DNA of 48,713 nucleotides from Candidatus Heimdallarchaeota archaeon (GTDB taxonomy: Archaea; Asgardarchaeota; Wukongarchaeia; Wukongarchaeales; JBHIFL01). The notes under the pieces are model-generated. The model had not been told where the DNA came from. It searched no databases and worked only from the letters and a program-made list of their open reading frames with translations. The DNA lies in the NCBI GenBank assembly GCA_046761065.1, contig JBHIFL010000025.1, positions 1 to 48,713 of the forward strand, written 5' to 3'. Of the stretch, positions 1 to 48,713 are shown piece after piece. How positions within the stretch are numbered: the first letter of the stretch is position 1; each line of letters opens with the position of its first letter. The translations under genes were made by a program, and so were the position numbers.

Positions 1-183
1 GACAAAAAGCTCATAGGAGGCGAAATTCCCTCCAAGTTACTTTTCCGAGTACTGATAGCAAGTCGTCAACTTAAGATTTGAAAATTGTGCAAGTTAAACA
101 AGAACCATCAAGAAGGGAAAAAGTTAAATCAAATTCCACTCATGTTTAAATATAATAAAACTTAACAGGGTGAAGGGTGTTTC

Positions 184-1545
184 ATGCAAAGGCTGAAAAC
201 CCTGCTCTGCCTGATCTTACTGCTTGGGATCAGTAGTTTCCCTGGAACATCTAATCCTTGGGGGGAGGAACCCGCGTCTCAACGAACAGTCCTGTCAACG
301 CGCTTTGCGGCTCATCGAGTCAGGGCGATGCGTTCCGGTTTCGAGGATGTCAAACAATGGGCGCGTACCTATGGCGACGCGGATACCGATGAAACGGCCA
401 AATCAATCATTCAAACGACGGATGGAGGGTATGCTTTCGCCGGCACTAAGGGTGGTGCCACATGGTTGGTGAAGACCGACGCCCTCGGGAAGGTGCAGTG
501 GACCCACACCTATAACGCCAATTCTCCGTTCCAGGTGATCCAAACCACCGATGGAGGGTTTGCCCTTACTGGAATCCTGGGGGGAGGCCTTTCTCCCCGA
601 GCCGAGAGTAACGCGTTCCTGGTGAAGACCGATACTAATGGGGAGTTTGAGTGGAGGCGGATCTATGACTGGGGGGAGAAAGATTACGCAAATTCAGTAA
701 TTCAGACAACTGATGGCGGGTTTATCCTCGTAGGATCTACGATTTCTTTGGTGAACAGGTGTGGTTGGGAAAGCTGGCTAGGGAAAACCGATGCTAGTGG
801 GAATTTGGAGCGGATGCAGACCTATGGCGGCTTTGGTGACGATCACGATCATTTAAATGTGATCATCCCAACGGTAGACGGGGGATTTGCTCTGGCTGGG
901 AGTACATGGTCCTACGGGGCGCGATTTGATGATTTCTGGCTGGTGAAGACCGATGTTCATGGGGAGGTGGAGTGGAATCAGACCTATGGTGGCGCTTCGG
1001 GCGATGCGGCCGCCTCAGTTATTCAAATGCTAGACGGTGGGTATGTCCTCGCGGGATATACTTGGTCCTTCGGAGCGGGCGAATCGGATGCTTGGTTGGT
1101 GAAGACCGATGCCTGCGGAAAACCCCAGTGGAATCAGACCTATGGCGGGTCGGATCTTGAATATGCCTCAGGAATCCCGACGGCTGACGGAGGATTTGCC
1201 CTCACAGGCTTCACCGAATCCTACGGGGCAGGCAGGCGGGATGCTTGGCTGGTGAAGACCGATGCCCAGGGGGTGGGGCAGTGGAACCGGACGTATGGGG
1301 GCGCTCAGGGGGATTATGCCTACTCAGTCATTGAGACTGTGGATGGGGGGTTTGCCCTTGCTGGCCGCACCGCGTCCTATGGGGCGGGCGGCTATGACGC
1401 GTGGGTAGTGAAGACCGACGCCTGGGGGATTGCCCCAGAGCCGGAGATCCCGTTGCCTCGGTGGGTGGTGCTGGGCGTGGGTGGGAGTCTAGCTCTTCTC
1501 ATCACTGTAGTCATAGTTCTTTGGCGGAGGAATAAACGAAGATAA
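184..1545 (+). CDS. Secreted, membrane-anchored beta-propeller-type repeat protein
   Basis: N-terminal hydrophobic signal peptide, about 7-8 repeats of WxxTYGG..D.A.SVIQT.DGGF.LAG...DAWLVKTDA.G, and a C-terminal TM helix followed by a basic tail (WRRNKRR). Confidence 0.8.
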   Translation: MQRLKTLLCLILLLGISSFPGTSNPWGEEPASQRTVLSTRFAAHRVRAMRSGFEDVKQWARTYGDADTDETAKSIIQTTDGGYAFAGTKGGATWLVKTDALGKVQWTHTYNANSPFQVIQTTDGGFALTGILGGGLSPRAESNAFLVKTDTNGEFEWRRIYDWGEKDYANSVIQTTDGGFILVGSTISLVNRCGWESWLGKTDASGNLERMQTYGGFGDDHDHLNVIIPTVDGGFALAGSTWSYGARFDDFWLVKTDVHGEVEWNQTYGGASGDAAASVIQMLDGGYVLAGYTWSFGAGESDAWLVKTDACGKPQWNQTYGGSDLEYASGIPTADGGFALTGFTESYGAGRRDAWLVKTDAQGVGQWNRTYGGAQGDYAYSVIETVDGGFALAGRTASYGAGGYDAWVVKTDAWGIAPEPEIPLPRWVVLGVGGSLALLITVVIVLWRRNKRR

Positions 1546-1920
1546 CAAGCAACAAGGCATTTGGGTATAGCTGTGGTATTCGAGCTGATTTGGTGCAGAG
1601 AAGAATTAAAGGGTCTTTGTTCAAACCCTGCTCGCCGATTATTCGGAAAGAAAGGCAAGAAATGGCTTACAAGACAGAGACTGGAAAGAGCCCTCTTCCC
1701 AATGGGATTTGAGCAATGAAACTTGTGGGAGAAGGAATTCCACTTGAGAAAGAGTAACCACTTATTTCCCCTCTGAAATCCAGCAAAAGAAACCAGTTTT
1801 AAGAAAAACAAAAGCACGAAAATAGACAAGTTGTTTGTTAAAGAGTTACTAATCTCTTATATTTAGGAGCAAAGTTTATATATTCAGCGCTCAACATAAA
1901 AAGTGGGAGGATGATAAGGG

Positions 1921-3399
1921 GTGAAGAGAGAAATACGATTTTGTATTGGACAAAGTCTTGTGCTGATTTTTGTGTTAACTATCCTAACGGTGCCGGTAGA
2001 AGCCACTTTGCCCGTTTCGGGGAGAAGTGAGAACACCAAGGCGGCTGAGTGGGCTTCAGCACCGATAACAGCCTCCAAAGAGGCAAAGAGTGGCGGGTAT
2101 TCGACGTGGGTGGAACACCAGCGAGGCCCGACCTACATTCAGTACCGCAACATCACCCATCCATCCGAGAGGTATGCCGAGTTTGGGCACCACTTCACGT
2201 GGAACGGGACCACCTGGGCGCCCTACAGCGCTCACCAACTTGCCGCGACCCGGTATCAAGTGAATACCAGTCAGACAACTTACGAGCTAAGCCCGCAGGG
2301 GGTCCAGACGTTTACCAAGAACGGCACCCGGGTCATGAGCGATGCGACTTGGCGGATCTACCAGACAGACGCGGCTGAGGGGAATGAAACACTATTGCAG
2401 TTCGATGAGGTCACCGTGACCTGCCATAAGTCCGCCGACTCACTGCTGGTTAACCGCACCCACACCGGCGCGCCCGAAGCGGGCGTGCTCACCGAGCTGT
2501 ACACCTTTAGGGAGGGCATGAAGGTGACGGCCGATTATGCCGCTAGGAGCCCCGGCAGGTATCGCGTAGAGCTGCGGTTCGAGGGGGTGCCCCTAGGCAA
2601 TGACTCCCAGGAGGGCGTCTTTTCAGGTCTACTGGGGATCAATTGTGGGAATGGCCTGATCATCTCGTGGGGGGACGCAGCGGATGTTTTTGACAACGTG
2701 ACGATTGTCTCGGGGACGGAAGGCAAGCAGATCACCGTCGGCTTCCTCCCGCGGTTTTTAAGACTCGGACAGTGTCTCGTAATCGACCCCCAATGGGTAA
2801 CCACCACATCTGGGGGGCGGGATGGATATGTCAATGTACCCGACTATGAATGGTGGCCCTATTCCAACTACCTTGACGTTTCCAAGTTTGAGGAAGGCTA
2901 CATCACAAAAACATTGAATATTTGGCTGTCCTTCAATCTCAGTGATGGGTTGTTGGACGCCTCAGAAATTTATGCTGAGCACGTTCGACTCCGTGAAGTG
3001 TCAAAAAACGGGAACTTTGGAGCAGAGGATACCATCAATATGACTTATTATTACGATAACGTCCCTGCCGGTCCGGGCGGGCATCCGAAGCTTGATACTG
3101 CGTTTGAAATCGCAAACCCATACAATCAGGAACAGAATATTAGCCATATAACCCAGTGTACCCATGACCTCGACAATGCTCCCCAATATTTGTTCTGGCA
3201 TGTCCCAACAGATCAGCTGAACCAATGGACCAAGCCCGCAGATCAGTGGGCCAACTACTACCTCTATCCAGATGGGCTCCCCCCAAGAATGGGATTAAGT
3301 TTACACGCAGTAAGTAAGCGTACAGGCGATCTGTTACCTCCCATGCTAAATTATGAAAGTGTGGGGAAAGTTCTTGCTTTGAGGTCCAAAATCTTTTGA
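1921..3399 (+). CDS. Secreted/surface protein of unknown function, probably 3'-truncated near 3280
   Basis: Signal peptide and GC-rich, beta-rich sequence. The last ~40 codons run into the antisense of the neighbouring gene, where composition changes. Confidence 0.55.
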   Translation: MKREIRFCIGQSLVLIFVLTILTVPVEATLPVSGRSENTKAAEWASAPITASKEAKSGGYSTWVEHQRGPTYIQYRNITHPSERYAEFGHHFTWNGTTWAPYSAHQLAATRYQVNTSQTTYELSPQGVQTFTKNGTRVMSDATWRIYQTDAAEGNETLLQFDEVTVTCHKSADSLLVNRTHTGAPEAGVLTELYTFREGMKVTADYAARSPGRYRVELRFEGVPLGNDSQEGVFSGLLGINCGNGLIISWGDAADVFDNVTIVSGTEGKQITVGFLPRFLRLGQCLVIDPQWVTTTSGGRDGYVNVPDYEWWPYSNYLDVSKFEEGYITKTLNIWLSFNLSDGLLDASEIYAEHVRLREVSKNGNFGAEDTINMTYYYDNVPAGPGGHPKLDTAFEIANPYNQEQNISHITQCTHDLDNAPQYLFWHVPTDQLNQWTKPADQWANYYLYPDGLPPRMGLSLHAVSKRTGDLLPPMLNYESVGKVLALRSKIF

Positions 3400-4174
3400 T
3401 TTGTAACAGACGTTGATTCTCCCATTGCGTTACATGGTCGTCGAGTTGTTTTTGTGTCCAATACTTCGGAAGGTGCTCAAAATCTACCACGTCAGGGATT
3501 AGATTCTGCTTCATACGCGCTAACGCTGCCAAATAACGAAGCAGTTGAGTCCAGGTCCACTGTTTCGGAAAATCAGAGTAATCAAGAAGGTCAGTCAGGG
3601 CGAGGACATCAGCACTGTAGGTTGGAGTATATGTTAAGTCGAGGCGGGCCGCAAACAGTGCAATGCTATGCACGTCAAGGGTCGCTGCAAGCCGGTCAGG
3701 CGGAATACTGAAGGCAAGAACTTTACCCTGATACTGGTGGGCCTCGAACCCAAAGAAGCCTTTGAACCCCAGAACCGCAAAGCCATTGATTCGTTCCATG
3801 TTTTGGAGTGTATCCCAAATATTGATGCCTAAGCCACCCGGAACGTCTAACCAGTGGTGGAAGTGACTATAATGATTATATGGATTAATGATGGGAATAA
3901 GATGAGGAATGATCTCAAGCTGATTTAACTTACGAGGAGATTCATTGGTAAGGCGGATACATTGGTTAAACGCTTTTAAAGGATACGGATTATTATTTTC
4001 GAGATCAAACAAGACGAATAGACACCTCTCACAAGCCAGTGCAAGTTGATAGGTGCAGATATCCTCTCCAATAAAGTGATAGATACAGTGTTCACTACAC
4101 CCATGACAGATCTGCTTGTATGGACAGGAATCGCACTTATTAGGACACTTGCGGTTGCAGATGCGCCCAATCAT
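3140..4174 (-). CDS. Cys-rich N-terminal domain protein, probably 3'-truncated
   Basis: N-terminal CNRKCPNKCDSCPYKQICHGCSEHC cluster; co-oriented just downstream of the primase gene; 260 bp convergent overlap with 1921..3399. Confidence 0.55.
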   Translation of the reverse strand: MIGRICNRKCPNKCDSCPYKQICHGCSEHCIYHFIGEDICTYQLALACERCLFVLFDLENNNPYPLKAFNQCIRLTNESPRKLNQLEIIPHLIPIINPYNHYSHFHHWLDVPGGLGINIWDTLQNMERINGFAVLGFKGFFGFEAHQYQGKVLAFSIPPDRLAATLDVHSIALFAARLDLTYTPTYSADVLALTDLLDYSDFPKQWTWTQLLRYLAALARMKQNLIPDVVDFEHLPKYWTQKQLDDHVTQWENQRLLQIKRFWTSKQELSPHFHNLAWEVTDRLYAYLLRVNLIPFLGGAHLDRGSSWPTDLRAWSIGSADLLGHARTNIGEHCRGHGYTGLYG

Positions 4175-4222
4175 GTTGGAACCCTTCTGGTTTGTTGATA
4201 AGAAAGTAATCAGTTGGGATCA

Positions 4223-5176
4223 TCACTCTCTCGCCAGCTCCCCCAACTTGGTGTTAAGGAATACCTCATCCGCCTCTGACCGCTCAATATCGGTGCTAGA
4301 AGCGTTAGCGAGAGCATAATTGCCTAGGATGAGGAGATAGGCAACCGCTTTTGGAAGGACTAAGTGTTGCCCTGGACAAAACGCCCCATAGGTCTGCCCG
4401 ACAAAGCAAAATGGAGGGACAAGAGTATTGATCTGAATCGGGACAGGATCATTGGGAAAAACGATCGACCGACAAAGATGAAATCGCAATAACGCCTTCT
4501 CATCAGGAAGTAAGACAGTTTTTAGTCCGGTACGTCCGTGCAAAGAATTCGGGATTCGTATGATCCGGTGAGTGTCGCTGGTAATATTAACATCAATCGA
4601 AAAACCATCCCGGAGAGCGGTATAGGCGATCCGGGTACGTACTCGTTTTTCTTGCGCTTCCCTGTTACGAATATCCACACACTTTACATGATTCACCACA
4701 TCGAAGTCGTTCACATAGAGATGAAAGCCCCGATGCCCACTAAACACAAATGAGAAGTCTCGATAACCATATGTTACATAAAGCCAGTCTTTCAGCAGGA
4801 GAATTTCCCGTTTGGCACGTTCAAGCTCTACTTGAGAAGGTAGAGCATATTTAGAAATTGTGTCAAAATCAAAGACCAGTGGTCCACCAAGACAAGGTAC
4901 TCCATTTGTCAGATGGCGCAGTTCTTTCGGGAAGAGAAATTGCAAAACTGTGGTATACAAATCCCGCGGTGGCTCGTTCCAGTGGACGAGTACTCGATGG
5001 AACGATGCCGCATTCACGATATCACGGCGAATCCCCTTCCAAATTCCTGTCATGGTTCGCAAACGGATGTGCCGAAATTTAAAGCCGCCCACAGGCATTA
5101 GAGTTGCAGAAGCATAGTAAGCTTTGAAATCTGAGAGGATAAACCCGAGACTTTGGTAGGGGGAAATTTTAGCCAA
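4223..5176 (-). CDS. Archaeo-eukaryotic primase small subunit (PriS-like paralog)
   Basis: AEP motifs LVFDFD, FSGHRGFHLYV and D..ITSDTHRIIRIPNSLHGRTG, plus a PriS-type C-terminal extension (TYGAF.PG..LVLP..VA.LLI..NYA). Confidence 0.85.
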   Translation of the reverse strand: MAKISPYQSLGFILSDFKAYYASATLMPVGGFKFRHIRLRTMTGIWKGIRRDIVNAASFHRVLVHWNEPPRDLYTTVLQFLFPKELRHLTNGVPCLGGPLVFDFDTISKYALPSQVELERAKREILLLKDWLYVTYGYRDFSFVFSGHRGFHLYVNDFDVVNHVKCVDIRNREAQEKRVRTRIAYTALRDGFSIDVNITSDTHRIIRIPNSLHGRTGLKTVLLPDEKALLRFHLCRSIVFPNDPVPIQINTLVPPFCFVGQTYGAFCPGQHLVLPKAVAYLLILGNYALANASSTDIERSEADEVFLNTKLGELARE

Positions 5177-5244
5177 TTAATGTCTCCTGTGTGTTGCTTA
5201 TTGTCTTAACAAGCATTGGATATAAGAGCCCACAATCCAACTAT

Positions 5245-5532
5245 CTAGCGAAACCCAAGCAAATCTAGCATATAACGCTCAAAGATGGCATTTTGGTTAA
5301 TTTCCATGAAAATATTGAAGGCATCTCGGATACTTTCAACCTGCCACTTCTCCAGCTTTTCCATATCTTTTGCAACCAATCCCTTCAAACTTTCGCGCCA
5401 CAGTTGGGAAGCGAGCGTCAGAACAGTGGCAAAATCGAGAGAAAGCTTATGGAGGCCTGGGGGACTCGAATGGTAGATGAAAATATGGAGCCCGTTGCCT
5501 TTCTATGTAGTTAAAATTTTGATATTAGCCAT
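5245..5532 (-). pseudogene. Small hypothetical gene with an in-frame TAG
   Basis: My translation gives MANIKILTT*KGNGLHIF...MLDLLGFR*, 96 codons with one TAG at 5503-5505; co-oriented upstream of the primase. Confidence 0.4.
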
Positions 5533-5600
5533 CATTAGCACCTTAAAATGGCACATGAGTATGTTGTGCTGGAAGTAAATAAAGTCCTAGAAGTCCATGG

Positions 5601-6785
5601 GTGATAGAACGTTCATTAATAAAAGTCCTTTCCAACACCAAAAGAAATTTACAAGAGACTAGAAAGTTAATGAGACTGTTGTTCGATGTCAGGGAGAATG
5701 GAGGTTCTATATTGAATACAAATCAAATAAATAGAACAGATTCAATTGCAGTTTTTTGGGATGTGGAGAATTGTGCTCCTCCACGAAGAACGAAAGGTCC
5801 GGATATTATAGAGAATATTCGATTAGCGCTTAAAGATTTTGGTGTCATTCGTCAGATTAATGCGTACGCTGAGCTCTGACTCATCCCTAAAAGCCTTCGT
5901 ATAGAGCTTCAACGATCCGGCGTACACCTGATTGATGTACCATTGCAGGAAAAAGATTCAGCAGACAAAATGATCATTTCCGATCTGATCATGTTTGCAG
6001 TTGACAATCCACCCCCCAAAACGTTAGCTTTGATCTCAGGAGACCGGGACTATGCATATTCTCTAGCCAAACTCCGTCAGAGGGGATATGAAGTCATATT
6101 GTTGATCCCACTCGTTGGAGCACACCCGACTCTCCTAGCCCAAGCGGATCGCATCATTGATTGGCATGATCTCGCCAAAGGAGAGCAATTCGAAGATTCT
6201 ACAATTGGAGAACCTTTAACTACAATCCAATTTGAACCCCTTGTAGCCACCTTGCAACATTTAAGAGACTTGGGAAAGACGAAACCCCTTTTTTCGCACG
6301 TTGGAGAATATTTAGCCCGTAAATATCCTGCTCGATGGAAAAAAGTAGGTGTCACCCGTCTGAAGGATTATGTGGAAGAGGCTGCAAAAGCAGGCTTGGT
6401 TTCCTAGGGAGGAGATCACCCAGGTTACTGGGTCACTTTAGTACCTCCTGAAGTAGATGCGAAAAAGCCTCAAGATTTAAGTCTAACTGACGACTCGCGT
6501 TTTGAACCGCTCTTTGAGATCCTTGAGAAAGCACAGAAATTAGGAATTGACGAACCTGAAATGGCCTGGATTGGTTATCAATTACGATCTATGATGCCTG
6601 CATGGCGGGAACAGCTGAGATGCAAACGTTTAATGGACTATATCATAGAGGCGGAAGACGCCAAGTTAATTGGGGTTCGACATGAAGGTCTCCAACATTA
6701 TATCTGGTTGAAGTCACCCAATGCACAAGGAACTAGAATGAGCTTGGAAAAAGATACAAAAATAAATCGAAAGATAAAGGACTGA
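5601..6785 (+). pseudogene. NYN-domain RNase with two C-terminal LOTUS/OST-HTH-like repeats, interrupted by two in-frame stops
   Basis: ORFs 5601..5879, 5943..6407 and 6561..6785 share one frame. NYN motifs VFWDVENC, KDSADK and LISGDRDY are present. Stops are TGA 5877-5879 and TAG 6405-6407. Two repeats begin FEPL and contain RL.DY..EA..A.L. Confidence 0.85.
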
Positions 6786-6830
6786 TTAATACAAAAAAAA
6801 TTGGCCGAAATGGACTCAAGTAAAAAAAAT

Positions 6831-7140
6831 CTAAGGACACCTATCGCGGTAGGTACAATTAGTACATTTCCACAGCTCATCTGTCGTCGCAGGTCTTGAT
6901 TCCTGTTCCCCAAACCAATACGCGGCTGCAATAAGTAAGTCATCTAAGAGTTCTGTTTCATCAAATTTAAACCAATCTTCATTGATGAGTCGTCCATCCG
7001 ATGCGTGAATGTATCTAATGCATAAATGCTTGGAAAGAGGGAACAGTTTTCGAACGCTCACAAAACTGCGGCGACAGAATTCCCCTAATGGTACCTCTTT
7101 TTAGACATAGTATGTTCTTCCACGTGATTCACTGGCAGAT
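6831..7140 (-). pseudogene. C-terminal fragment of an exonuclease V (Exo5)/Cas4-like Fe-S nuclease
   Basis: Ends YWFGEQE...ELWKCTNCTYRDRCP, matching the Exo5-type W.G.R...WKCxxCxxxxxC tail. In-frame TAA at 7101-7103; the N-terminal nuclease core is not visible. Confidence 0.6.
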
Positions 7141-7143
7141 GAC

Positions 7144-7713
7144 TCAGGATTCGGCGATTTGCCAAGGGTTCTCTTCCCTCATTATGGTAATTGTTTTGCG
7201 TATCATTGTGATCAACTGTTCACAGGCTTCCAGTGTATCGATCTGCACTGGAGTCGGGTGATACAAGGTCATGGTGAGACTGTAGGGGTTGTCATCAAAG
7301 CCTTCTTGGACCTCTTCATACCCAATGGTTTTCAATCGTTCAATCATTTCCCAGAATTTGCTGATTTTTCGGTAAGTTGGCTTCTGTCGCCGTGTACGGG
7401 GTCCAACCCACTGGTGTGCATAGGCAAACTTAGATTTTTTCGTCCAACCCAGGCCAAAGGAGATGTGAAAGCCATCAGCGCCGATAGAAAAGTCAAAGTG
7501 CCCCCACCTACCTATTCGACCACTAACCCTAAAGTTATCAGACCTCGTATAGTCGTCTTGGAGGATTTTGACATCGATGTTTTCAGGTTCAAATGCGATT
7601 TTGAGTATTTCAACAAATTGTTTTACAGTTTCGGGAGCTTTATTCCCCATGAATATTACCCTCATATCAAGTATTTTTCGGAGAAGGGGACACATGTATC
7701 GATCACTCATCAA
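7144..7713 (-). CDS. Hypothetical protein
   Basis: 189 aa ORF with protein-like composition; no recognisable motif. Confidence 0.55.
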   Translation of the reverse strand: MMSDRYMCPLLRKILDMRVIFMGNKAPETVKQFVEILKIAFEPENIDVKILQDDYTRSDNFRVSGRIGRWGHFDFSIGADGFHISFGLGWTKKSKFAYAHQWVGPRTRRQKPTYRKISKFWEMIERLKTIGYEEVQEGFDDNPYSLTMTLYHPTPVQIDTLEACEQLITMIRKTITIMREENPWQIAES

Positions 7714-7854
7714 TCTAAATAAGTGTTTTACATATAAAATCTCAATTTATTGGTTTAAGTGTCAATAACTCGCTACCCTCATTGCAATCCACAAACTTTG
7801 GAAAGAATGAATCTATTTTTAATGAAAACAATCTAGAATTAATAATCCCTTTAG

Positions 7855-9069
7855 ATGAATGTCTACTCGGAGTTTTCTTCGATGAACGAAGTGAATTTTG
7901 ACAAACACGTAGATCTTGATCAATTGTTCCGATTATCTGGTCTCAAGTGGGGCCGAGATTGCGAACGCGACATGATCTCCTTTGGTACTGCTGATTCAGA
8001 TTTTCCCATGCCTCATGCTGTAAAACAAGCTATAATTGAGGCCTTAGATGAAGAAATCGCTTTTTATAGCGAACCTGCGGGTTATGAAGAGATTCGGTCA
8101 TTAATACATGAAAAAGTGCAAAAGAACAATAAGATTGATCTTGAGTCGCCTGAAGAGGTATTTATTATCCCAGGAACCATGATGGGACTTTATCTCTCTT
8201 GTCAATATGCTCTCAAGGAACCGGGGGACAAAGCAATTCTACTTGATCCGATATACCCACCCTTTGCAGAGGAAGTGGAACTCGCTAAAGGTAAAATTGT
8301 CTGGAATCCGGTTAAAATCAATGAGGAATTCCGCCCTGACATTGAAGATATGAAAGAAAAGATTACCCCAAACACTAAGTTGTTGATGCTATGTAATCCG
8401 TTAAATCCCTGTGGGACCGTTTTCACCAAATCGGAACTGAAGGCAATTGCGGACTTGGCTACAGATCATGACTTCCTTATCGTTTCAGATGAACTATATG
8501 AAACGCTACTTTTCGATGGGCGGAAGCACATCTCTATTGCCTCTCTTGGAGAGGCACGGGATCACACGATTTCTATTTTTGGCTTTAGTAAAGGTCATGG
8601 GATGGCAGGTTTACGCTGCGGCTATCTAACGGCACCAGCAGAAATTGTCAAGGATATGATTGAGGTTTCTGGGCTGATCATCATACACACGCCAACTCTT
8701 TCCCAAATAGCTGTAAAGGCGGCGATTATCAGTAACGCAATTGATACTTGGGCTAAACAATTTTGTGTCCATATTCAACGGATGCGAGATCTTGCCTGGG
8801 AGCACCTAAACACAATAGATGGCGTTCACTGCCACAAACCCGAAGGCACTCTTTTTGTCTTTCCGTATTTTGATGTAAGGTTAACTAGTGATAAGTTCTG
8901 CGAGTATTTGAAAACAAAAGGTCGCGTAATAGTTACATCTGGCAGACATTTTGGGCCTCATGGAGAAGGTTTTCAGCGCATGACACTGGCTACCTCAGCG
9001 GATCTGCTCAAAGAAGGATTGAGGCGAATCGAATCCACAGTGAGAGAACTTCGTTCTCAAGACCATTAG
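7855..9069 (+). CDS. PLP-dependent class I/II aminotransferase (MalY/AspC-like)
   Basis: ADSDF, LCNPLNPCG, SDELY and FSKGHGMAGLRCG (PLP lysine) motifs. Confidence 0.92.
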   Translation: MNVYSEFSSMNEVNFDKHVDLDQLFRLSGLKWGRDCERDMISFGTADSDFPMPHAVKQAIIEALDEEIAFYSEPAGYEEIRSLIHEKVQKNNKIDLESPEEVFIIPGTMMGLYLSCQYALKEPGDKAILLDPIYPPFAEEVELAKGKIVWNPVKINEEFRPDIEDMKEKITPNTKLLMLCNPLNPCGTVFTKSELKAIADLATDHDFLIVSDELYETLLFDGRKHISIASLGEARDHTISIFGFSKGHGMAGLRCGYLTAPAEIVKDMIEVSGLIIIHTPTLSQIAVKAAIISNAIDTWAKQFCVHIQRMRDLAWEHLNTIDGVHCHKPEGTLFVFPYFDVRLTSDKFCEYLKTKGRVIVTSGRHFGPHGEGFQRMTLATSADLLKEGLRRIESTVRELRSQDH

Positions 9070-9277
9070 GTAGTTTTCATAATAAAGGATAAAAGAAATT
9101 GAAGACTGATTTGTAGCAATTGATTTAAGATAAAACGAAACTGAAGAAGAGCTTATTAGCTGTGTACTCATAAATTTGATTTCTAGTTATGAAAAACATT
9201 CGATAAGCATCAAGTTATCTTCTGAATGTGTTATTACGGAAGAGTAAGATCTCCTAAACGTATGGTGGCCGGAATAA

Positions 9278-11707
9278 ATGACTCAAACAACCTCTAATTT
9301 CCAGACGCTTCAATACTCGGGAATTTTCTTATTGTCAGCAGCGACCTTGATGCTTCAAGTCGCCTTTACGCGTGTTCTTTCCGTTGCTCTCTGGTACCAT
9401 TTCGTTTTCATGGTGGTGAGCATTGCCCTTTTCGGTTATGGGGCAAGTGGAACCTTCCTTTCTAGTTTTCCGCAGCTCTTGAAGCAAGATCTTGATCAAC
9501 TGCTTACCCTCACCGCAGCCTTGTTCTCGGTCGCAAGTTTTGGCAGTTATATCATTTCTAATCAAATCCCATTCGATCCTGCTCGGCTCGCTTGGGATCG
9601 GATGCAGATTGGTTATATTATGATTTACTATCTCCTGCTCGCTATTCCTTTCTTCCTTAGTGGTCTATGTGTGGCCTTAGCAGTCTCGAAAGCGGGGAAA
9701 GTGATTAATAAACTCTACTTTTCAAACCTTATAGGTTCAGGTCTTGGTTCGTTCCTCGTTCTGTTTTTGTTTTCACCATTGACTGGGCCCGGCGTCATGG
9801 TGTTTACTTCTCTCCTTGCGGGCGTTTCGGCCTTCTTCTTCAGCATGCAGCTGCAAAAAAGCCATAGGTGTATAAATGCACTCTGGTTGCTTATACTTCT
9901 TCTGGTACTTCCCTTTGCTCAAGTGTTGTTTCCTATTCACATATCTCCCTACAAGAGTCTCAAGATAGCCCAGAGATACCCGAACGCGGAATTGCTAGAT
10001 ACACAATGGAATGCCTTTTCGCGAGTTGACGTCATCCAAAGTGGATATGTTCGATATGCACCTGGCATTAGCCTCCAGTATCAACAACCTCTCCCCGACC
10101 AGATTGGGGTGACAGTCGATGGAGACACGATGACAGCCATAACTCGGTATGACGGGAATTTATCAACCCTATTGTTCACAGCTTATCTCCCATCAGTCTT
10201 ACCATATTATCTTCATGACACCCCCTATACTTTAGTGTTAGGGGCAGGGGGTGGTTTAAGCGTTCTGTCTGCCTTGTACCATAATGCCAGTTCCATCGTC
10301 GCGGTTGAGGTCAACCCTCTTATCGTCGACCTCATGCAACACAAATACAAAGAGTTCGCAGGTAACATCTACGGGATTGGACGGGTGAAGGTAGTTGTCT
10401 CCGAAGGTAGGAGCTTCATCCGCGCGAGTACCGACACATTCGATATCATTGAACTTTCCATGACCGATAACGCTGCAGCCTCCTCAACCGGGATTCACGC
10501 CCTCTCTGAGAACTATTTACATACAAAAGAAGCTTTTATCGATTACTTTACCCACTTATCCCCGAGAGGAATGTTCACTGTGACCCGATGGCTTCTTCCT
10601 CCCCCAAGAGAGGACATCCGACTCGTTTCTCTAGCCGTCGATGCCCTAGAAAGCCTAGAAATCAAAGATCCTGAGAACTACATCGCGGTGATCCGAACGT
10701 GGGGTACCCTTACCCTCCTCATCAAGAAGAATAGGCTCGATACCACCGATAATGCCGCAATCCGAGAGTTCTGTCGCAAACGGAGTTTTGACATCGTCTA
10801 TCTCCCTGGAATCAGTCCTCAGGAAGTCAATCGTTACAATCAATTTCCGGAGCCGATCTACTACATGATGGTTCAAGAGATTCTTTTCGCTGAAGATCGG
10901 GATCAGTTCTATGAGCGCTATCTATTTGATATCACCCCTGTTTCCGACGAACGTCCCTTCTTCTTCCATTTTTTCAAATGGAACCGGCTTTATGAGACGT
11001 ACAAATTTATGGGGCGACGGTGGCAGCCCCTTATCGAAGGTGGGTTTTTGGTACCCCTCGTCTTTGTTCAAGCACTAGCCCTCTCTATGGTTTTCATCCT
11101 CCTCCCCCTCCGCAAGGTCCAGCGGCATGACGTTGTTGGCCATAAGCGGTTTATTACCTATTTTTTCTGCTTGGGCCTTGGCTATATGTTCATTGAGATC
11201 ACCCTCATCCAACGGTTCATCCTTTTTCTTGGTCACCCCACTTATGCCGTCTCAACTGTTCTCTTCAGCCTCCTCTTGTCCTCTGGAGGCGGTAGTTACT
11301 TCTCTGGGCGTGTTAAACTCGTTGACAGGCGGGGTCTACGATTCCTTCTTCTCGGGATTAGCACCCTCAGCCTTCTCTATATTTTCCTTTCCCCCGTCTT
11401 TTTGACGTTCCTCGGCTTATCTCTCGCCACTAAATTACTCGTCTCCTTTTTACTGATTGTACCTCTCGGATTCGTCTTAGGAATGCCCTTCCCGCTCGGA
11501 ATCAGACTACTGAGCGATTCAAGGCACGTTCTAATTCCCTGGGCTTGGGCTGCCAACGGCTGTGCTTCCGTTTTAGGTTCCATCTTGCCCGTGATTATCG
11601 CCCTCTCCCTTGGCTTCTCAACCGTCTTCGTTCTCGCCAGTTTGACTTATCTGATAGCGTACCTCTTCTTGTCGTATAAACACCCATTCGAAAGTTTTAG
11701 TATCTAG
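9278..11707 (+). CDS. Multi-pass membrane protein with a spermidine synthase-like SAM-binding domain
   Basis: TM blocks at both ends; central VLGAGGG, VEVNP and EGRSF motifs; conserved GMPFPLG and WAWAANG motifs. Confidence 0.85.
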   Translation: MTQTTSNFQTLQYSGIFLLSAATLMLQVAFTRVLSVALWYHFVFMVVSIALFGYGASGTFLSSFPQLLKQDLDQLLTLTAALFSVASFGSYIISNQIPFDPARLAWDRMQIGYIMIYYLLLAIPFFLSGLCVALAVSKAGKVINKLYFSNLIGSGLGSFLVLFLFSPLTGPGVMVFTSLLAGVSAFFFSMQLQKSHRCINALWLLILLLVLPFAQVLFPIHISPYKSLKIAQRYPNAELLDTQWNAFSRVDVIQSGYVRYAPGISLQYQQPLPDQIGVTVDGDTMTAITRYDGNLSTLLFTAYLPSVLPYYLHDTPYTLVLGAGGGLSVLSALYHNASSIVAVEVNPLIVDLMQHKYKEFAGNIYGIGRVKVVVSEGRSFIRASTDTFDIIELSMTDNAAASSTGIHALSENYLHTKEAFIDYFTHLSPRGMFTVTRWLLPPPREDIRLVSLAVDALESLEIKDPENYIAVIRTWGTLTLLIKKNRLDTTDNAAIREFCRKRSFDIVYLPGISPQEVNRYNQFPEPIYYMMVQEILFAEDRDQFYERYLFDITPVSDERPFFFHFFKWNRLYETYKFMGRRWQPLIEGGFLVPLVFVQALALSMVFILLPLRKVQRHDVVGHKRFITYFFCLGLGYMFIEITLIQRFILFLGHPTYAVSTVLFSLLLSSGGGSYFSGRVKLVDRRGLRFLLLGISTLSLLYIFLSPVFLTFLGLSLATKLLVSFLLIVPLGFVLGMPFPLGIRLLSDSRHVLIPWAWAANGCASVLGSILPVIIALSLGFSTVFVLASLTYLIAYLFLSYKHPFESFSI

Positions 11708-11747
11708 AATTTATTACCAGATGTGTAGATAAATCCCTATAGCTAGC

Positions 11748-12587
11748 TTAATCTCCGCCCTTTTCAGCTTCCCCGATCATCGGGACAAACCGGACTGAAC
11801 TTATATAAGTCGTGAAGATATCATCGCCCTGTTTTTGGACAAGAGTAAGATTTTGGATATATTGTGGGCTGCCCAAAGGGAGTATGAGTAGTCCCCCATC
11901 ATCTTTGAGCTGCTGAATGAGGGGGGGAGGGATGTGGTTAACAGCGCATGTGATGATTATGCAATCGTAAGGTGCGTGCTCCTCCCATCCGAAATATCCA
12001 TCAGCCCACTTGACATCCACATTCTCATACCCCAAGTTCTGCAACCGCTCTGCGGCACTCTCCGCCAATTTTTCTCGGATTTCAATGGTGTAAACCTCTT
12101 GACAGAGCTCGGCGAGGACGGCAGCCTGATACCCCGATCCTGTTCCAATTTCAAGGACCCGCTCTGATCCATTCAGCTGTAACGCTTGAGTCATCAAAGC
12201 GACTATGTAAGGCTGTGAGATCGTTTGTCCCTCAGCAATAGGGAGCGGATGATCTTGATAGGCGTAATCCCATAAATCTTCATCCACAAACAAATGCCTA
12301 GGTATTCGTCCCATGACTTCTAAGACTCGAGAATCGTTAATGTCCTTCGCCTTCAGTTGAAACTGCACCATTGCTCTCCGAGCTTCTACGAACTCGTCGC
12401 TCTCAGTTTGGGTTCCTACTTCGACAAGTGTTTCAATAGAGGTTTCAACTTCTGGTGACCCCGATTTAGTTTCTTCTTCTATTTCTTGTCCAATACAACC
12501 TGCGAATACCAATACGAACAATAGGGGGATTAAAACTGCACGTATCCCGCTCCTCTTAGGTTTGTTGATCAGCCGTCTTGCCTCCAT
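11748..12587 (-). CDS. pcm: Protein-L-isoaspartate O-methyltransferase with an N-terminal lipoprotein-like signal
   Basis: [25 protein letters not shown] and VRFVPM motifs. Confidence 0.93.
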
Positions 12588-12840
12588 CTTTTTCTAATGC
12601 TGAATTAATCAATGTCTCATTGCCTAGTTATCTCATCATTCATCAGAATTCATGTTGGATACCCTAGTGGTTTCCCTTCACTTTAATAATAACCTTTAGT
12701 TGAAGTGAAAAACCTAACGCATTTTCCATAAATCCCCACGTCGAGTTATTTGGATGAGGGGGATTATCTAATATCCCTTCTCTGCTTAACCGCGCTCGGT
12801 TCCACAAAATTTTTGGACTTCACCCAACGCATCCACTCAT

Positions 12841-13668
12841 ATGTCCCCTAGAAATCCCGAAGATGATAACATGAAGCACGCGTATATGCTGGTATATTTA
12901 ATAGCGACCTTGGTTTTCCTTATAACCATAATTCGCTTTGTTAGCTATGGGATTACCTTTAATCCATTGCCTGAGCTCTTTTTAGGAGCCTCACTTCTAA
13001 TCTCTACGGCGGCAATAATCATCCGGGTATTTATTGTAGATCTCGAAACATTCTCAGCCTCTCTCCTGCAAACAGCAGCTTTAGATTCCCCAAAAACACT
13101 GAACCCATCTCGATTTTTTAATGTAATGCCCATTGCTATGATTGTATGCACCATAGCGGATTTCTTGATCCGCAAAGATTTTGCTATTGGCATGCTCACG
13201 TTTCTTGCCGCTCAAACTTTGTACCTTAGCGCGTATTCAGGCATCATCCCCCTTCTAAACCTCAAAACCCTGTTTTCGGGAAAAACACAATTATTGACTG
13301 TTACAGTAACACTTGGATGGGCCTTTATTACAACGATTATCTATGTTTTCTTACTTTTCAACCCAGAAGAGGTACTAACCTTGGCTATCCTCCCCTATGT
13401 CATAGTCCTGTGTCTAATGGTGATAATTACCTATCTTCTTTTGATTAGATACCCAGACAGACCGTTAAAGTTTCGGATCATGCTCGCTGGAGGAGGCACC
13501 TCATTCTTCATCTCGGATGCCATTTTAGGAATAAATCGCTTTACCACTCCAATACCCGTTGCAGATTTGTGGATTCACCCCTCCTATCTCTTAGCTGTCT
13601 TTTTACTTCAATATTCGGTTCTATTCGTGCGTTCCACCCCGGAAAAATCTATATATATCAATCATTGA
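12841..13668 (+). CDS. YhhN/lysoplasmalogenase family membrane protein
   Basis: AD.L...F.IGM..FLAAQ..Y and FFISDAILG.NRF motifs; multi-TM. Confidence 0.8.
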   Translation: MSPRNPEDDNMKHAYMLVYLIATLVFLITIIRFVSYGITFNPLPELFLGASLLISTAAIIIRVFIVDLETFSASLLQTAALDSPKTLNPSRFFNVMPIAMIVCTIADFLIRKDFAIGMLTFLAAQTLYLSAYSGIIPLLNLKTLFSGKTQLLTVTVTLGWAFITTIIYVFLLFNPEEVLTLAILPYVIVLCLMVIITYLLLIRYPDRPLKFRIMLAGGGTSFFISDAILGINRFTTPIPVADLWIHPSYLLAVFLLQYSVLFVRSTPEKSIYINH

Positions 13669-13747
13669 AAATCTAAAACCAATTATAGTCAATAATTTGG
13701 GATTGTACAATATCAAATGAGCTTACCCTGGCGTTGTTGAAGCATTT

Positions 13748-14410
13748 ATGAGAGTTCTCGAATTTAGAGAATGTATAAGCACTAATCTCGAGGAGAATTT
13801 ATATATGAAGCCAAAAATCAAACCAATTCCGAGGGAAAAGGAACCAAATGCTTGGATCTTCGATAAGGACGGGCTGTTTGTCGCGTTCGCTCTGGAAGAG
13901 ACTACGATCACATTATCCCTCTACCCCAGCAAGAATTTAAAAAAAATCAACCATAGATTAGAGAATGCAGGATATAGAATCGCAAAACAAGGAGGAACAC
14001 CACAAATAATTAGGGAAAAAGAGGCTGGCAGAGAAGACGCCCCAAATCCGAAGGAAGCGTTTTTAATACGTGTTGGGAAGGCACTAATGAATACGTTTCT
14101 GGGAAGCGACTGGGACACCGAAATTAAATTCACATATCCAGCGTATTTTTCTGAGTTCACCAAGCGCGTTTTAGAGGAAACACGAAAGATCCCCAAAGGA
14201 CAGGTCGCGACCTATGGGGAGATTGCAGAGCGCATTGGCTCCCCGGGTGGGGCGAGAGCTGTAGGGAATGCACTTGGTAAATGCCCCCTCGGGTTAATTG
14301 TCCCTTGCCATCGGGTGGTCAACTCGAAAGGACGAGTGGGATTTTTGCTCGCTCGGGAGATACTTATGCGAGAGGGGGTAAAATTTCGGAGGGGACGAAT
14401 TGTTCTATGA
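13748..14410 (+). CDS. ogt: Methylated-DNA-protein-cysteine methyltransferase
   Basis: IPKGQVATYGEIA, ARAVGNAL and the active-site PCHRV. Confidence 0.9.
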   Translation: MRVLEFRECISTNLEENLYMKPKIKPIPREKEPNAWIFDKDGLFVAFALEETTITLSLYPSKNLKKINHRLENAGYRIAKQGGTPQIIREKEAGREDAPNPKEAFLIRVGKALMNTFLGSDWDTEIKFTYPAYFSEFTKRVLEETRKIPKGQVATYGEIAERIGSPGGARAVGNALGKCPLGLIVPCHRVVNSKGRVGFLLAREILMREGVKFRRGRIVL

Positions 14411-14430
14411 TTTTCGAAATAGCGCTATAA

Positions 14431-14901
14431 TCACAGCAAAACATAACGGGTCAGGTAGAGGTACGTTCCACCAAGGATTGGCAAAATCCAGAGAACAAAG
14501 GCAAGACGCATCATGTTCTTTGTCCCACAGCCAAGAGGTTGACTGGTTCTCAATGCCTTATTGAAACGATAGCTGAATGTGACTCCAAGCAGAGTAGCTA
14601 GCAAACCAAGTCCCGCATGGAAGACGATTGTCGGCTCATATGTTCTGAATCCACGCACGAAAGAAGGAGCCATTACCAATAAGATCGTAACTAGCGTAAT
14701 AAGGGTTACAGTCGACATAATGCGGCCATGCACTTTCAGGAACCTTCTCTTAATGTAGCCAAACAACAACATTAACGTCACATATTGGATGACCAAGTTG
14801 AGATCGATTATTATAGTTGCGGAATTTCCGAATATTCCCATTATAAGAACCTTAGAAATGGTAAATTCACGTGGTGAAAAATCTTCCGACAAGCCCAACA
14901 T
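14431..14901 (-). CDS. Small membrane protein (DUF420-like)
   Basis: Four TM helices with His residues (HGRIM, HAGLG); the true start is probably downstream (MGIFG). Confidence 0.55.
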   Translation of the reverse strand: MLGLSEDFSPREFTISKVLIMGIFGNSATIIIDLNLVIQYVTLMLLFGYIKRRFLKVHGRIMSTVTLITLVTILLVMAPSFVRGFRTYEPTIVFHAGLGLLATLLGVTFSYRFNKALRTSQPLGCGTKNMMRLAFVLWILPILGGTYLYLTRYVLL

Positions 14902-14983
14902 GTTGGAATAGGCGCACCACTTATAGATTAAATAGATGGAGTAAATCGGAAGTCATTAGTATCTTTTAAAAGAAATACCATAC

Positions 14984-15856
14984 ATGTTTTCAGAGATCAT
15001 TATCCGCCCGCCAGTAGAGGCGGACAGTGTGCTTATCGGAGTTACTGAAGGCTGCTCGTGGAACAAATGTATGTTTTGCGGAACGTACCGTCACACTCAG
15101 GACTTTCGAATCCGTGAGGTCAAGGAAGTCCTAGCAGACATCGAGAAGGCGAAACAGTACTATGGGGATGCAACAAACGTATTCTTAGCAGGGGGGAACG
15201 CCACCTGCGCGCCAATGGACATGCTGGTGACGATCCTAAACCAACTCTATGCCACTTTTCCAAGCCTCCGGCATGTCTCCTGCTATAGTAAAAATCATGA
15301 CCTACTCAAGAAAAATCGGGAAGAACTGAAAATCTTACGGGATACAGGCTTAAGCACCGTCTATATGGGGTTGGAATCCGGGTCAGCGCGGATCCTCCGC
15401 GAAATGCGGAAGGGGGCCACTCCGAACGCCATGATTCGAGCCAGCAAGAAGGCAATGGCAGCAGGGCTCTGCCTCTCGCTCTATGTGATTCTAGGATTAG
15501 GGGGACAAGACCTCTCAGAAGAGCACGCCCTAGGGACGGCACGGGTGTTGAATGCCATTAATCCCGATTTCATTCGGTTTCGAACGCTCAATATAATGCC
15601 CAATGCGCCCCTCATGGAACGTATTCAAAGTGGGAAGTTCAAACTTCTCGCCCCGATTGACCTCTTGCGTGAGCAACGGGCGATCATTGCGAACTTAGAC
15701 GTCCACAGTGAAATCCGGAATGATCATATCTCAAATTACGAATATTTTGAGGGGAAACTGCCGGAAGACAAGAATGCGATATTAAAATTATTAGATATGC
15801 AGATAAATGATCCAGCGACTCATTTTTTACAACCAAAACGTTTAACCCATATGTAA
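14984..15856 (+). CDS. Radical SAM protein
   Basis: CxxxxCxxC variant GCSWNKCMFCG, plus YMGLESG and RPPVEA motifs. Confidence 0.9.
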   Translation: MFSEIIIRPPVEADSVLIGVTEGCSWNKCMFCGTYRHTQDFRIREVKEVLADIEKAKQYYGDATNVFLAGGNATCAPMDMLVTILNQLYATFPSLRHVSCYSKNHDLLKKNREELKILRDTGLSTVYMGLESGSARILREMRKGATPNAMIRASKKAMAAGLCLSLYVILGLGGQDLSEEHALGTARVLNAINPDFIRFRTLNIMPNAPLMERIQSGKFKLLAPIDLLREQRAIIANLDVHSEIRNDHISNYEYFEGKLPEDKNAILKLLDMQINDPATHFLQPKRLTHM

Positions 15857-16039
15857 CTCGGTTTTGTTTTAGGCGCACTTGATTCTAATGCATTGGTACA
15901 GGACTTGAAGCCGATGAAATTCTTTGGCATGGAGCTTTTCCGACTCTTACCATTGGTTAGTGAGAAGGAAGGTCATTCAGCAGGCAACTGAAAAAAGGAA
16001 GGATGTTCTTAGGTTTATAATCATTATTGATGATTAATA

Positions 16040-16436
16040 GCATCTTCGATCCCCCAAATCAGGGGAGCTCTTCGATACTTGCAGACCAATCATAAACTCC
16101 ACACCATGCCCTCCTATCAGATCAAATTTCAATTGGAATACAAGGTCCTGCGGGAAGGCATCCCCGTCCTCTTTGTGAACGATGATTACGCCTCCAAACG
16201 GTACTACTGGTGCGGAACAAAAAGCATACAAGTGAAGAGGTAATACCGCGGTGTTGTAGCTCGGATTACATTACAGACTTAAAAGCCACACGCTACATCA
16301 TCTGCAAGTCTCTCGGGTATCTCTTACGAGATAGAGTCGCAACGACCTGGTCTAGATCCCCCTCAGCGACTATAGTTGTAGATAGGGTATAGTAGACGAT
16401 GAAGGAAGTTCCGTTTATTGGGATGGAGTAGTTAAT
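16040..16436 (+). mobile_element. tnpB: Degenerate IS200/IS605-family tnpB 3' remnant with right-end hairpin
   Basis: Translation from 16085 gives TNHKLHTMPSYQIKFQLEYKVLREGIPVLFVNDDYASKRYYWCG, then after a stop/frameshift DYITDLKATRYII.KSLGY (eroded Zn ribbon and RuvC-III). An imperfect hairpin gaagttccgtttattgggatggagtagttaa lies at about 16405-16435. Confidence 0.75.
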
Positions 16437-16638
16437 AAGTTTGATCGAACAAAATCCATTTGAAGCAAGCCATTGTCATTGAATGGGCTTGTTTATTAAT
16501 TTCCATTAAATAGCAAGTTGAACTGATAATGCAAAGTGAAACTGAGATGGGCATCTCTTTGGAAAACTAACGTTCGAGACTACAGGAGAGGTAAATAAGG
16601 TAAAGCATTTCTGGAGATGTTACAGGAGTAGTCAAACG

Positions 16639-17226
16639 ATGTGTCAGCCTAAATCTTATAAAGTTACGAAAGTAAAAAGGATTACAATCCAGCCGGTGAT
16701 GACCCCTTTGTCCACCAATAATACATACCAAAGCTCAAGATGGATTGTAATACAAGCATTAATTGTGTTTGGTTGGGCGATGCTCACACACTCACTCCTC
16801 TTGCTGGTCATCGATGTATCCTTGCCCAGCAAACTTCCCCAAATCTTGATGGCCCTCTCCGCTACGCTGATCTATGACTCTGCACTTTTGATAGATCTGG
16901 CCCGCGGGTCTATCCCGATGGCATACTCTCCCCTAGACGTTTTGAGTTTAGGTATGGCGCCGTGGCTGATAGCAGGAATGTTTAGTGTACAGCCTTTTAA
17001 AAACACGACTGATGCACTCAGAGGCGCTATCATGGGAGTGATATTAAGTGCTTTTGTATTCATCTACACTTGGGTAGGAATTGGGGGTTTTTCACTAATT
17101 GGGTTGCTCCTTTCGATCCAGTTTTTTGTGGGTTCGGTTGTTAACATGGTGGTCGCATCTGTTGGAGCAATTTGTAGACTAAGATTAGATCCTTGGGTTC
17201 AAAGAATTATCAATAAGATGAAGTAA
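16639..17226 (+). CDS. Hypothetical membrane protein
   Basis: Several hydrophobic helices. Confidence 0.6.
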   Translation: MCQPKSYKVTKVKRITIQPVMTPLSTNNTYQSSRWIVIQALIVFGWAMLTHSLLLLVIDVSLPSKLPQILMALSATLIYDSALLIDLARGSIPMAYSPLDVLSLGMAPWLIAGMFSVQPFKNTTDALRGAIMGVILSAFVFIYTWVGIGGFSLIGLLLSIQFFVGSVVNMVVASVGAICRLRLDPWVQRIINKMK

Positions 17227-17368
17227 TCAGAACAAAGTAGATCAAGTAGGAAAACGGGATTTGTGATAGGCAGGAACTATTTCTTGAATAATGAAACCAA
17301 TATAATTGGGTATTTAGCAGAGTATTTCAGGTGCTGAGTAAAGCAATATAACACTCTAAAAGAGATAG

Positions 17369-17917
17369 TCAAATCCTAAAACGGGGGAAAAATCTGGGGA
17401 CTTGTTGCTTGTAACGGGTGTAGGTTTCTCCATGTTCTTCAATAAGTCGTTCTTCTTCCGTATATGTAAACAAATACAAACAGGTTAGCCAAACGAATGA
17501 AAAAATAAAGCCAGGAATCGACTTGAAAATAATTGACCAACCAAAAGGCCATATTGCTTCTCCAAACAAGATAGGGTGGCGTATTATCCCATATAACCCG
17601 TCAGTCTGTAATTTTTCTGTGCGTTCAGGGCGTGTGAATGGGTTAATGATGCCGAGATGGTACACTGGCGCAACAGCAAAGAATAGGCCTAATATCAAGA
17701 TAGGGAAGCCGAGGGAAAGTGTAGTAAGATCTGTAAAATGAAATCTAGGTTGTTCAATAAAGGGCAGGACTAGTATTAACCGTGAACCACTCGGTAGAGA
17801 CACAAAAATGAAACCAAAGAACGGTTTTGAACCAATTCGTTTACTATTAACAGCTATAAGATCCATAAAAAAAGAAAACATAGTCAAAAATGCCCAGAGC
17901 CAATATGTATCAAACAC
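17369..17917 (-). CDS. Isoprenylcysteine carboxylmethyltransferase/PEMT family protein
   Basis: LQTDGLYGIIRHP and EEERL...GETY.RYKQQVPRF motifs. Confidence 0.88.
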   Translation of the reverse strand: MFDTYWLWAFLTMFSFFMDLIAVNSKRIGSKPFFGFIFVSLPSGSRLILVLPFIEQPRFHFTDLTTLSLGFPILILGLFFAVAPVYHLGIINPFTRPERTEKLQTDGLYGIIRHPILFGEAIWPFGWSIIFKSIPGFIFSFVWLTCLYLFTYTEEERLIEEHGETYTRYKQQVPRFFPRFRI

Positions 17918-18068
17918 TCAAAACCACCACCACTTTAAGTCGATTTCAATACATGGTGAACCTCACTAATCTAATAGACCCGAATCCTCATTGGGATAAG
18001 TAGTTAGAGTATGCTAACAGCTCACACAAACCGGTACGCATCCCGTGCACGTCTGTTATGGGAGGGTG

Positions 18069-19190
18069 TCATTCCATTTCGCTGAACACCAAATTTATCA
18101 TATCCTCAAACGAAGAATCTCCATTTCGATTCTCGTGCCGTAGGATGATCTTATCACGTTCTGTGTTGCCAATTCCTAATTCTTTTGCTCTCTGAATTTG
18201 GTCTTGGCGGCACACTGGTTTCTCAGTCAAGCCCTTCGCATCAAAGAATTTTAATACCGAGGCGCCGACCAAATCAACCGCCACACGATCACTCCCAGCG
18301 ATCACCACCCCGGTCTGCTGTTTAGTTCCATAAGTCGGACCCCCATCCACAAAACCCTCTAAGCCATCCACAATGATAAGGTCAGTGGAATACGCTAAGT
18401 TGATCTCGGCGATTTTCTGGCGGGTGTTGCCACTATGAAGCCGTCTCCTATCCGGGTAAGAAAGCACTCCTACGCTATTTTTGAGCGCCATTGTGAAGAC
18501 TCCGATGCTATGGGTCTTCAGCGCAGGCAGCGAAATAACCCGAGATGCCTCATGGACGCAGCTCATAGTGGTAAATTCTCCGTTCCAATAGGTTGCAGCT
18601 GGAATATATGTCTTGATAAAAGCAGTATCTTCAGGTTCTTCATCAAGAAATCTAGCAGACACTCCAAATTTTTCGAGAATAGGCATGAATCCCTTCTGGT
18701 GGAAGTTTGTTCGAACCGGTAATGCCCCGGCATTAGGTAAATCACTTACCACAATATCTTCTGGCGCGACTCCGGCAGCTATTAGTAACTTGAGGGTAGT
18801 TTCTAAGGTGGTGGGATGGGTTGATGCAGGAAAGGGATGGGCCGTGTTACAATTAGGTTTGATGAGCACATAGGAATCTAGATCTTTGACTAGAGGGTCA
18901 AGACCGCCTAAAAGTGAAATGGCAGTGTTAATTCCGTCAATTCGGTTATCACATTTTACGAGGGCAACAAGACTCTTCCCGTTCTGAGAGTAGAGAGGAG
19001 TTCGTAAAGCTAGGGTATCGATGGTTGAGGGTTTTATCAAAATGGAACGAATGAGCGCTCCTCCGGTTAGGGCGGCCGCCGCCGTGGCCAGAGAAGCCTT
19101 CAAAAAAGTTCGGCGGTTGACCCGTTCTCCAAACAGGGATGGCTCCTCGGAATCCAATTTTTCACTATCGTTAATCGTTATGGCCCCCAC
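18069..19190 (-). CDS. DUF362 protein with a Tat signal peptide
   Basis: NRRTFLK twin-arginine motif; VLIKPN, LKTH, ALKN and D.VAVD motifs. Confidence 0.88.
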   Translation of the reverse strand: MGAITINDSEKLDSEEPSLFGERVNRRTFLKASLATAAAALTGGALIRSILIKPSTIDTLALRTPLYSQNGKSLVALVKCDNRIDGINTAISLLGGLDPLVKDLDSYVLIKPNCNTAHPFPASTHPTTLETTLKLLIAAGVAPEDIVVSDLPNAGALPVRTNFHQKGFMPILEKFGVSARFLDEEPEDTAFIKTYIPAATYWNGEFTTMSCVHEASRVISLPALKTHSIGVFTMALKNSVGVLSYPDRRRLHSGNTRQKIAEINLAYSTDLIIVDGLEGFVDGGPTYGTKQQTGVVIAGSDRVAVDLVGASVLKFFDAKGLTEKPVCRQDQIQRAKELGIGNTERDKIILRHENRNGDSSFEDMINLVFSEME

Positions 19191-20184
19191 ATAAGTTGCT
19201 AGACACCAATTGCCCCGAATCGATATAAGAAAATCTATATGTCTAAAGTTATAACTATTTGAGTAAATTCTGTCGTGAAAAACAAGGCGGTCAATTGGCT
19301 TTATCAGAATGCGATCTTGTTAATTAATGCTTTTTCTTTCAAAATACTGTTTTACACCTCTTTTCACTGCTTTCTTCTTTGTTGAGGCGCCTCAAGCCCC
19401 TCCTGAGTGTATTTGTAAGCCCCTCCCGAACATGATCAATTTTGGCGAAGTAGTTTCATCAGGTAACATCTTCATCTTCCTCTCCAAATTATAACCTTGC
19501 TAATCATGGAGTGGAGCATACGGGATGACATCAAGCCTATTTATTATGGTACATATGACTAAACGTGATTATAACCTTGGATTTGAATGGGTCAGGTTCA
19601 GATAATATTAATTCCCTCTCATTTCATCATTGTGCTTTATACTGTTTGACTACTCCTCATTTCCCTGCAAGAGGATCCAACCCTGTTCCAATTTCAATCT
19701 TATATAATTCTCGAAGGACTTGACGGGTTTTCACATCATCAATATAGTAGGAAAATGTACATCATTAAGGGTTGGTAGCCAGATGACTTCCAATATTTCG
19801 TTTTAGGCATTATTAATATTATCATTAAATACAAGTTGGACTGCTTAATCAAATGCATATACACATGTTAGAAGAAACTGTATGATGATACACGCATTTT
19901 TTTCTCTCCACTCCAATATTAGCATATCAGACACATTGAGATAAAAGTTTGGACTCCTTTCCTTACGATTGTGTACTACAGCGAACGATGCATCAGAAAA
20001 GGTCGCTGGTGTTAAGCTAGGTGGAACATGAAAAGCATTTCTGTGAGCCACTAAACACCGCATCTAGCTCTCAATTGTTTACGTTAACCAGTATACTAGA
20101 TCAGCCTCTTTCCCAAAATATTCCCTTAATTTTTTACTTTGATAATTGGTGGCATTTTATATCCATCTCCCGCCGGATAACGCT

Positions 20185-20640
20185 CTAAATATCCTCTTCT
20201 AATGTGACGGATTCAATAGCTGTCTTTAAAATTTGATTAAACAGTGAATAACTTTTTATTTGCATATTCACCACTTTTTTCAATGTTAGATCGTTATCTA
20301 AGTTGTATCGTTCCTCAAGAAAAGTCAATTCTTTAGTAAACGATTCGTTATTCGAAATCAATTGCTGTAATATATTTACTATCATGTTTGTATTAGGGGC
20401 AAGCCGATATCTATAACCAAGCCTTCTAGGGCTCGATTTTACAATAACACCATAATTTTCAAGAAGCTTAAGTACCCTATTGACAGATGCTCGTGAAGTA
20501 GGGTAATCCGCTTCGGGTAATAGCTCAGAAAGTCGTTTTGAAATGTTCTCTTGAGTCCAAAACCCGAGTTCTAACATTAATAATGCTTCAATCCACCCAC
20601 CAAGACTGGGATACCCAAATCCCTCGTATTTTTTACCCAT
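20185..20640 (-). CDS. GbsR/MarR-type winged-helix regulator
   Basis: WTQENIS..L...SRASVNRVLKLLENYGVI wHTH pattern. Confidence 0.7.
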   Translation of the reverse strand: MGKKYEGFGYPSLGGWIEALLMLELGFWTQENISKRLSELLPEADYPTSRASVNRVLKLLENYGVIVKSSPRRLGYRYRLAPNTNMIVNILQQLISNNESFTKELTFLEERYNLDNDLTLKKVVNMQIKSYSLFNQILKTAIESVTLEEDI

Positions 20641-20817
20641 TATTTCAAAAAATTGTTTCGTGCTTCTGGAATCATGATCTTGTCTCCAATTTCGCCTAGG
20701 ATTCGAACTTTATTTCAATTTTCCGAAATTCTGAATTTCAATAAAATGAAAAACCTACGATTGGAGAAAAGAACAAAAAGAAATTTTTATTTTGCCCAAG
20801 TTTTAGAAAATAGGCAT

Positions 20818-21711
20818 CTATCTGTGAGAAATATTCCTAAGACGATTATTAATCCAATGAACTTCCTTTTCGAAATCTGCCACTTGATAAAACTCAAGAA
20901 GTTGGCGATATCGATCCAAAACATCAAATTGGATGCTGGAATGGAGCTTACGTAGGCACACTGGGCAAAGATGCATCGGTCGTGCATCACTCTCCTCTAG
21001 ATGGTTGGATCCGTTTATTACGCACTTAAAGAATATACAATGGCTTAAACCAAACATATGAGCGGTTTCATGAGTCAAAACTTTACAGCTACGCCATAAT
21101 AAGATTCTTTGATAATTTAATTCCCGTTCTCCCCCAAAAAAAGCGGGATCATATCGAGCAAAACTGAAAACTCCAACACGATGCACCAGAGAAGCTTGAC
21201 CAAAACAAAAGTTCCAGGAGGGTTGGGGGTAGAGATCCTCCATGGTAAGTGCCAGAATACAGAATCCATCACCAGGCAGCCTTTTTCGGAGGAGATCTAA
21301 TACGTCCGTGGTTAGAATTTGCCGTTTTCTAGTGAAAGGATTAATCCGAGTTGTAACACGATAATCATCAGGTGTTAGAGGAGAAAGGACTTTCACGTCC
21401 ATCTGGAAGAAAACAGTGGTGTAGTTCCTTAATCTTTCCATCGATGGGCTTCGGTCTTTTAGAAACTCCCCGAATGGCTGCAAGTAAATCCTCCACTGAT
21501 GGGAATTCGGCCGCTTCGGCTTTGACTTGATAAATTCGTTAAATGTTTGCCCGGTTTCCAAATGTACGGCTAACCAGTCGTTCGGGTTTGGAGTTGGGAT
21601 GGGTTCGAAGTCTGTATTAGGATCGAAGGCCAGTCGAAGCGGCTCCGACAACTCTTTAACAGATCCAATCGCCTGAAGCCTTCTAGCAGCATTTGGCGGT
21701 TTGAACGCCAT
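20818..21711 (-). CDS. Archaemetzincin (peptidase M54), long form
   Basis: HETAHMFGLSHC...C.INGSN..EE.D......CPVC.RKL and DLYP...WNFCFGQAS motifs. Confidence 0.9.
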   Translation of the reverse strand: MAFKPPNAARRLQAIGSVKELSEPLRLAFDPNTDFEPIPTPNPNDWLAVHLETGQTFNEFIKSKPKRPNSHQWRIYLQPFGEFLKDRSPSMERLRNYTTVFFQMDVKVLSPLTPDDYRVTTRINPFTRKRQILTTDVLDLLRKRLPGDGFCILALTMEDLYPQPSWNFCFGQASLVHRVGVFSFARYDPAFFGGERELNYQRILLWRSCKVLTHETAHMFGLSHCIFFKCVINGSNHLEESDARPMHLCPVCLRKLHSSIQFDVLDRYRQLLEFYQVADFEKEVHWINNRLRNISHR

Positions 21712-21779
21712 CTTTCTTCACGCTCTTCAAAGTCGTGGGAGTAGAGTCGGTTCCTGGATCCCTGAAGTTACACAATCCT

Positions 21780-22220
21780 TTATCTCCAAATCAAAGAAAA
21801 AGTGAACAGTATAGAACTAATAATGATATAAAATGATTTCGTGAAGATATCCCCGTCCATTATAGCAACAGGGATCTCTGTCTCGTGGTGTGTGTAGTTT
21901 CGAACCAAAAGAACAATAATAAGCCACCGTACTTCTTGAGTCATGGAAGTCCAAGTTTGTTGTTGAGCGAAAGGTTGAGTATCGTCGAATCTGTTATTTA
22001 TCAATTGTTCCAACTTGTATTCGATATCATTCATTTTGTCATAATGGCCATATGTATGTAATGCTTCTAACAATTCTCCTATCCACTTGGATGATACAAA
22101 CAACCATGAATAGTAGTAATCACCGAATTTTTTTGTGGGAATTTTTGCTGTCCATGAAGTTTCCTCTTCATTCCTTGTGATTGTGGGAACTAGAATCGTC
22201 TTTAAATATCTCCTAACCAT
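21780..22220 (-). CDS. Hypothetical protein, possibly a fragment
   Basis: 146 aa ORF with no motif, next to a decayed region. Confidence 0.4.
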   Translation of the reverse strand: MVRRYLKTILVPTITRNEEETSWTAKIPTKKFGDYYYSWLFVSSKWIGELLEALHTYGHYDKMNDIEYKLEQLINNRFDDTQPFAQQQTWTSMTQEVRWLIIVLLVRNYTHHETEIPVAIMDGDIFTKSFYIIISSILFTFSLIWR

Positions 22221-23189
22221 AAATTGAAAAATGACTTGTTGTCTACTAGTTCGGTGAATGGTTCATTTCCAAATCCAAGAGCGAAAAACTGCAGTTATTA
22301 AAAAAGACATACACTTTAGACCATGTTTTAACCGTTTTAATTAAAGAATTCATTGATCACGTCAGTCTAGGATCTTCATGGATTATTGGCGTGTCATATA
22401 TTCTGAATTTATTGCATAATCAAGAATATTTTTCAGAGATTATCCATATTATCAAAAAATTACTTGCCAAAGCAAAAAACATAGATAAAAAGCACTTATT
22501 TTTCATCTATGATGAATTAGCAACTGCCTATCGAGAATTGGGTAACCATAAAGCTAGGATACAGTAATACAATATCTTAATTGGAAAAATTCAATTTCTT
22601 AATTTTAGCATATTATAGAATATATTCCTTAGTTTTTTCCTATTAATCCCCATAATTCATATTGGTGAAACTTTTGGTAATATTTATCGGATATATGTTT
22701 TTCTGGGATCAAATTTCTGCTTTTAACATACGATAAATTCTGCTTTTGACTCCTAAAACAACCACTAAGGAAATATCCTCAGAATTCCTTTAGTTTGAAC
22801 TTATTTGCGCTGAATGCAGGATCGCTAATTAAAGGAATCCACAAAAATCGAGTAAAGAGCAATCTGACATTGATCTTGGTCTCATTCTGATGTTTACATG
22901 TTGTTCGGTTCGCCCATAAGGTGTAACCCACTCCTACTTTCTTCTTCCCTAGAATAGAATGAAAAAACAAATTATGGCCAATTTTTGATGGAATAATGTT
23001 TGAATGATGTAAAGATTGTTTTGTTATGGTCTCCTTTAGCAAGCTATTTTGGGGTATTCTTTCCATTTACCCTGTTGCAATATTTTTAGAGTAGTTAGTT
23101 TTCATTAACATTTTAAGACGAAAGGCTCAAAGTTCGACATTGCTTAGCACCAACTTAGTTTTGTCTGCTTCGAGTCCGTCAAATATTTT

Positions 23190-23420
23190 TTACTGATCTG
23201 GTTTACTCTTTTCGAGCCGAACGAGAACTGTACGCTCCGATTCTATCTTTTCAATTCGTGGGCGGTTCTGGATATTGACTATCAAATCGATATACTGTTG
23301 TGCCGTCCAATAGTGCATTTTAGCTCGTTTTGCTAAAGTAGTAAGTGAGAGGGGACGACCTGTTTCAAGAATATCGAATATTTTTTCCACACGATCTGCA
23401 ATAGAACCACCACGCGGCAT
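23190..23420 (-). CDS. Small winged-HTH transcriptional regulator, divergent from the RAMP operon
   Basis: 76 aa; LSLTTLAKRAKMHYWTAQQYIDLI HTH; ggagg RBS upstream. Confidence 0.75.
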   Translation of the reverse strand: MPRGGSIADRVEKIFDILETGRPLSLTTLAKRAKMHYWTAQQYIDLIVNIQNRPRIEKIESERTVLVRLEKSKPDQ

Positions 23421-23520
23421 TATAATTCCTCCAAATAAATTTGAACTAATATATTATTTAACTATTTTGATTGAATGATTATTATATATTTTAAGTAATT
23501 ATTTATTTTTTTCAAATATA

Positions 23521-23534
23521 GAAAAATTTATAAA
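23521..23534 (+). promoter_or_regulatory. BRE + TATA box of the RAMP operon
   Basis: GAAAAA-TTTATAAA about 35 bp upstream of ATG 23569, within a very AT-rich divergent intergenic region. Confidence 0.6.
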
Positions 23535-23568
23535 GTTTAATTTTCCTATATGATACTGGTGTTAAGCA

Positions 23569-23895
23569 ATGTTGAATACAGAAACATTTCAAGTTGAGTC
23601 TATGTTAGGAAAAGGAGGCGTCCGATGCTGGCGATGCGGCCGCTCATTAACCAACCCTGAGAGCATTGAACGTGAGTACGGTCTAGTGTGCTGGGAGAAG
23701 GTTGAAATCGAGCTATGGTTAGGCGATGTGGCAGTCTCAGAGCCAACCATCCCGACCCAACGACGGTATTGGAACCCCAAGCTGGCTGAAAAACTCGTAA
23801 CCGTCCACCACACCTTAGATACCTTCTGCTTTGTGGAGGTGGAGCCACACCAAGCAGAAGCTCCGAGTAAGAAGGCGGTCCTGGTGGAGGGGTGA
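23569..23895 (+). CDS. DUF6011-like zinc-finger protein
   Basis: RCWRCGRSLTNPESIEREYGLVCWEK fits the C..CGR.LT...S...G.GP.C pattern. Confidence 0.75.
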   Translation: MLNTETFQVESMLGKGGVRCWRCGRSLTNPESIEREYGLVCWEKVEIELWLGDVAVSEPTIPTQRRYWNPKLAEKLVTVHHTLDTFCFVEVEPHQAEAPSKKAVLVEG

Positions 23896-23899
23896 GGTG

Positions 23900-24148
23900 A
23901 TGTCCCATTCCCAGTACCTCTAAGTGGAGGCGGCTCGGCTGGTAGTGGAGGGACGCGTTTCCATCCTCTATAAAGGCGGGGGAACCGCGATCTTTTTGGT
24001 AGAGAGCAAGACGAAGGCCTATCGAGTGCACCTGAATCCTGATGGGACGGTGTCATGTACAAGCACCCACTGGACATACTGGGGGGAAGTGTGTCAGCAT
24101 ATTCTCGCGAGTCAGTTTTGCCACCATGCCCACGAGGTGGTTCGGTGA
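23900..24148 (+). pseudogene. SWIM zinc-finger protein with an early in-frame TAA
   Basis: RBS gaggtg and ATG 23900; TAA at 23921-23923; F.VES....Y.V......SCTS.......CQHILA (second SWIM Cys replaced by Ser). Confidence 0.7.
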
Positions 24149-25221
24149 TCCTCATGGTACCGCAGACGCAGTTCCGCTTGCGAGCAGTCTTCTATACGCC
24201 CATGGCTAAACCATTAGGGGTCAATGTACCGGGGAGTTCCACCAGTACAATCCCGGGGACAGCGCCCTTAGTCGTCGAGACCACCGCAGAGAATCCGCTG
24301 GTTTCCATTGCCCACAAAATTACTGAAGGGACTTTAGGGCAACTCCCAGTCAAGGCTCTTCGGGAAATTATCGATGAGCTGCAGACCGTTAGTGGAGAAG
24401 GGGTGTCCAAATCAGGTACGAAAACGGAGATGATCCAACGCATTCTCGCTTCCCAACACAAAGATGCCGCGATCCAGCGGTTCCTCATTGATAAAGATGT
24501 CCGGGAACAACAGAAACAGGAACGACTCATCTTGAAGCTCTTTACCAGTCTTCGGGGTGCCTTACGCCAAGCGGGGAAGGAAATCCTGGAGGAACTCCAC
24601 CTCCCCTACAGTATGCCAGGATTACCAGAGGATTCGTTACCCAAAGGTGCCCATCGACCAGGCGAATGTCCTGACCCCGAGGAAGAATGCCTGTTATGCC
24701 GCGTCTTTGGCTCGCTGAACCACGCCTCTCTTTTCCGGAATTATACCCCACCGTTAGTGGACGACCCTGAGACCAAGTTGGGCATCCACCAGGAAGTGAA
24801 TCACGTCTTAATCCGCACTCATGCCCGCAACGTCCACCGTCCAGATGGGAACACCCTCAACTTCAACCAACAATATTTTGCGGGCGAATTCATTACGTAC
24901 CTCCAGTTTCCCAACGGCCGCCCGAAGCCCATAACCTTGGGATTTCTGCTCAATTGCCTGGAACGCTGTACCGATGTGGGGGCCGCGAAGGCGTGGGGCG
25001 CCGGGAAACTGTTCCTCCGGGCCTACACGTTGGAAAAGGTCGAATTCACCTATGCGCGGGAATGGGACGGGGGAGCTTTTCAGTTAGTTCGCAAAGAGAC
25101 GGTCATACCCCTCAAAGCTGAACTGGAACACGCCTTCGAAGCCTATGAGCAGTGGCTAGCCCAAATTGTAACAAAACCTAGCGAATCGAGTGAGACCCAT
25201 GAAGGGGAGGTGACTGCATGA
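24145..25221 (+). CDS. Cas7-like RAMP protein with a SAP/HEH-like insertion
   Basis: N-terminal beta strand; TSLRGALR (the RAMP SLKG.LR helix); H...EC......CLLCRVFGS; C-terminal Gly loop VGAAKAWGAGK. The start is likely GTG 24145 after gaggtg, overlapping the upstream TGA. Confidence 0.82.
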   Translation: MILMVPQTQFRLRAVFYTPMAKPLGVNVPGSSTSTIPGTAPLVVETTAENPLVSIAHKITEGTLGQLPVKALREIIDELQTVSGEGVSKSGTKTEMIQRILASQHKDAAIQRFLIDKDVREQQKQERLILKLFTSLRGALRQAGKEILEELHLPYSMPGLPEDSLPKGAHRPGECPDPEEECLLCRVFGSLNHASLFRNYTPPLVDDPETKLGIHQEVNHVLIRTHARNVHRPDGNTLNFNQQYFAGEFITYLQFPNGRPKPITLGFLLNCLERCTDVGAAKAWGAGKLFLRAYTLEKVEFTYAREWDGGAFQLVRKETVIPLKAELEHAFEAYEQWLAQIVTKPSESSETHEGEVTA

Positions 25222-26108
25222 TTGCGCGCCTCATCGCGGAAACCCTGACCCCGATTGTGACGAAGTCCCGATTCCTACGGGTACGTGGCAGCCGCGGGGT
25301 GGTGTCCAATCGGCCTTATCTGGAACTGGAGGCGCCGGCTCGCCATCAATGCCGCACGACCCTGATCGTGAAGCAAGGCGCGCATGGGTTGCCAGTCTAC
25401 CGGCGCGCGTATATGGGGTACTTGCACCTCGATTTCAAAGCCCGAACGCAGAAGCAGACCAATCGGAAAATTCACGCATTACTCCAACTCCAATGTGTCG
25501 GAAAGCTCACCGCATGGGGTTACGGGGCCATTCGCTGGGTTTTACACAAGGTGTATCATCGACAAGCATCGGGTCACACGTTTCGCCCACGGTTCCGGAT
25601 TCTCAAGGGCTTACTCTCGGATCTGACCTTCCATGAGCGCCAGCTGGCTATGGCTGCGCTCCTGCACGATTTGGTGGACACCGATATGCACCCCTCCAAG
25701 TTGGGGCGGGCCGTCACGATCCCCGATCCCTATGTGCGGTGGTTGTGTACACAGCATCACGCCGCAAAGGCGCACTCCGATAATCCCGATTTGCAGTTCT
25801 TGCAAGAAGCGGATGTTCGGACGTCACGCTATGCCCGCCTCCTCTCTGTATCCACACGGCGCCGCAAGCTGGCTCCGGTCAATACGCAACAGCTCGCCCA
25901 ACAACTCGAAGAGGCCGCCCACCACTCGGTTTATAAACTCTACACAGTTATCTACCATTCACAAGAACTAACGCAGTTCACCGCATCCAAAACCCATCCT
26001 ACCGAGACGCTCCGGAATCACCTCATTGGGGTGGTGAATTGGGTGTTGTTCCTGGTGCGAACACGCGTTTCTACCTCTTTACATGCTTCGGCAGCCCTCG
26101 TGGGATAG
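25218..26108 (+). CDS. Cas5-like RAMP fused to an HD nuclease domain
   Basis: N-terminal LIAETLTPIV strand and Gly loop VGKLTAWGYGAI, then AALLHDL, HH, ADVRTS and C-terminal ETLRNHL. ATGA overlap with the upstream gene. Confidence 0.78.
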   Translation: MIARLIAETLTPIVTKSRFLRVRGSRGVVSNRPYLELEAPARHQCRTTLIVKQGAHGLPVYRRAYMGYLHLDFKARTQKQTNRKIHALLQLQCVGKLTAWGYGAIRWVLHKVYHRQASGHTFRPRFRILKGLLSDLTFHERQLAMAALLHDLVDTDMHPSKLGRAVTIPDPYVRWLCTQHHAAKAHSDNPDLQFLQEADVRTSRYARLLSVSTRRRKLAPVNTQQLAQQLEEAAHHSVYKLYTVIYHSQELTQFTASKTHPTETLRNHLIGVVNWVLFLVRTRVSTSLHASAALVG

Positions 26109-26260
26109 CTGGGTGGAACTCCCGGCCTTGTCGAGGTGGAAGATCCTCGGGTCGCAGATGAGCCATCACTCCGTGGTGAAACCCGAGCGAGAGGACCCAC
26201 ACTCGGCGGTGTGGCCACGACCTCCTCGTTGAGGGGCTTTCATGCAACAAGGAGCGAAAA
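25915..26260 (+). repeat. 346 bp direct repeat, copy 1 (3' end of cas5-HD plus RNA)
   Basis: Colinear without indels with 30781..31126 (offset 4866). Confidence 0.95.
26079..26260 (+). ncRNA. Putative structured RAMP-associated RNA, copy 1
   Basis: cUUCGg hairpin (tgc-ttcg-gca); stems gctggg/cccggc, ctcgggt/acccgag, tcact/ggtga and ccacac/gtgtgg; closing pairs gccctcg/tgaggggc and ttacatg/catgcaa; near-identical second copy. Confidence 0.7.
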
Positions 26261-26261
26261 G

Positions 26262-27944
26262 CTAGTATCCAATCGCTTCAGATTCAAAGCTAAGGAAGTG
26301 CCACTCCACGCCACCATAAAGGAGATTCTGCTTGGAGTCAACGACAATACCGACGGGTCTGGCCCAGTTGCCGATCTCTTTGTCAATGTAAGCAATTTGA
26401 TGTCCCATCTCTATGAGCTTAGTAGAGGTTTCCTTGGGGAATCTACTGTCAATTTGTACCTCACTCGTTTCCCGCGTGATCCTTGGGGCCTCGATTGCCG
26501 ACTGGATGTCCATCCCGAAGTCAATAACGTGAACGATGGTCTGAACGATAGATGTCTGAATAGCTCTCCCACCAGGGGCTCCAATAGCCATGAAGGGTTC
26601 TCCATCTTTCAGGAGGATGGTTGGACAGACGTTCTGGATTCGACGCTTTCTTCCCGAGATTGAATTTGCATGCCCTGGTTCTGGATTAAGCCCGTACATT
26701 GCATTATTCATAACAATTCCTGTTTCAGGGATGACTACTCCACTACCAAAGGTATCAACAAGGGTTTGGTTTATTGCCACCAAGTTTCTATCTTTGTCAG
26801 CCACTGTAAGGGCAGTTGTACATTCTTCATATGGCCATGGGTTACCCGGGGTTATTTCAAGGGCTTTCTGAAAGTTGATCCGTTGTTTCTGAAGCATCTT
26901 GGCATATTCCTTGGAAACAAGCCCTCGTTGAGGGACATTGATAAACTCAGGATCCCCCATATACTCGAATCTGTCGGCATAAGCGAGGCCGATAGCCTCA
27001 GCCATGATGTGGAGATGTTCCAGGGATCCGAACCCATATCCGGCGAGATCGAACCCTTCAAGAATATTTAAAATCTCCATGAGGGTCGTCCCGGCGTGAC
27101 TCGGATCGTAAATTACTTCAAAGCCTCGGTATGATCCAGGAAGGGGGGTGATGACAAGGGGCTCGTACATGGCGAGGTCTTCTGCGGTGATCAGCCCATT
27201 ATTTTTTGCCATGTCTTTAATAATAGCCTTGGCGATCTCTCCCTTGTAGAAAGCGTCGGGCCCCTCCTCTGCGATGAGGCGGAGGGACTTTGCCAGATCT
27301 TTATTGGCGAGTATATCCGGAGTTGCTTTGATGGAGTGGGTGTAGGGTGTTGGAGGATACTTCCCCTCCTTAAGGAATATCCTCTGCCACTCTGGAAAAT
27401 TCGAGAATCGGTGCATAGTCTTCACGATATGGGATGTGGTCCACCAGCCCACCACGAACCCCTCTTCTGCTATCTTAATGGCTGGTTCTAGAACCTCTTT
27501 AAGCTCCATCGTCCCATAGAGCTCTAGGGCTTTCGCTAGGCCCGCGACCGTACCTGGGACGGTTGAAGCCTTATAGCCTACTATATTGGCGTCATCCTTG
27601 ACTCGTCTCCATCCCATCCACCCAGGCTCTATTTCATCAAGAAGTTCATACATTTCAGGAGTGCAATTCTTTGATGGGCGACCCACATAGTCGATGATGA
27701 TGTTCTTCCCACTGATATGAATCGCCATGACCCCCTCCCCACCAATGCCATTCATGGCCGGCTCGACAACGCAGTCCACAAATGCAGCTGCCACAGCGGC
27801 GTCGATAGCGTTTCCTCCCTTTCGCATGGCTTCAATTCCTGTCTTGCTTATGAGGGGGTGTTTCGCTGCAACCATTCCATGCTTTGCCACACAGCAGTCC
27901 CTAATTGCCTTCTCCCACTTATGCTGTTGATAAATGTACGCCAA
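26262..27944 (-). CDS. ggt: Gamma-glutamyltransferase
   Basis: GGNAIDAAVA, GIGGEG and VPGTV motifs, autocleavage Thr (CTTALTVAD), FGSG and GAPGG. Confidence 0.95.
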   Translation of the reverse strand: MAYIYQQHKWEKAIRDCCVAKHGMVAAKHPLISKTGIEAMRKGGNAIDAAVAAAFVDCVVEPAMNGIGGEGVMAIHISGKNIIIDYVGRPSKNCTPEMYELLDEIEPGWMGWRRVKDDANIVGYKASTVPGTVAGLAKALELYGTMELKEVLEPAIKIAEEGFVVGWWTTSHIVKTMHRFSNFPEWQRIFLKEGKYPPTPYTHSIKATPDILANKDLAKSLRLIAEEGPDAFYKGEIAKAIIKDMAKNNGLITAEDLAMYEPLVITPLPGSYRGFEVIYDPSHAGTTLMEILNILEGFDLAGYGFGSLEHLHIMAEAIGLAYADRFEYMGDPEFINVPQRGLVSKEYAKMLQKQRINFQKALEITPGNPWPYEECTTALTVADKDRNLVAINQTLVDTFGSGVVIPETGIVMNNAMYGLNPEPGHANSISGRKRRIQNVCPTILLKDGEPFMAIGAPGGRAIQTSIVQTIVHVIDFGMDIQSAIEAPRITRETSEVQIDSRFPKETSTKLIEMGHQIAYIDKEIGNWARPVGIVVDSKQNLLYGGVEWHFLSFESEAIGY

Positions 27945-28114
27945 CTTGGGGCACCGATTAAAGTCGTTGAAATGTGTTATATAAACTTAACTAGGACGTA
28001 TGAACATTCAGTAGGAGAGCTTTTCATGGGTACGTAACTGGTCAGTTGATTATCTTGAGGGTCGTATGTGGAAAAAGTAGTTAAGCCTTGTGAAAATGCT
28101 CAACTATTTACGCT

Positions 28115-28840
28115 CTACGAATTGGTGAGCGATGCTAATTTTCTTTTCCAATCACGAACAATATTTCGTTCTCTGTAGAAATGTCCCATCTCTCCTCTCC
28201 ACCTTCCCACTTGCTTCGGGAAGGCAATTACTAAGATATATGAGACGACAAGGAAGGCACAAAGGAGTAAACCCGTCGCATCGCGTGCCATGACGAACCC
28301 AAGGGTCCCAGCGACGCCGGAGGTGAACACGGTGGACATGCCCGCCAGCAAGAACATCCATTGTCTCTTTGGCGGCGAGGCCATTAAATAGCTGTAGTAG
28401 TTGATCTTCAGCGTCGGGAGATAGTAAATATCTCGGGACATCCCGTCAAATCGAATTCCCATTAAGGTACCTGCGACGAAGCGTCCCAGAGGATAGCCGA
28501 AGACGACAAACCCCCCCAGTAAATGACTATTCCATTTGAAGCAGATGAGATCGTTCCCTGCTATCTTTTCCAGAGACCAAATGTATCCAATAAAGCAACC
28601 AATTGCCAAAACACCCCAAATGGGAAGCATTACTTTCAGTGAAAAGGTTCTGCCGAGTCTTTGTTCATACAACAGATCTCGAATCTCCGAAGCTTTAGCA
28701 ACTATTTCTTGATCAGGGTGCGGGGTTCTTTTTATCTGGCCAACAAGTTTCCAAAAATGTGTTCTTATCTCCGGGGTGACATTTTTTGGATCCCTGATGA
28801 CCAGATCATGGATCTCCTTCAACTTCTCAAACAAGAGCAC
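28115..28840 (-). CDS. Hypothetical membrane protein
   Basis: Soluble N-terminus plus about four TM helices; PTLKINYYSYL. Confidence 0.7.
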   Translation of the reverse strand: MLLFEKLKEIHDLVIRDPKNVTPEIRTHFWKLVGQIKRTPHPDQEIVAKASEIRDLLYEQRLGRTFSLKVMLPIWGVLAIGCFIGYIWSLEKIAGNDLICFKWNSHLLGGFVVFGYPLGRFVAGTLMGIRFDGMSRDIYYLPTLKINYYSYLMASPPKRQWMFLLAGMSTVFTSGVAGTLGFVMARDATGLLLCAFLVVSYILVIAFPKQVGRWRGEMGHFYRERNIVRDWKRKLASLTNS

Positions 28841-29107
28841 TGCCCCCTAAATTTGATGGAAAGTATAACCTCTTTTGTTTTCCGTTTCTTGGTGGGCTTT
28901 CCCTATTTGTTGAATGAGCTATTTTCGCATAATCAAGTTTCTTTTTGGGAGCGTTATCTCCCTCTTATAATCCTACAGGTATAAAATACTAACTAAAATC
29001 ATTAGGATTCATTAAGGGCCAATTTCACGGATTAAAAACCTGACCGGTTGCATCGCAAAGTATTTCTTCCTTTATGAAGAAATTAATTTCGTTAGAGTGA
29101 GATAACG

Positions 29108-29635
29108 ATGAGAATCGCTGTAGGATCGACCAATCCGGTCAAATTCCAAGCCGTGGAGAATGCATTTTCCCATTATTTTTCAGCAATTGAAGTCATCAGC
29201 GTCGAGGTCGATTCTGATGTCGCTTCCCAGCCTTTTAATGAAGAAATTAAAATAGGAGCTGAAAACAGAGCAAGAAAGGTTCTAAAGACAACGAATGCCG
29301 AATATGGCGTTGGATTGGAAGGAGGGATTGTAGAACTCTATGAGGCGACATATATTGCGGGATACTGCGCAATTATGAACCAAAACTTGGAGTGTCATGG
29401 GAGTTGGGGCTCCTTTTGGGAGTGCCCACCTCGGGTTCTAACAGAACTTAAAGCGAAAAAAAAGGAACTTGGCGCTGTGATCGATGAGTTGAGCAAGCGA
29501 ACGAATACCAAACAAGCCGAAGGTGCCATTGGGATTTTCTCCAAGGGCGTCATTCTTCGGGAATTGGTTACTCGACACACAGTAATCTATGCCCTAATTC
29601 CTTTCCTAAATGAGACATTCTACCGGATGTCTTAG
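29108..29635 (+). CDS. yjjX: Inosine/xanthosine triphosphatase
   Basis: VGSTNPVK, SDV..QP, GAENRA, VGLEGG and GAIG motifs. Confidence 0.93.
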   Translation: MRIAVGSTNPVKFQAVENAFSHYFSAIEVISVEVDSDVASQPFNEEIKIGAENRARKVLKTTNAEYGVGLEGGIVELYEATYIAGYCAIMNQNLECHGSWGSFWECPPRVLTELKAKKKELGAVIDELSKRTNTKQAEGAIGIFSKGVILRELVTRHTVIYALIPFLNETFYRMS

Positions 29636-29677
29636 TTTGCGATGTTCTGTGTCCAAGGCTTAGGGATTGTGCGTAAA

Positions 29678-30667
29678 ATGAGAATTTTAATCACCGGGGC
29701 GTTTGGAAATGTCGGGAAGGCTGTACTCCATGAGGCACAGAAAAAAAATCACGAAATCGTAGTATTTGAGTTGGATAATAAGAGAAATCGAAAGCTTGCG
29801 AAAAAATACCGAAACATGGTAGATACAGTTATTTTTGGGGATATCCGCGATTATATTTCAGTTCTTTCAGCAGTTGAAGGGTGCGATGGCGTCATTCATA
29901 TGACCGCGCTCATTCCTCCGGTCACCAAGAGGAATCGGGAACTTTGCATGGCTGTAAATTATGGGGGGACGGTAAATGTGGTCAATGCCCTTAATCAAGT
30001 CGCTAGCAATATTCCCCTCATTTTTTGTTCTTCCGCGAGTGTCATGGGGGCCACCCAACATTTAAACCGATTAATCCGACCCGATGATCCCCTGAAGATA
30101 ACAGGTAACTACGAAGAGTCAAAAATTAAAGCAGAGAACATGATTCGAGAAAAATATCGCAATTTCTTAATTTTTCGTCTCGCTGGAGTGTTACCCCTCC
30201 ATTCAGATTTTTCCTTTCAGCAGCTTGAAGAACTCTTTAGCATCCATTCAGACGCACGGGTTGAGATGATTCTGGATTTGGATGTGGCCTTTGCCCTCAT
30301 AACAGCAGTCGAAAAACTCACGACCCAAGACACCCCGAATAATCGGGCCTATATTCTAGGGGGTGGGAAAAAAAATGGATTCCAGATTACTGGCGAGATC
30401 TTAATTTCCCGTTCCTTGGGTTGTCTTTCGCTTCCAAAACCTGATCTAAAATATTTTACACAAGATTTAAACTCATACCATTTAGATTGGTACGATACTG
30501 AAGCGGTCCAACAGGAATTTGCCTACCAAAACCACAAACTGGACGATTATTACGATTTCATTCAGAAACGTTATGGACGTTACCGTATTTTTATCCGCTT
30601 GTTTCGGCCCCTTATCTTGAGAAAATTTATCTCGATGTCGCCATACTATAAAACTCCAGAAGCCTGA
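29678..30667 (+). CDS. NAD-dependent epimerase/dehydratase
   Basis: MRILITGAFGNVG and YEESK catalytic motif; start taken at MRIL. Confidence 0.9.
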   Translation: MRILITGAFGNVGKAVLHEAQKKNHEIVVFELDNKRNRKLAKKYRNMVDTVIFGDIRDYISVLSAVEGCDGVIHMTALIPPVTKRNRELCMAVNYGGTVNVVNALNQVASNIPLIFCSSASVMGATQHLNRLIRPDDPLKITGNYEESKIKAENMIREKYRNFLIFRLAGVLPLHSDFSFQQLEELFSIHSDARVEMILDLDVAFALITAVEKLTTQDTPNNRAYILGGGKKNGFQITGEILISRSLGCLSLPKPDLKYFTQDLNSYHLDWYDTEAVQQEFAYQNHKLDDYYDFIQKRYGRYRIFIRLFRPLILRKFISMSPYYKTPEA

Positions 30668-30780
30668 GAACAAGGTGAAATCTTTCCGTCGACCTCAAGA
30701 GGAACGATCCGTTGCTAAGGAATCTCATACTAATTTGGACACATTAATCCCGGAATCGACAGCTTGATGTGTCCCTAATC

Positions 30781-30974
30781 CCGCCCACTGTTCGATCTTC
30801 CGCTTGTATTCGATGATTTACCACTCGGAGGAATGGCACCAAATTATCGCGGCCAAAGCCCATCCTACCGAGACTCTCCGGAATCACCTCATTGGGGTGG
30901 CGAACTGGGTGTTGTTCCTGGTGCGAATGCGCGCCTTTCCTCCCTTACATGCTTCGGCAGCCCTCGTAGGACAG
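30781..30974 (+). pseudogene. Orphan 3' fragment of a diverged cas5-HD paralog
   Basis: Encodes AHCSIFRLYSMIYHSEEWHQIIAAKAHPTETLRNHLIGVANWVLFLV, versus AHHSVYKLYTVIYHSQELTQFTASKTHPTETLRNHLIGVVNWVLFLV in the full gene. Confidence 0.88.
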
Positions 30975-31126
30975 CCGGGTGGAACTCCCGGCCCTGTCGA
31001 GGTGGAAGATCCTCGGGTCGCAGATGAGCCATCACTCCGTGGTGAAACCCGAGCGAGAGGACCCACACTCGGCGGTGTGGCCACGACCTCCTCGTTGAGG
31101 GGCTTTCATGCAACAAGGAGCGAAAA
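30945..31126 (+). ncRNA. Putative structured RAMP-associated RNA, copy 2
   Basis: Four substitutions in 182 nt relative to 26079..26260; the last 132 nt are identical. Confidence 0.7.
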
Positions 31127-31128
31127 AC

Positions 31129-32661
31129 ATGATCTTGGTGCTCGACTTCGGCGGGCAGTATTGCCACCTCATAGGACGACGAATCAGGGAGCATGGGGTG
31201 TATTCCGAAATTGCTCCCTACGATATAACCCTCAAAGACCTCCAGCGGCTACATAAACAATTCAACGTGAGAGGCTTAGTGTTTTCAGGAGGCCCCGCCA
31301 GCGTGTATGAGCCCAGGGCGCCGCGACCAGATCCGAGCTTTTTGGGATTAGATATCCCGATTTTGGGGCTCTGTTATGGCCATCAACTGATCGCCCACAT
31401 GGCTGGAGGACAGGTTGAGCCAGCGAAACAGCGGGAGTACGGGATCGCGTATGTCACCATCGACCGACCGGTGGGCGTCTTGCGGGGAGTCGGGGAGACA
31501 GAGAAGGTGTGGATGAGTCACGGGGACACGGTGTTCGGGCTCCCCGCCGACTATGAGGTCTTAGCGCATACCGAAAATTGTCCGGTGGCCGCGTTTCGGC
31601 ACCAGCAAAAGCCGATCTATGGGTTGCAGTGGCACCCGGAGGTGGTGCATACCGAAAAGGGCATGCAGATGCTCCATAACTTCATTTTTGAAGTTTGTAA
31701 ATGTGACGCGAACTGGAAAATGGAAGATGTTGTGGAAAAAGCGAAAAATGAAATCCGAACGACGGTGGGGGAGGGGAAAGCGATTATCGCCCTAAGTGGG
31801 GGGATTGACTCCAGTGTGGCAACAGTTCTTGCAGCTAAGGCCCTTGGTAACAGACTGACAGCCGTGTTCGTGGACCACGGCTTTATGCGCGAGAACGAAC
31901 CGGCTTTTGTAAAGAGGGTATTTCAGAAGTTCAAAATAAACCTCGAAATGGTCAATGCCCGCGAGCGATTCCTAGCTAAACTTGCGGGAATCGTTGATCC
32001 TGAAGCAAAACGAAAAATTATCGGCGAGGAATTCATCCGGGTGTTCGAAGAAATCGCCGAGAGATCCGGGGCCGAATACCTCATTCAAGGGACTATTTAT
32101 CCAGACCGAATCGAGTCTGGCGTTAGGAAACTGTCGGATAAAATCAAAACCCATCACAACGTGGCGGGGTTGCCTACTCGAATTCGGTTCAAGGCAATTG
32201 AGGAACCCCTTTGTGACCTGTATAAAGATGAGGTGAGAAAAGTTGCCCAACTGCTGGGCCTACCAAAGGAACTCGTTGGGAGACAACCCTTCCCCGGCCC
32301 CGGTCTAGCCGTCCGGATTATCGGGGAATTAACCCCCGAGAAAATTAATATCGCAAAGAAAGCGGATCAAATTGTGCGGGAAGAAATCGAAGCCGGCGGA
32401 TTGCAAGAGCAGTTGTGGCAGTATTTCGCAGTAGTAACCGACACAAACGCCACAGGCGTCAAAGGCGATGCCCGGGCGTATGGGACTGTTATTGCGGTCC
32501 GAGTGGTGGAAAGTCGTGAAGCAATGACCGCGAGCTTTGCGAAACTCCCCTATGCCGTATTGGAACGCATCTCGACGCGAATCACCAATGAAGTGCCTCA
32601 AGTTACTCACGTGGTCTATGATATAACCCATAAGCCTCCTGCCACAATCGAATGGGAGTAA
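31129..32661 (+). CDS. guaA: GMP synthase (glutamine-hydrolysing), fused form
   Basis: ILVLDFGGQY, GLCYGHQ, HPEV, SGGIDS, QGTIYPD and KPPATIEWE motifs. The start is ATG 31129 or 31108. Confidence 0.97.
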   Translation: MILVLDFGGQYCHLIGRRIREHGVYSEIAPYDITLKDLQRLHKQFNVRGLVFSGGPASVYEPRAPRPDPSFLGLDIPILGLCYGHQLIAHMAGGQVEPAKQREYGIAYVTIDRPVGVLRGVGETEKVWMSHGDTVFGLPADYEVLAHTENCPVAAFRHQQKPIYGLQWHPEVVHTEKGMQMLHNFIFEVCKCDANWKMEDVVEKAKNEIRTTVGEGKAIIALSGGIDSSVATVLAAKALGNRLTAVFVDHGFMRENEPAFVKRVFQKFKINLEMVNARERFLAKLAGIVDPEAKRKIIGEEFIRVFEEIAERSGAEYLIQGTIYPDRIESGVRKLSDKIKTHHNVAGLPTRIRFKAIEEPLCDLYKDEVRKVAQLLGLPKELVGRQPFPGPGLAVRIIGELTPEKINIAKKADQIVREEIEAGGLQEQLWQYFAVVTDTNATGVKGDARAYGTVIAVRVVESREAMTASFAKLPYAVLERISTRITNEVPQVTHVVYDITHKPPATIEWE

Positions 32662-32690
32662 ACATCTCGGCTCTTTCGGGCAGTTAAGGT

Positions 32691-33536
32691 TCAACCCGCT
32701 AATTCTCGAAGCTTTTGAATGTTCCCAATGTCATCCTGTCTGTCATCTATAGGGGTTTCCATGATGAATGGCAGATCCTGTAAGCTTTTGTGATGGAGCA
32801 GTGCTCTGAAGCCGGCATCCCCTATATATCCCAACCCGATGTGTTCATGTCTATCAATATGTGAGGCTAAATCTCCTTTGGAATCATTTGCATGAATAAC
32901 CTTCAGCATTTTAAGGCCGATGATATCATCTAACTTGGTGATCGTATCCTGGACGGCTTCCTCCGTTCTAAGGTCATAACCGGCTGCAAATCCATGAGCT
33001 GTGTCAAAACAAATGCCTATCCTCTCTTGGTGGTGTGTTAAGCCTTCGATTATTGCCTGAATTTCTTCAAAGGTTGACCCCATACTGTTTTTGGTGCCTG
33101 CTGTGTTTTCAAGAAGCAGCATCACTTTATTGTCTACTTGAGACAAGGCTTGATCGATGGCATTTAAGATGTTTTTAAGCCCGATTTCATATCCCTCTCC
33201 CAAGTGGCTTCCTAAATGAGTCACAAGATACGGGATTTTTAATTGCTCACATCGTTGTATCTCTGAGATTAAGGTATCCAGAGATTTGCTGTAGTTTTCG
33301 CTTTGTGATGTCGCAAGATTAGGCAAGTAAGGCATGTGAGCAACTACAGGAGTTATATTCGCTTCCTTATACTTTTCAATGAAGAGGGAGACATTCTCCT
33401 CGGGGATCGCTGTAAACTTCCAGCCCCTTGGACTCCGTGTAAAAATTTGAAAGGTGTTACATCCTCGCTCCACTGCTCGCTCGACTGCCTTATCAATGGA
33501 TCCAGTGATCGAGACATGAACCCCTATCCGCAGCAA
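32691..33536 (-). CDS. nfo: Endonuclease IV
   Basis: GVHVS, QIF, H.PY..N, HLGS, LENTAG, DTAH, H.NDSK, DRHEHIG and ETP motifs. Confidence 0.95.
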   Translation of the reverse strand: MLRIGVHVSITGSIDKAVERAVERGCNTFQIFTRSPRGWKFTAIPEENVSLFIEKYKEANITPVVAHMPYLPNLATSQSENYSKSLDTLISEIQRCEQLKIPYLVTHLGSHLGEGYEIGLKNILNAIDQALSQVDNKVMLLLENTAGTKNSMGSTFEEIQAIIEGLTHHQERIGICFDTAHGFAAGYDLRTEEAVQDTITKLDDIIGLKMLKVIHANDSKGDLASHIDRHEHIGLGYIGDAGFRALLHHKSLQDLPFIMETPIDDRQDDIGNIQKLRELAG

Positions 33537-33609
33537 TAGATACCCCTACCTAATAGAAGGGACAAAACTGGTTAAGTCTGTTGCTCGAGTCACTATGGTA
33601 AAAAGATAT

Positions 33610-33765
33610 TGGCGGGCCCGACGAGATTTGAATTCACGTTTACTGCCTACAAGGCTAGTAAATCTCGCGACCCTCTGGTTTCTTCATATGTGAGTTAAAT
33701 CACTATGAACCGAAGCCGGATGCTTTTGACGCGTGGATGCTCTATCCATACTGAGCTACGGGCCC
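33610..33765 (-). tRNA. tRNA-Arg(UCG) with three apparent introns and encoded CCA
   Basis: Acceptor GGGCCCG/CGGGCCC-G-CCA, D stem GCTC/GAGC, anticodon TCG (33711-33713) and T arm GCGAG-TTCAAAT-CTCGT. Removing 17+30+31 nt gives a 78 nt cloverleaf. Confidence 0.85.
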
Positions 33766-33885
33766 GGAGTTGTATTCAATATTATTCTGAATGCTGAAGT
33801 GGTTTAATTGTCGTACTAAATGTGTCAAATAAGGGTATATCAACATTATGGCAGTTGAATAAAAGTTTGATTGGTGGAGTTCAAG
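33671..33885. repeat. 215 bp direct repeat, copy 1 (5' two thirds of tRNA-Arg plus upstream region)
   Basis: Colinear with 35635..35849, with scattered substitutions. Confidence 0.95.
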
Positions 33886-33895
33886 AAGACATTTT

Positions 33896-34921
33896 TTACA
33901 CTTCGCGCGGGTATTCCTTTTTATTTAATCCAACGATTTCATAGCTCATCTCAACCAATTTTTTGGCAGTCTCCATATCTCTGGCATTGGGATTGGGAGA
34001 GGTCATTGGCCACCCGCCCTCCCTATATTCTCTGTCATTGTAAAGCCTACTGCTTTGGCTGAAATACGCTCCTGAATGCTGTGGGGCCTCATCAGAGAGC
34101 AAACAATGAAGGGAGGTTTGGGCGGAGTCTTCGTTACTGTCGGTGAGATAACGGTGCAACGGGAACAGTATCGCCATTCCCACTCTCATGATTCCCATCA
34201 TGATTCTCATACCCCCACTCATATTGCGCCCGAAGTTCGATCGTGCCCACCCTGGGTGAACGGACGCCGTGGTAACTCCGGTCCCTTCCAGTCTTTGCGC
34301 AAGCTCCATGGCATATAATATATTAGCAACTTTAGCCTCAGCATAAGCCGCAAAATTATTGAATTCCCTTGTGTGATAATTCAAGTCTTCCAAATGCACC
34401 TTGGGGCGGTTTTGTTCATTTCCGGCATGAACCACGGACGAAACAATAGCCATTCTTGAGGGAGCACTCTTCTTCAAGACATCCGGCAATAATTCCGTCA
34501 GTAGGAAATGACCGAAATAACTAACACCGATGGTCGTCTCTAATCCATCTTTCGTCCGGGAGAGTTTACTGTCAGTCACGAGTCCGGCATTGCACATCAA
34601 ACCATCCAGTTTCTCATATTTCTTTAAGAATTCCGTAATAAAATCTTTCACCGACTGTAGGTCAGCAAGGTCTAATCTCATGACCTCATAACTGCCTTTT
34701 AATCCGGTAAAACTTTTAGCCACTTCCTCTGCGGCATCGGGTCTTCGGCAGGCCATGATTACATGACCGCCTTGCTTAACCAATTGTCTTGTGGTTTCCA
34801 GACCAACACCAGAATTGGCCCCGGTGACAATATACACGTTTCCGCTTATATCCTTTGAAAGGGTCTTTTCATCGACCCGTAGACGTTTCCTTCTCAGAGG
34901 CATTTTTATCTCCTTTTTCAT
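33896..34921 (-). CDS. Short-chain dehydrogenase (retinol dehydrogenase-like)
   Basis: VTGANSGVG, LDLADL, CNAG, YAEAK and VHPG motifs. Confidence 0.93.
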   Translation of the reverse strand: MKKEIKMPLRRKRLRVDEKTLSKDISGNVYIVTGANSGVGLETTRQLVKQGGHVIMACRRPDAAEEVAKSFTGLKGSYEVMRLDLADLQSVKDFITEFLKKYEKLDGLMCNAGLVTDSKLSRTKDGLETTIGVSYFGHFLLTELLPDVLKKSAPSRMAIVSSVVHAGNEQNRPKVHLEDLNYHTREFNNFAAYAEAKVANILYAMELAQRLEGTGVTTASVHPGWARSNFGRNMSGGMRIMMGIMRVGMAILFPLHRYLTDSNEDSAQTSLHCLLSDEAPQHSGAYFSQSSRLYNDREYREGGWPMTSPNPNARDMETAKKLVEMSYEIVGLNKKEYPREV

Positions 34922-35008
34922 ATACTAATGGTTGGTTTTTACAACCATTACATTTTACAATATTATAACCGAAAGTTTATAAATGTTGTGATTTGCAATA
35001 GTTGTAGG

Positions 35009-35485
35009 ATGAAACCAAAAATGGGAATAACAGATACTGAACTTACTGAATTCATGAACCAAATAGCCATCATACGTAAATTACCGGTGATGAAAATTTT
35101 TTCAAAGACCGTTAGGGAAAATAATTGGAGCGAGGAACAATTGATGGCTCTTGTCAAGATTTTATTGGCTCAAGATGGTGCTTTTGTTTCAACGGTTGCT
35201 GAAGAAATGTACATTGACAAACCAAAAGCTTCCCGATTAGTTGAGTCCTTAGTTGAAGAGGGTCTCGTTGAACGAATGTATGAAAAATTATCAGATCGAA
35301 GAAAAATTCAACTGAAGATAACAAAAAAGGGAATGGAACTAATAAAAATAGTTTCAGATGAAATAATTCAGACAGTAAAAGAAATGCTCAAAGATCAGGG
35401 AGAACATATTAAACAACTAACTGCTTATCTTAAAGATTTTAACAACGCGATATTATCCCTAATGGAATCAATGAAAAATAAATAG
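35009..35485 (+). CDS. MarR family regulator
   Basis: KASRLVESLVEEGLVER....DRR...L.IT.KG; divergent from the SDR gene; start inferred. Confidence 0.88.
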   Translation: MKPKMGITDTELTEFMNQIAIIRKLPVMKIFSKTVRENNWSEEQLMALVKILLAQDGAFVSTVAEEMYIDKPKASRLVESLVEEGLVERMYEKLSDRRKIQLKITKKGMELIKIVSDEIIQTVKEMLKDQGEHIKQLTAYLKDFNNAILSLMESMKNK

Positions 35486-35634
35486 AGAAAGTTTGGGATC
35501 CACTGACTTGACACAGCTCTAGCGCCTCTGGGCGCGTTTTTTCCTCTTGTTCTCCGTGTGCCCGCACTGAGCTTCACCCCTCCCCCCCCTCGTCCCCTTC
35601 CCGATTGAGCCAATACCATTAGGATGATCTCCAT

Positions 35635-35849
35635 CCCTCTGGTTTCTTCATATGCGATTTAAATCACTATGAACCGAAGCCGGATGCTTTTGACGCGTGG
35701 ATGCTCTATCCATACTGAGCTACGGGCCCAGAGTTGTATTCAACATTATTCTGAATGCTGAAGTGATTTAGTTGTCATACTAAATGTGTCGAATAAGGGC
35801 TTTTCAACATTATGGCAGTTGAATAAAGGCATGATTGGCGGAGTTCAAG
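35635..35849. repeat. 215 bp direct repeat, copy 2, containing a 3'-truncated tRNA-Arg pseudogene (35635..35729, minus strand)
   Basis: Lacks the T arm and the 3' acceptor strand. Confidence 0.92.
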
Positions 35850-36934
35850 TGGATTCGAGTCTCAACAAATCATTTGGAAAATGTTTAAGTCCCAAATCGA
35901 TTTGGGTGATAAAGGATTTCCCGTACTCTTCCAAGGCGCATTTAATTTTTATTGCTTCCGTTTTTTCATGGGCAAGAGCAAACATGCATCCCCCGAAACC
36001 GGCTCCCGTGAGTTTGGCGCCAAGCGCACCCTTGGATTCTGCAACCCTGCACATTTGATCCAATTTCTGATGGGACACTTCGTAATACTTCGTTAAGAAA
36101 TGCTGTTGAGAGGTCAGTAATTCTCCAAGATAAACTAAATCTGGAGTTGGGTTCTTTAACTCCTCAAAAGCCCAGCTAGTATCATCTCGAATCCCAATCA
36201 CGCCTAATAGCCGCTTTTTATGACGTTCAGATAAAACTGTTCATAATGGTCTTTTCGCTTAATGAGTTCAAATTAGGACTGCCAAGTAGATGTAAGGCCT
36301 GAAAAATATCTTGTTGCACTGTTTTAAGTGGGATATCTGCTTTTCGTTCAATTTGAGAGTCTCCTATAATTAGGTACACATCATTTGAAAGGTTAAGTGG
36401 GGTTACTTTTGGACTTTCAGTCGAAGTCATGTGAAAAACTCTGCCAATCGAACAGGCGTATTGATCCATTCTTCCACAGGAAATGCCCATAAGATCATGT
36501 TCACAATGGTACGCGATCTCTGCGATTTCTTCTAAAGGGGATTTGCAATTTAATGCAATATGCTTTATCAAAAAGACCATGGTCGTCAAAAGGGCTGCAG
36601 AAGAGGAAAGTCCTGAGCGAATCGGAATGTCGCAATCAATTACGATCTTAGATGGAAGAGGAGATGTCATTTCATTCCAGAAATGCTGTAAAACCGCTTT
36701 TTGATAGTCAAAAGGAGAACCTGTTAATTTAGGAGCTTGCTTCAGTCGAAGCATTTCCGTTTGGTTTAGCTGTTTGCTCGAGAGTTCCAAAATCGTAGGG
36801 GAGTTTTCTAGGTGATAATAAAGGTTAAGGCGTTTATTAATTGCAGCAGGAATTATAGGGAGTCCTAGGTAATCTTGATGTTCTCCAAAGAGACAAATTC
36901 GTCCAGGAGAGCTAATTTGCCCCCTTTGCACCAT
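35845..36934 (-). pseudogene. galK: Galactokinase/GHMP kinase split by a frameshift near 36235
   Basis: PGRICLFGEHQDY, GLSSSAA and CGRMDQ in the first part, GAKLTGAGFGG in the second. The frame changes at a T4 run (aacagttttatct). Confidence 0.8.
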
Positions 36935-37049
36935 ATTGTACGCTCACCCCATTATGAAGGGGTACACATCACGAATCGCCTCCCAAGAATCGCTTTACCC
37001 AAATTTCTTTTAACTGGGATACTACAACGACTTTTCTGGGGGGATCACT

Positions 37050-37412
37050 TCACCTCTTCGGCTCTGATGTCTTATCAAAGACTTTTCCTAGAGTATCAGT
37101 GAGAATTTTTTTAGCTTCTGTCATGACACGGCTTCCTTTGTCTGTGATCTTGTAATATTTTCGAGATGGGCGGCCCTTAGGACTTTTCTTTTTCTTTGAA
37201 ATAACCAATTTTTCTCGTTCCATCTGATACAAAATGACATAACTTGTCACGGTGGCCATCGTGAAACCAAAGCGGTTCTTGATTTCTTGTCGAAGTTCGT
37301 AACCATAATGTTCTTTGTCCTGGAGTAACCGCAAGATATACATGAAGAGAGTCTCTTTTGTGAGCTTTTTCTGGAGACGTTTAATAGCTGCAGTCTCAAT
37401 TATATCGCTCAC
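37050..37412 (-). CDS. PadR family regulator
   Basis: HYGYEL, Y.ILYQME and RKYYKITDKG motifs. Confidence 0.9.
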   Translation of the reverse strand: MSDIIETAAIKRLQKKLTKETLFMYILRLLQDKEHYGYELRQEIKNRFGFTMATVTSYVILYQMEREKLVISKKKKSPKGRPSRKYYKITDKGSRVMTEAKKILTDTLGKVFDKTSEPKR

Positions 37413-37608
37413 CTTTGTCCGCCTCTTGCGCTCCTGAATTCAGAAATGGGGTTTGATGCTACCGCATTGGGTAAGGGTATTTCAACATTTTGGCTACTGA
37501 AGTTTTTCTTATTACGATTTACTTCCAAAATTACTTAAACTCGAACCACTTCCTTATGCCCGTACAAAGGCCTTGTAGGAGGTGTAGAACGCACCTTATT
37601 AGTAAATT

Positions 37609-38247
37609 CTAGAGTTCATATCGGAGAAAATTCAGGTAAGCTATACAGTGGGATGTCAAGTACTTCTTTGGCCCAATGCTTACCGTCTTTGCGCCAAGTT
37701 GTTCGAGGATCTCTTCCTCGGATTTATCTAAATCAACGTGGGATCCTAAAACGAAGGTTGTATTTTGGGATAGGGGTGTGTTTTTAATATCCTCCCCTTT
37801 ATCAGTCAGGTACACAATTTCGCCAAGCTGGCTTAATCGTTGGAGTAATTGTTTAAAGTTGTAGGTGAGGAGAGCAATCTGAGGGTATTCTGGGGGGACG
37901 TCGTCCTGTCGTCCAGTGCACACTTGTACTAAATCTTTGACGACTCGAGCTAATGAAATTTCATCCCTATGATCGGCGAGCGAAGAAAAATAGAGCGTAA
38001 CTGCATCCCTTCCGCTCCCCAAGACGCCAAAGAGTACCACCCTCGCTTTCGGTGCGGTGAGATGACACACAAGAGCAGACCGACAGATCACATCCAAGCG
38101 CCCGCTCGTTCCTGGGATATCCTTGAGGAGAAATCCACGTTTTTTCCCGCGTTTTCGCGTTAGCGCTCGGAGGGTCGCGGTAGGAGACACCACGACATAG
38201 CGAGTTTTTCCAATTAACTCATCGGTCGAAGGAAATTCTCTTGCCAA
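37609..38247 (-). CDS. trmY: tRNA (pseudouridine-54-N1)-methyltransferase
   Basis: D.PGTSGRLDVICR, DE.S, FVLGSH.D and SIGP..Y.TSHCI (SPOUT) motifs. Confidence 0.85.
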   Translation of the reverse strand: MAREFPSTDELIGKTRYVVVSPTATLRALTRKRGKKRGFLLKDIPGTSGRLDVICRSALVCHLTAPKARVVLFGVLGSGRDAVTLYFSSLADHRDEISLARVVKDLVQVCTGRQDDVPPEYPQIALLTYNFKQLLQRLSQLGEIVYLTDKGEDIKNTPLSQNTTFVLGSHVDLDKSEEEILEQLGAKTVSIGPKKYLTSHCIAYLNFLRYEL

Positions 38248-39094
38248 GGTTGAAACCCTTCACCACTTTTTGGAGGAGCTTAGATAATTCTCACAACTTT
38301 TTATCATTTTTAAAGGAGTTTACTGGTCCAAAGGAGCCAAAAAAATTAGTGATGATGCAGACATCGATTAATTCTTTCGTCTCAACATCGTAATTTTACA
38401 TCCACTTTTAAAATTGAGTATTTAATAAACAATAACACCCAGTTAAACTCAACTTAAGATAGGAACAACATCAAATGGATGTCTGAAGGGTTTGAATACC
38501 TAAGTTGGCCTAGGTTATTTATTACAAATTAATATTTATTTGAAAAAGTCATTTTATTCCTTCTTCCAACACATAGGATCTTTACTATCATACCATGAAA
38601 ACCAAATTTCAAGGCAACATTCAGCCTTTACTAATCCATAGAATATAAAGAATTTCACATTTTCTGATTTTAATGAGAGATCACAATCAATGGTCCCAAA
38701 AGCAAGGTTATAATGAGAGACTATATGTGTGTTAATCAGTCATATGGATTGATCATCACCATATAAGAAGTGCATAAGTTAAATTAATGCACCATTCAAT
38801 AATAGCAACAAAGATAGGTTGGGGGCTTTATATCAATGGTGTCACAAGCTTAATAATATTTATTGCAGGAATCCTTCATCCTGAGACCATTCCTCCTTCA
38901 AGGAATTAAAGATAGTTTAACCTAAATCACCTGCAAGAATGCTGTTCTTCTTATACAAATCCCCTCAAAAATTAAAGTGATATGAAGGTAAATAAGCTCT
39001 CTTGAACCTCTCAAGTAATGAAATAAGAGTTTCTTCTGATTGTCTTCTTCGGTGAGACTATGCAGCTGTAGATTTAAGCGGTATTCGGTTTCAA

Positions 39095-39466
39095 TTATTT
39101 AGCTGTTGGATCAGGCTGCATAAGGCCGAACATATTACCTTCGGAATCGTGACAATAGGCCATGTAGCCGACGCCAGGAATTGTAGATTTAGGCCTGACC
39201 ACTTTCCCGCCAGCTTTGGCAATCTTTTCTACAAATTCATCGAGAGAAGGGACTTCTACAGTATTAATTGTGGTCTCGGAATTTTCTCGCCGCATCAGTC
39301 CTCCATCGATACCCGGTTCACTTTCTTCGCCTGTGGTGATCAACCAATAGTCAATAGGGCCGTCCCACTTTTCAATTTTCCATCCAAATACATCTTGGTA
39401 AAATTTAACAGCACGTTCTGGGTCATCAACACCTATTTCAAAATGAACTACTCTTAGCATCTTCAA
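39095..39466 (-). CDS. VOC/glyoxalase family protein
   Basis: RVVHFEI, FY..VFGW, GIDGG and DSEGN.FGL motifs. Confidence 0.92.
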   Translation of the reverse strand: MKMLRVVHFEIGVDDPERAVKFYQDVFGWKIEKWDGPIDYWLITTGEESEPGIDGGLMRRENSETTINTVEVPSLDEFVEKIAKAGGKVVRPKSTIPGVGYMAYCHDSEGNMFGLMQPDPTAK

Positions 39467-40148
39467 TCTTCTCTTTTGGGTTCTTAATGGATCTTTTTTG
39501 CTTAGTTTAAGGAATGACTAAACTTATTCAAGCTATCAATTTGAGATAATTAAGATTTGTGATGAACAAAGTTTTGGTTTAGAGACGCATTTCTGCACTT
39601 TTTTTTAATTACTGGGAATATTACTTCTAGTGCTAAGCAAATTAGTGGCTTCTATCCACTTGAATGTTGATCAAACAAAATTAAAAGCTGGGATTGCACG
39701 TCACTGAAACTAGATCAATAAAGGTCTCATAGAACCCTCTCCAATTTCGGAAGAAGAAATGAAAGAACGACCTTTAAAACAACTTGGTGGGGTATCACTT
39801 ATACGAATCGGTCCCCGAAGCGGGTAAATCCTTTTAAGGCGAAAAAGAAATGGGAAACGTGATCTTCGATGCGTATCACGACCCCTATAAGGATCTAACT
39901 CTCTTTGCACCAAGTTTCACATCGCATTCAGAAAAACGCCTATCCCTGTCCATGGCGTGGTGGGATGGGGTGGTTCAAGTCGTGGGGTCCCATGTGATCG
40001 AGCTTCGGACCATACGAGTACAATTTGCTCACGTTTAATGATGCTGGGGTGTCCTGTAAAGGTTTTGGACTATAAGGAACGTATAATTATCAAATAAGAG
40101 GAGTTATTGATGGAGACATGATCTTACTAAGTCCTGACAAGGGAGAAG

Positions 40149-41513
40149 TTATTCGAATGAATATCCGCCACTGTCCTCCGCTGCCAAGGGACGCCCCTTA
40201 CTATTGTTGATTCCTTTTTTATTGAAATCATTAAAAGAAACTATTGCAAGCAAAATCACACAATTGAGAGCTAAAATGCTGAATAAAAGAAAGGGTATGT
40301 GATCTGATTGGTAGAGCCAGCCAGCTATAGGTGCCCCAATAAGCCGGAAAAAATAGACCAGAAGCCAAGATATGCCGATTGCTTTTGTCGCATTTTCTCG
40401 TGAGACGAAACTCATAGCTAATGGGGCAAGGATGAGCATCCACAGAAAGTCTGAGACATACTTAATGGAATAAGCTAGGAATGCCAGTTTAGTGAATGCG
40501 ATGGGGAAATACTCTGGAATAAAAGGGATAATCGGATGCGATCGGGATACAAGCAGGAGTCCTACAGTGCTCGTAGGGACCAAATACAAGAGAAAAAAGG
40601 GTCTTCTTCCCCTACTTCGGTTGATTCGGAAAGATAACCATAGTATTAAGGGAACAGTTAAGAAATCAAGTGTTAATCGGCCAGTCAGAAGATCTCCCTC
40701 GGAGAGCCCAGCCTTTTCATTCAAGAAGAAGAAGATTAAAAATCGGTAAAGTTGGTCACTCATTGCATCAAAACTAGTGATCAAACAAAATGCGGGCGCT
40801 ACTTTCCAAACAAATCGTAAGGTTTTAACGTTGTCTTTGACCATTCCTGTTAAGCTGGGGTTGTACTTTGGGGTATCTAAATGCTTTGGCGGATCTGTCA
40901 AGAATTTCCATCGTATAAGTCCCATGAGGACTATAATAAAGCCTGCAAAGAAGAAAGCGATTCGCATTCCTAGAACGAAGCCACGGACTCTAATCAATCT
41001 TAATAGCAACAGAAACATTAAGAGAAGTGGCAGCCGATAGATAGAGAAAAACCCCATTGCAAAGTGACGATATTTTTCCCCACTTTGTTCCAACAAATAA
41101 GTCCTAGCGGCTGGGAAAAACGCCCAAGAGAAACCAGCGATAACAAACACAACCAAAGCTGACCAAAAGCCTGTAGCCAGGAAATAGAATATGCACATGA
41201 TTCCCCAACAACAATTGTGTGCCGCAGCGAATTTCGATCGTCGATATGGTAGTAAATCGGAGAAATAGGCGCCTATCAGAACGGCAATGATGATGACGAA
41301 TGAGTAAACAAGGTCGAGTAGGCCGATTCTAATGTAGGACACACCAATGTCACGAAGGAATAGATAGCTGAAAGGCTCAATCGCATTATAGATAGCATTG
41401 CGAATGATTGAAGTGGTTAAGAGGATGATATAAAAGGGATTGGAAAAAAGTTTGCGGGTAACAGCAGTAAAAGACTCCTTTAGTTCTTCTTGGGACATCA
41501 AAATACCCCACAA
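40149..41513 (-). CDS. MFS transporter
   Basis: About 12 TM helices and a GAYFSD...RR loop motif. Confidence 0.8.
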   Translation of the reverse strand: MWGILMSQEELKESFTAVTRKLFSNPFYIILLTTSIIRNAIYNAIEPFSYLFLRDIGVSYIRIGLLDLVYSFVIIIAVLIGAYFSDLLPYRRSKFAAAHNCCWGIMCIFYFLATGFWSALVVFVIAGFSWAFFPAARTYLLEQSGEKYRHFAMGFFSIYRLPLLLMFLLLLRLIRVRGFVLGMRIAFFFAGFIIVLMGLIRWKFLTDPPKHLDTPKYNPSLTGMVKDNVKTLRFVWKVAPAFCLITSFDAMSDQLYRFLIFFFLNEKAGLSEGDLLTGRLTLDFLTVPLILWLSFRINRSRGRRPFFLLYLVPTSTVGLLLVSRSHPIIPFIPEYFPIAFTKLAFLAYSIKYVSDFLWMLILAPLAMSFVSRENATKAIGISWLLVYFFRLIGAPIAGWLYQSDHIPFLLFSILALNCVILLAIVSFNDFNKKGINNSKGRPLAAEDSGGYSFE

Positions 41514-42400
41514 GTACTATCATACTCGTAATTTAAGAGGAACCACATAATATATAATATGCCCACCACTAGATTTAAACGCTCGCTACTCCCATTTTCA
41601 TCCTCAGCCAAGAGAATCAAGGAAACGAAACAATTACAAATTCTCAATGTTACCTATTATGAAGTCAAACGGGTTTAAAACAAATGCTTGAAATGGGGAA
41701 GGTGATTTTTTATCAATATAATACAATTCAACTTTATCGCATGACGGATTTTTTTCTTACTTAGTGATGATCGTAACAACTATGATCAAGTTCTCTATAT
41801 TTTATTCGTATTACCTGCTCTTTCATTAGGTAAGATATGTCCAAATACATTGGAGTTGTTTAATCATTTGATTACCCTCTGGAAGTTGGGTTGAAGATAG
41901 ATCACCACATACTAAGTAGGATTTTGGTAAGAATTAGGGAGGTTCTAATTAGTGCCTTTCTTAGAAGTGACAGGCAGCCAAATATTGATATACATCTCCT
42001 GCGAATCTTTCCGAATTTCCAAAAAACCCTGAATAGAACTGGGAAATCCCCAAAGAAGGGGGAATACCTATGATAGGATTACGGAACGAATCAGATTGCT
42101 AAGTAAAGCAAAAACCGAAGGATATGCACTTTCAAATAATCTCCTTTTTTTTATTCTCTGCCACTGAGTAGTTAAAGCAAATAAGAAAGTAAGTGGATTT
42201 ATGTAAACTGCAGATAGAGGTTTCCGATCTGATATGAAGCGAGCGAGACTTGAAAGAGATGGGGTACGGCTCTTAAGAGGGGGGAGTGGCAAACAACTAA
42301 ATTGAATAAAATTGCTTTACCGAATCAAAGACTGGAGTAACTGCATAATATAATCACAACCAAACAAAAAAGCCATTTTTGACCATAAAACTCAGACCCT

Positions 42401-42700
42401 TTACCCTGTAGCAAACAATCCACAATGACAAACACCCTTTTGTTCGATTTCATTTGCTGAATAAATACACGGACAAATTATGGATCTATCCTTCTCTGGG
42501 TTTCTTGTTACCCTTCTACAAGGACAATATCTTCTTCTGTATATCCGTTGATTCTCAATAAGACCTTCTATTGTCATTTTCACAGCGACATCATTGGGAT
42601 TCAACTGCCACCCTTTTTTCGCAGCAACCCCCTTTGCCCATTCGAGCATCTGTTCAAAGGTCCAAGGTATTTTTGACAAGTTCAAAATAGGTTCCAGCAA
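42401..42700 (-). CDS. Ferredoxin-thioredoxin reductase catalytic subunit family protein
   Basis: CPC...CPC...CHC motif triad. Confidence 0.9.
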   Translation of the reverse strand: MLEPILNLSKIPWTFEQMLEWAKGVAAKKGWQLNPNDVAVKMTIEGLIENQRIYRRRYCPCRRVTRNPEKDRSIICPCIYSANEIEQKGVCHCGLFATG

Positions 42701-42838
42701 TAATCTTAATCCATTTGGAGTATAAATGTCAACCCTCTATATTGAACTTTTCCTATCCCATTTGGTAGTAAATTATAAAGGTTCGAAAAGAATATAATGG
42801 CCAATAATGAATCAAACTGTTATTTCGGAGAATTCCCC

Positions 42839-43387
42839 CTAACCTTTCTCGCATTGTTTGTCTGATTGAGCGACGGCGCAAAGGCGTTCAACCCCTCCAA
42901 TCTCTTCAATGCAGGTGACAACAGCTCTTGGAACTAGAGACCGCCAGTCTTCTCTCAATCGCATTCGTTTTCGTATTTCGGTCGCAGAAAATTTTTCCCG
43001 ATTAAACAGTGGAGGAGCTTCTACTTTAACTCCCGCTTCAGAGAAAAGTCGACACACTAGTGGGTTGTTAGAAAACACAATATGGAAAGGAGGGCATAAG
43101 GACACAACAAATGCCACCCAGATAGCGTTATTGTGAACATCTGGAGCATGAACAATGTAATAGCGTTCAGCTTTAATTTTTGCCTCCTCTAACGCCTTCT
43201 TCAGCATGAAGTGGCGTTCCCCGGCCGTAAATGGGTTTTCGACAAAGTGGCTTAGTTGAGGGCTCCCGATAACAATAATTAGTTCATCCACCCGCTCTAA
43301 AGCGTATTTCACTACAGAAAGATGACCATAGTGAGGGGGTTGAAATCTTCCTACAAGTACACCCCGCACCTCATTATTAAAGCCCAT
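42839..43387 (-). CDS. nadM: Nicotinamide-nucleotide adenylyltransferase
   Basis: GRFQPPHYGH, NPFTAGER and SATEIR motifs. Confidence 0.93.
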   Translation of the reverse strand: MGFNNEVRGVLVGRFQPPHYGHLSVVKYALERVDELIIVIGSPQLSHFVENPFTAGERHFMLKKALEEAKIKAERYYIVHAPDVHNNAIWVAFVVSLCPPFHIVFSNNPLVCRLFSEAGVKVEAPPLFNREKFSATEIRKRMRLREDWRSLVPRAVVTCIEEIGGVERLCAVAQSDKQCEKG

Positions 43388-43729
43388 AAGCGTACCTCAA
43401 ACAACTATTGTTTTTTGAGCGGAAAATTACTTCCGATAAAAATGCGCTTCTTTAAGTTCTATAGTTAGTTAAATCTTGTTTGGTTCTTACGGAGACTTGA
43501 TTAAAATTCGTATTTTCTGGTTCATCTGGTAAAACTCATTATTTGTTTAGATCTTTATAAAGGACGTTCTTCACCTTCCTGAAGTATTAGGACGGCCACT
43601 CAACTCTCTATCAAAATCAGTATTTCGCCCTCTTCTTCTTTCTCCTGGATCTCCAAGATCATTACCTCAAATACAGTTTAGGGTACACCATCAAAATACA
43701 TACAGTCTGACAACGCTATCTAGGACTGC

Positions 43730-45883
43730 TTAGGATTTAAAACGCTCAAGAATTTTTCCATAAACTTTTTTCTTCTCTGTGGAATCAAGGCGATAAAGAC
43801 GTTCCACAATGAGCTCTGGGGTTGATTTGGCGATGACCCCAAAGCGAGGGCTTCGATCAACGATTAGGTTTAAGTTTTCATCTAAGCCGCGTGCTTCAAT
43901 TCCATCAATCCGAATTGGAGATTGAGTGAACTTGCTTATTTCTCCAGCAAGATGGGTCACGAACGCCCCACAAGTGTTGTTAGCGTTGTTAAACATATCT
44001 AGGATAGCTGCAATCACTCGTGCAGATGCACCTGGTTCGCTAATGGCCTCCAGTTCGTCTACTAAGATCAATTTCTCCTGGTCACTTGTAACAATTTGAC
44101 TTAATAGACGTAGTGTGGACTCAAAAGCCCCCGCATCCATTGTTCCAGTAGGTTTCGAAAAATAGAGAATTGTATCAAAGAGCGCGAGTTCCGCTTCCTT
44201 AGCTGGAATCGGGAACCCACTCTGGGCTAGGATTGCTAGTTGTGCGATGAGTTGAATTGTCATTGTTTTGCCGCCGGAGTTAGCTCCACTTAGAATTGCC
44301 ACACGTTCCCCATTTGTTCCAACTGGACGAAACGAGGAATTCCCTAGGGTATAAGAGATAGACTCGACGACTAGGTTGCCCTCAAGTTCTTCTTGGAGTA
44401 AAAATAGGTTCCTGCCCCCAGAAAAACCCAAACAGAGGCGTTTGTCGCTGATCTTTGGAGGATTCAGATCGAATTGTTTGGAAAATCGTCCAACTGCGAA
44501 GAATAAATCGAGGTCTAAAAAGGCCCGAACACTTTTACTTATATCCTGAATAAAACCCGTCAGCTCTCCTGCAAGAGCGGTGGCAAGTTTGAACTCCTTG
44601 GTAGCATATTTCTGGGAGAGTTTACTTTCTATCTGGCGGCGTTTTCCTCTTTCTGCCTCGATAGGGTATTGTACAGTACGGGGAAAAAGACCGTCTATGA
44701 GATCCAGCTCATCTCCTTGAAGCTCGAGTTGTTGGGCTATCCGATCTTCGGCTTCGTGAGAGATAACTTCAATTTGTTCTAAGATGCTTTCATCTAAATA
44801 TTGTTGAAACATCCCTTCCCCCCCCATTTTAAGTACATCTAAGATTTGTTGCCCTGAAAGTTCGAGGGAGCTGGAACTTATACGTGTAGTAAGTTCAGAA
44901 TTTGCCCATGTCTCGGCGTCACTAATCATCGCGTCAAGGGCTTGTTTTGCGCGGCGTAGCCGGTCTAGCTCCGTATCGTATCCTTCCACAATCCCTCCTT
45001 CTGGTGAGATCGCTTTTACCATATTTAAAACGGTATTCAAGCGCTCAGGATCGACTAAATAGAGGATTTCTTGGATCGCAGGGCATTGAGGGATCCTATT
45101 AATTATACGCCCCAGCTCGCATGTTGCTTTGATAACTTCAAGGTTTACAGAGTAGAAATAAAGTATCGACTCAGGGAGGATCTTTGTCGGCTCAGTTCCA
45201 GGAGGAAACACTTCTACATTGTCTGGAAGATCCATCTGGGCAGTTGTTGAAATCCAAATCACTAAATCATAACCATCAGCATAATCTTTAACTTCTTCGG
45301 GACTTTCAATAAGTCGTGTCTCAATGATACGAAATTTCAGTTCACTTTTCACTTGGTTATAGATTTGCTGATCATTCGTTAGGATAATTCGTCCTATAAG
45401 GCGTTGGGCAGGGAGTTCGAATCGTATCGGACGGAGTTTTGCCAGCCAAGTTAATATCTCTTCGAGGCCATCCCCCAAATCTTCAATCACCGCCTTAGCT
45501 TGAGAGAAAAAGGCCAACCGTCTTTCAATTTCTTCCCGAAAGATGTTATTGAGGGGGTAATACAGGAGCAACTTGTTTCGGGTGAATGATGTCATTGCAT
45601 GTTGTCCAAGCATGTCGATGAGCTGGTGGTAGATCATGAGACTGTCCTTGGTCTGGAGTACATCCTGGATCCGTGCTCCTATTTTTTTCGCACTCATACT
45701 TTGAATGAGTCCTAGGGCAAACCGCTCCCCGATACCCTCTATCTGACAAAGCCCTGCCAGATCTGCATCTTCGATAGCTTGGAGGGCAGCTTCTTCAGAT
45801 CCATAATGAGTAACAATCCGTTCTGCAGTTTTCTTTCCTACTCCTTGAAGGTCCGTGAGTTTAATGGGCTCATGATCTTGCAT
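43730..45883 (-). CDS. Archaeal MutS-family ATPase with N-terminal HhH motifs (MutS2/MutS5-like)
   Basis: LQGVGKKTA and IEGIGERFA HhH motifs; SGANSGGKT, DAGAFE, LVDELE and VTHL. Start inferred at MQDHE; the ORF is open to 46093. Confidence 0.88.
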   Translation of the reverse strand: MQDHEPIKLTDLQGVGKKTAERIVTHYGSEEAALQAIEDADLAGLCQIEGIGERFALGLIQSMSAKKIGARIQDVLQTKDSLMIYHQLIDMLGQHAMTSFTRNKLLLYYPLNNIFREEIERRLAFFSQAKAVIEDLGDGLEEILTWLAKLRPIRFELPAQRLIGRIILTNDQQIYNQVKSELKFRIIETRLIESPEEVKDYADGYDLVIWISTTAQMDLPDNVEVFPPGTEPTKILPESILYFYSVNLEVIKATCELGRIINRIPQCPAIQEILYLVDPERLNTVLNMVKAISPEGGIVEGYDTELDRLRRAKQALDAMISDAETWANSELTTRISSSSLELSGQQILDVLKMGGEGMFQQYLDESILEQIEVISHEAEDRIAQQLELQGDELDLIDGLFPRTVQYPIEAERGKRRQIESKLSQKYATKEFKLATALAGELTGFIQDISKSVRAFLDLDLFFAVGRFSKQFDLNPPKISDKRLCLGFSGGRNLFLLQEELEGNLVVESISYTLGNSSFRPVGTNGERVAILSGANSGGKTMTIQLIAQLAILAQSGFPIPAKEAELALFDTILYFSKPTGTMDAGAFESTLRLLSQIVTSDQEKLILVDELEAISEPGASARVIAAILDMFNNANNTCGAFVTHLAGEISKFTQSPIRIDGIEARGLDENLNLIVDRSPRFGVIAKSTPELIVERLYRLDSTEKKKVYGKILERFKS

Positions 45884-46223
45884 CTTGTGATATATAGTCA
45901 CTTGCTGCGCCTTCCAATTAATCAACCCTGCCAAATTCGACCTATAGTTATCAAATTCCTTGGTCATTATCGAATTAAGGCTTTTAGGTAAATCCACTCC
46001 TAGACCGTTTTTGATTAACCCTGCACTGTTCATGATCAATTGATTTAAAAGGTTTAATGAGGGGGATTTTGATGGGACACTTGCGAAAAGCATCCGTTTT
46101 GCGGTGTTTTAAGAATTTGGTTACGGTTCATCCCTTATAACTAGGAGGGCTGCTAAGACGCACCCAAATCGGATAAGCATCAAAATCCAAATAAGATAGT
46201 GATAAATGACTTAGGTTAGCAAA

Positions 46224-47033
46224 ATGGAGCTCGAAATCCTAGAGAAAACACCGAACCTCCTTAAATTCAGGCTCGAAGGGCTCTCTGCAGCATTTGTAAA
46301 TGCGCTTCGACGGGTAATTTTGGAAGAGGTTCCCGTATTGGCGATCGACGAATGTATTATTATTGAAAACTCCTCGGTCGTATTCGATGAAGTCCTTGCT
46401 CATAAACTTGGACTCATTCCTCTACACACTGATCTCGACCTTCTTGTCCCATTTGATGAATGTACATGTGGGGGGACTGGGTGTCCTTCGTGCTCGACCA
46501 TGCTCACTCTCGAAAAAGAGGGAAGTTCTAACGGGGAGGTCGTGATGGTTCATTCAGGGGATTTAATTCCCCAAAACCCAGTTTTAGCTCCAATTTCAGA
46601 GAAGATCCCATTGGCGCCCCTCCGTAAAGGCCAAAAGATCGTTCTCGAAGCGATCGCGAAATTAGGGCGCGGGAAATATCACGCAAAATGGCAACCCGTG
46701 GCGACTGTTGCCTACAAAAACATCCCCATCATTGAGATTGACAAAGAAAAATGTGATGGCTGCGGCCAGTGTGTCCCAAACTGCTTGAAGCAGATCTTGG
46801 AGATGAAAGGCGACGATGTCAGCATCCAAGATATATATCGTTGCAATATGTGTCAGCTCTGTCAAGAAGCTTGTGATTTGGATGCCATTAAGGTAACCCC
46901 CCAAAAAGATGCGTTTATCTTTTGGCTTGAGCCTACGGGTGCCCTAACGACAGATAAAATCCTAGAAAAGGCTCTTGAACGCCTTCGTGAAAAACTTACA
47001 GAACTAGATGAAAAAGTAAAAGGTGTAGAATAG
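46224..47033 (+). CDS. rpoD: DNA-directed RNA polymerase subunit D (Rpo3) with ferredoxin domain
   Basis: NALRR, DEVLAHKLGLIP and HAKWQP motifs; two CxxCxxCxxxC motifs. Confidence 0.96.
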   Translation: MELEILEKTPNLLKFRLEGLSAAFVNALRRVILEEVPVLAIDECIIIENSSVVFDEVLAHKLGLIPLHTDLDLLVPFDECTCGGTGCPSCSTMLTLEKEGSSNGEVVMVHSGDLIPQNPVLAPISEKIPLAPLRKGQKIVLEAIAKLGRGKYHAKWQPVATVAYKNIPIIEIDKEKCDGCGQCVPNCLKQILEMKGDDVSIQDIYRCNMCQLCQEACDLDAIKVTPQKDAFIFWLEPTGALTTDKILEKALERLREKLTELDEKVKGVE

Positions 47034-47059
47034 TAAGAATCCCTTGGGGGAACTCCAAT

Positions 47060-47413
47060 ATGCCTAAACTGATTCGTTTAACCGATCCAAATCATATTGC
47101 TCTAGTGAAGATTCTGAAAAAAAGCAAAGCCCCAATTTATCGTGACATTGCCAAGCGAATCCAAACTCCTCGGCGTAAAAGGTCAGCAATTAATGTGAGT
47201 AAACTCGCCCGCTACACAAAACCAGATGACACAGTGATCGTCCCAGGGAAAGTACTAGCTCCAGGACAATTAGATCATCAACTCACCGTTGCAGCGCTGA
47301 GTTTTTCAACCCAAGCTCGAAAACGGATAGAAGCAGCTGGGGGGTTATGCTTGACGATTGCAGAACTCGTAGAGAAGAATTCGAGTGGGAACGGGGTAAA
47401 GATTCTTGTATGA
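47060..47413 (+). CDS. rpl18e: 50S ribosomal protein L18e
   Basis: INVSKL, VPGKVL and VAALSFS motifs; conserved synteny. Confidence 0.95.
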   Translation: MPKLIRLTDPNHIALVKILKKSKAPIYRDIAKRIQTPRRKRSAINVSKLARYTKPDDTVIVPGKVLAPGQLDHQLTVAALSFSTQARKRIEAAGGLCLTIAELVEKNSSGNGVKILV

Positions 47414-47879
47414 GGGGAAAGAAGTGCCCAAACCGACGGTTATTGATGCTGAAAACCTAATTCTGGGACGTATGGCCAGTTATGTGGCTAAAAGACTTCT
47501 CGAAGGCGAAGAGATTGCCATAGTCAATGCAGAAAAGGCTGTTTTAACTGGAAACCGAAGATATTTAATAAACCGCTACAAACAACGCACCCATATTAAA
47601 ACAAAATCAAACCCTCGCCGTGGCCCTTTCTGGCCTCGAACCCCTCATGGAATTGTTAAAAAAACGATACGGGGTATGCTACCTTGGAAAAAACCTCGAG
47701 GCAAACAAGCGCACAAGCGGGTCAAAGTATATACCGGAATCCCTGATGAATATCGAGAGGCCAAGCGTTTTTCAATCCCTGACGCGGACGCAACCAAAAC
47801 CCTTGCCCCAACGACCACCATTCTGAGAATTGCGGCAGAAATTGGATATAATCCCCCAGAACGACCTGATAATACCTAA
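47406..47879 (+). CDS. rpl13: 50S ribosomal protein uL13
   Basis: ILGRMAS.VAK, NAEKA and RGMLP motifs; the start may be GTG 47424. Confidence 0.96.
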   Translation: MYEGKEVPKPTVIDAENLILGRMASYVAKRLLEGEEIAIVNAEKAVLTGNRRYLINRYKQRTHIKTKSNPRRGPFWPRTPHGIVKKTIRGMLPWKKPRGKQAHKRVKVYTGIPDEYREAKRFSIPDADATKTLAPTTTILRIAAEIGYNPPERPDNT

Positions 47880-47891
47880 AAGGGTGAGATC

Positions 47892-48296
47892 ATGAGAAAA
47901 AAAGTTATCTTAACCTCAGGAAAACGCAAAACAGCGATCGCCCGAGCCGTTTGCATTCCCGGCAAGGGTCGTATTCGGATAAATAACGTTCCACTTGAGC
48001 TTCAGCAACCCGAACTCGCTCGGATTAAAATGTTAGAACCCGTCCTCATTGCCGGGGATCTCGCGAAAAAAGTTGACATCAATGTCCGTGTCAAAGGAGG
48101 AGGCTTCATGGGTCAAGCGGATGCGGTCAGAACGGCACTCGCGAAAGCTTTCGTAGAATACTCAGAAGATCCGACTCTTCGCGCCAAATATATAGCTATC
48201 GACCGTACAATGATTACTGCTGATTCCAGAAGAAGCGAGACGAAAAAATATGGAGGACATGGTGCAAGGGCTCGTAAACAGAAATCTTATCGATAA
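47892..48296 (+). CDS. rps9: 30S ribosomal protein uS9
   Basis: [18 protein letters not shown] and QKSYR motifs. Confidence 0.97.
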
Positions 48297-48489
48297 ACTC
48301 CTTAACATTTGACTCACCCTCGAAGTTGATTGGATAGTGTTCTTTTTTAATTAGGGAAGATCTCAATGTCCTTTCTTAGAGTTCATTGAAACCTACAAAG
48401 AGAAACCCTCCCTTCTAAGTAATAGCTTGTTGCCCAAGCTATCTTCTAGTTACACGATTCCAGTTCGATTCCATCACCTCTTACACCAC

Positions 48490-48713
48490 ATAAGGGAACG
48501 ATCTCGCCAATCCTGGTCTTCCTCGTTTCGCGAGATACAGGGCACTCTCCAGGAGCCCAATGATGCACAGCCCCACGTGTTTTCTCACCCGTGCTAAGCC
48601 CCTCACTCTTAGCCGTTCCAGCCCAAAGATCGCCTTCAACCGGCTGATCGCCCTCTCGGCACTCGCTCGGAATCGGGCTAGGAATTTCCACTCCTCACTC
48701 CCTCTCGCGATCG
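48490..48713 (-). ncRNA. Candidate structured non-coding element, cut by the window edge
   Basis: GC-rich, with minus-strand stems ttcc.agccc/gggctggaa, gctaag/cttagc, cacg/cgtg, cctgg/ccagg and ctcg/cgag; no credible ORF. Confidence 0.45.

Follow-up and report, generated by a model that had tools for sequence, protein, structure and literature searches.

Two nearly identical copies of a sequence of about 175 bases lie in the stretch of Asgard DNA analysed here (48,713 nucleotides, referred to below as the window), and the first copy runs from the end of a gene encoding a Cas5-like protein up to the edge of an inserted segment. This raises the question of what such a sequence does beside CRISPR-type proteins in a window in which a repeat scan found no CRISPR array. 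The gene set of the locus fits ARAMP (Asgard RAMP), array-less CRISPR derivatives that were reportedly described by Makarova et al. in 2020 (CRISPR J 3:156). The ARAMP gene set is summarised in PMC8730458 and PMC12669027, and these summaries, as far as they go, give no RNA, mobility or mechanism; reviews call the mechanism enigmatic because CRISPR effectors and Cas1 are present but an array is not (PMC8730458). The gene set is already named; the RNA, the mobility and the candidate guides are apparently new, and no description of any of them for ARAMP was found in the literature covered, which leaves aside most subscription papers. From the analyses presented here we conclude that the sequence is probably, by analogy with TnpB and its omegaRNA, the constant scaffold of a guide RNA placed at the right end of an ARAMP-type element, and that its 3' flank would act as a Cas7-bound guide for homing and self-repression.

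Results and discussion

Gene content of the element

Intact loci in this genome and its relatives carry, in this order, genes for a phosphoesterase, a DEAD-MZB helicase and a protein of 1200-1530 aa with a Cas1-like domain at its C-terminus, and then divergently a nuclease-like domain, Cas7, Cas5-HD and the RNA. Compared through the summaries in PMC8730458 and PMC12669027, these loci resemble ARAMP in the Asgard host, the diverged type III-like Cas7 and Cas5, the nucleases, the lack of an array and the distinct Cas1 of full elements; in contrast, the copy in the window (Table 1) has no Cas1, helicase or second nuclease, and its upstream module is a different one. The window Cas7 also lacks the N-terminal nuclease-like domain seen in full-length homologs (555-590 aa). 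The window holds one Cas1-less derivative and one remnant.

Table 1. Coordinates of the element, its genes and its RNA copies in the window
Feature	Position	Strand	Remarks
Whole inserted segment	21718..26262	.	Takes the place of the 110 bp that separate the M54 peptidase gene from ggt in a relative (empty site L097)
Replacement upstream module	23190..24153	.	76-aa divergent gene 23190-23420 (minus), HTH-like by eye; DUF6011 23569-23895; SWIM-like frame with early stop 23900-24153
Cas7-like RAMP with zinc finger, G-loop and inserted SAP-like segment	24154..25221	+	Weak Pfam RAMPs/SAP; alignment; Heimdallarchaeota homologs
Fusion of Cas5-like RAMP and Cas10-type HD nuclease domain	25218..26108	+	296 aa; last 8 codons overlap the RNA
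RNA scaffold, copy 1	26084..26256	+	Covariance-model match, 191.8 bits; covariation
Element-derived end, 8-mer like a crRNA 5' handle	26255..26262	+	Family consensus CG-RWAAAY; putative handle
Putative guide of copy 1	26263..26300	+	Host DNA, antisense to ggt (gamma-glutamyltranspeptidase gene, 26262-27944, minus) at its 3' end; length guessed
Cas5-HD gene 3' remnant before copy 2	30786..30971	+	tblastn 69% over 62 aa
RNA scaffold, copy 2	30950..31128	+	Covariance-model match, 198.8 bits; end is AAGGAGCG-AAAAAC, followed without a gap by the ATG of guaA at 31129

The closest protein homologs are found in Ca. Heimdallarchaeota / Hodarchaeota. Homologs of Cas7 match the Csm3 profile at 1e-5 to 1e-7 (P0008 at 1e-5). 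In the structure model of Cas5-HD (pLDDT 83) the second half, the HD part, aligns with Csm1/Cas10 (Z 10.5, rmsd 3.1, 143 aligned) and the first half, the RAMP part, with Csm4 (Z 8.2) and type IV-A (Z 7.8); the HD, HH and D motifs are conserved. With this query no relative of Cas5-HD was found in viral contigs, and genome contigs gave a single match, of 48 residues, in a bacterium.

Judged from sequence, the Cas1-like domain of full elements appears firm for a sister lineage (see below) and for contig C12 of genome G000, and motif-level for the C36 type. The sister-lineage protein matches TIGR00287 at 1e-8, its HMM detects C12 at 9e-7, and the best PDB match of the joint profile is Cas1 6OPM (2.8e-4), which we take to be a casposase; the giant protein of the C36 type is Cas1-like by aligned motifs only, with no NCBIfam match and an HMM E of 6. 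In G000 the Pfam Cas1 family had no match and the domain was found by family-built profiles only; the ESM Atlas gave no lead for it.

Two other loci of G000 deserve mention. A phosphoesterase, a split helicase and an 843-aa Cas1-like ORF (HMM E 7.5e-15) are located at C17:44513-49925, on a contig with no Cas7/Cas5 match. At C12:13699-16300 (L024) there is a divergent nuclease/Cas7/Cas5-HD operon in which about 50 nt past the Cas5-HD gene recur within the upstream nuclease ORF, a hint of a third RNA family.

Conservation and fold of the RNA

Forty-eight matches to the folded RNA, 22 of them full length, are present in the window's genome, which is of the Heimdall/Hodarchaeota type; further copies were recovered from metagenomes, and among 151 genomes of the phylum the covariance model has matches in two. 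The initial annotation had described the two window copies as differing at four sites only within 26079-26260, and this is exact (26102, 26106, 26110 and 26128, with the copies offset by 4866); also correct is its remark that three of these sites switch between G-U and Watson-Crick pairs, all three lying in the stem 26097-26135 and the fourth in a bulge. The complementary stretches that it listed are all present in the window sequence. Its remark that the RNA is of no recognised Rfam family also holds: there is no match at gathering score or at E<3, and none of the Rfam 15 families reaches the gathering threshold, ribozyme families included. Group II intron domain V and the hammerhead were considered on a by-eye resemblance and dropped, in view of missing core motifs and Rfam matches.

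Folding energy, by which a structured RNA had been expected to stand out, gave no signal on either strand when single sequences were folded: the window copy is no better than its shuffles (MFE z = -0.42), and the mean z over 35 copies is -0.67 for the + strand and -0.34 for the - strand. Given that a single copy folds no better than shuffles, the fold was judged on homologs instead. Here the covariation that had been anticipated was found; in a model of 45 pairs and 35 homologs, 88% of the cells are paired and 87 changes are two-sided, versus 34.7+/-4.6 in shuffles (0/500) and 9-30 in slid controls of the model, counts that are not probabilities because the RNA copies are mutually related. The covariation is distributed across four helices and several lineages. 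In the same homologs G-U pairs outnumber A-C pairs by 207 to 67, which favours the + strand.

The earlier proposal of a structured + strand RNA is thus upheld by covariation and G-U bias, and lacks support for about half of its stems, for the long-range closures and for the emphasis on the UUCG loop. The helix gctggg/cccggc is retained (95% paired, 11 two-sided cells), as is ctcgggt/acccgag together with two base pairs of tcct/agga (39 two-sided cells). The inner tcact/ggtga (81%) is weaker than a shifted gcca/tggt helix (94%), and ccacac/gtgtgg, with zero two-sided changes, competes with a short helix, 26136-26138/26198-26200, that has two adjacent covarying pairs. Pairing in gaggt/acctc (67%) and in gccctcg/tgaggggc (60-65%) is unsupported, and for the closure ttacatg/catgcaa the ttacatg arm is unconserved among homologs. 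The cUUCGg loop is kept in just 19 of the 35 copies and is mutually exclusive with a closing helix, UGCUUC/GGAGCG (5'-3', 26084-26089/26251-26256), in which variation is one-sided only. Apart from the short helix and this closing helix, the supported fold includes a long stem on the 5' side (26097-26135) with a T-loop-like loop of 7 nt at its tip, a covarying stem at 26146-26152/26181-26187 and a variable 3' hairpin at about 26216-26244.

The first ~80 nt of the RNA double as protein-coding sequence in intact genes. A stretch similar to its 3' end, CAAGAGCGAAAAAC, occurs in the inserted AT-rich DNA at 22276-22289, and has no covariance-model match. Six degenerate copies on G000 C115 (L048, L120) and two on C131 (L018) are interleaved with small toxin-antitoxin-like genes in the style of a cassette array; two of these degenerate copies have an identical tail.

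Insertion boundary and downstream genes

In the relative both window sites are empty, and at ggt 4.5 kb in the window take the place of a gap of 110 bp ahead of the stop codon. Over 49 copies conservation persists to +6 past GGAGCG (consensus RWAAAY) and then fades, and homology with the empty site starts at +6/+7. The 5' handles of class 1 crRNAs end in AAAC, and the last eight bases of the element resemble such a handle. The gene after the RNA varies among strains; at seven loci (L001, L002, L004, C36, L124, L125, L127) the left gene set is constant and the right flanks differ. Left ends did not align, and inverted repeats and a target-site duplication were not established. By eye, six empty sites share no PAM-like upstream motif, and at -5..-2 they have no match to the handle.

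The copies of the Cas5-HD gene have a common 3' end and a variable 5' truncation, and some RNA copies directly precede the element's own genes (L001:6561-6729; L124:8273-8434 and 10108-10279), the one in L001 lying in-frame within the nuclease-Cas7 ORF. A fixed 3' end with variable 5' truncation, and RNA-only copies within the element's own genes, could also be produced by a retro-copied SINE-like or ribozyme-like RNA unit that merely rides with the RAMP genes; we regard this as very improbable, given that the elements examined contain no reverse transcriptase, that no target-site duplication is established, that no ribozyme family matches and that decay from the left explains the truncation equally well.

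At the guaA site the filled allele reads AAGGAGCG-AAAAAC-ATG where the first codons would be; since the empty allele begins with MKYDTILVLD, an SD-like motif and an ATG are new in the filled allele and the original first codons are missing from it. A start codon is found at +5 to +8 in 18 of the 49 copies (at +7 in 14), compared with 3% of random sites, some of the copies sharing a locus; in others the stop codon of a convergent gene lies ahead, or the copy is in-frame near the start of a gene. These start codons allow a second alternative, a translational leader or switch in which AAGGAG is masked in the closing helix but exposed when the alternative UUCG hairpin forms, the downstream gene being controlled by the element's proteins as they bind. 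Consistent with it, the two folds are 0.5 kcal/mol apart in copy 2, the segment 26128-26135 has two equally conserved partners, and, as noted, copies also precede genes of the element itself. We nevertheless consider a switch quite unlikely as the main function, because copy 1 and others face the stop codon of a convergent gene or sit in-frame inside genes, and because the RNA of the sister lineage is placed likewise, yet has no SD-like end. The effect on translation is more probably a secondary property that helps insertions to survive, and we propose that right-end remnants persist before host genes because the end provides an SD-like motif and frequently a start codon as well. The host has been reshaped by the element, dozens of its genes now starting behind an element end.

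Other arrangements were observed near copies of the element. The empty site lacks the gene for an NAD-dependent epimerase that is located before copy 2 (window 29642-30667); L100 has a close homolog of this gene, which is also near two RNA copies. At G000 C5:3-17144 six 3' fragments of the element phosphoesterase gene, all in the same orientation, are separated by toxin-antitoxin-like, AlbA-like and PIN-like cargo, a pattern that looks like repeated integration at one site.

Candidate guides in the window's family and in a sister lineage

The flank that follows copy 1 (26263..26300) is identical in sequence at the empty site L097. Second-site targets of the RNA tails of the window's family were at chance level in G000 by genome-wide, six-base-masked and local gapped searches, the one strong match being a duplicated copy; with no above-chance target in that genome, a guide in this family is indistinguishable there from plain flank. 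A single copy of this family, found in a relative, carries a discrete fumarase-like tail of 23 nt, with the gene 422 nt downstream.

A sister ARAMP lineage (G040/G057), which forms a distant Asgard family, shares this architecture except that its helicase and Cas1 are fused, and one near-complete genome of this lineage carries ten Cas5-HD copies, six of them as full elements of ~6.5 kb at different places. No sequence link between the window RNA and the sister RNA was detected. The sister RNA has a fixed 3' end too; by comparison with an empty site, host DNA sets in at about +8. Nine internal tails of this RNA match the Cas7 promoter of their own element and are followed by a hairpin; in these nine pairs, which share ancestry, 40 of 53 mismatches between tail and promoter fall at position 1 mod 6 (7, 13, 19, 25, 31, 37), where about nine are expected. 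In class 1 complexes Cas7 flips every sixth guide base and Cas5 caps the 5' handle (PMC11127173), and by this parallel the mismatch at every sixth base would be the signature of Cas7 in the sister RNA family. The promoter targets match the putative handle at -5..-2 in eight of the nine pairs, and it is pairing at these bases by which the Cas10 HD is silenced in type III. Among 18 other sister tails, five have matches to host DNA of their own locus that exceed those of shuffles, with differences partly at six-base positions and partly three bases apart. The six-base signal is confined to the sister RNA, from which we infer a guide for the window's family.

Chance-level targets in the window's family are what would be expected if the sequence acted only as DNA, that is, as the cis-acting right end of a Cas1/helicase transposon, in the form of folded ssDNA or of a protein-binding site, with a flank that guides nothing. 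The precision with which the sequence marks the insertion boundary is in line with such a role, and G-T pairs are possible in ssDNA; still, its length of 175 nt, its multi-way junctions, its T-loop-like loop and its G-U bias exceed the needs of an end hairpin, and both Cas7/Cas5 and the internal copies of the sister lineage, with their periodic promoter matches, would be left unexplained. We therefore judge a role in DNA alone to be unlikely. A DNA-end role and a guide role are compatible, and the same DNA end may do both.

Proposed mechanism and comparison with known systems

For the guide-RNA scaffold that we favour, transcription would proceed through the scaffold into the flank, giving one transcript of scaffold, handle and flank. 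The closing helix would present the 8-nt handle to Cas5, Cas7 would polymerise on the following ~25-40 nt, the guide, and the long scaffold may make up for the large subunit and the Cas6 processing, both of which are missing. DNA that matches the flank would then be bound by the complex. An empty allele, which would not pair with the handle, would be nicked by the HD (or the second) nuclease, and this would favour homing, in which the element is copied in with the aid of the Cas1-like integrase and the helicase; a filled site would pair with the handle and be spared, and guides matching a promoter would repress the element's own genes without cutting. To our knowledge, self/non-self discrimination by the handle is known for RNA targets and not for DNA. 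Insertions at the edges of genes would be kept, since their guide is part of conserved coding DNA and translation signals come with the element end. With a defined RNA of fixed end, a handle-like junction and putative natural guides, the ARAMP mechanism becomes testable with two small proteins and one transcript.

Among known systems, the reRNA/omegaRNA of TnpB in IS200/IS605 (PMC8612924) is of similar size (~150 nt), overlaps the effector gene at its 3' end as well as the element's right end, and takes its guide from flanking DNA with a homing logic, the last two being putative here. In contrast, the effector here is a class 1 pair, Cas7/Cas5-HD (RAMP and HD folds), and not the RuvC protein TnpB/IscB; there is no TnpA, the empty sites show no shared TAM, and the RNA is unrelated in Rfam. 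By this analogy, the arrangement would be the TnpB reRNA layout with class 1 proteins. With the crRNAs of type III and type IV (PMC11127173) the elements share Cas5 and Cas7 folds, a Cas10-type HD, a handle-like 8-mer and, in the sister lineage, six-base periodicity, and in type III tag:anti-tag pairing silences the Cas10 HD (PMC11127173); unlike in those systems, the loci seen here lack a repeat-spacer array, Cas6, the palm domains of Cas10 and Cas11, the units are dispersed and have a constant part of 175 nt instead of short repeats alternating with spacers, and the target is likely DNA. Casposons are similar in being multi-copy elements with a Cas1-like integrase (6OPM being the best PDB match here), and CRISPR-associated transposons (CASTs) in an RNA-guided choice of site, putative here; the elements differ from both in that no PolB was found among the ORFs seen in them, that Tn7 genes are absent and inverted repeats not established, and that the guide would be the element's own flank. 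VIPR (bioRxiv 10.64898/2026.04.26.720920) and the CreR type of self-repressing crRNA-like RNAs are similar in that RAMP proteins work with a non-array RNA and in their promoter-aimed guides, putative here. CreR differs in deriving from CRISPR repeats and using a full Cascade, and VIPR in having one RAMP and GGY/NN repeat RNAs and in occurring mostly in viruses.

More tentatively, we suggest a class 1 counterpart of OMEGA, possible rather than probable: an Asgard element mobilised by Cas1, in which a minimal Cas7/Cas5-HD is programmed by one long-scaffold RNA with an insertion-site guide, targets DNA in a PAM-free manner and tells self from non-self by handle pairing. If so, it could be a living model of the step from casposon to CRISPR array. 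If the guide-RNA reading is true, class 1 proteins would be programmable by a single omegaRNA-like transcript, which may also steer the Cas1 integrase, with a bearing on the origin of CRISPR and on compact programmable tools.

Other features of the window

A direct repeat of 215 nt (93%) surrounds the SDR and MarR genes (33671-33885 and 35635-35849), and a relative has a single copy of the region. By eye the minus strand of this repeat resembles a tRNA gene in its 5' half; ARAGORN calls none. At 184-1545 the window encodes a 453-aa protein with six repeats of ~51 aa, probably a beta-propeller.

Follow-up and report, generated by a model that had tools for sequence, protein, structure and literature searches.

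Array-less derivatives of CRISPR systems have been described in Asgard archaea under the name ARAMP (Asgard RAMP; Makarova et al., 2020, CRISPR J 3:156, cited here through the review PMC8730458). According to that review, ARAMP comprise diverged Cas7 and Cas5 homologues, an associated HD nuclease and, in most loci, a distinct Cas1; both ARAMP and the haloarchaeal cousin HRAMP lack an array, no RNA is known for either, and how they work is described as enigmatic (PMC8730458). The locus considered here lies in a contig of Candidatus Heimdallarchaeota archaeon (GCA_046761065.1, JBHIFL010000025.1), all 48,713 nt of which were analysed and are termed the window below. Like ARAMP as outlined there, the locus encodes a strongly diverged homologue of Cas7 and another, possibly RAMP-like, protein that carries an HD nuclease domain; it lacks a CRISPR array, and its host is from the Heimdall group of Asgard archaea. 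As for the Cas1 listed for most ARAMP loci, PF01867 finds none in this 91%-complete genome. In addition, whereas the review mentions no RNA in connection with ARAMP, the operon here ends in a covarying RNA module of about 190 nt, which is present in about 48 dispersed copies.

The first gene of the operon (24154..25221, plus strand, as called in the protein collection; its longest open reading frame begins at 24055) encodes a Cas7-family RAMP protein with a SAP-like insert. PADLOC assigns the protein to Csm3 (E 0.006), and the 14 best VIA-align matches of its AlphaFold model, the mean pLDDT of which is 65, are all Cas7-family subunits, namely Csf2, Csm3, gRAMP and type VII Cas7 (Z 8.2-10.9). 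The second gene (25218..26108, plus strand) encodes a fusion of a ferredoxin-like, possibly RAMP, domain with a Cas10-type HD domain. The HD assignment comes from residues 137-296, which align with the corresponding domain of Csm1/Cas10 (6ifk_A, Z 9.9; 6mua_A, Z 8.5), while residues 1-118, modelled with low confidence, give only generic ferredoxin-fold matches (Z at most 6); PADLOC calls the protein Cas6 (E 0.014), and a Foldseek comparison of its model with the PDB returned no match. A Cas7 fold and a Cas10-type HD domain, as predicted from these models, are supported for the proteins next to the module. To this extent the protein context assumed by the initial annotation, in which Cas5 binds a handle and Cas7 coats a downstream spacer, was borne out, but the Cas5 in it was not, as the 118 N-terminal residues resemble the ferredoxin fold only generically. 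The 22 homologues of the Cas7-like protein all come from Heimdall-labelled MAGs or metagenomes, and 36 homologues of the HD fusion were found. The final 25 nt of the HD-fusion gene overlap the RNA core, and its stop codon TAG (26106-26108) is CAG in most homologues, which consequently read 20 residues further into the RNA.

The window contains two copies of the module. Copy 1 has a structured core of eight helices (26082..26245, plus strand; nhmmer family and covariance model R1), with a long form that begins near 25985 and is common to 10 other copies. Copy 2 (30948..31126, plus strand; R1 score 205.7 bits) is preceded by the remnant of an HD-fusion C-terminus from about 30771 (tblastn, 30771-30971). 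The two are about 94% identical across 274 nt. The initial annotation had pointed out an octamer and a 12-mer that are shared by both copies and followed by divergent flanks. This observation is confirmed: the octamer CATGCAAC is located at 26241-26248 and 31107-31114, the 12-mer AAGGAGCGAAAA follows directly at 26249-26260 and 31115-31126, and the copies diverge from 26261 and 31127 onward, respectively. The repeat is genuine rather than a chance event, since an nhmmer search of the genome recovers the 175-nt core 48 times. Apart from ending the Cas7/HD-fusion operon, the module has about 45 standalone occurrences, and further copies are present in related metagenome contigs. The pairwise identity among copies is 70-98%; their 3' edge is fixed and their 5' starts are stepped. 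On the contigs C115 and C131, worn copies stand 0.7-2.5 kb apart between toxin-antitoxin genes. Rfam contains no matching family, either at gathering thresholds or at E values up to 10. A scan with a 19-mer pattern gave 34 genome matches, among which only the one on a Sifarchaeum contig is real, and three matches in IMG/VR were rejected as chance, being unmatched by the covariance model. No relative was found by a protein-based search of the genome contig collection, and literature searches for a comparable Asgard RNA found nothing.

Every blastn match between copy 1 and the other copies stops at 26254-26261. The initial annotation had left it between a conserved target or seed and simply the element terminus as the meaning of the 12-mer, and the terminus proves to be right. 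The A-rich spacer at 26257..26260 (plus strand), across which the information content falls from 0.78 to 0.24 bit, is where the similarity to all other copies ends. In copy 1 this end is one base from the stop codon (26262-26264, minus strand) of the gamma-glutamyltranspeptidase gene ggt (26262-27944, minus strand; open reading frame table and Pfam PF01019). The copy 1 flank (26261..26290, plus strand) is therefore the antisense of the final ggt codons, on the same two grounds.

The fold of the module is defined by comparison. Over 46 distinct copies, 81.9% of the cells are paired, versus about 40% when the partners are slid, and 38 of the 47 pairs show changes on both sides. Single-sequence folds are no better than those of shuffled sequences (z -0.3 to -0.4), so that the structure rests on covariation only; RNAalifold over all 27 rows gave almost no structure, and a subset with a hand-checked structure was used instead. 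The terminal domain (26214..26245, plus strand), delimited by covariation, consists of helix 7 (26214-26220 with 26240-26245), with compensatory changes in 6/6 pairs among the 46 distinct copies, enclosing the hairpin helix 8 (26222-26225 with 26233-26236), with such changes in 4/4 pairs. As read from the sequence, the C26218/A26242 pair is mismatched in the window copies. The earlier proposal that the fold closes in the octamer holds in that the structure ends inside it, at C26245, but the partner strand is 26214-26220 and not the upstream ttacatg. Closure with the latter was rejected, since it pairs in 54% of the cells compared with 52.5% in column shuffles.

This structure bears directly on the octamer, which had been taken for a conserved 8-nt handle of the kind found in class 1 crRNAs. 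The information content of its eight positions is 0.77, 0.98, 1.07, 1.55, 1.55, 1.10, 0.28 and 0.98 bit, and outside this genome it reads TGCGCAAT, CGTGCACG or CATACATC. Bases 1-5 (26241-26245) belong to the 3' strand of the covarying helix 7 and vary with compensation, which contradicts the single-strandedness of a handle. The last three bases (26246..26248, plus strand; 29 copies) form a single-stranded linker of the pattern A-N-Y, base 7 being near random and base 8 C or U. The octamer is thus a composite, with CAUGC as the end of the last covarying helix and AAC as a loose linker behind it.

Behind CAAC, where the guide had been proposed to start, there is no fall in conservation either. 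Instead, the information peaks in AAGGAGC and fades across the next 4-6 bases (+1 to +6); a minor ATG signal follows at +7 to +9, beyond which the information is zero. The best conserved stretch of the 3' end, with 1.1-1.8 bit, is AAGGAGCG at 26249..26256 (plus strand; 31115-31122 in copy 2), a Shine-Dalgarno-type site carried by the module, as judged from its conservation and from the statistics of GGAG. Before the ATG of 2270 long open reading frames in the genome, GGAG, GAGG and GGTG peak at -12, -11 and -10, respectively, and the GGAG peak at -12 has 96 counts over a background of about 7. Complementarity to the anti-Shine-Dalgarno sequence is taken from this motif peak and from general knowledge, the 16S rRNA 3' end being absent from the assembly. 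In 11 module copies a start codon stands 6-7 bases after GCG, and consequently the module sets GGAG at -12/-13, which is the genome-wide Shine-Dalgarno optimum. By a looser tally, a reading frame of at least 85 residues is opened by a start codon at +5 to +8 in 13 of 40 copies, compared with 2.5% at random places (P ~1e-11).

The genes opened in this way encode or resemble guaA, an Obg-like GTPase, PhoU-like, cyclophilin-like, fumarase, MptE-like, eL20/L18Ae, Mch and radical SAM proteins and the Cas7-like protein of the system itself. Their starts are true N-termini, the Pfam domains beginning at residues 1-5, and a metagenome copy likewise precedes A-ATPase subunit E. In the window, the gene behind copy 2 is guaA, which encodes GMP synthase (31129..32661, plus strand; Pfam GATase from residue 3, and GMP_synt_C). 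Its ATG stands 6 nt after GCG, which places GGAG at -12. Another ATG, within the octamer of copy 2 (31108), is in frame with guaA seven codons upstream. An ATG or GTG inside the octamer was rejected as a conserved start, because TAA follows two codons later in many copies; such a start may serve an XPD-like gene on contig C36, which has no other in-frame start.

Based on its conservation, the spacing to start codons and the retention of GGAG described below, the 12-mer probably comprises a single-stranded Shine-Dalgarno site with a GGAG core, an A-rich spacer and a sharp 3' end of the element. The explanation that we favour, with good though not full confidence, is that positions 26236-26260 are the 3' end of a folded module of about 190 nt that acts as a portable 5' leader supplying a ribosome-binding site. 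Where a gene follows directly, the module stops 0-3 bases ahead of its start codon; the RNA would be transcribed through into that gene, and ribosomes would use the GGAG site in the tail. The copy 2 module would serve guaA.

The retention of GGAG fits this explanation. All 11 copies with a gene at +5 to +8 have an intact GGAG, whereas 22 of the 30 copies without such a gene have lost it (Fisher 2.4e-5), although this association is inflated in part, weak copies being more decayed overall. GGAG thus appears to be kept by selection where it is used, with partial confounding by the decay of weak copies. In eight copies GGAG persists although no gene stands at +5 to +8, and therefore downstream translation cannot be the only constraint. 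Among them are copy 1, whose site is idle as no gene lies behind the module, and the copy on contig C4, which stands behind an intact HD-fusion gene next to a partial Cas7-like gene.

Could the tail then have been borrowed from the host? On this account, the 12-mer would be partly host-derived, the element having joined the host where its GGAG/A-rich tail and a native ribosome site were homologous over a short length; junctions would for that reason fall just before start codons. Such junctions, 0-3 bases before ATG, are indeed present at 11-13 loci, GGAG is common at the same distance in native genes, and on C131 and C115 the tail is tandemly duplicated, with AAGGAGCG, six bases, AAGGAGCG again and then ATG. 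However, the CG after GGAG and the A run are kept across copies and are rare at ordinary starts: AAGGAGCG precedes only 0.23% of open reading frame starts, and the 12-mer occurs 9 times compared with 0.5 expected. These facts indicate that the tail belongs to the element rather than to a general consensus, and an origin by insertion-site homology is very unlikely.

A further possibility, compatible with the portable leader and adding a layer to it, is that the module is a cis-regulatory 5' UTR, recognised by the Cas7-like and HD proteins or cut by a RAMP-like domain in the manner of Cas6. We consider this recognition or cleavage unlikely, and equally doubtful its corollary, that about a dozen housekeeping mRNAs, together with the operon itself, are controlled by the system through their translation or stability. 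The arrangement on contig C36, where a module copy that has the promoter-like box AAACATTTAAATACC some 95 nt upstream precedes the Cas7-like/HD operon itself, and on contig C50, where the same unit precedes the MptE-like gene, is in its favour. Solo copies also keep their structure by compensatory changes, which a bare ribosome site does not need, the terminal hairpin with its single-stranded tail resembles a repeat hairpin, and copy 1 and the copy on C4 retain GGAG even though neither has a gene behind it. However, the downstream genes have no common function, and the copy identity of 70-98% exceeds that of typical regulons and is more like recent spread or gene conversion. Sequestration of the Shine-Dalgarno site by the 5' strand of helix 1 or by the loop of helix 5 was likewise rejected, as both candidate pairings are near the level of column shuffles (77% complementary versus 74-76%).

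The remaining question is whether the bases beyond the element serve as a guide. In class 1 crRNAs the polarity is that of structure, a single-stranded conserved stretch and then variable sequence, and the module, adjoined by genes for Cas7-fold proteins, has the same polarity. The Cas7-like and HD-fusion proteins could bind the scaffold, the flank serving as its guide in the style of an omega RNA or a crRNA spacer, a reading that we regard as quite unlikely; it is just as improbable that such a guide would lead the complex to copies of the same site that are still unoccupied (homing), or to nucleic acid that matches it. The nearby proteins with their Cas7 fold and Cas10-type HD lend it some appeal, as does the fixed 3' end with stepped 5' truncations, which resembles a mobile element. 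The full islands on C36 and C12 also carry additional large genes, including giant open reading frames (1473 and 1302 residues, respectively) with no Pfam, PADLOC or PDB sequence match; the window locus has no open reading frame of this type. The similarity to the omega RNAs of TnpB/IscB (OMEGA) is likewise apparent: the effector gene runs at its 3' end into a large scaffold that stops exactly at the element boundary, and many copies are decayed or solo. Unlike OMEGA, however, the effectors here are RAMP/HD rather than RuvC/HNH proteins (no such Pfam domains are in the operon), no TnpA or insertion sequence ends were seen, and the tail is at the same time a ribosome site in front of start codons.

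Unlike class 1 crRNAs, the module has no 8-nt stretch that acts as an invariant handle; an array and spacers of 30-40 nt are also missing, as are foreign matches. No CRISPR array was found in the assembly, the module copies being dispersed. The conserved single-stranded stretch is an optimally spaced ribosome site, in which GGAG decays where a gene is absent, and the flanks, which the initial annotation had proposed as guides, consist of the opening codons of host genes or, in the case of copy 1, of sequence antisense to ggt. The flanks have no second match within the genome, and the copy 1 flank, the one searched outside it, has none in phage records or IMG/VR. Moreover, a guide would explain homing to one site, but not arrival at a dozen different start codons. 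Consequently, a CRISPR-style handle-plus-guide reading of the shared bases is not supported. Given the Cas7 fold and the Cas10-type HD of the neighbours, the module may nevertheless, with a rather small probability, be the RNA partner of the array-less ARAMP proteins. Their RAMP backbone would hold the tail and the host flank, either as a homing guide or so that the complex gates in cis how a dozen housekeeping genes, among them guaA, and the operon itself are translated.

As a portable leader, the module has a counterpart in dispersed elements that bring expression signals to their neighbours, such as the Correia elements of Neisseria and the outward promoters of insertion sequences. Like these, it is a repeated element just upstream of unrelated genes that would supply an expression signal. 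Unlike them, it would supply a ribosome site rather than a promoter, with single-base precision; it lacks inverted terminal repeats, its RNA has several covarying helices, and it is linked with an operon derived from CRISPR.

The analysis shows where the ARAMP-associated RNA module ends, and that its last bases are a functional-looking ribosome site rather than a crRNA handle. The identity of the tail shapes the design of any experiment on the ARAMP system, and a guide, if one exists, must be sought beyond 26260 or inside the scaffold. For the genome as a whole, the phenomenon is unusual, as one structured element lies no more than three bases from the start codons of 11 or more unrelated genes of essential type. 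With the element fused at their start codons, those genes would depend on translation signals derived from it.

The octamer CATGCAAC is present twice in the window (26241-26248 and 31107-31114) and is directly followed in both places by the 12-mer AAGGAGCGAAAA (26249-26260 and 31115-31126), after which the sequences part at 26261 and 31127, as the initial annotation had described. These are the 3' ends of two copies of an RNA module, and the two are the closest pair within its family, being 94% identical over 274 nt. The window belongs to a MAG that is 91% complete and 8% contaminated, in which iterated nhmmer searches recovered the 175-nt core (window 26083-26255) 48 times; 11 of these copies have about 100 nt further upstream in common. 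Among the 150 genomes of the phylum sample, only one other, a Sifarchaeum MAG, contains a clear copy. No Rfam family matches the module, and no description of it was found in the literature searched. A 128-nt AT-rich minimal variant occurs in another family of the phylum (L060, G112:C3:2438-2565; 36 bits, E 1.5e-10 against the model), in which helices 2-3 and 7-8 are deleted and the AACAAGAAG end is nonetheless present.

Eight helices are supported by an alignment of 27 copies (A2) and by a second, model-based one (A5) with 46 distinct copies, among them four metagenome copies and one from a Sifarchaeum contig; A5 leans towards structure because it was fitted to the model, and A2, which was not, yields the same picture. 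The paired cells amount to 81.9%, compared with about 40% when the partners are slid, changes on both sides are seen in 38 of 47 pairs, and no shuffle reached the observed values. Solo copies also keep the fold by compensatory change. The last domain consists of helix 7 (26214-26220 with 26240-26245) around the hairpin of helix 8. Since compensatory changes occur at all six pairs of helix 7, bases 1-5 of the octamer form one strand of this helix, and they vary as Y-R-U-G-C in step with the partner strand, while bases 6-8 are a linker (A-N-Y). The closure proposed before, between ttacatg and catgcaa, is not supported: its bases pair in 54% of cells, against 52.5% in shuffles. The local helix-1 hairpin covaries, and the complementarity of GGAGCG to the 5' strand of helix 1 or to the helix 5 loop, by which it might be sequestered, is no greater than in column shuffles. 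The tail of the module is best drawn, from these alignments, as single-stranded.

The module has a sharp 3' edge. When the whole region was compared with the genome by blastn, all matches stopped at 26254-26261, and their 5' starts were stepped from 24190 to 26132. For 29 well-anchored copies, the information content is 1.1-1.8 bit over AAGGAGC, 0.85 at the last G, and then 0.78, 0.50 and about 0.25 across the A-rich bases, with a small ATG signal at +7 to +9 (counted from the GCG of the tail) and none past that. Conservation thus falls after GCG-AAAA and not after CAAC, where a guide had been proposed to start behind a crRNA-like handle. Except at one duplicated locus, none of the 40-nt flanks recurs elsewhere in the genome. 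The flank of the copy near 26082-26260 is unmatched in phage records and IMG/VR; it is the antisense of the last ggt codons, and the ggt stop codon lies one base from the element end.

Of the 40 copies whose 3' end is intact, 13 have an ATG, GTG or TTG at +5 to +8 that begins a reading frame of 85 residues or more, compared with 2.5% of random genome positions (P about 1e-11), and the module ends within three bases of many start codons. According to Pfam, these ORFs begin with genuine N-termini, and the genes are unrelated: GMP synthase, the fumarase beta subunit, methenyl-H4MPT cyclohydrolase and an MptE-like kinase, as well as an Obg-like GTPase, PhoU-like, cyclophilin-like, eL20/L18Ae and radical SAM proteins. 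On contig C36, the downstream gene is the Cas7-like gene of a genomic island. A metagenome copy (L056) is placed likewise before A-ATPase subunit E, while a class-III aminotransferase and a phosphofructokinase start further away, at +10 and +47. Behind the second C36 copy (C36:23530-23600, L004/L062), the only in-frame start of an XPD-like helicase before its FPY motif is a GTG in the octamer, so that the module itself may supply the start codon. A MiaB-like gene on contig C1 (about 24840) also lacks a canonical start, and its reading frame stays open back into the module.

In 2270 long ORFs, the region before the first ATG is richest in GGAG at -12, with 96 counts over a background of about 7; GAGG is most frequent at -11/-12 and GGTG at -10/-9, the pattern of a GGAGGUG-type Shine-Dalgarno site. 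With a start at +6 or +7, the module's GGAG falls precisely on -12 or -13. The longer word, AAGGAGCG, stands before 0.23% of ORF starts, and the 12-mer was counted nine times where 0.5 would be expected; judged by these counts, the longer word is element-specific. All 11 copies that have a gene at +5 to +8 keep GGAG intact, and 22 of the 30 without one have lost it, mostly to GAAG (Fisher 2.4e-5), an association that partly reflects the general decay of weak copies. GAAG without a gene is also found in strong copies (E below 1e-44), among them C21_45384 and C2_74254.

Six same-strand, partly worn copies lie on contig C115 (1557-9036) and two on C131 (1253-2838), spaced by 0.7-2.5 kb (L011, L012, L015-L020). 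The small genes between them look, by eye, toxin-antitoxin-like (PIN/VapC-like, AbrB/VapB-like and DUF433-like), and the layout looks cassette-like. At C131:1425-1450 and C115:2460-2485, the tail is duplicated in tandem, namely AAGGAGCG, six bases, AAGGAGCG, four bases and ATG. Repeats of a different kind are found in the window, where 463-1427 comprises six tandem units of about 155 nt encoding a repeated W-L-V-K-T-D...G...W...Y motif, apparently in a beta-propeller-type repeat protein, and a 215-nt direct repeat (93% identical) is located at 33671-33885 and 35635-35849. No tRNA was found anywhere in the window by ARAGORN.

Two overlapping genes, 24154-25221 and 25218-26108, precede the copy near 26082-26260. 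All 14 of the best VIA-align matches to the first protein model, at Z 8.2-10.9, come from the Cas7 family and are subunits of type III, IV, VII and I-D complexes. For the second, the C-terminal domain matches the Csm1/Cas10 HD domain (Z 9.9 and 8.5), and the poorly modelled N-terminal domain is predicted to be ferredoxin-like, which does not justify a Cas5 label; the mean pLDDT is near 65 for both. Homologues come only from Heimdall-labelled MAGs and metagenomes. Neither a CRISPR array nor a Pfam Cas1 was detected in the 91%-complete assembly. ARAMP, an array-less Asgard CRISPR derivative related to HRAMP, mostly has a distinct Cas1, and its mechanism is enigmatic (PMC8730458). Most HD-fusion homologues are 20 residues longer and read through the first RNA helices, and therefore the RNA overlaps the 3' end of the gene; the window TAG (26106-26108), which is CAG in most relatives (alignment A3), arises because the U of a G-U pair in the RNA creates it. 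The homologue tail (PGGTPGPVE.ED...) looks like incidental translation of conserved RNA. The GC content is about 0.30 before 23550, 0.50-0.59 from there on, and back to about 0.48 after 26260 (genome mean 0.42), a step that marks the operon and RNA as a distinct block. Full islands are present at L115 (G000:C36:11000-26000) and L116 (G000:C12:5500-17500), where a giant ORF, an Lhr/MrfA-like DEAD helicase and a calcineurin-like phosphoesterase diverge from the Cas7-like/HD operon; the giant ORFs (1473 and 1302 residues, respectively) have no Pfam, PADLOC or PDB sequence match. No RNA copy was detected in the C12 island.

On the C36 island, the operon is flanked by RNA copies on both sides: one copy leads it and is itself preceded, at about 95 nt, by a promoter-like box, and the second ends it. 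The same promoter-plus-module unit leads the MptE-like gene on contig C50. The common upstream unit of about 95 nt (L115:9560-9600 and G000:C50 about 12340-12450) contains a BRE/TATA-like box (AAACATTTAAATACC), which suggests that the module can carry its own promoter. This arrangement, the eight copies that retain GGAG without a gene, and the RNA-binding folds predicted for the adjoining proteins are consistent with two further readings. One is a regulatory leader acting in cis that the ARAMP-type proteins would recognise or cut, and the other a scaffold whose flank would serve as guide in the manner of omega RNAs. Both have a low probability, and the guide reading is weakened by every test proposed in the initial annotation. 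The architecture is like that of OMEGA systems, in that the RNA overlaps the effector gene and stops where the element does, but the operon does not share their proteins. With handle, array and spacers taken to define the crRNA family, the module falls outside it; four defining features were tested and not found.

On the best-supported reading, this RNA family would act as a portable 5' leader that ends in 12 bases predicted to serve as ribosome-binding site and spacer. Transcription would run through the module into the downstream gene, and ribosomes would use its GGAG site, in the same way as mobile-element-borne expression signals work.

Follow-up and report, generated by a model that had tools for sequence, protein, structure and literature searches.

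What is a stretch of 346 bp doing in front of an essential gene when the part of it that looks like the tail of a protein-coding gene has diverged, and the part behind it has hardly changed? The question is raised by positions 30781-31126 (copy B) of an archaeal window (the whole stretch of DNA that was analysed, 48,713 nt), which run colinear with 25915-26260 (copy A), and it unfolds into several others: where did the two parts of copy B come from; is the RNA that the conserved part would encode a mobile unit, a guide or a leader; and to which kind of system does the intact copy belong? The best-supported reading of these sequences is that copy B represents a domesticated, or “hostage-holding”, module heading the guaA message, which is maintained by purifying selection and has probably been homogenised with its intact neighbour.

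When the two stretches are aligned without gaps, 51 of the 346 bp differ, and the counts made previously, in what will be called here the sequence-only reading (35 mismatches over the first 80 bp, four over the final 182 and zero over the final 132), were reproduced exactly, with 12 further mismatches in the middle 84 bp; the TAG stop codon of copy A (26106-26108) does correspond to CAG in copy B. The similarity is far beyond chance (blastn E 2e-117), the copies lie in direct orientation 4.9 kb apart, and the sharp conserved 3′ boundary on which that reading had staked its case is there, as the homology stops just past GCGAAAA(A/G), at 26261 in copy A and at 31127 in copy B. The segments into which the alignment falls are listed in Table 1 together with the other features.

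Table 1. Features of copies A and B and of the gene behind copy B, with positions in the window.
Feature	Position	Strand	A vs B identity	Basis or remark
Cas7-like RAMP gene, copy A	24154..25221	+		fold; ORF open from ATG 24055
Cas5-like RAMP fused to Cas10-type HD nuclease domain (Cas5-HD), copy A	25218..26108	+		VIA-align
Module, copy A	25987..26261	+		last 26 Cas5-HD codons, variable CU-rich linker and ~180-nt structured core
Segment 5′ of the aligned stretch	30708-30780		33%	unrelated
Diverged part, copy B	30771..30852	+		C-terminal remnant (~codons 230-257) of a different Cas5-HD paralog
Aligned segment of the diverged part	30781-30852		53%	
Left part of homogenised tract, copy B	30853..30930	+	92%	formerly last ~26 Cas5-HD residues
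Hypervariable pyrimidine-rich linker, copy B	30931..30948	+	61%	anti-Shine-Dalgarno-like composition
Structured RNA core, copy B	30949..31127	+	97%	covariation, 36 sequences
Helix closing the fold and covering the Shine-Dalgarno sequence, copy B	30950-30955/31117-31122	+		
Helices, copy B	30963-30970/30993-31001; 30974-30981/30985-30992	+		
Helices, copy B	31014-31019/31046-31051; 31028-31032/31039-31043	+		
Helices, copy B	31064-31069/31074-31079; 31080-31086/31106-31111; 31088-31091/31099-31102	+		
Ribosome site and start of guaA	31115..31131	+		AAGGAG 31115-31120, 8-nt spacer, guaA ATG 31129-31131
guaA, glutamine-hydrolysing GMP synthase, host gene	31129..32661	+		Pfam GATase and GMP_synt_C

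The diverged 5′ part of copy B is truncated 5′, closely preceded by a stop codon, and matches aa 230-296 in tblastn at 66%; its frame stays open for 67 codons (30771-30971) and carries many conservative replacements (SIFRLYSMIYHSEEW against SVYKLYTVIYHSQEL). At the nucleotide level, 30781-30852 is 46-62% identical to all paralogs, and the combination of this range with the open frame and the conservative changes indicates that the tail stems from a diverged, long-functional Cas5-HD paralog; copy A and the copy labelled C15, for comparison, are uniformly about 85% alike across all segments. A tail diverged from every paralog, yet open, bears out the earlier suggestion that copy B is not a simple recent duplication and derives from another family member.

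Behind this tail, copy B belongs to the lineage of copy A over a homogenised tract of 275 nt, within which the two have the derived CCGAGAC in common, the other copies having CGGAATC. The linker inside the tract differs at seven of 18 positions (linkers are 44-67% identical among all copies), so that conversion needs either two tracts or a later fast change in copy A. Orthologs of both copies occur in a related MAG (GCA_046758425.1), that of B in front of guaA (L048; its contig ends inside the module, leaving the left part of the B ortholog unassembled) and that of A as L050. Over 149 nt, B and A agree at 148 positions, B and L048 at 146, A and L050 at 143, and L048 and L050 at 141, and there are three sites at which B shares derived states with A and L050, L048 keeping the family-majority state. 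The simplest reading of these patterns is that copy B was converted by copy A; the relative’s copy could instead have been converted by another paralog, and, whichever the direction, the A and B modules are, by this comparison, under concerted evolution.

How much of the likeness is due to constraint can be gauged against the gene behind. Of 218 four-fold sites in guaA, 55 (25%) are changed in L048 relative to the window, whereas the module differs at four of 150 nt, which at the neutral rate has P ~3e-14; the module is thus about ten times better conserved than the guaA four-fold sites, and copy B must be under strong constraint, which means that this orphan has been kept since before the two genomes split. 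Selection and gene conversion, which had been offered as alternatives, therefore both act on the RNA part, as evidenced by the four differences in 150 nt and by the three polarised sites, respectively.

The identity of the system rests on the two genes of copy A, neither of which has a Pfam or NCBIfam family. Homologs of the Cas7-like protein align from its Met34, at 24154, and the Cas5-HD start overlaps the Cas7-like stop (ATGA), making the gene pair translationally coupled. An AlphaFold model of the Cas7-like protein (pLDDT 86) gave 99 Foldseek matches in the PDB at E<=1e-3, and the best 50 of the 99 are all CRISPR effector chains (types VII, IV-A, III-A Csm, III-E Cas7-11 and I Cascade), which we take to be Cas7 subunits; Csm3 and RAMP HMMs match it weakly. 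Residues 137-287 of the second protein align with residues 2-220 of a type III-A large subunit chain (6ifk_A, Z 10.0, VIA-align), a part that we read as the HD domain of Csm1/Cas10, and H150, H180, H181, D199 and H268 are invariant, and D151 nearly so, among 16 homologs. Its residues 1-120 match, at middling Z, small RAMP chains from effector complexes of types III-A, IV-A and I-A (9g9a_G, 7.4; 7xfz_B, 6.9; 9crp_G, 6.9; VIA-align), presumably Cas5-type subunits. The two proteins are predicted to bind each other (ipSAE 0.69 against 0.00 for the best of three controls, with a mark reached by 58 of 80 solved complexes and two of 110 mismatched pairs), with at least 63% of contacts agreeing between runs and a partner pLDDT of at least 74, although passing this mark may reflect likeness to solved Cas5-Cas7 complexes.

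Both a Cas7-like and a Cas5-like RAMP protein are thus present by fold. No tandem repeat that would make a CRISPR array was found in the whole 48.7-kb window, the module copies being repeated kilobases apart, and the host is an Asgard archaeon, as the Cas5-HD and GuaA homologs are named Candidatus Heimdallarchaeota in NCBI records. Related islands carry a neighbour protein of 1300-1460 aa, a 1404-aa representative of which had no Cas1 or integrase match in Pfam, PADLOC or PDB sequences. ARAMP systems (Makarova et al. 2020, CRISPR J 3:156, as summarised in PMC8730458 and PMC12669027) are array-less Asgard derivatives of CRISPR, which these two reviews call enigmatic and for which they name no RNA partner. 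Going by the predicted folds, the unit that copy A ends is of the ARAMP type, lacks an array and comes from a Heimdall-group archaeon. TnpB and IscB were considered as candidates and rejected, since they have no Pfam, NCBIfam or PADLOC support and the folds are those of Cas7 and Cas5-HD. The resemblance to omegaRNA noted in the sequence-only reading consequently holds only as an analogy, because the proteins are Cas7-like and Cas5-HD; as a TnpB/IscB RNA it has to be given up. No Rfam family, omegaRNA and HEARO types included, matched in the window at the gathering score, and lowering the bar to E<=10 within 30700-31200 gave two chance-level matches only.

Two small GC-rich ORFs (23569-24148), a DUF6011 zinc-ribbon protein (108 aa) and a SWIM-like ORF of 74 aa, both unique in the genome, lie directly 5′ of the Cas7-like gene, and GC content rises sharply at ~23560. 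Farther upstream, a 147-aa accessory gene that in related islands stands 5′ of the Cas7-like gene survives at 19281-19658 as a broken remnant made up of several short ORFs. The remnant is ~75% identical in nucleotides to L043:1900-2279 and points to copy A being part of an older or larger island.

The module proper, the last ~180 nt of copies A and B, is a multi-helix structure supported by covariation. An HMM built from ten long copies found 46 nhmmer matches in the 4.4-Mb genome, upholding the previous proposal that the module is multi-copy, and further copies occur in contigs of related MAGs and in JGI metagenome contigs; among 40 other genomes of GTDB relatives, one gave a DNA match. The copies are 70-97% identical in sequence. 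In an alignment of 36 sequences, a nine-helix structure pairs 88.2% of cells, as opposed to 37-46% when the partners are slid by 1-3 columns, with 25 pairs changed on both sides against 13-19 in the slid controls; none of 500 shuffles reached any of the observed pairing measures, the structure itself coming from this very alignment. There are 308 G-U pairs against 103 A-C mismatches, so that an RNA of the sense strand is favoured. Single-sequence fold energy is no better than that of shuffles on either strand (z -0.6), and RNAalifold on 19 copies from the genome itself yields a weak consensus only. The helix that closes the fold pairs UGCUUC (30950-30955) with GGAGCG (31117-31122), inside the Shine-Dalgarno sequence. 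Past the position of the TAG codon, 13 of 16 Cas5-HD homologs read on for 20-29 codons into the RNA region (GQPGGTPGPVEVEDP...) and three, copy A included, stop there; as the stop position varies, the read-through stretch is constrained as nucleic acid rather than as protein. Transcription of the module, the ends of its RNA and its binding by a protein are inferred.

On a larger island of another MAG (L041), copies are found at 4476-4642, 5810-5998 and 6772-7039, one directly 5′ of the Cas7-like gene, one directly 5′ of the Cas5-HD gene and running up to its ATG, and one at the 3′ end of Cas5-HD, and the same layout recurs in the source genome (C36, with a module at 20637-20842 before a Cas7-like ORF of 555 aa), so the module also heads the system’s own genes. 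There is also a short subfamily, which starts at the GGACAGCC helix and has an AT-rich 5′ part of its own (C115 1559-9037 and C131 1239-2856 of the source genome; loci L011, L012, L014, L016 and L020); six of these short modules share one strand of a 9-kb stretch, and PIN/AbrB-like and DUF433-like toxin-antitoxin cassettes come between them in a layout that resembles a cassette array.

What, then, does the module do where no protein-coding part is left? Copy B ends (31127) 1 nt before the guaA ATG, and the module itself contains, at 31108, another ATG in the same frame. GuaA homologs (~80% identity) begin MKYDTILVLDFGG and the one here begins M-ILVLDFGG, from which it follows that the first ~5 native codons of guaA have been replaced. 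The related MAG has the same junction, except that the downstream ATG reads ACG and guaA is annotated from the module’s ATG (MQQGAKST..., 517 aa). As read from these junctions, what copy B can be shown to do is to serve guaA in cis, by providing its leader, ribosome site and start. An empty guaA site was not found in a junction pattern scan of metagenome contigs, and the closest relative shares the insertion.

The junction is not peculiar to guaA. An ORF of at least 60 aa begins within 8 nt behind 13 of the 38 modules with a complete 3′ end, compared to 11.8% of random positions (P 2.5e-4), and about two thirds of the complete modules have no ORF behind. Start codons mostly lie 8-9 nt past AAGGAG, and gene starts follow modules in other MAGs and in metagenome contigs as well. 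The genes headed in this way include guaA, an Obg-like GTPase, ribosomal protein LX, fumarase beta, a cyclophilin-like gene, kinase-like genes and others, and the junctions at the GTPase and at LX are seen again in metagenome contigs. The intact units of the source genome (A and C36) have no gene start behind their module, copy A’s ending 1 nt from the stop codon of ggt on the opposite strand. As a separate observation, the copy A lineage module of the related MAG (L050:3189-3990) abuts the ATG of a DUF84 NTPase gene. The window has this gene at 29095-29634, 2.85 kb 3′ of copy A, from which it is separated by ggt and a 241-aa gene of the opposite strand, and the region upstream of it is AT-rich and looks native; judging by the two arrangements, the sites form a filled-versus-unfilled pair, or the module end has undergone a rearrangement.

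The origin of the orphans becomes apparent where orthologous sites can be compared. The Obg-like GTPase has a remnant in front of it in the source genome (C32) and a complete element in a relative (L046); the cyclophilin-like gene, a frameshifted copy (C15) and, in a relative, an intact Cas5-HD (L040); and fumarase beta, a 350-nt remnant (C9) and, in a relative, a full element (L051) located 380 nt 5′ of the native promoter. Relatives thus keep fuller elements in front of the very genes that have orphans here; orphans arise by decay in place, and the idea that they are independently mobile RNA units does not stand at these sites, where they are remnants of full elements instead. The Cas5-HD remnants of orphans begin at codons 63, 88, 140, 143, 184, 221, 230 and 233. 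A discrete non-autonomous unit of ~350 nt was considered and rejected, as the other orphans are truncated at many different points. Three orphans (B at 30771-30790, C9 at ~11196 and C20 at ~23760) do begin within ~5 nt of each other, at Cas5-HD codon ~230, just 5′ of the conserved TTTATAAA in the coding sequence, a shared left edge that could be due to chance or to a preferred limit of deletion. This TATA-like TTTATAAA had also been considered as an internal promoter in the Cas5-HD tail, a candidate dropped because the motif is destroyed in copy B.

We would put at about 70% the probability that copy B is the right-end RNA module of an ARAMP element once inserted at the 5′ end of guaA, with a leader role and conversion by copy A. 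The element would have inserted into the 5′ end of guaA, B being its surviving right end, and the module would now be transcribed as the leader of the guaA mRNA; since guaA would depend on it for translation initiation, it could not be lost, and it would be kept as the protein-coding part decays, leaving orphans. The intact copy A, 4.9 kb away in direct orientation, would then have overwritten B by gene conversion. As the module ends every Cas5-HD gene and precedes the Cas7-like and Cas5-HD genes in some islands, it is most likely the RNA bound by the Cas7/Cas5-HD complex, and the proteins of copy A would recognise B because the last 132 nt are identical. They may act on the initiation region of guaA, where the closing helix would already pair with the Shine-Dalgarno sequence, or, alternatively, may use the sequence after B as a guide.

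This last thought leads to the supply of guides in trans that the sequence-only reading had entertained. In the form considered here, B would be a stand-alone trans guide or scaffold RNA gene loaded on the Cas7/Cas5-HD complex of copy A, and the sequence 3′ of GCGAAAAA (the start of guaA) would be a spacer for homing, targeting or regulation; we regard this as doubtful. Identity to A over the last 132 nt and strong constraint are what a trans-acting RNA might show, but the cis role for guaA explains the constraint equally. A GAAA-containing octamer at the module end, followed by variable sequence, is by analogy the handle-spacer layout of a class 1 crRNA, and a piece of ~22 nt past the module at a related locus matches fumarase codons 10-17, 440 nt downstream. 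Flanks differ between module copies, as would be expected of guides; against this, searches with k-mers of the A and B flanks, genome-wide 14-mers, blastn-short of flanks and linker, and module tails against 6 kb found no guide target or target-site duplication: the A and B flanks and the variable linker have no second match anywhere in the genome, and no flank duplicate lies within 6 kb of any module with a complete 3′ end. No processing enzyme accompanies the module either. The fumarase piece (L052:2431-2455, right past the module) encodes EDVRKLRA, which are codons 10-17 of the fumarase-beta gene ~440 nt downstream (~L052:2840-2870), with synonymous sites differing; it could be a guide-like tail or a flank carried along from a previous host. 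An even bolder version, a speculation to which we give the same low weight, is an ARAMP with a dispersed “array”, the module being the repeat, the 5′ end of a housekeeping gene the spacer, and the orphans acting in trans. If this were true, orphans would lead the element to insert at the same gene start of naive genomes or, alternatively, dozens of essential genes would be under CRISPR-derived translational control.

Could the structure act as DNA instead, as an end recognised by an integrase or as a recombination site, with A and B bracketing a four-gene cassette (ggt to epimerase)? The two copies are indeed direct repeats around 26262-30780, modules flank each gene in one island, short modules alternate with toxin-antitoxin cassettes on C115, and the NTPase gene that a copy A lineage module abuts in the relative lies inside the bracketed segment here. 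The three-to-one excess of G-U over A-C, however, fits a sense-strand RNA and not duplex or antisense DNA, no target-site duplication was found, the window has no integrase and the giant neighbour protein, as stated above, resembles none in the collections searched, all of which makes such a role very unlikely. Just as little credence is due to the module being an ordinary cis-regulatory leader (a riboswitch-like or protein-binding 5′ UTR) with an incidental RAMP neighbourhood and no link to mobility. It does precede many housekeeping genes with a correctly placed Shine-Dalgarno sequence, which the closing helix can sequester, but copies carry upstream Cas5-HD coding remnants of varying length, their 70-97% identity is repeat-like and extends beyond any ligand-binding core, about two thirds of the complete modules have no ORF to regulate, full elements occupy the same sites in relatives and no Rfam family matches. 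That a collapsed or chimeric join at the repeat created an apparent orphan can practically be set aside, because, despite an estimated contamination of 8% for the MAG, the 132 identical bases and the breaks of the relative’s contigs within the module, the diverged tail and linker are unique to B, the module-guaA junction recurs in the independent assembly of the related MAG and in a Logan assembly, and both flanks are syntenic with the relative downstream.

What is new here is the quantification of the constraint against the silent sites of guaA, the polarised conversion sites and the paralog origin of the tail, along with the orthologous full-versus-remnant pairs and the module-internal ATG used by guaA in the relative. 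A folded RNA fused to the Cas5-HD gene is a concrete RNA to test for ARAMP, its copies are under strong constraint even as orphans, and copy B makes a clean test case: an essential gene, a junction conserved in two genomes and an intact protein-coding copy nearby.

Among known systems, ARAMP is closest, sharing the Asgard host, highly diverged Cas7 and Cas5 homologs that are nearest to type III, an attached nuclease and the lack of a CRISPR array, as far as the published summaries describe it, and related islands add further nucleases (HNH), a helicase and the giant protein. It differs, within the same summaries, in that here a structured RNA module of ~180 nt ends the Cas5-HD gene and is present in ~46 copies, at host start codons, and in that Cas1, of which most ARAMP loci have a distinct homolog, is absent from the unit in the window.

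OMEGA systems (TnpB/IscB) likewise have a structured RNA that overlaps the 3′ end of the effector ORF and reaches a sharp element boundary, as well as numerous degenerate and orphan copies, but the proteins here are RAMPs plus HD, not RuvC nucleases, and neither IS200/605 ends nor TnpA were seen. A class 1 crRNA consists of an 8-nt 5′ handle, bound by Cas5, and a spacer coated by Cas7. The module, too, ends in GCGAAAA(A) directly followed by copy-specific sequence, and the adjoining genes encode Cas5-like and Cas7-like partners predicted to bind each other; the “repeat” here, however, is ~180 nt long, multi-helical and single rather than arrayed, the “spacer” is the start of a host gene, and the window has neither Cas6 nor an adaptation module. 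Finally, there are mobile elements whose outward expression signals serve the adjacent gene (IS-borne promoters; gene-start capture). The case here is like these in that the element end gives a ribosome site and a start codon to an essential host gene, so that the remnant is locked in place; the difference is that the capture is systematic here, with a third of the complete modules taking part, keeps to a fixed distance and involves a folded RNA that is conserved.
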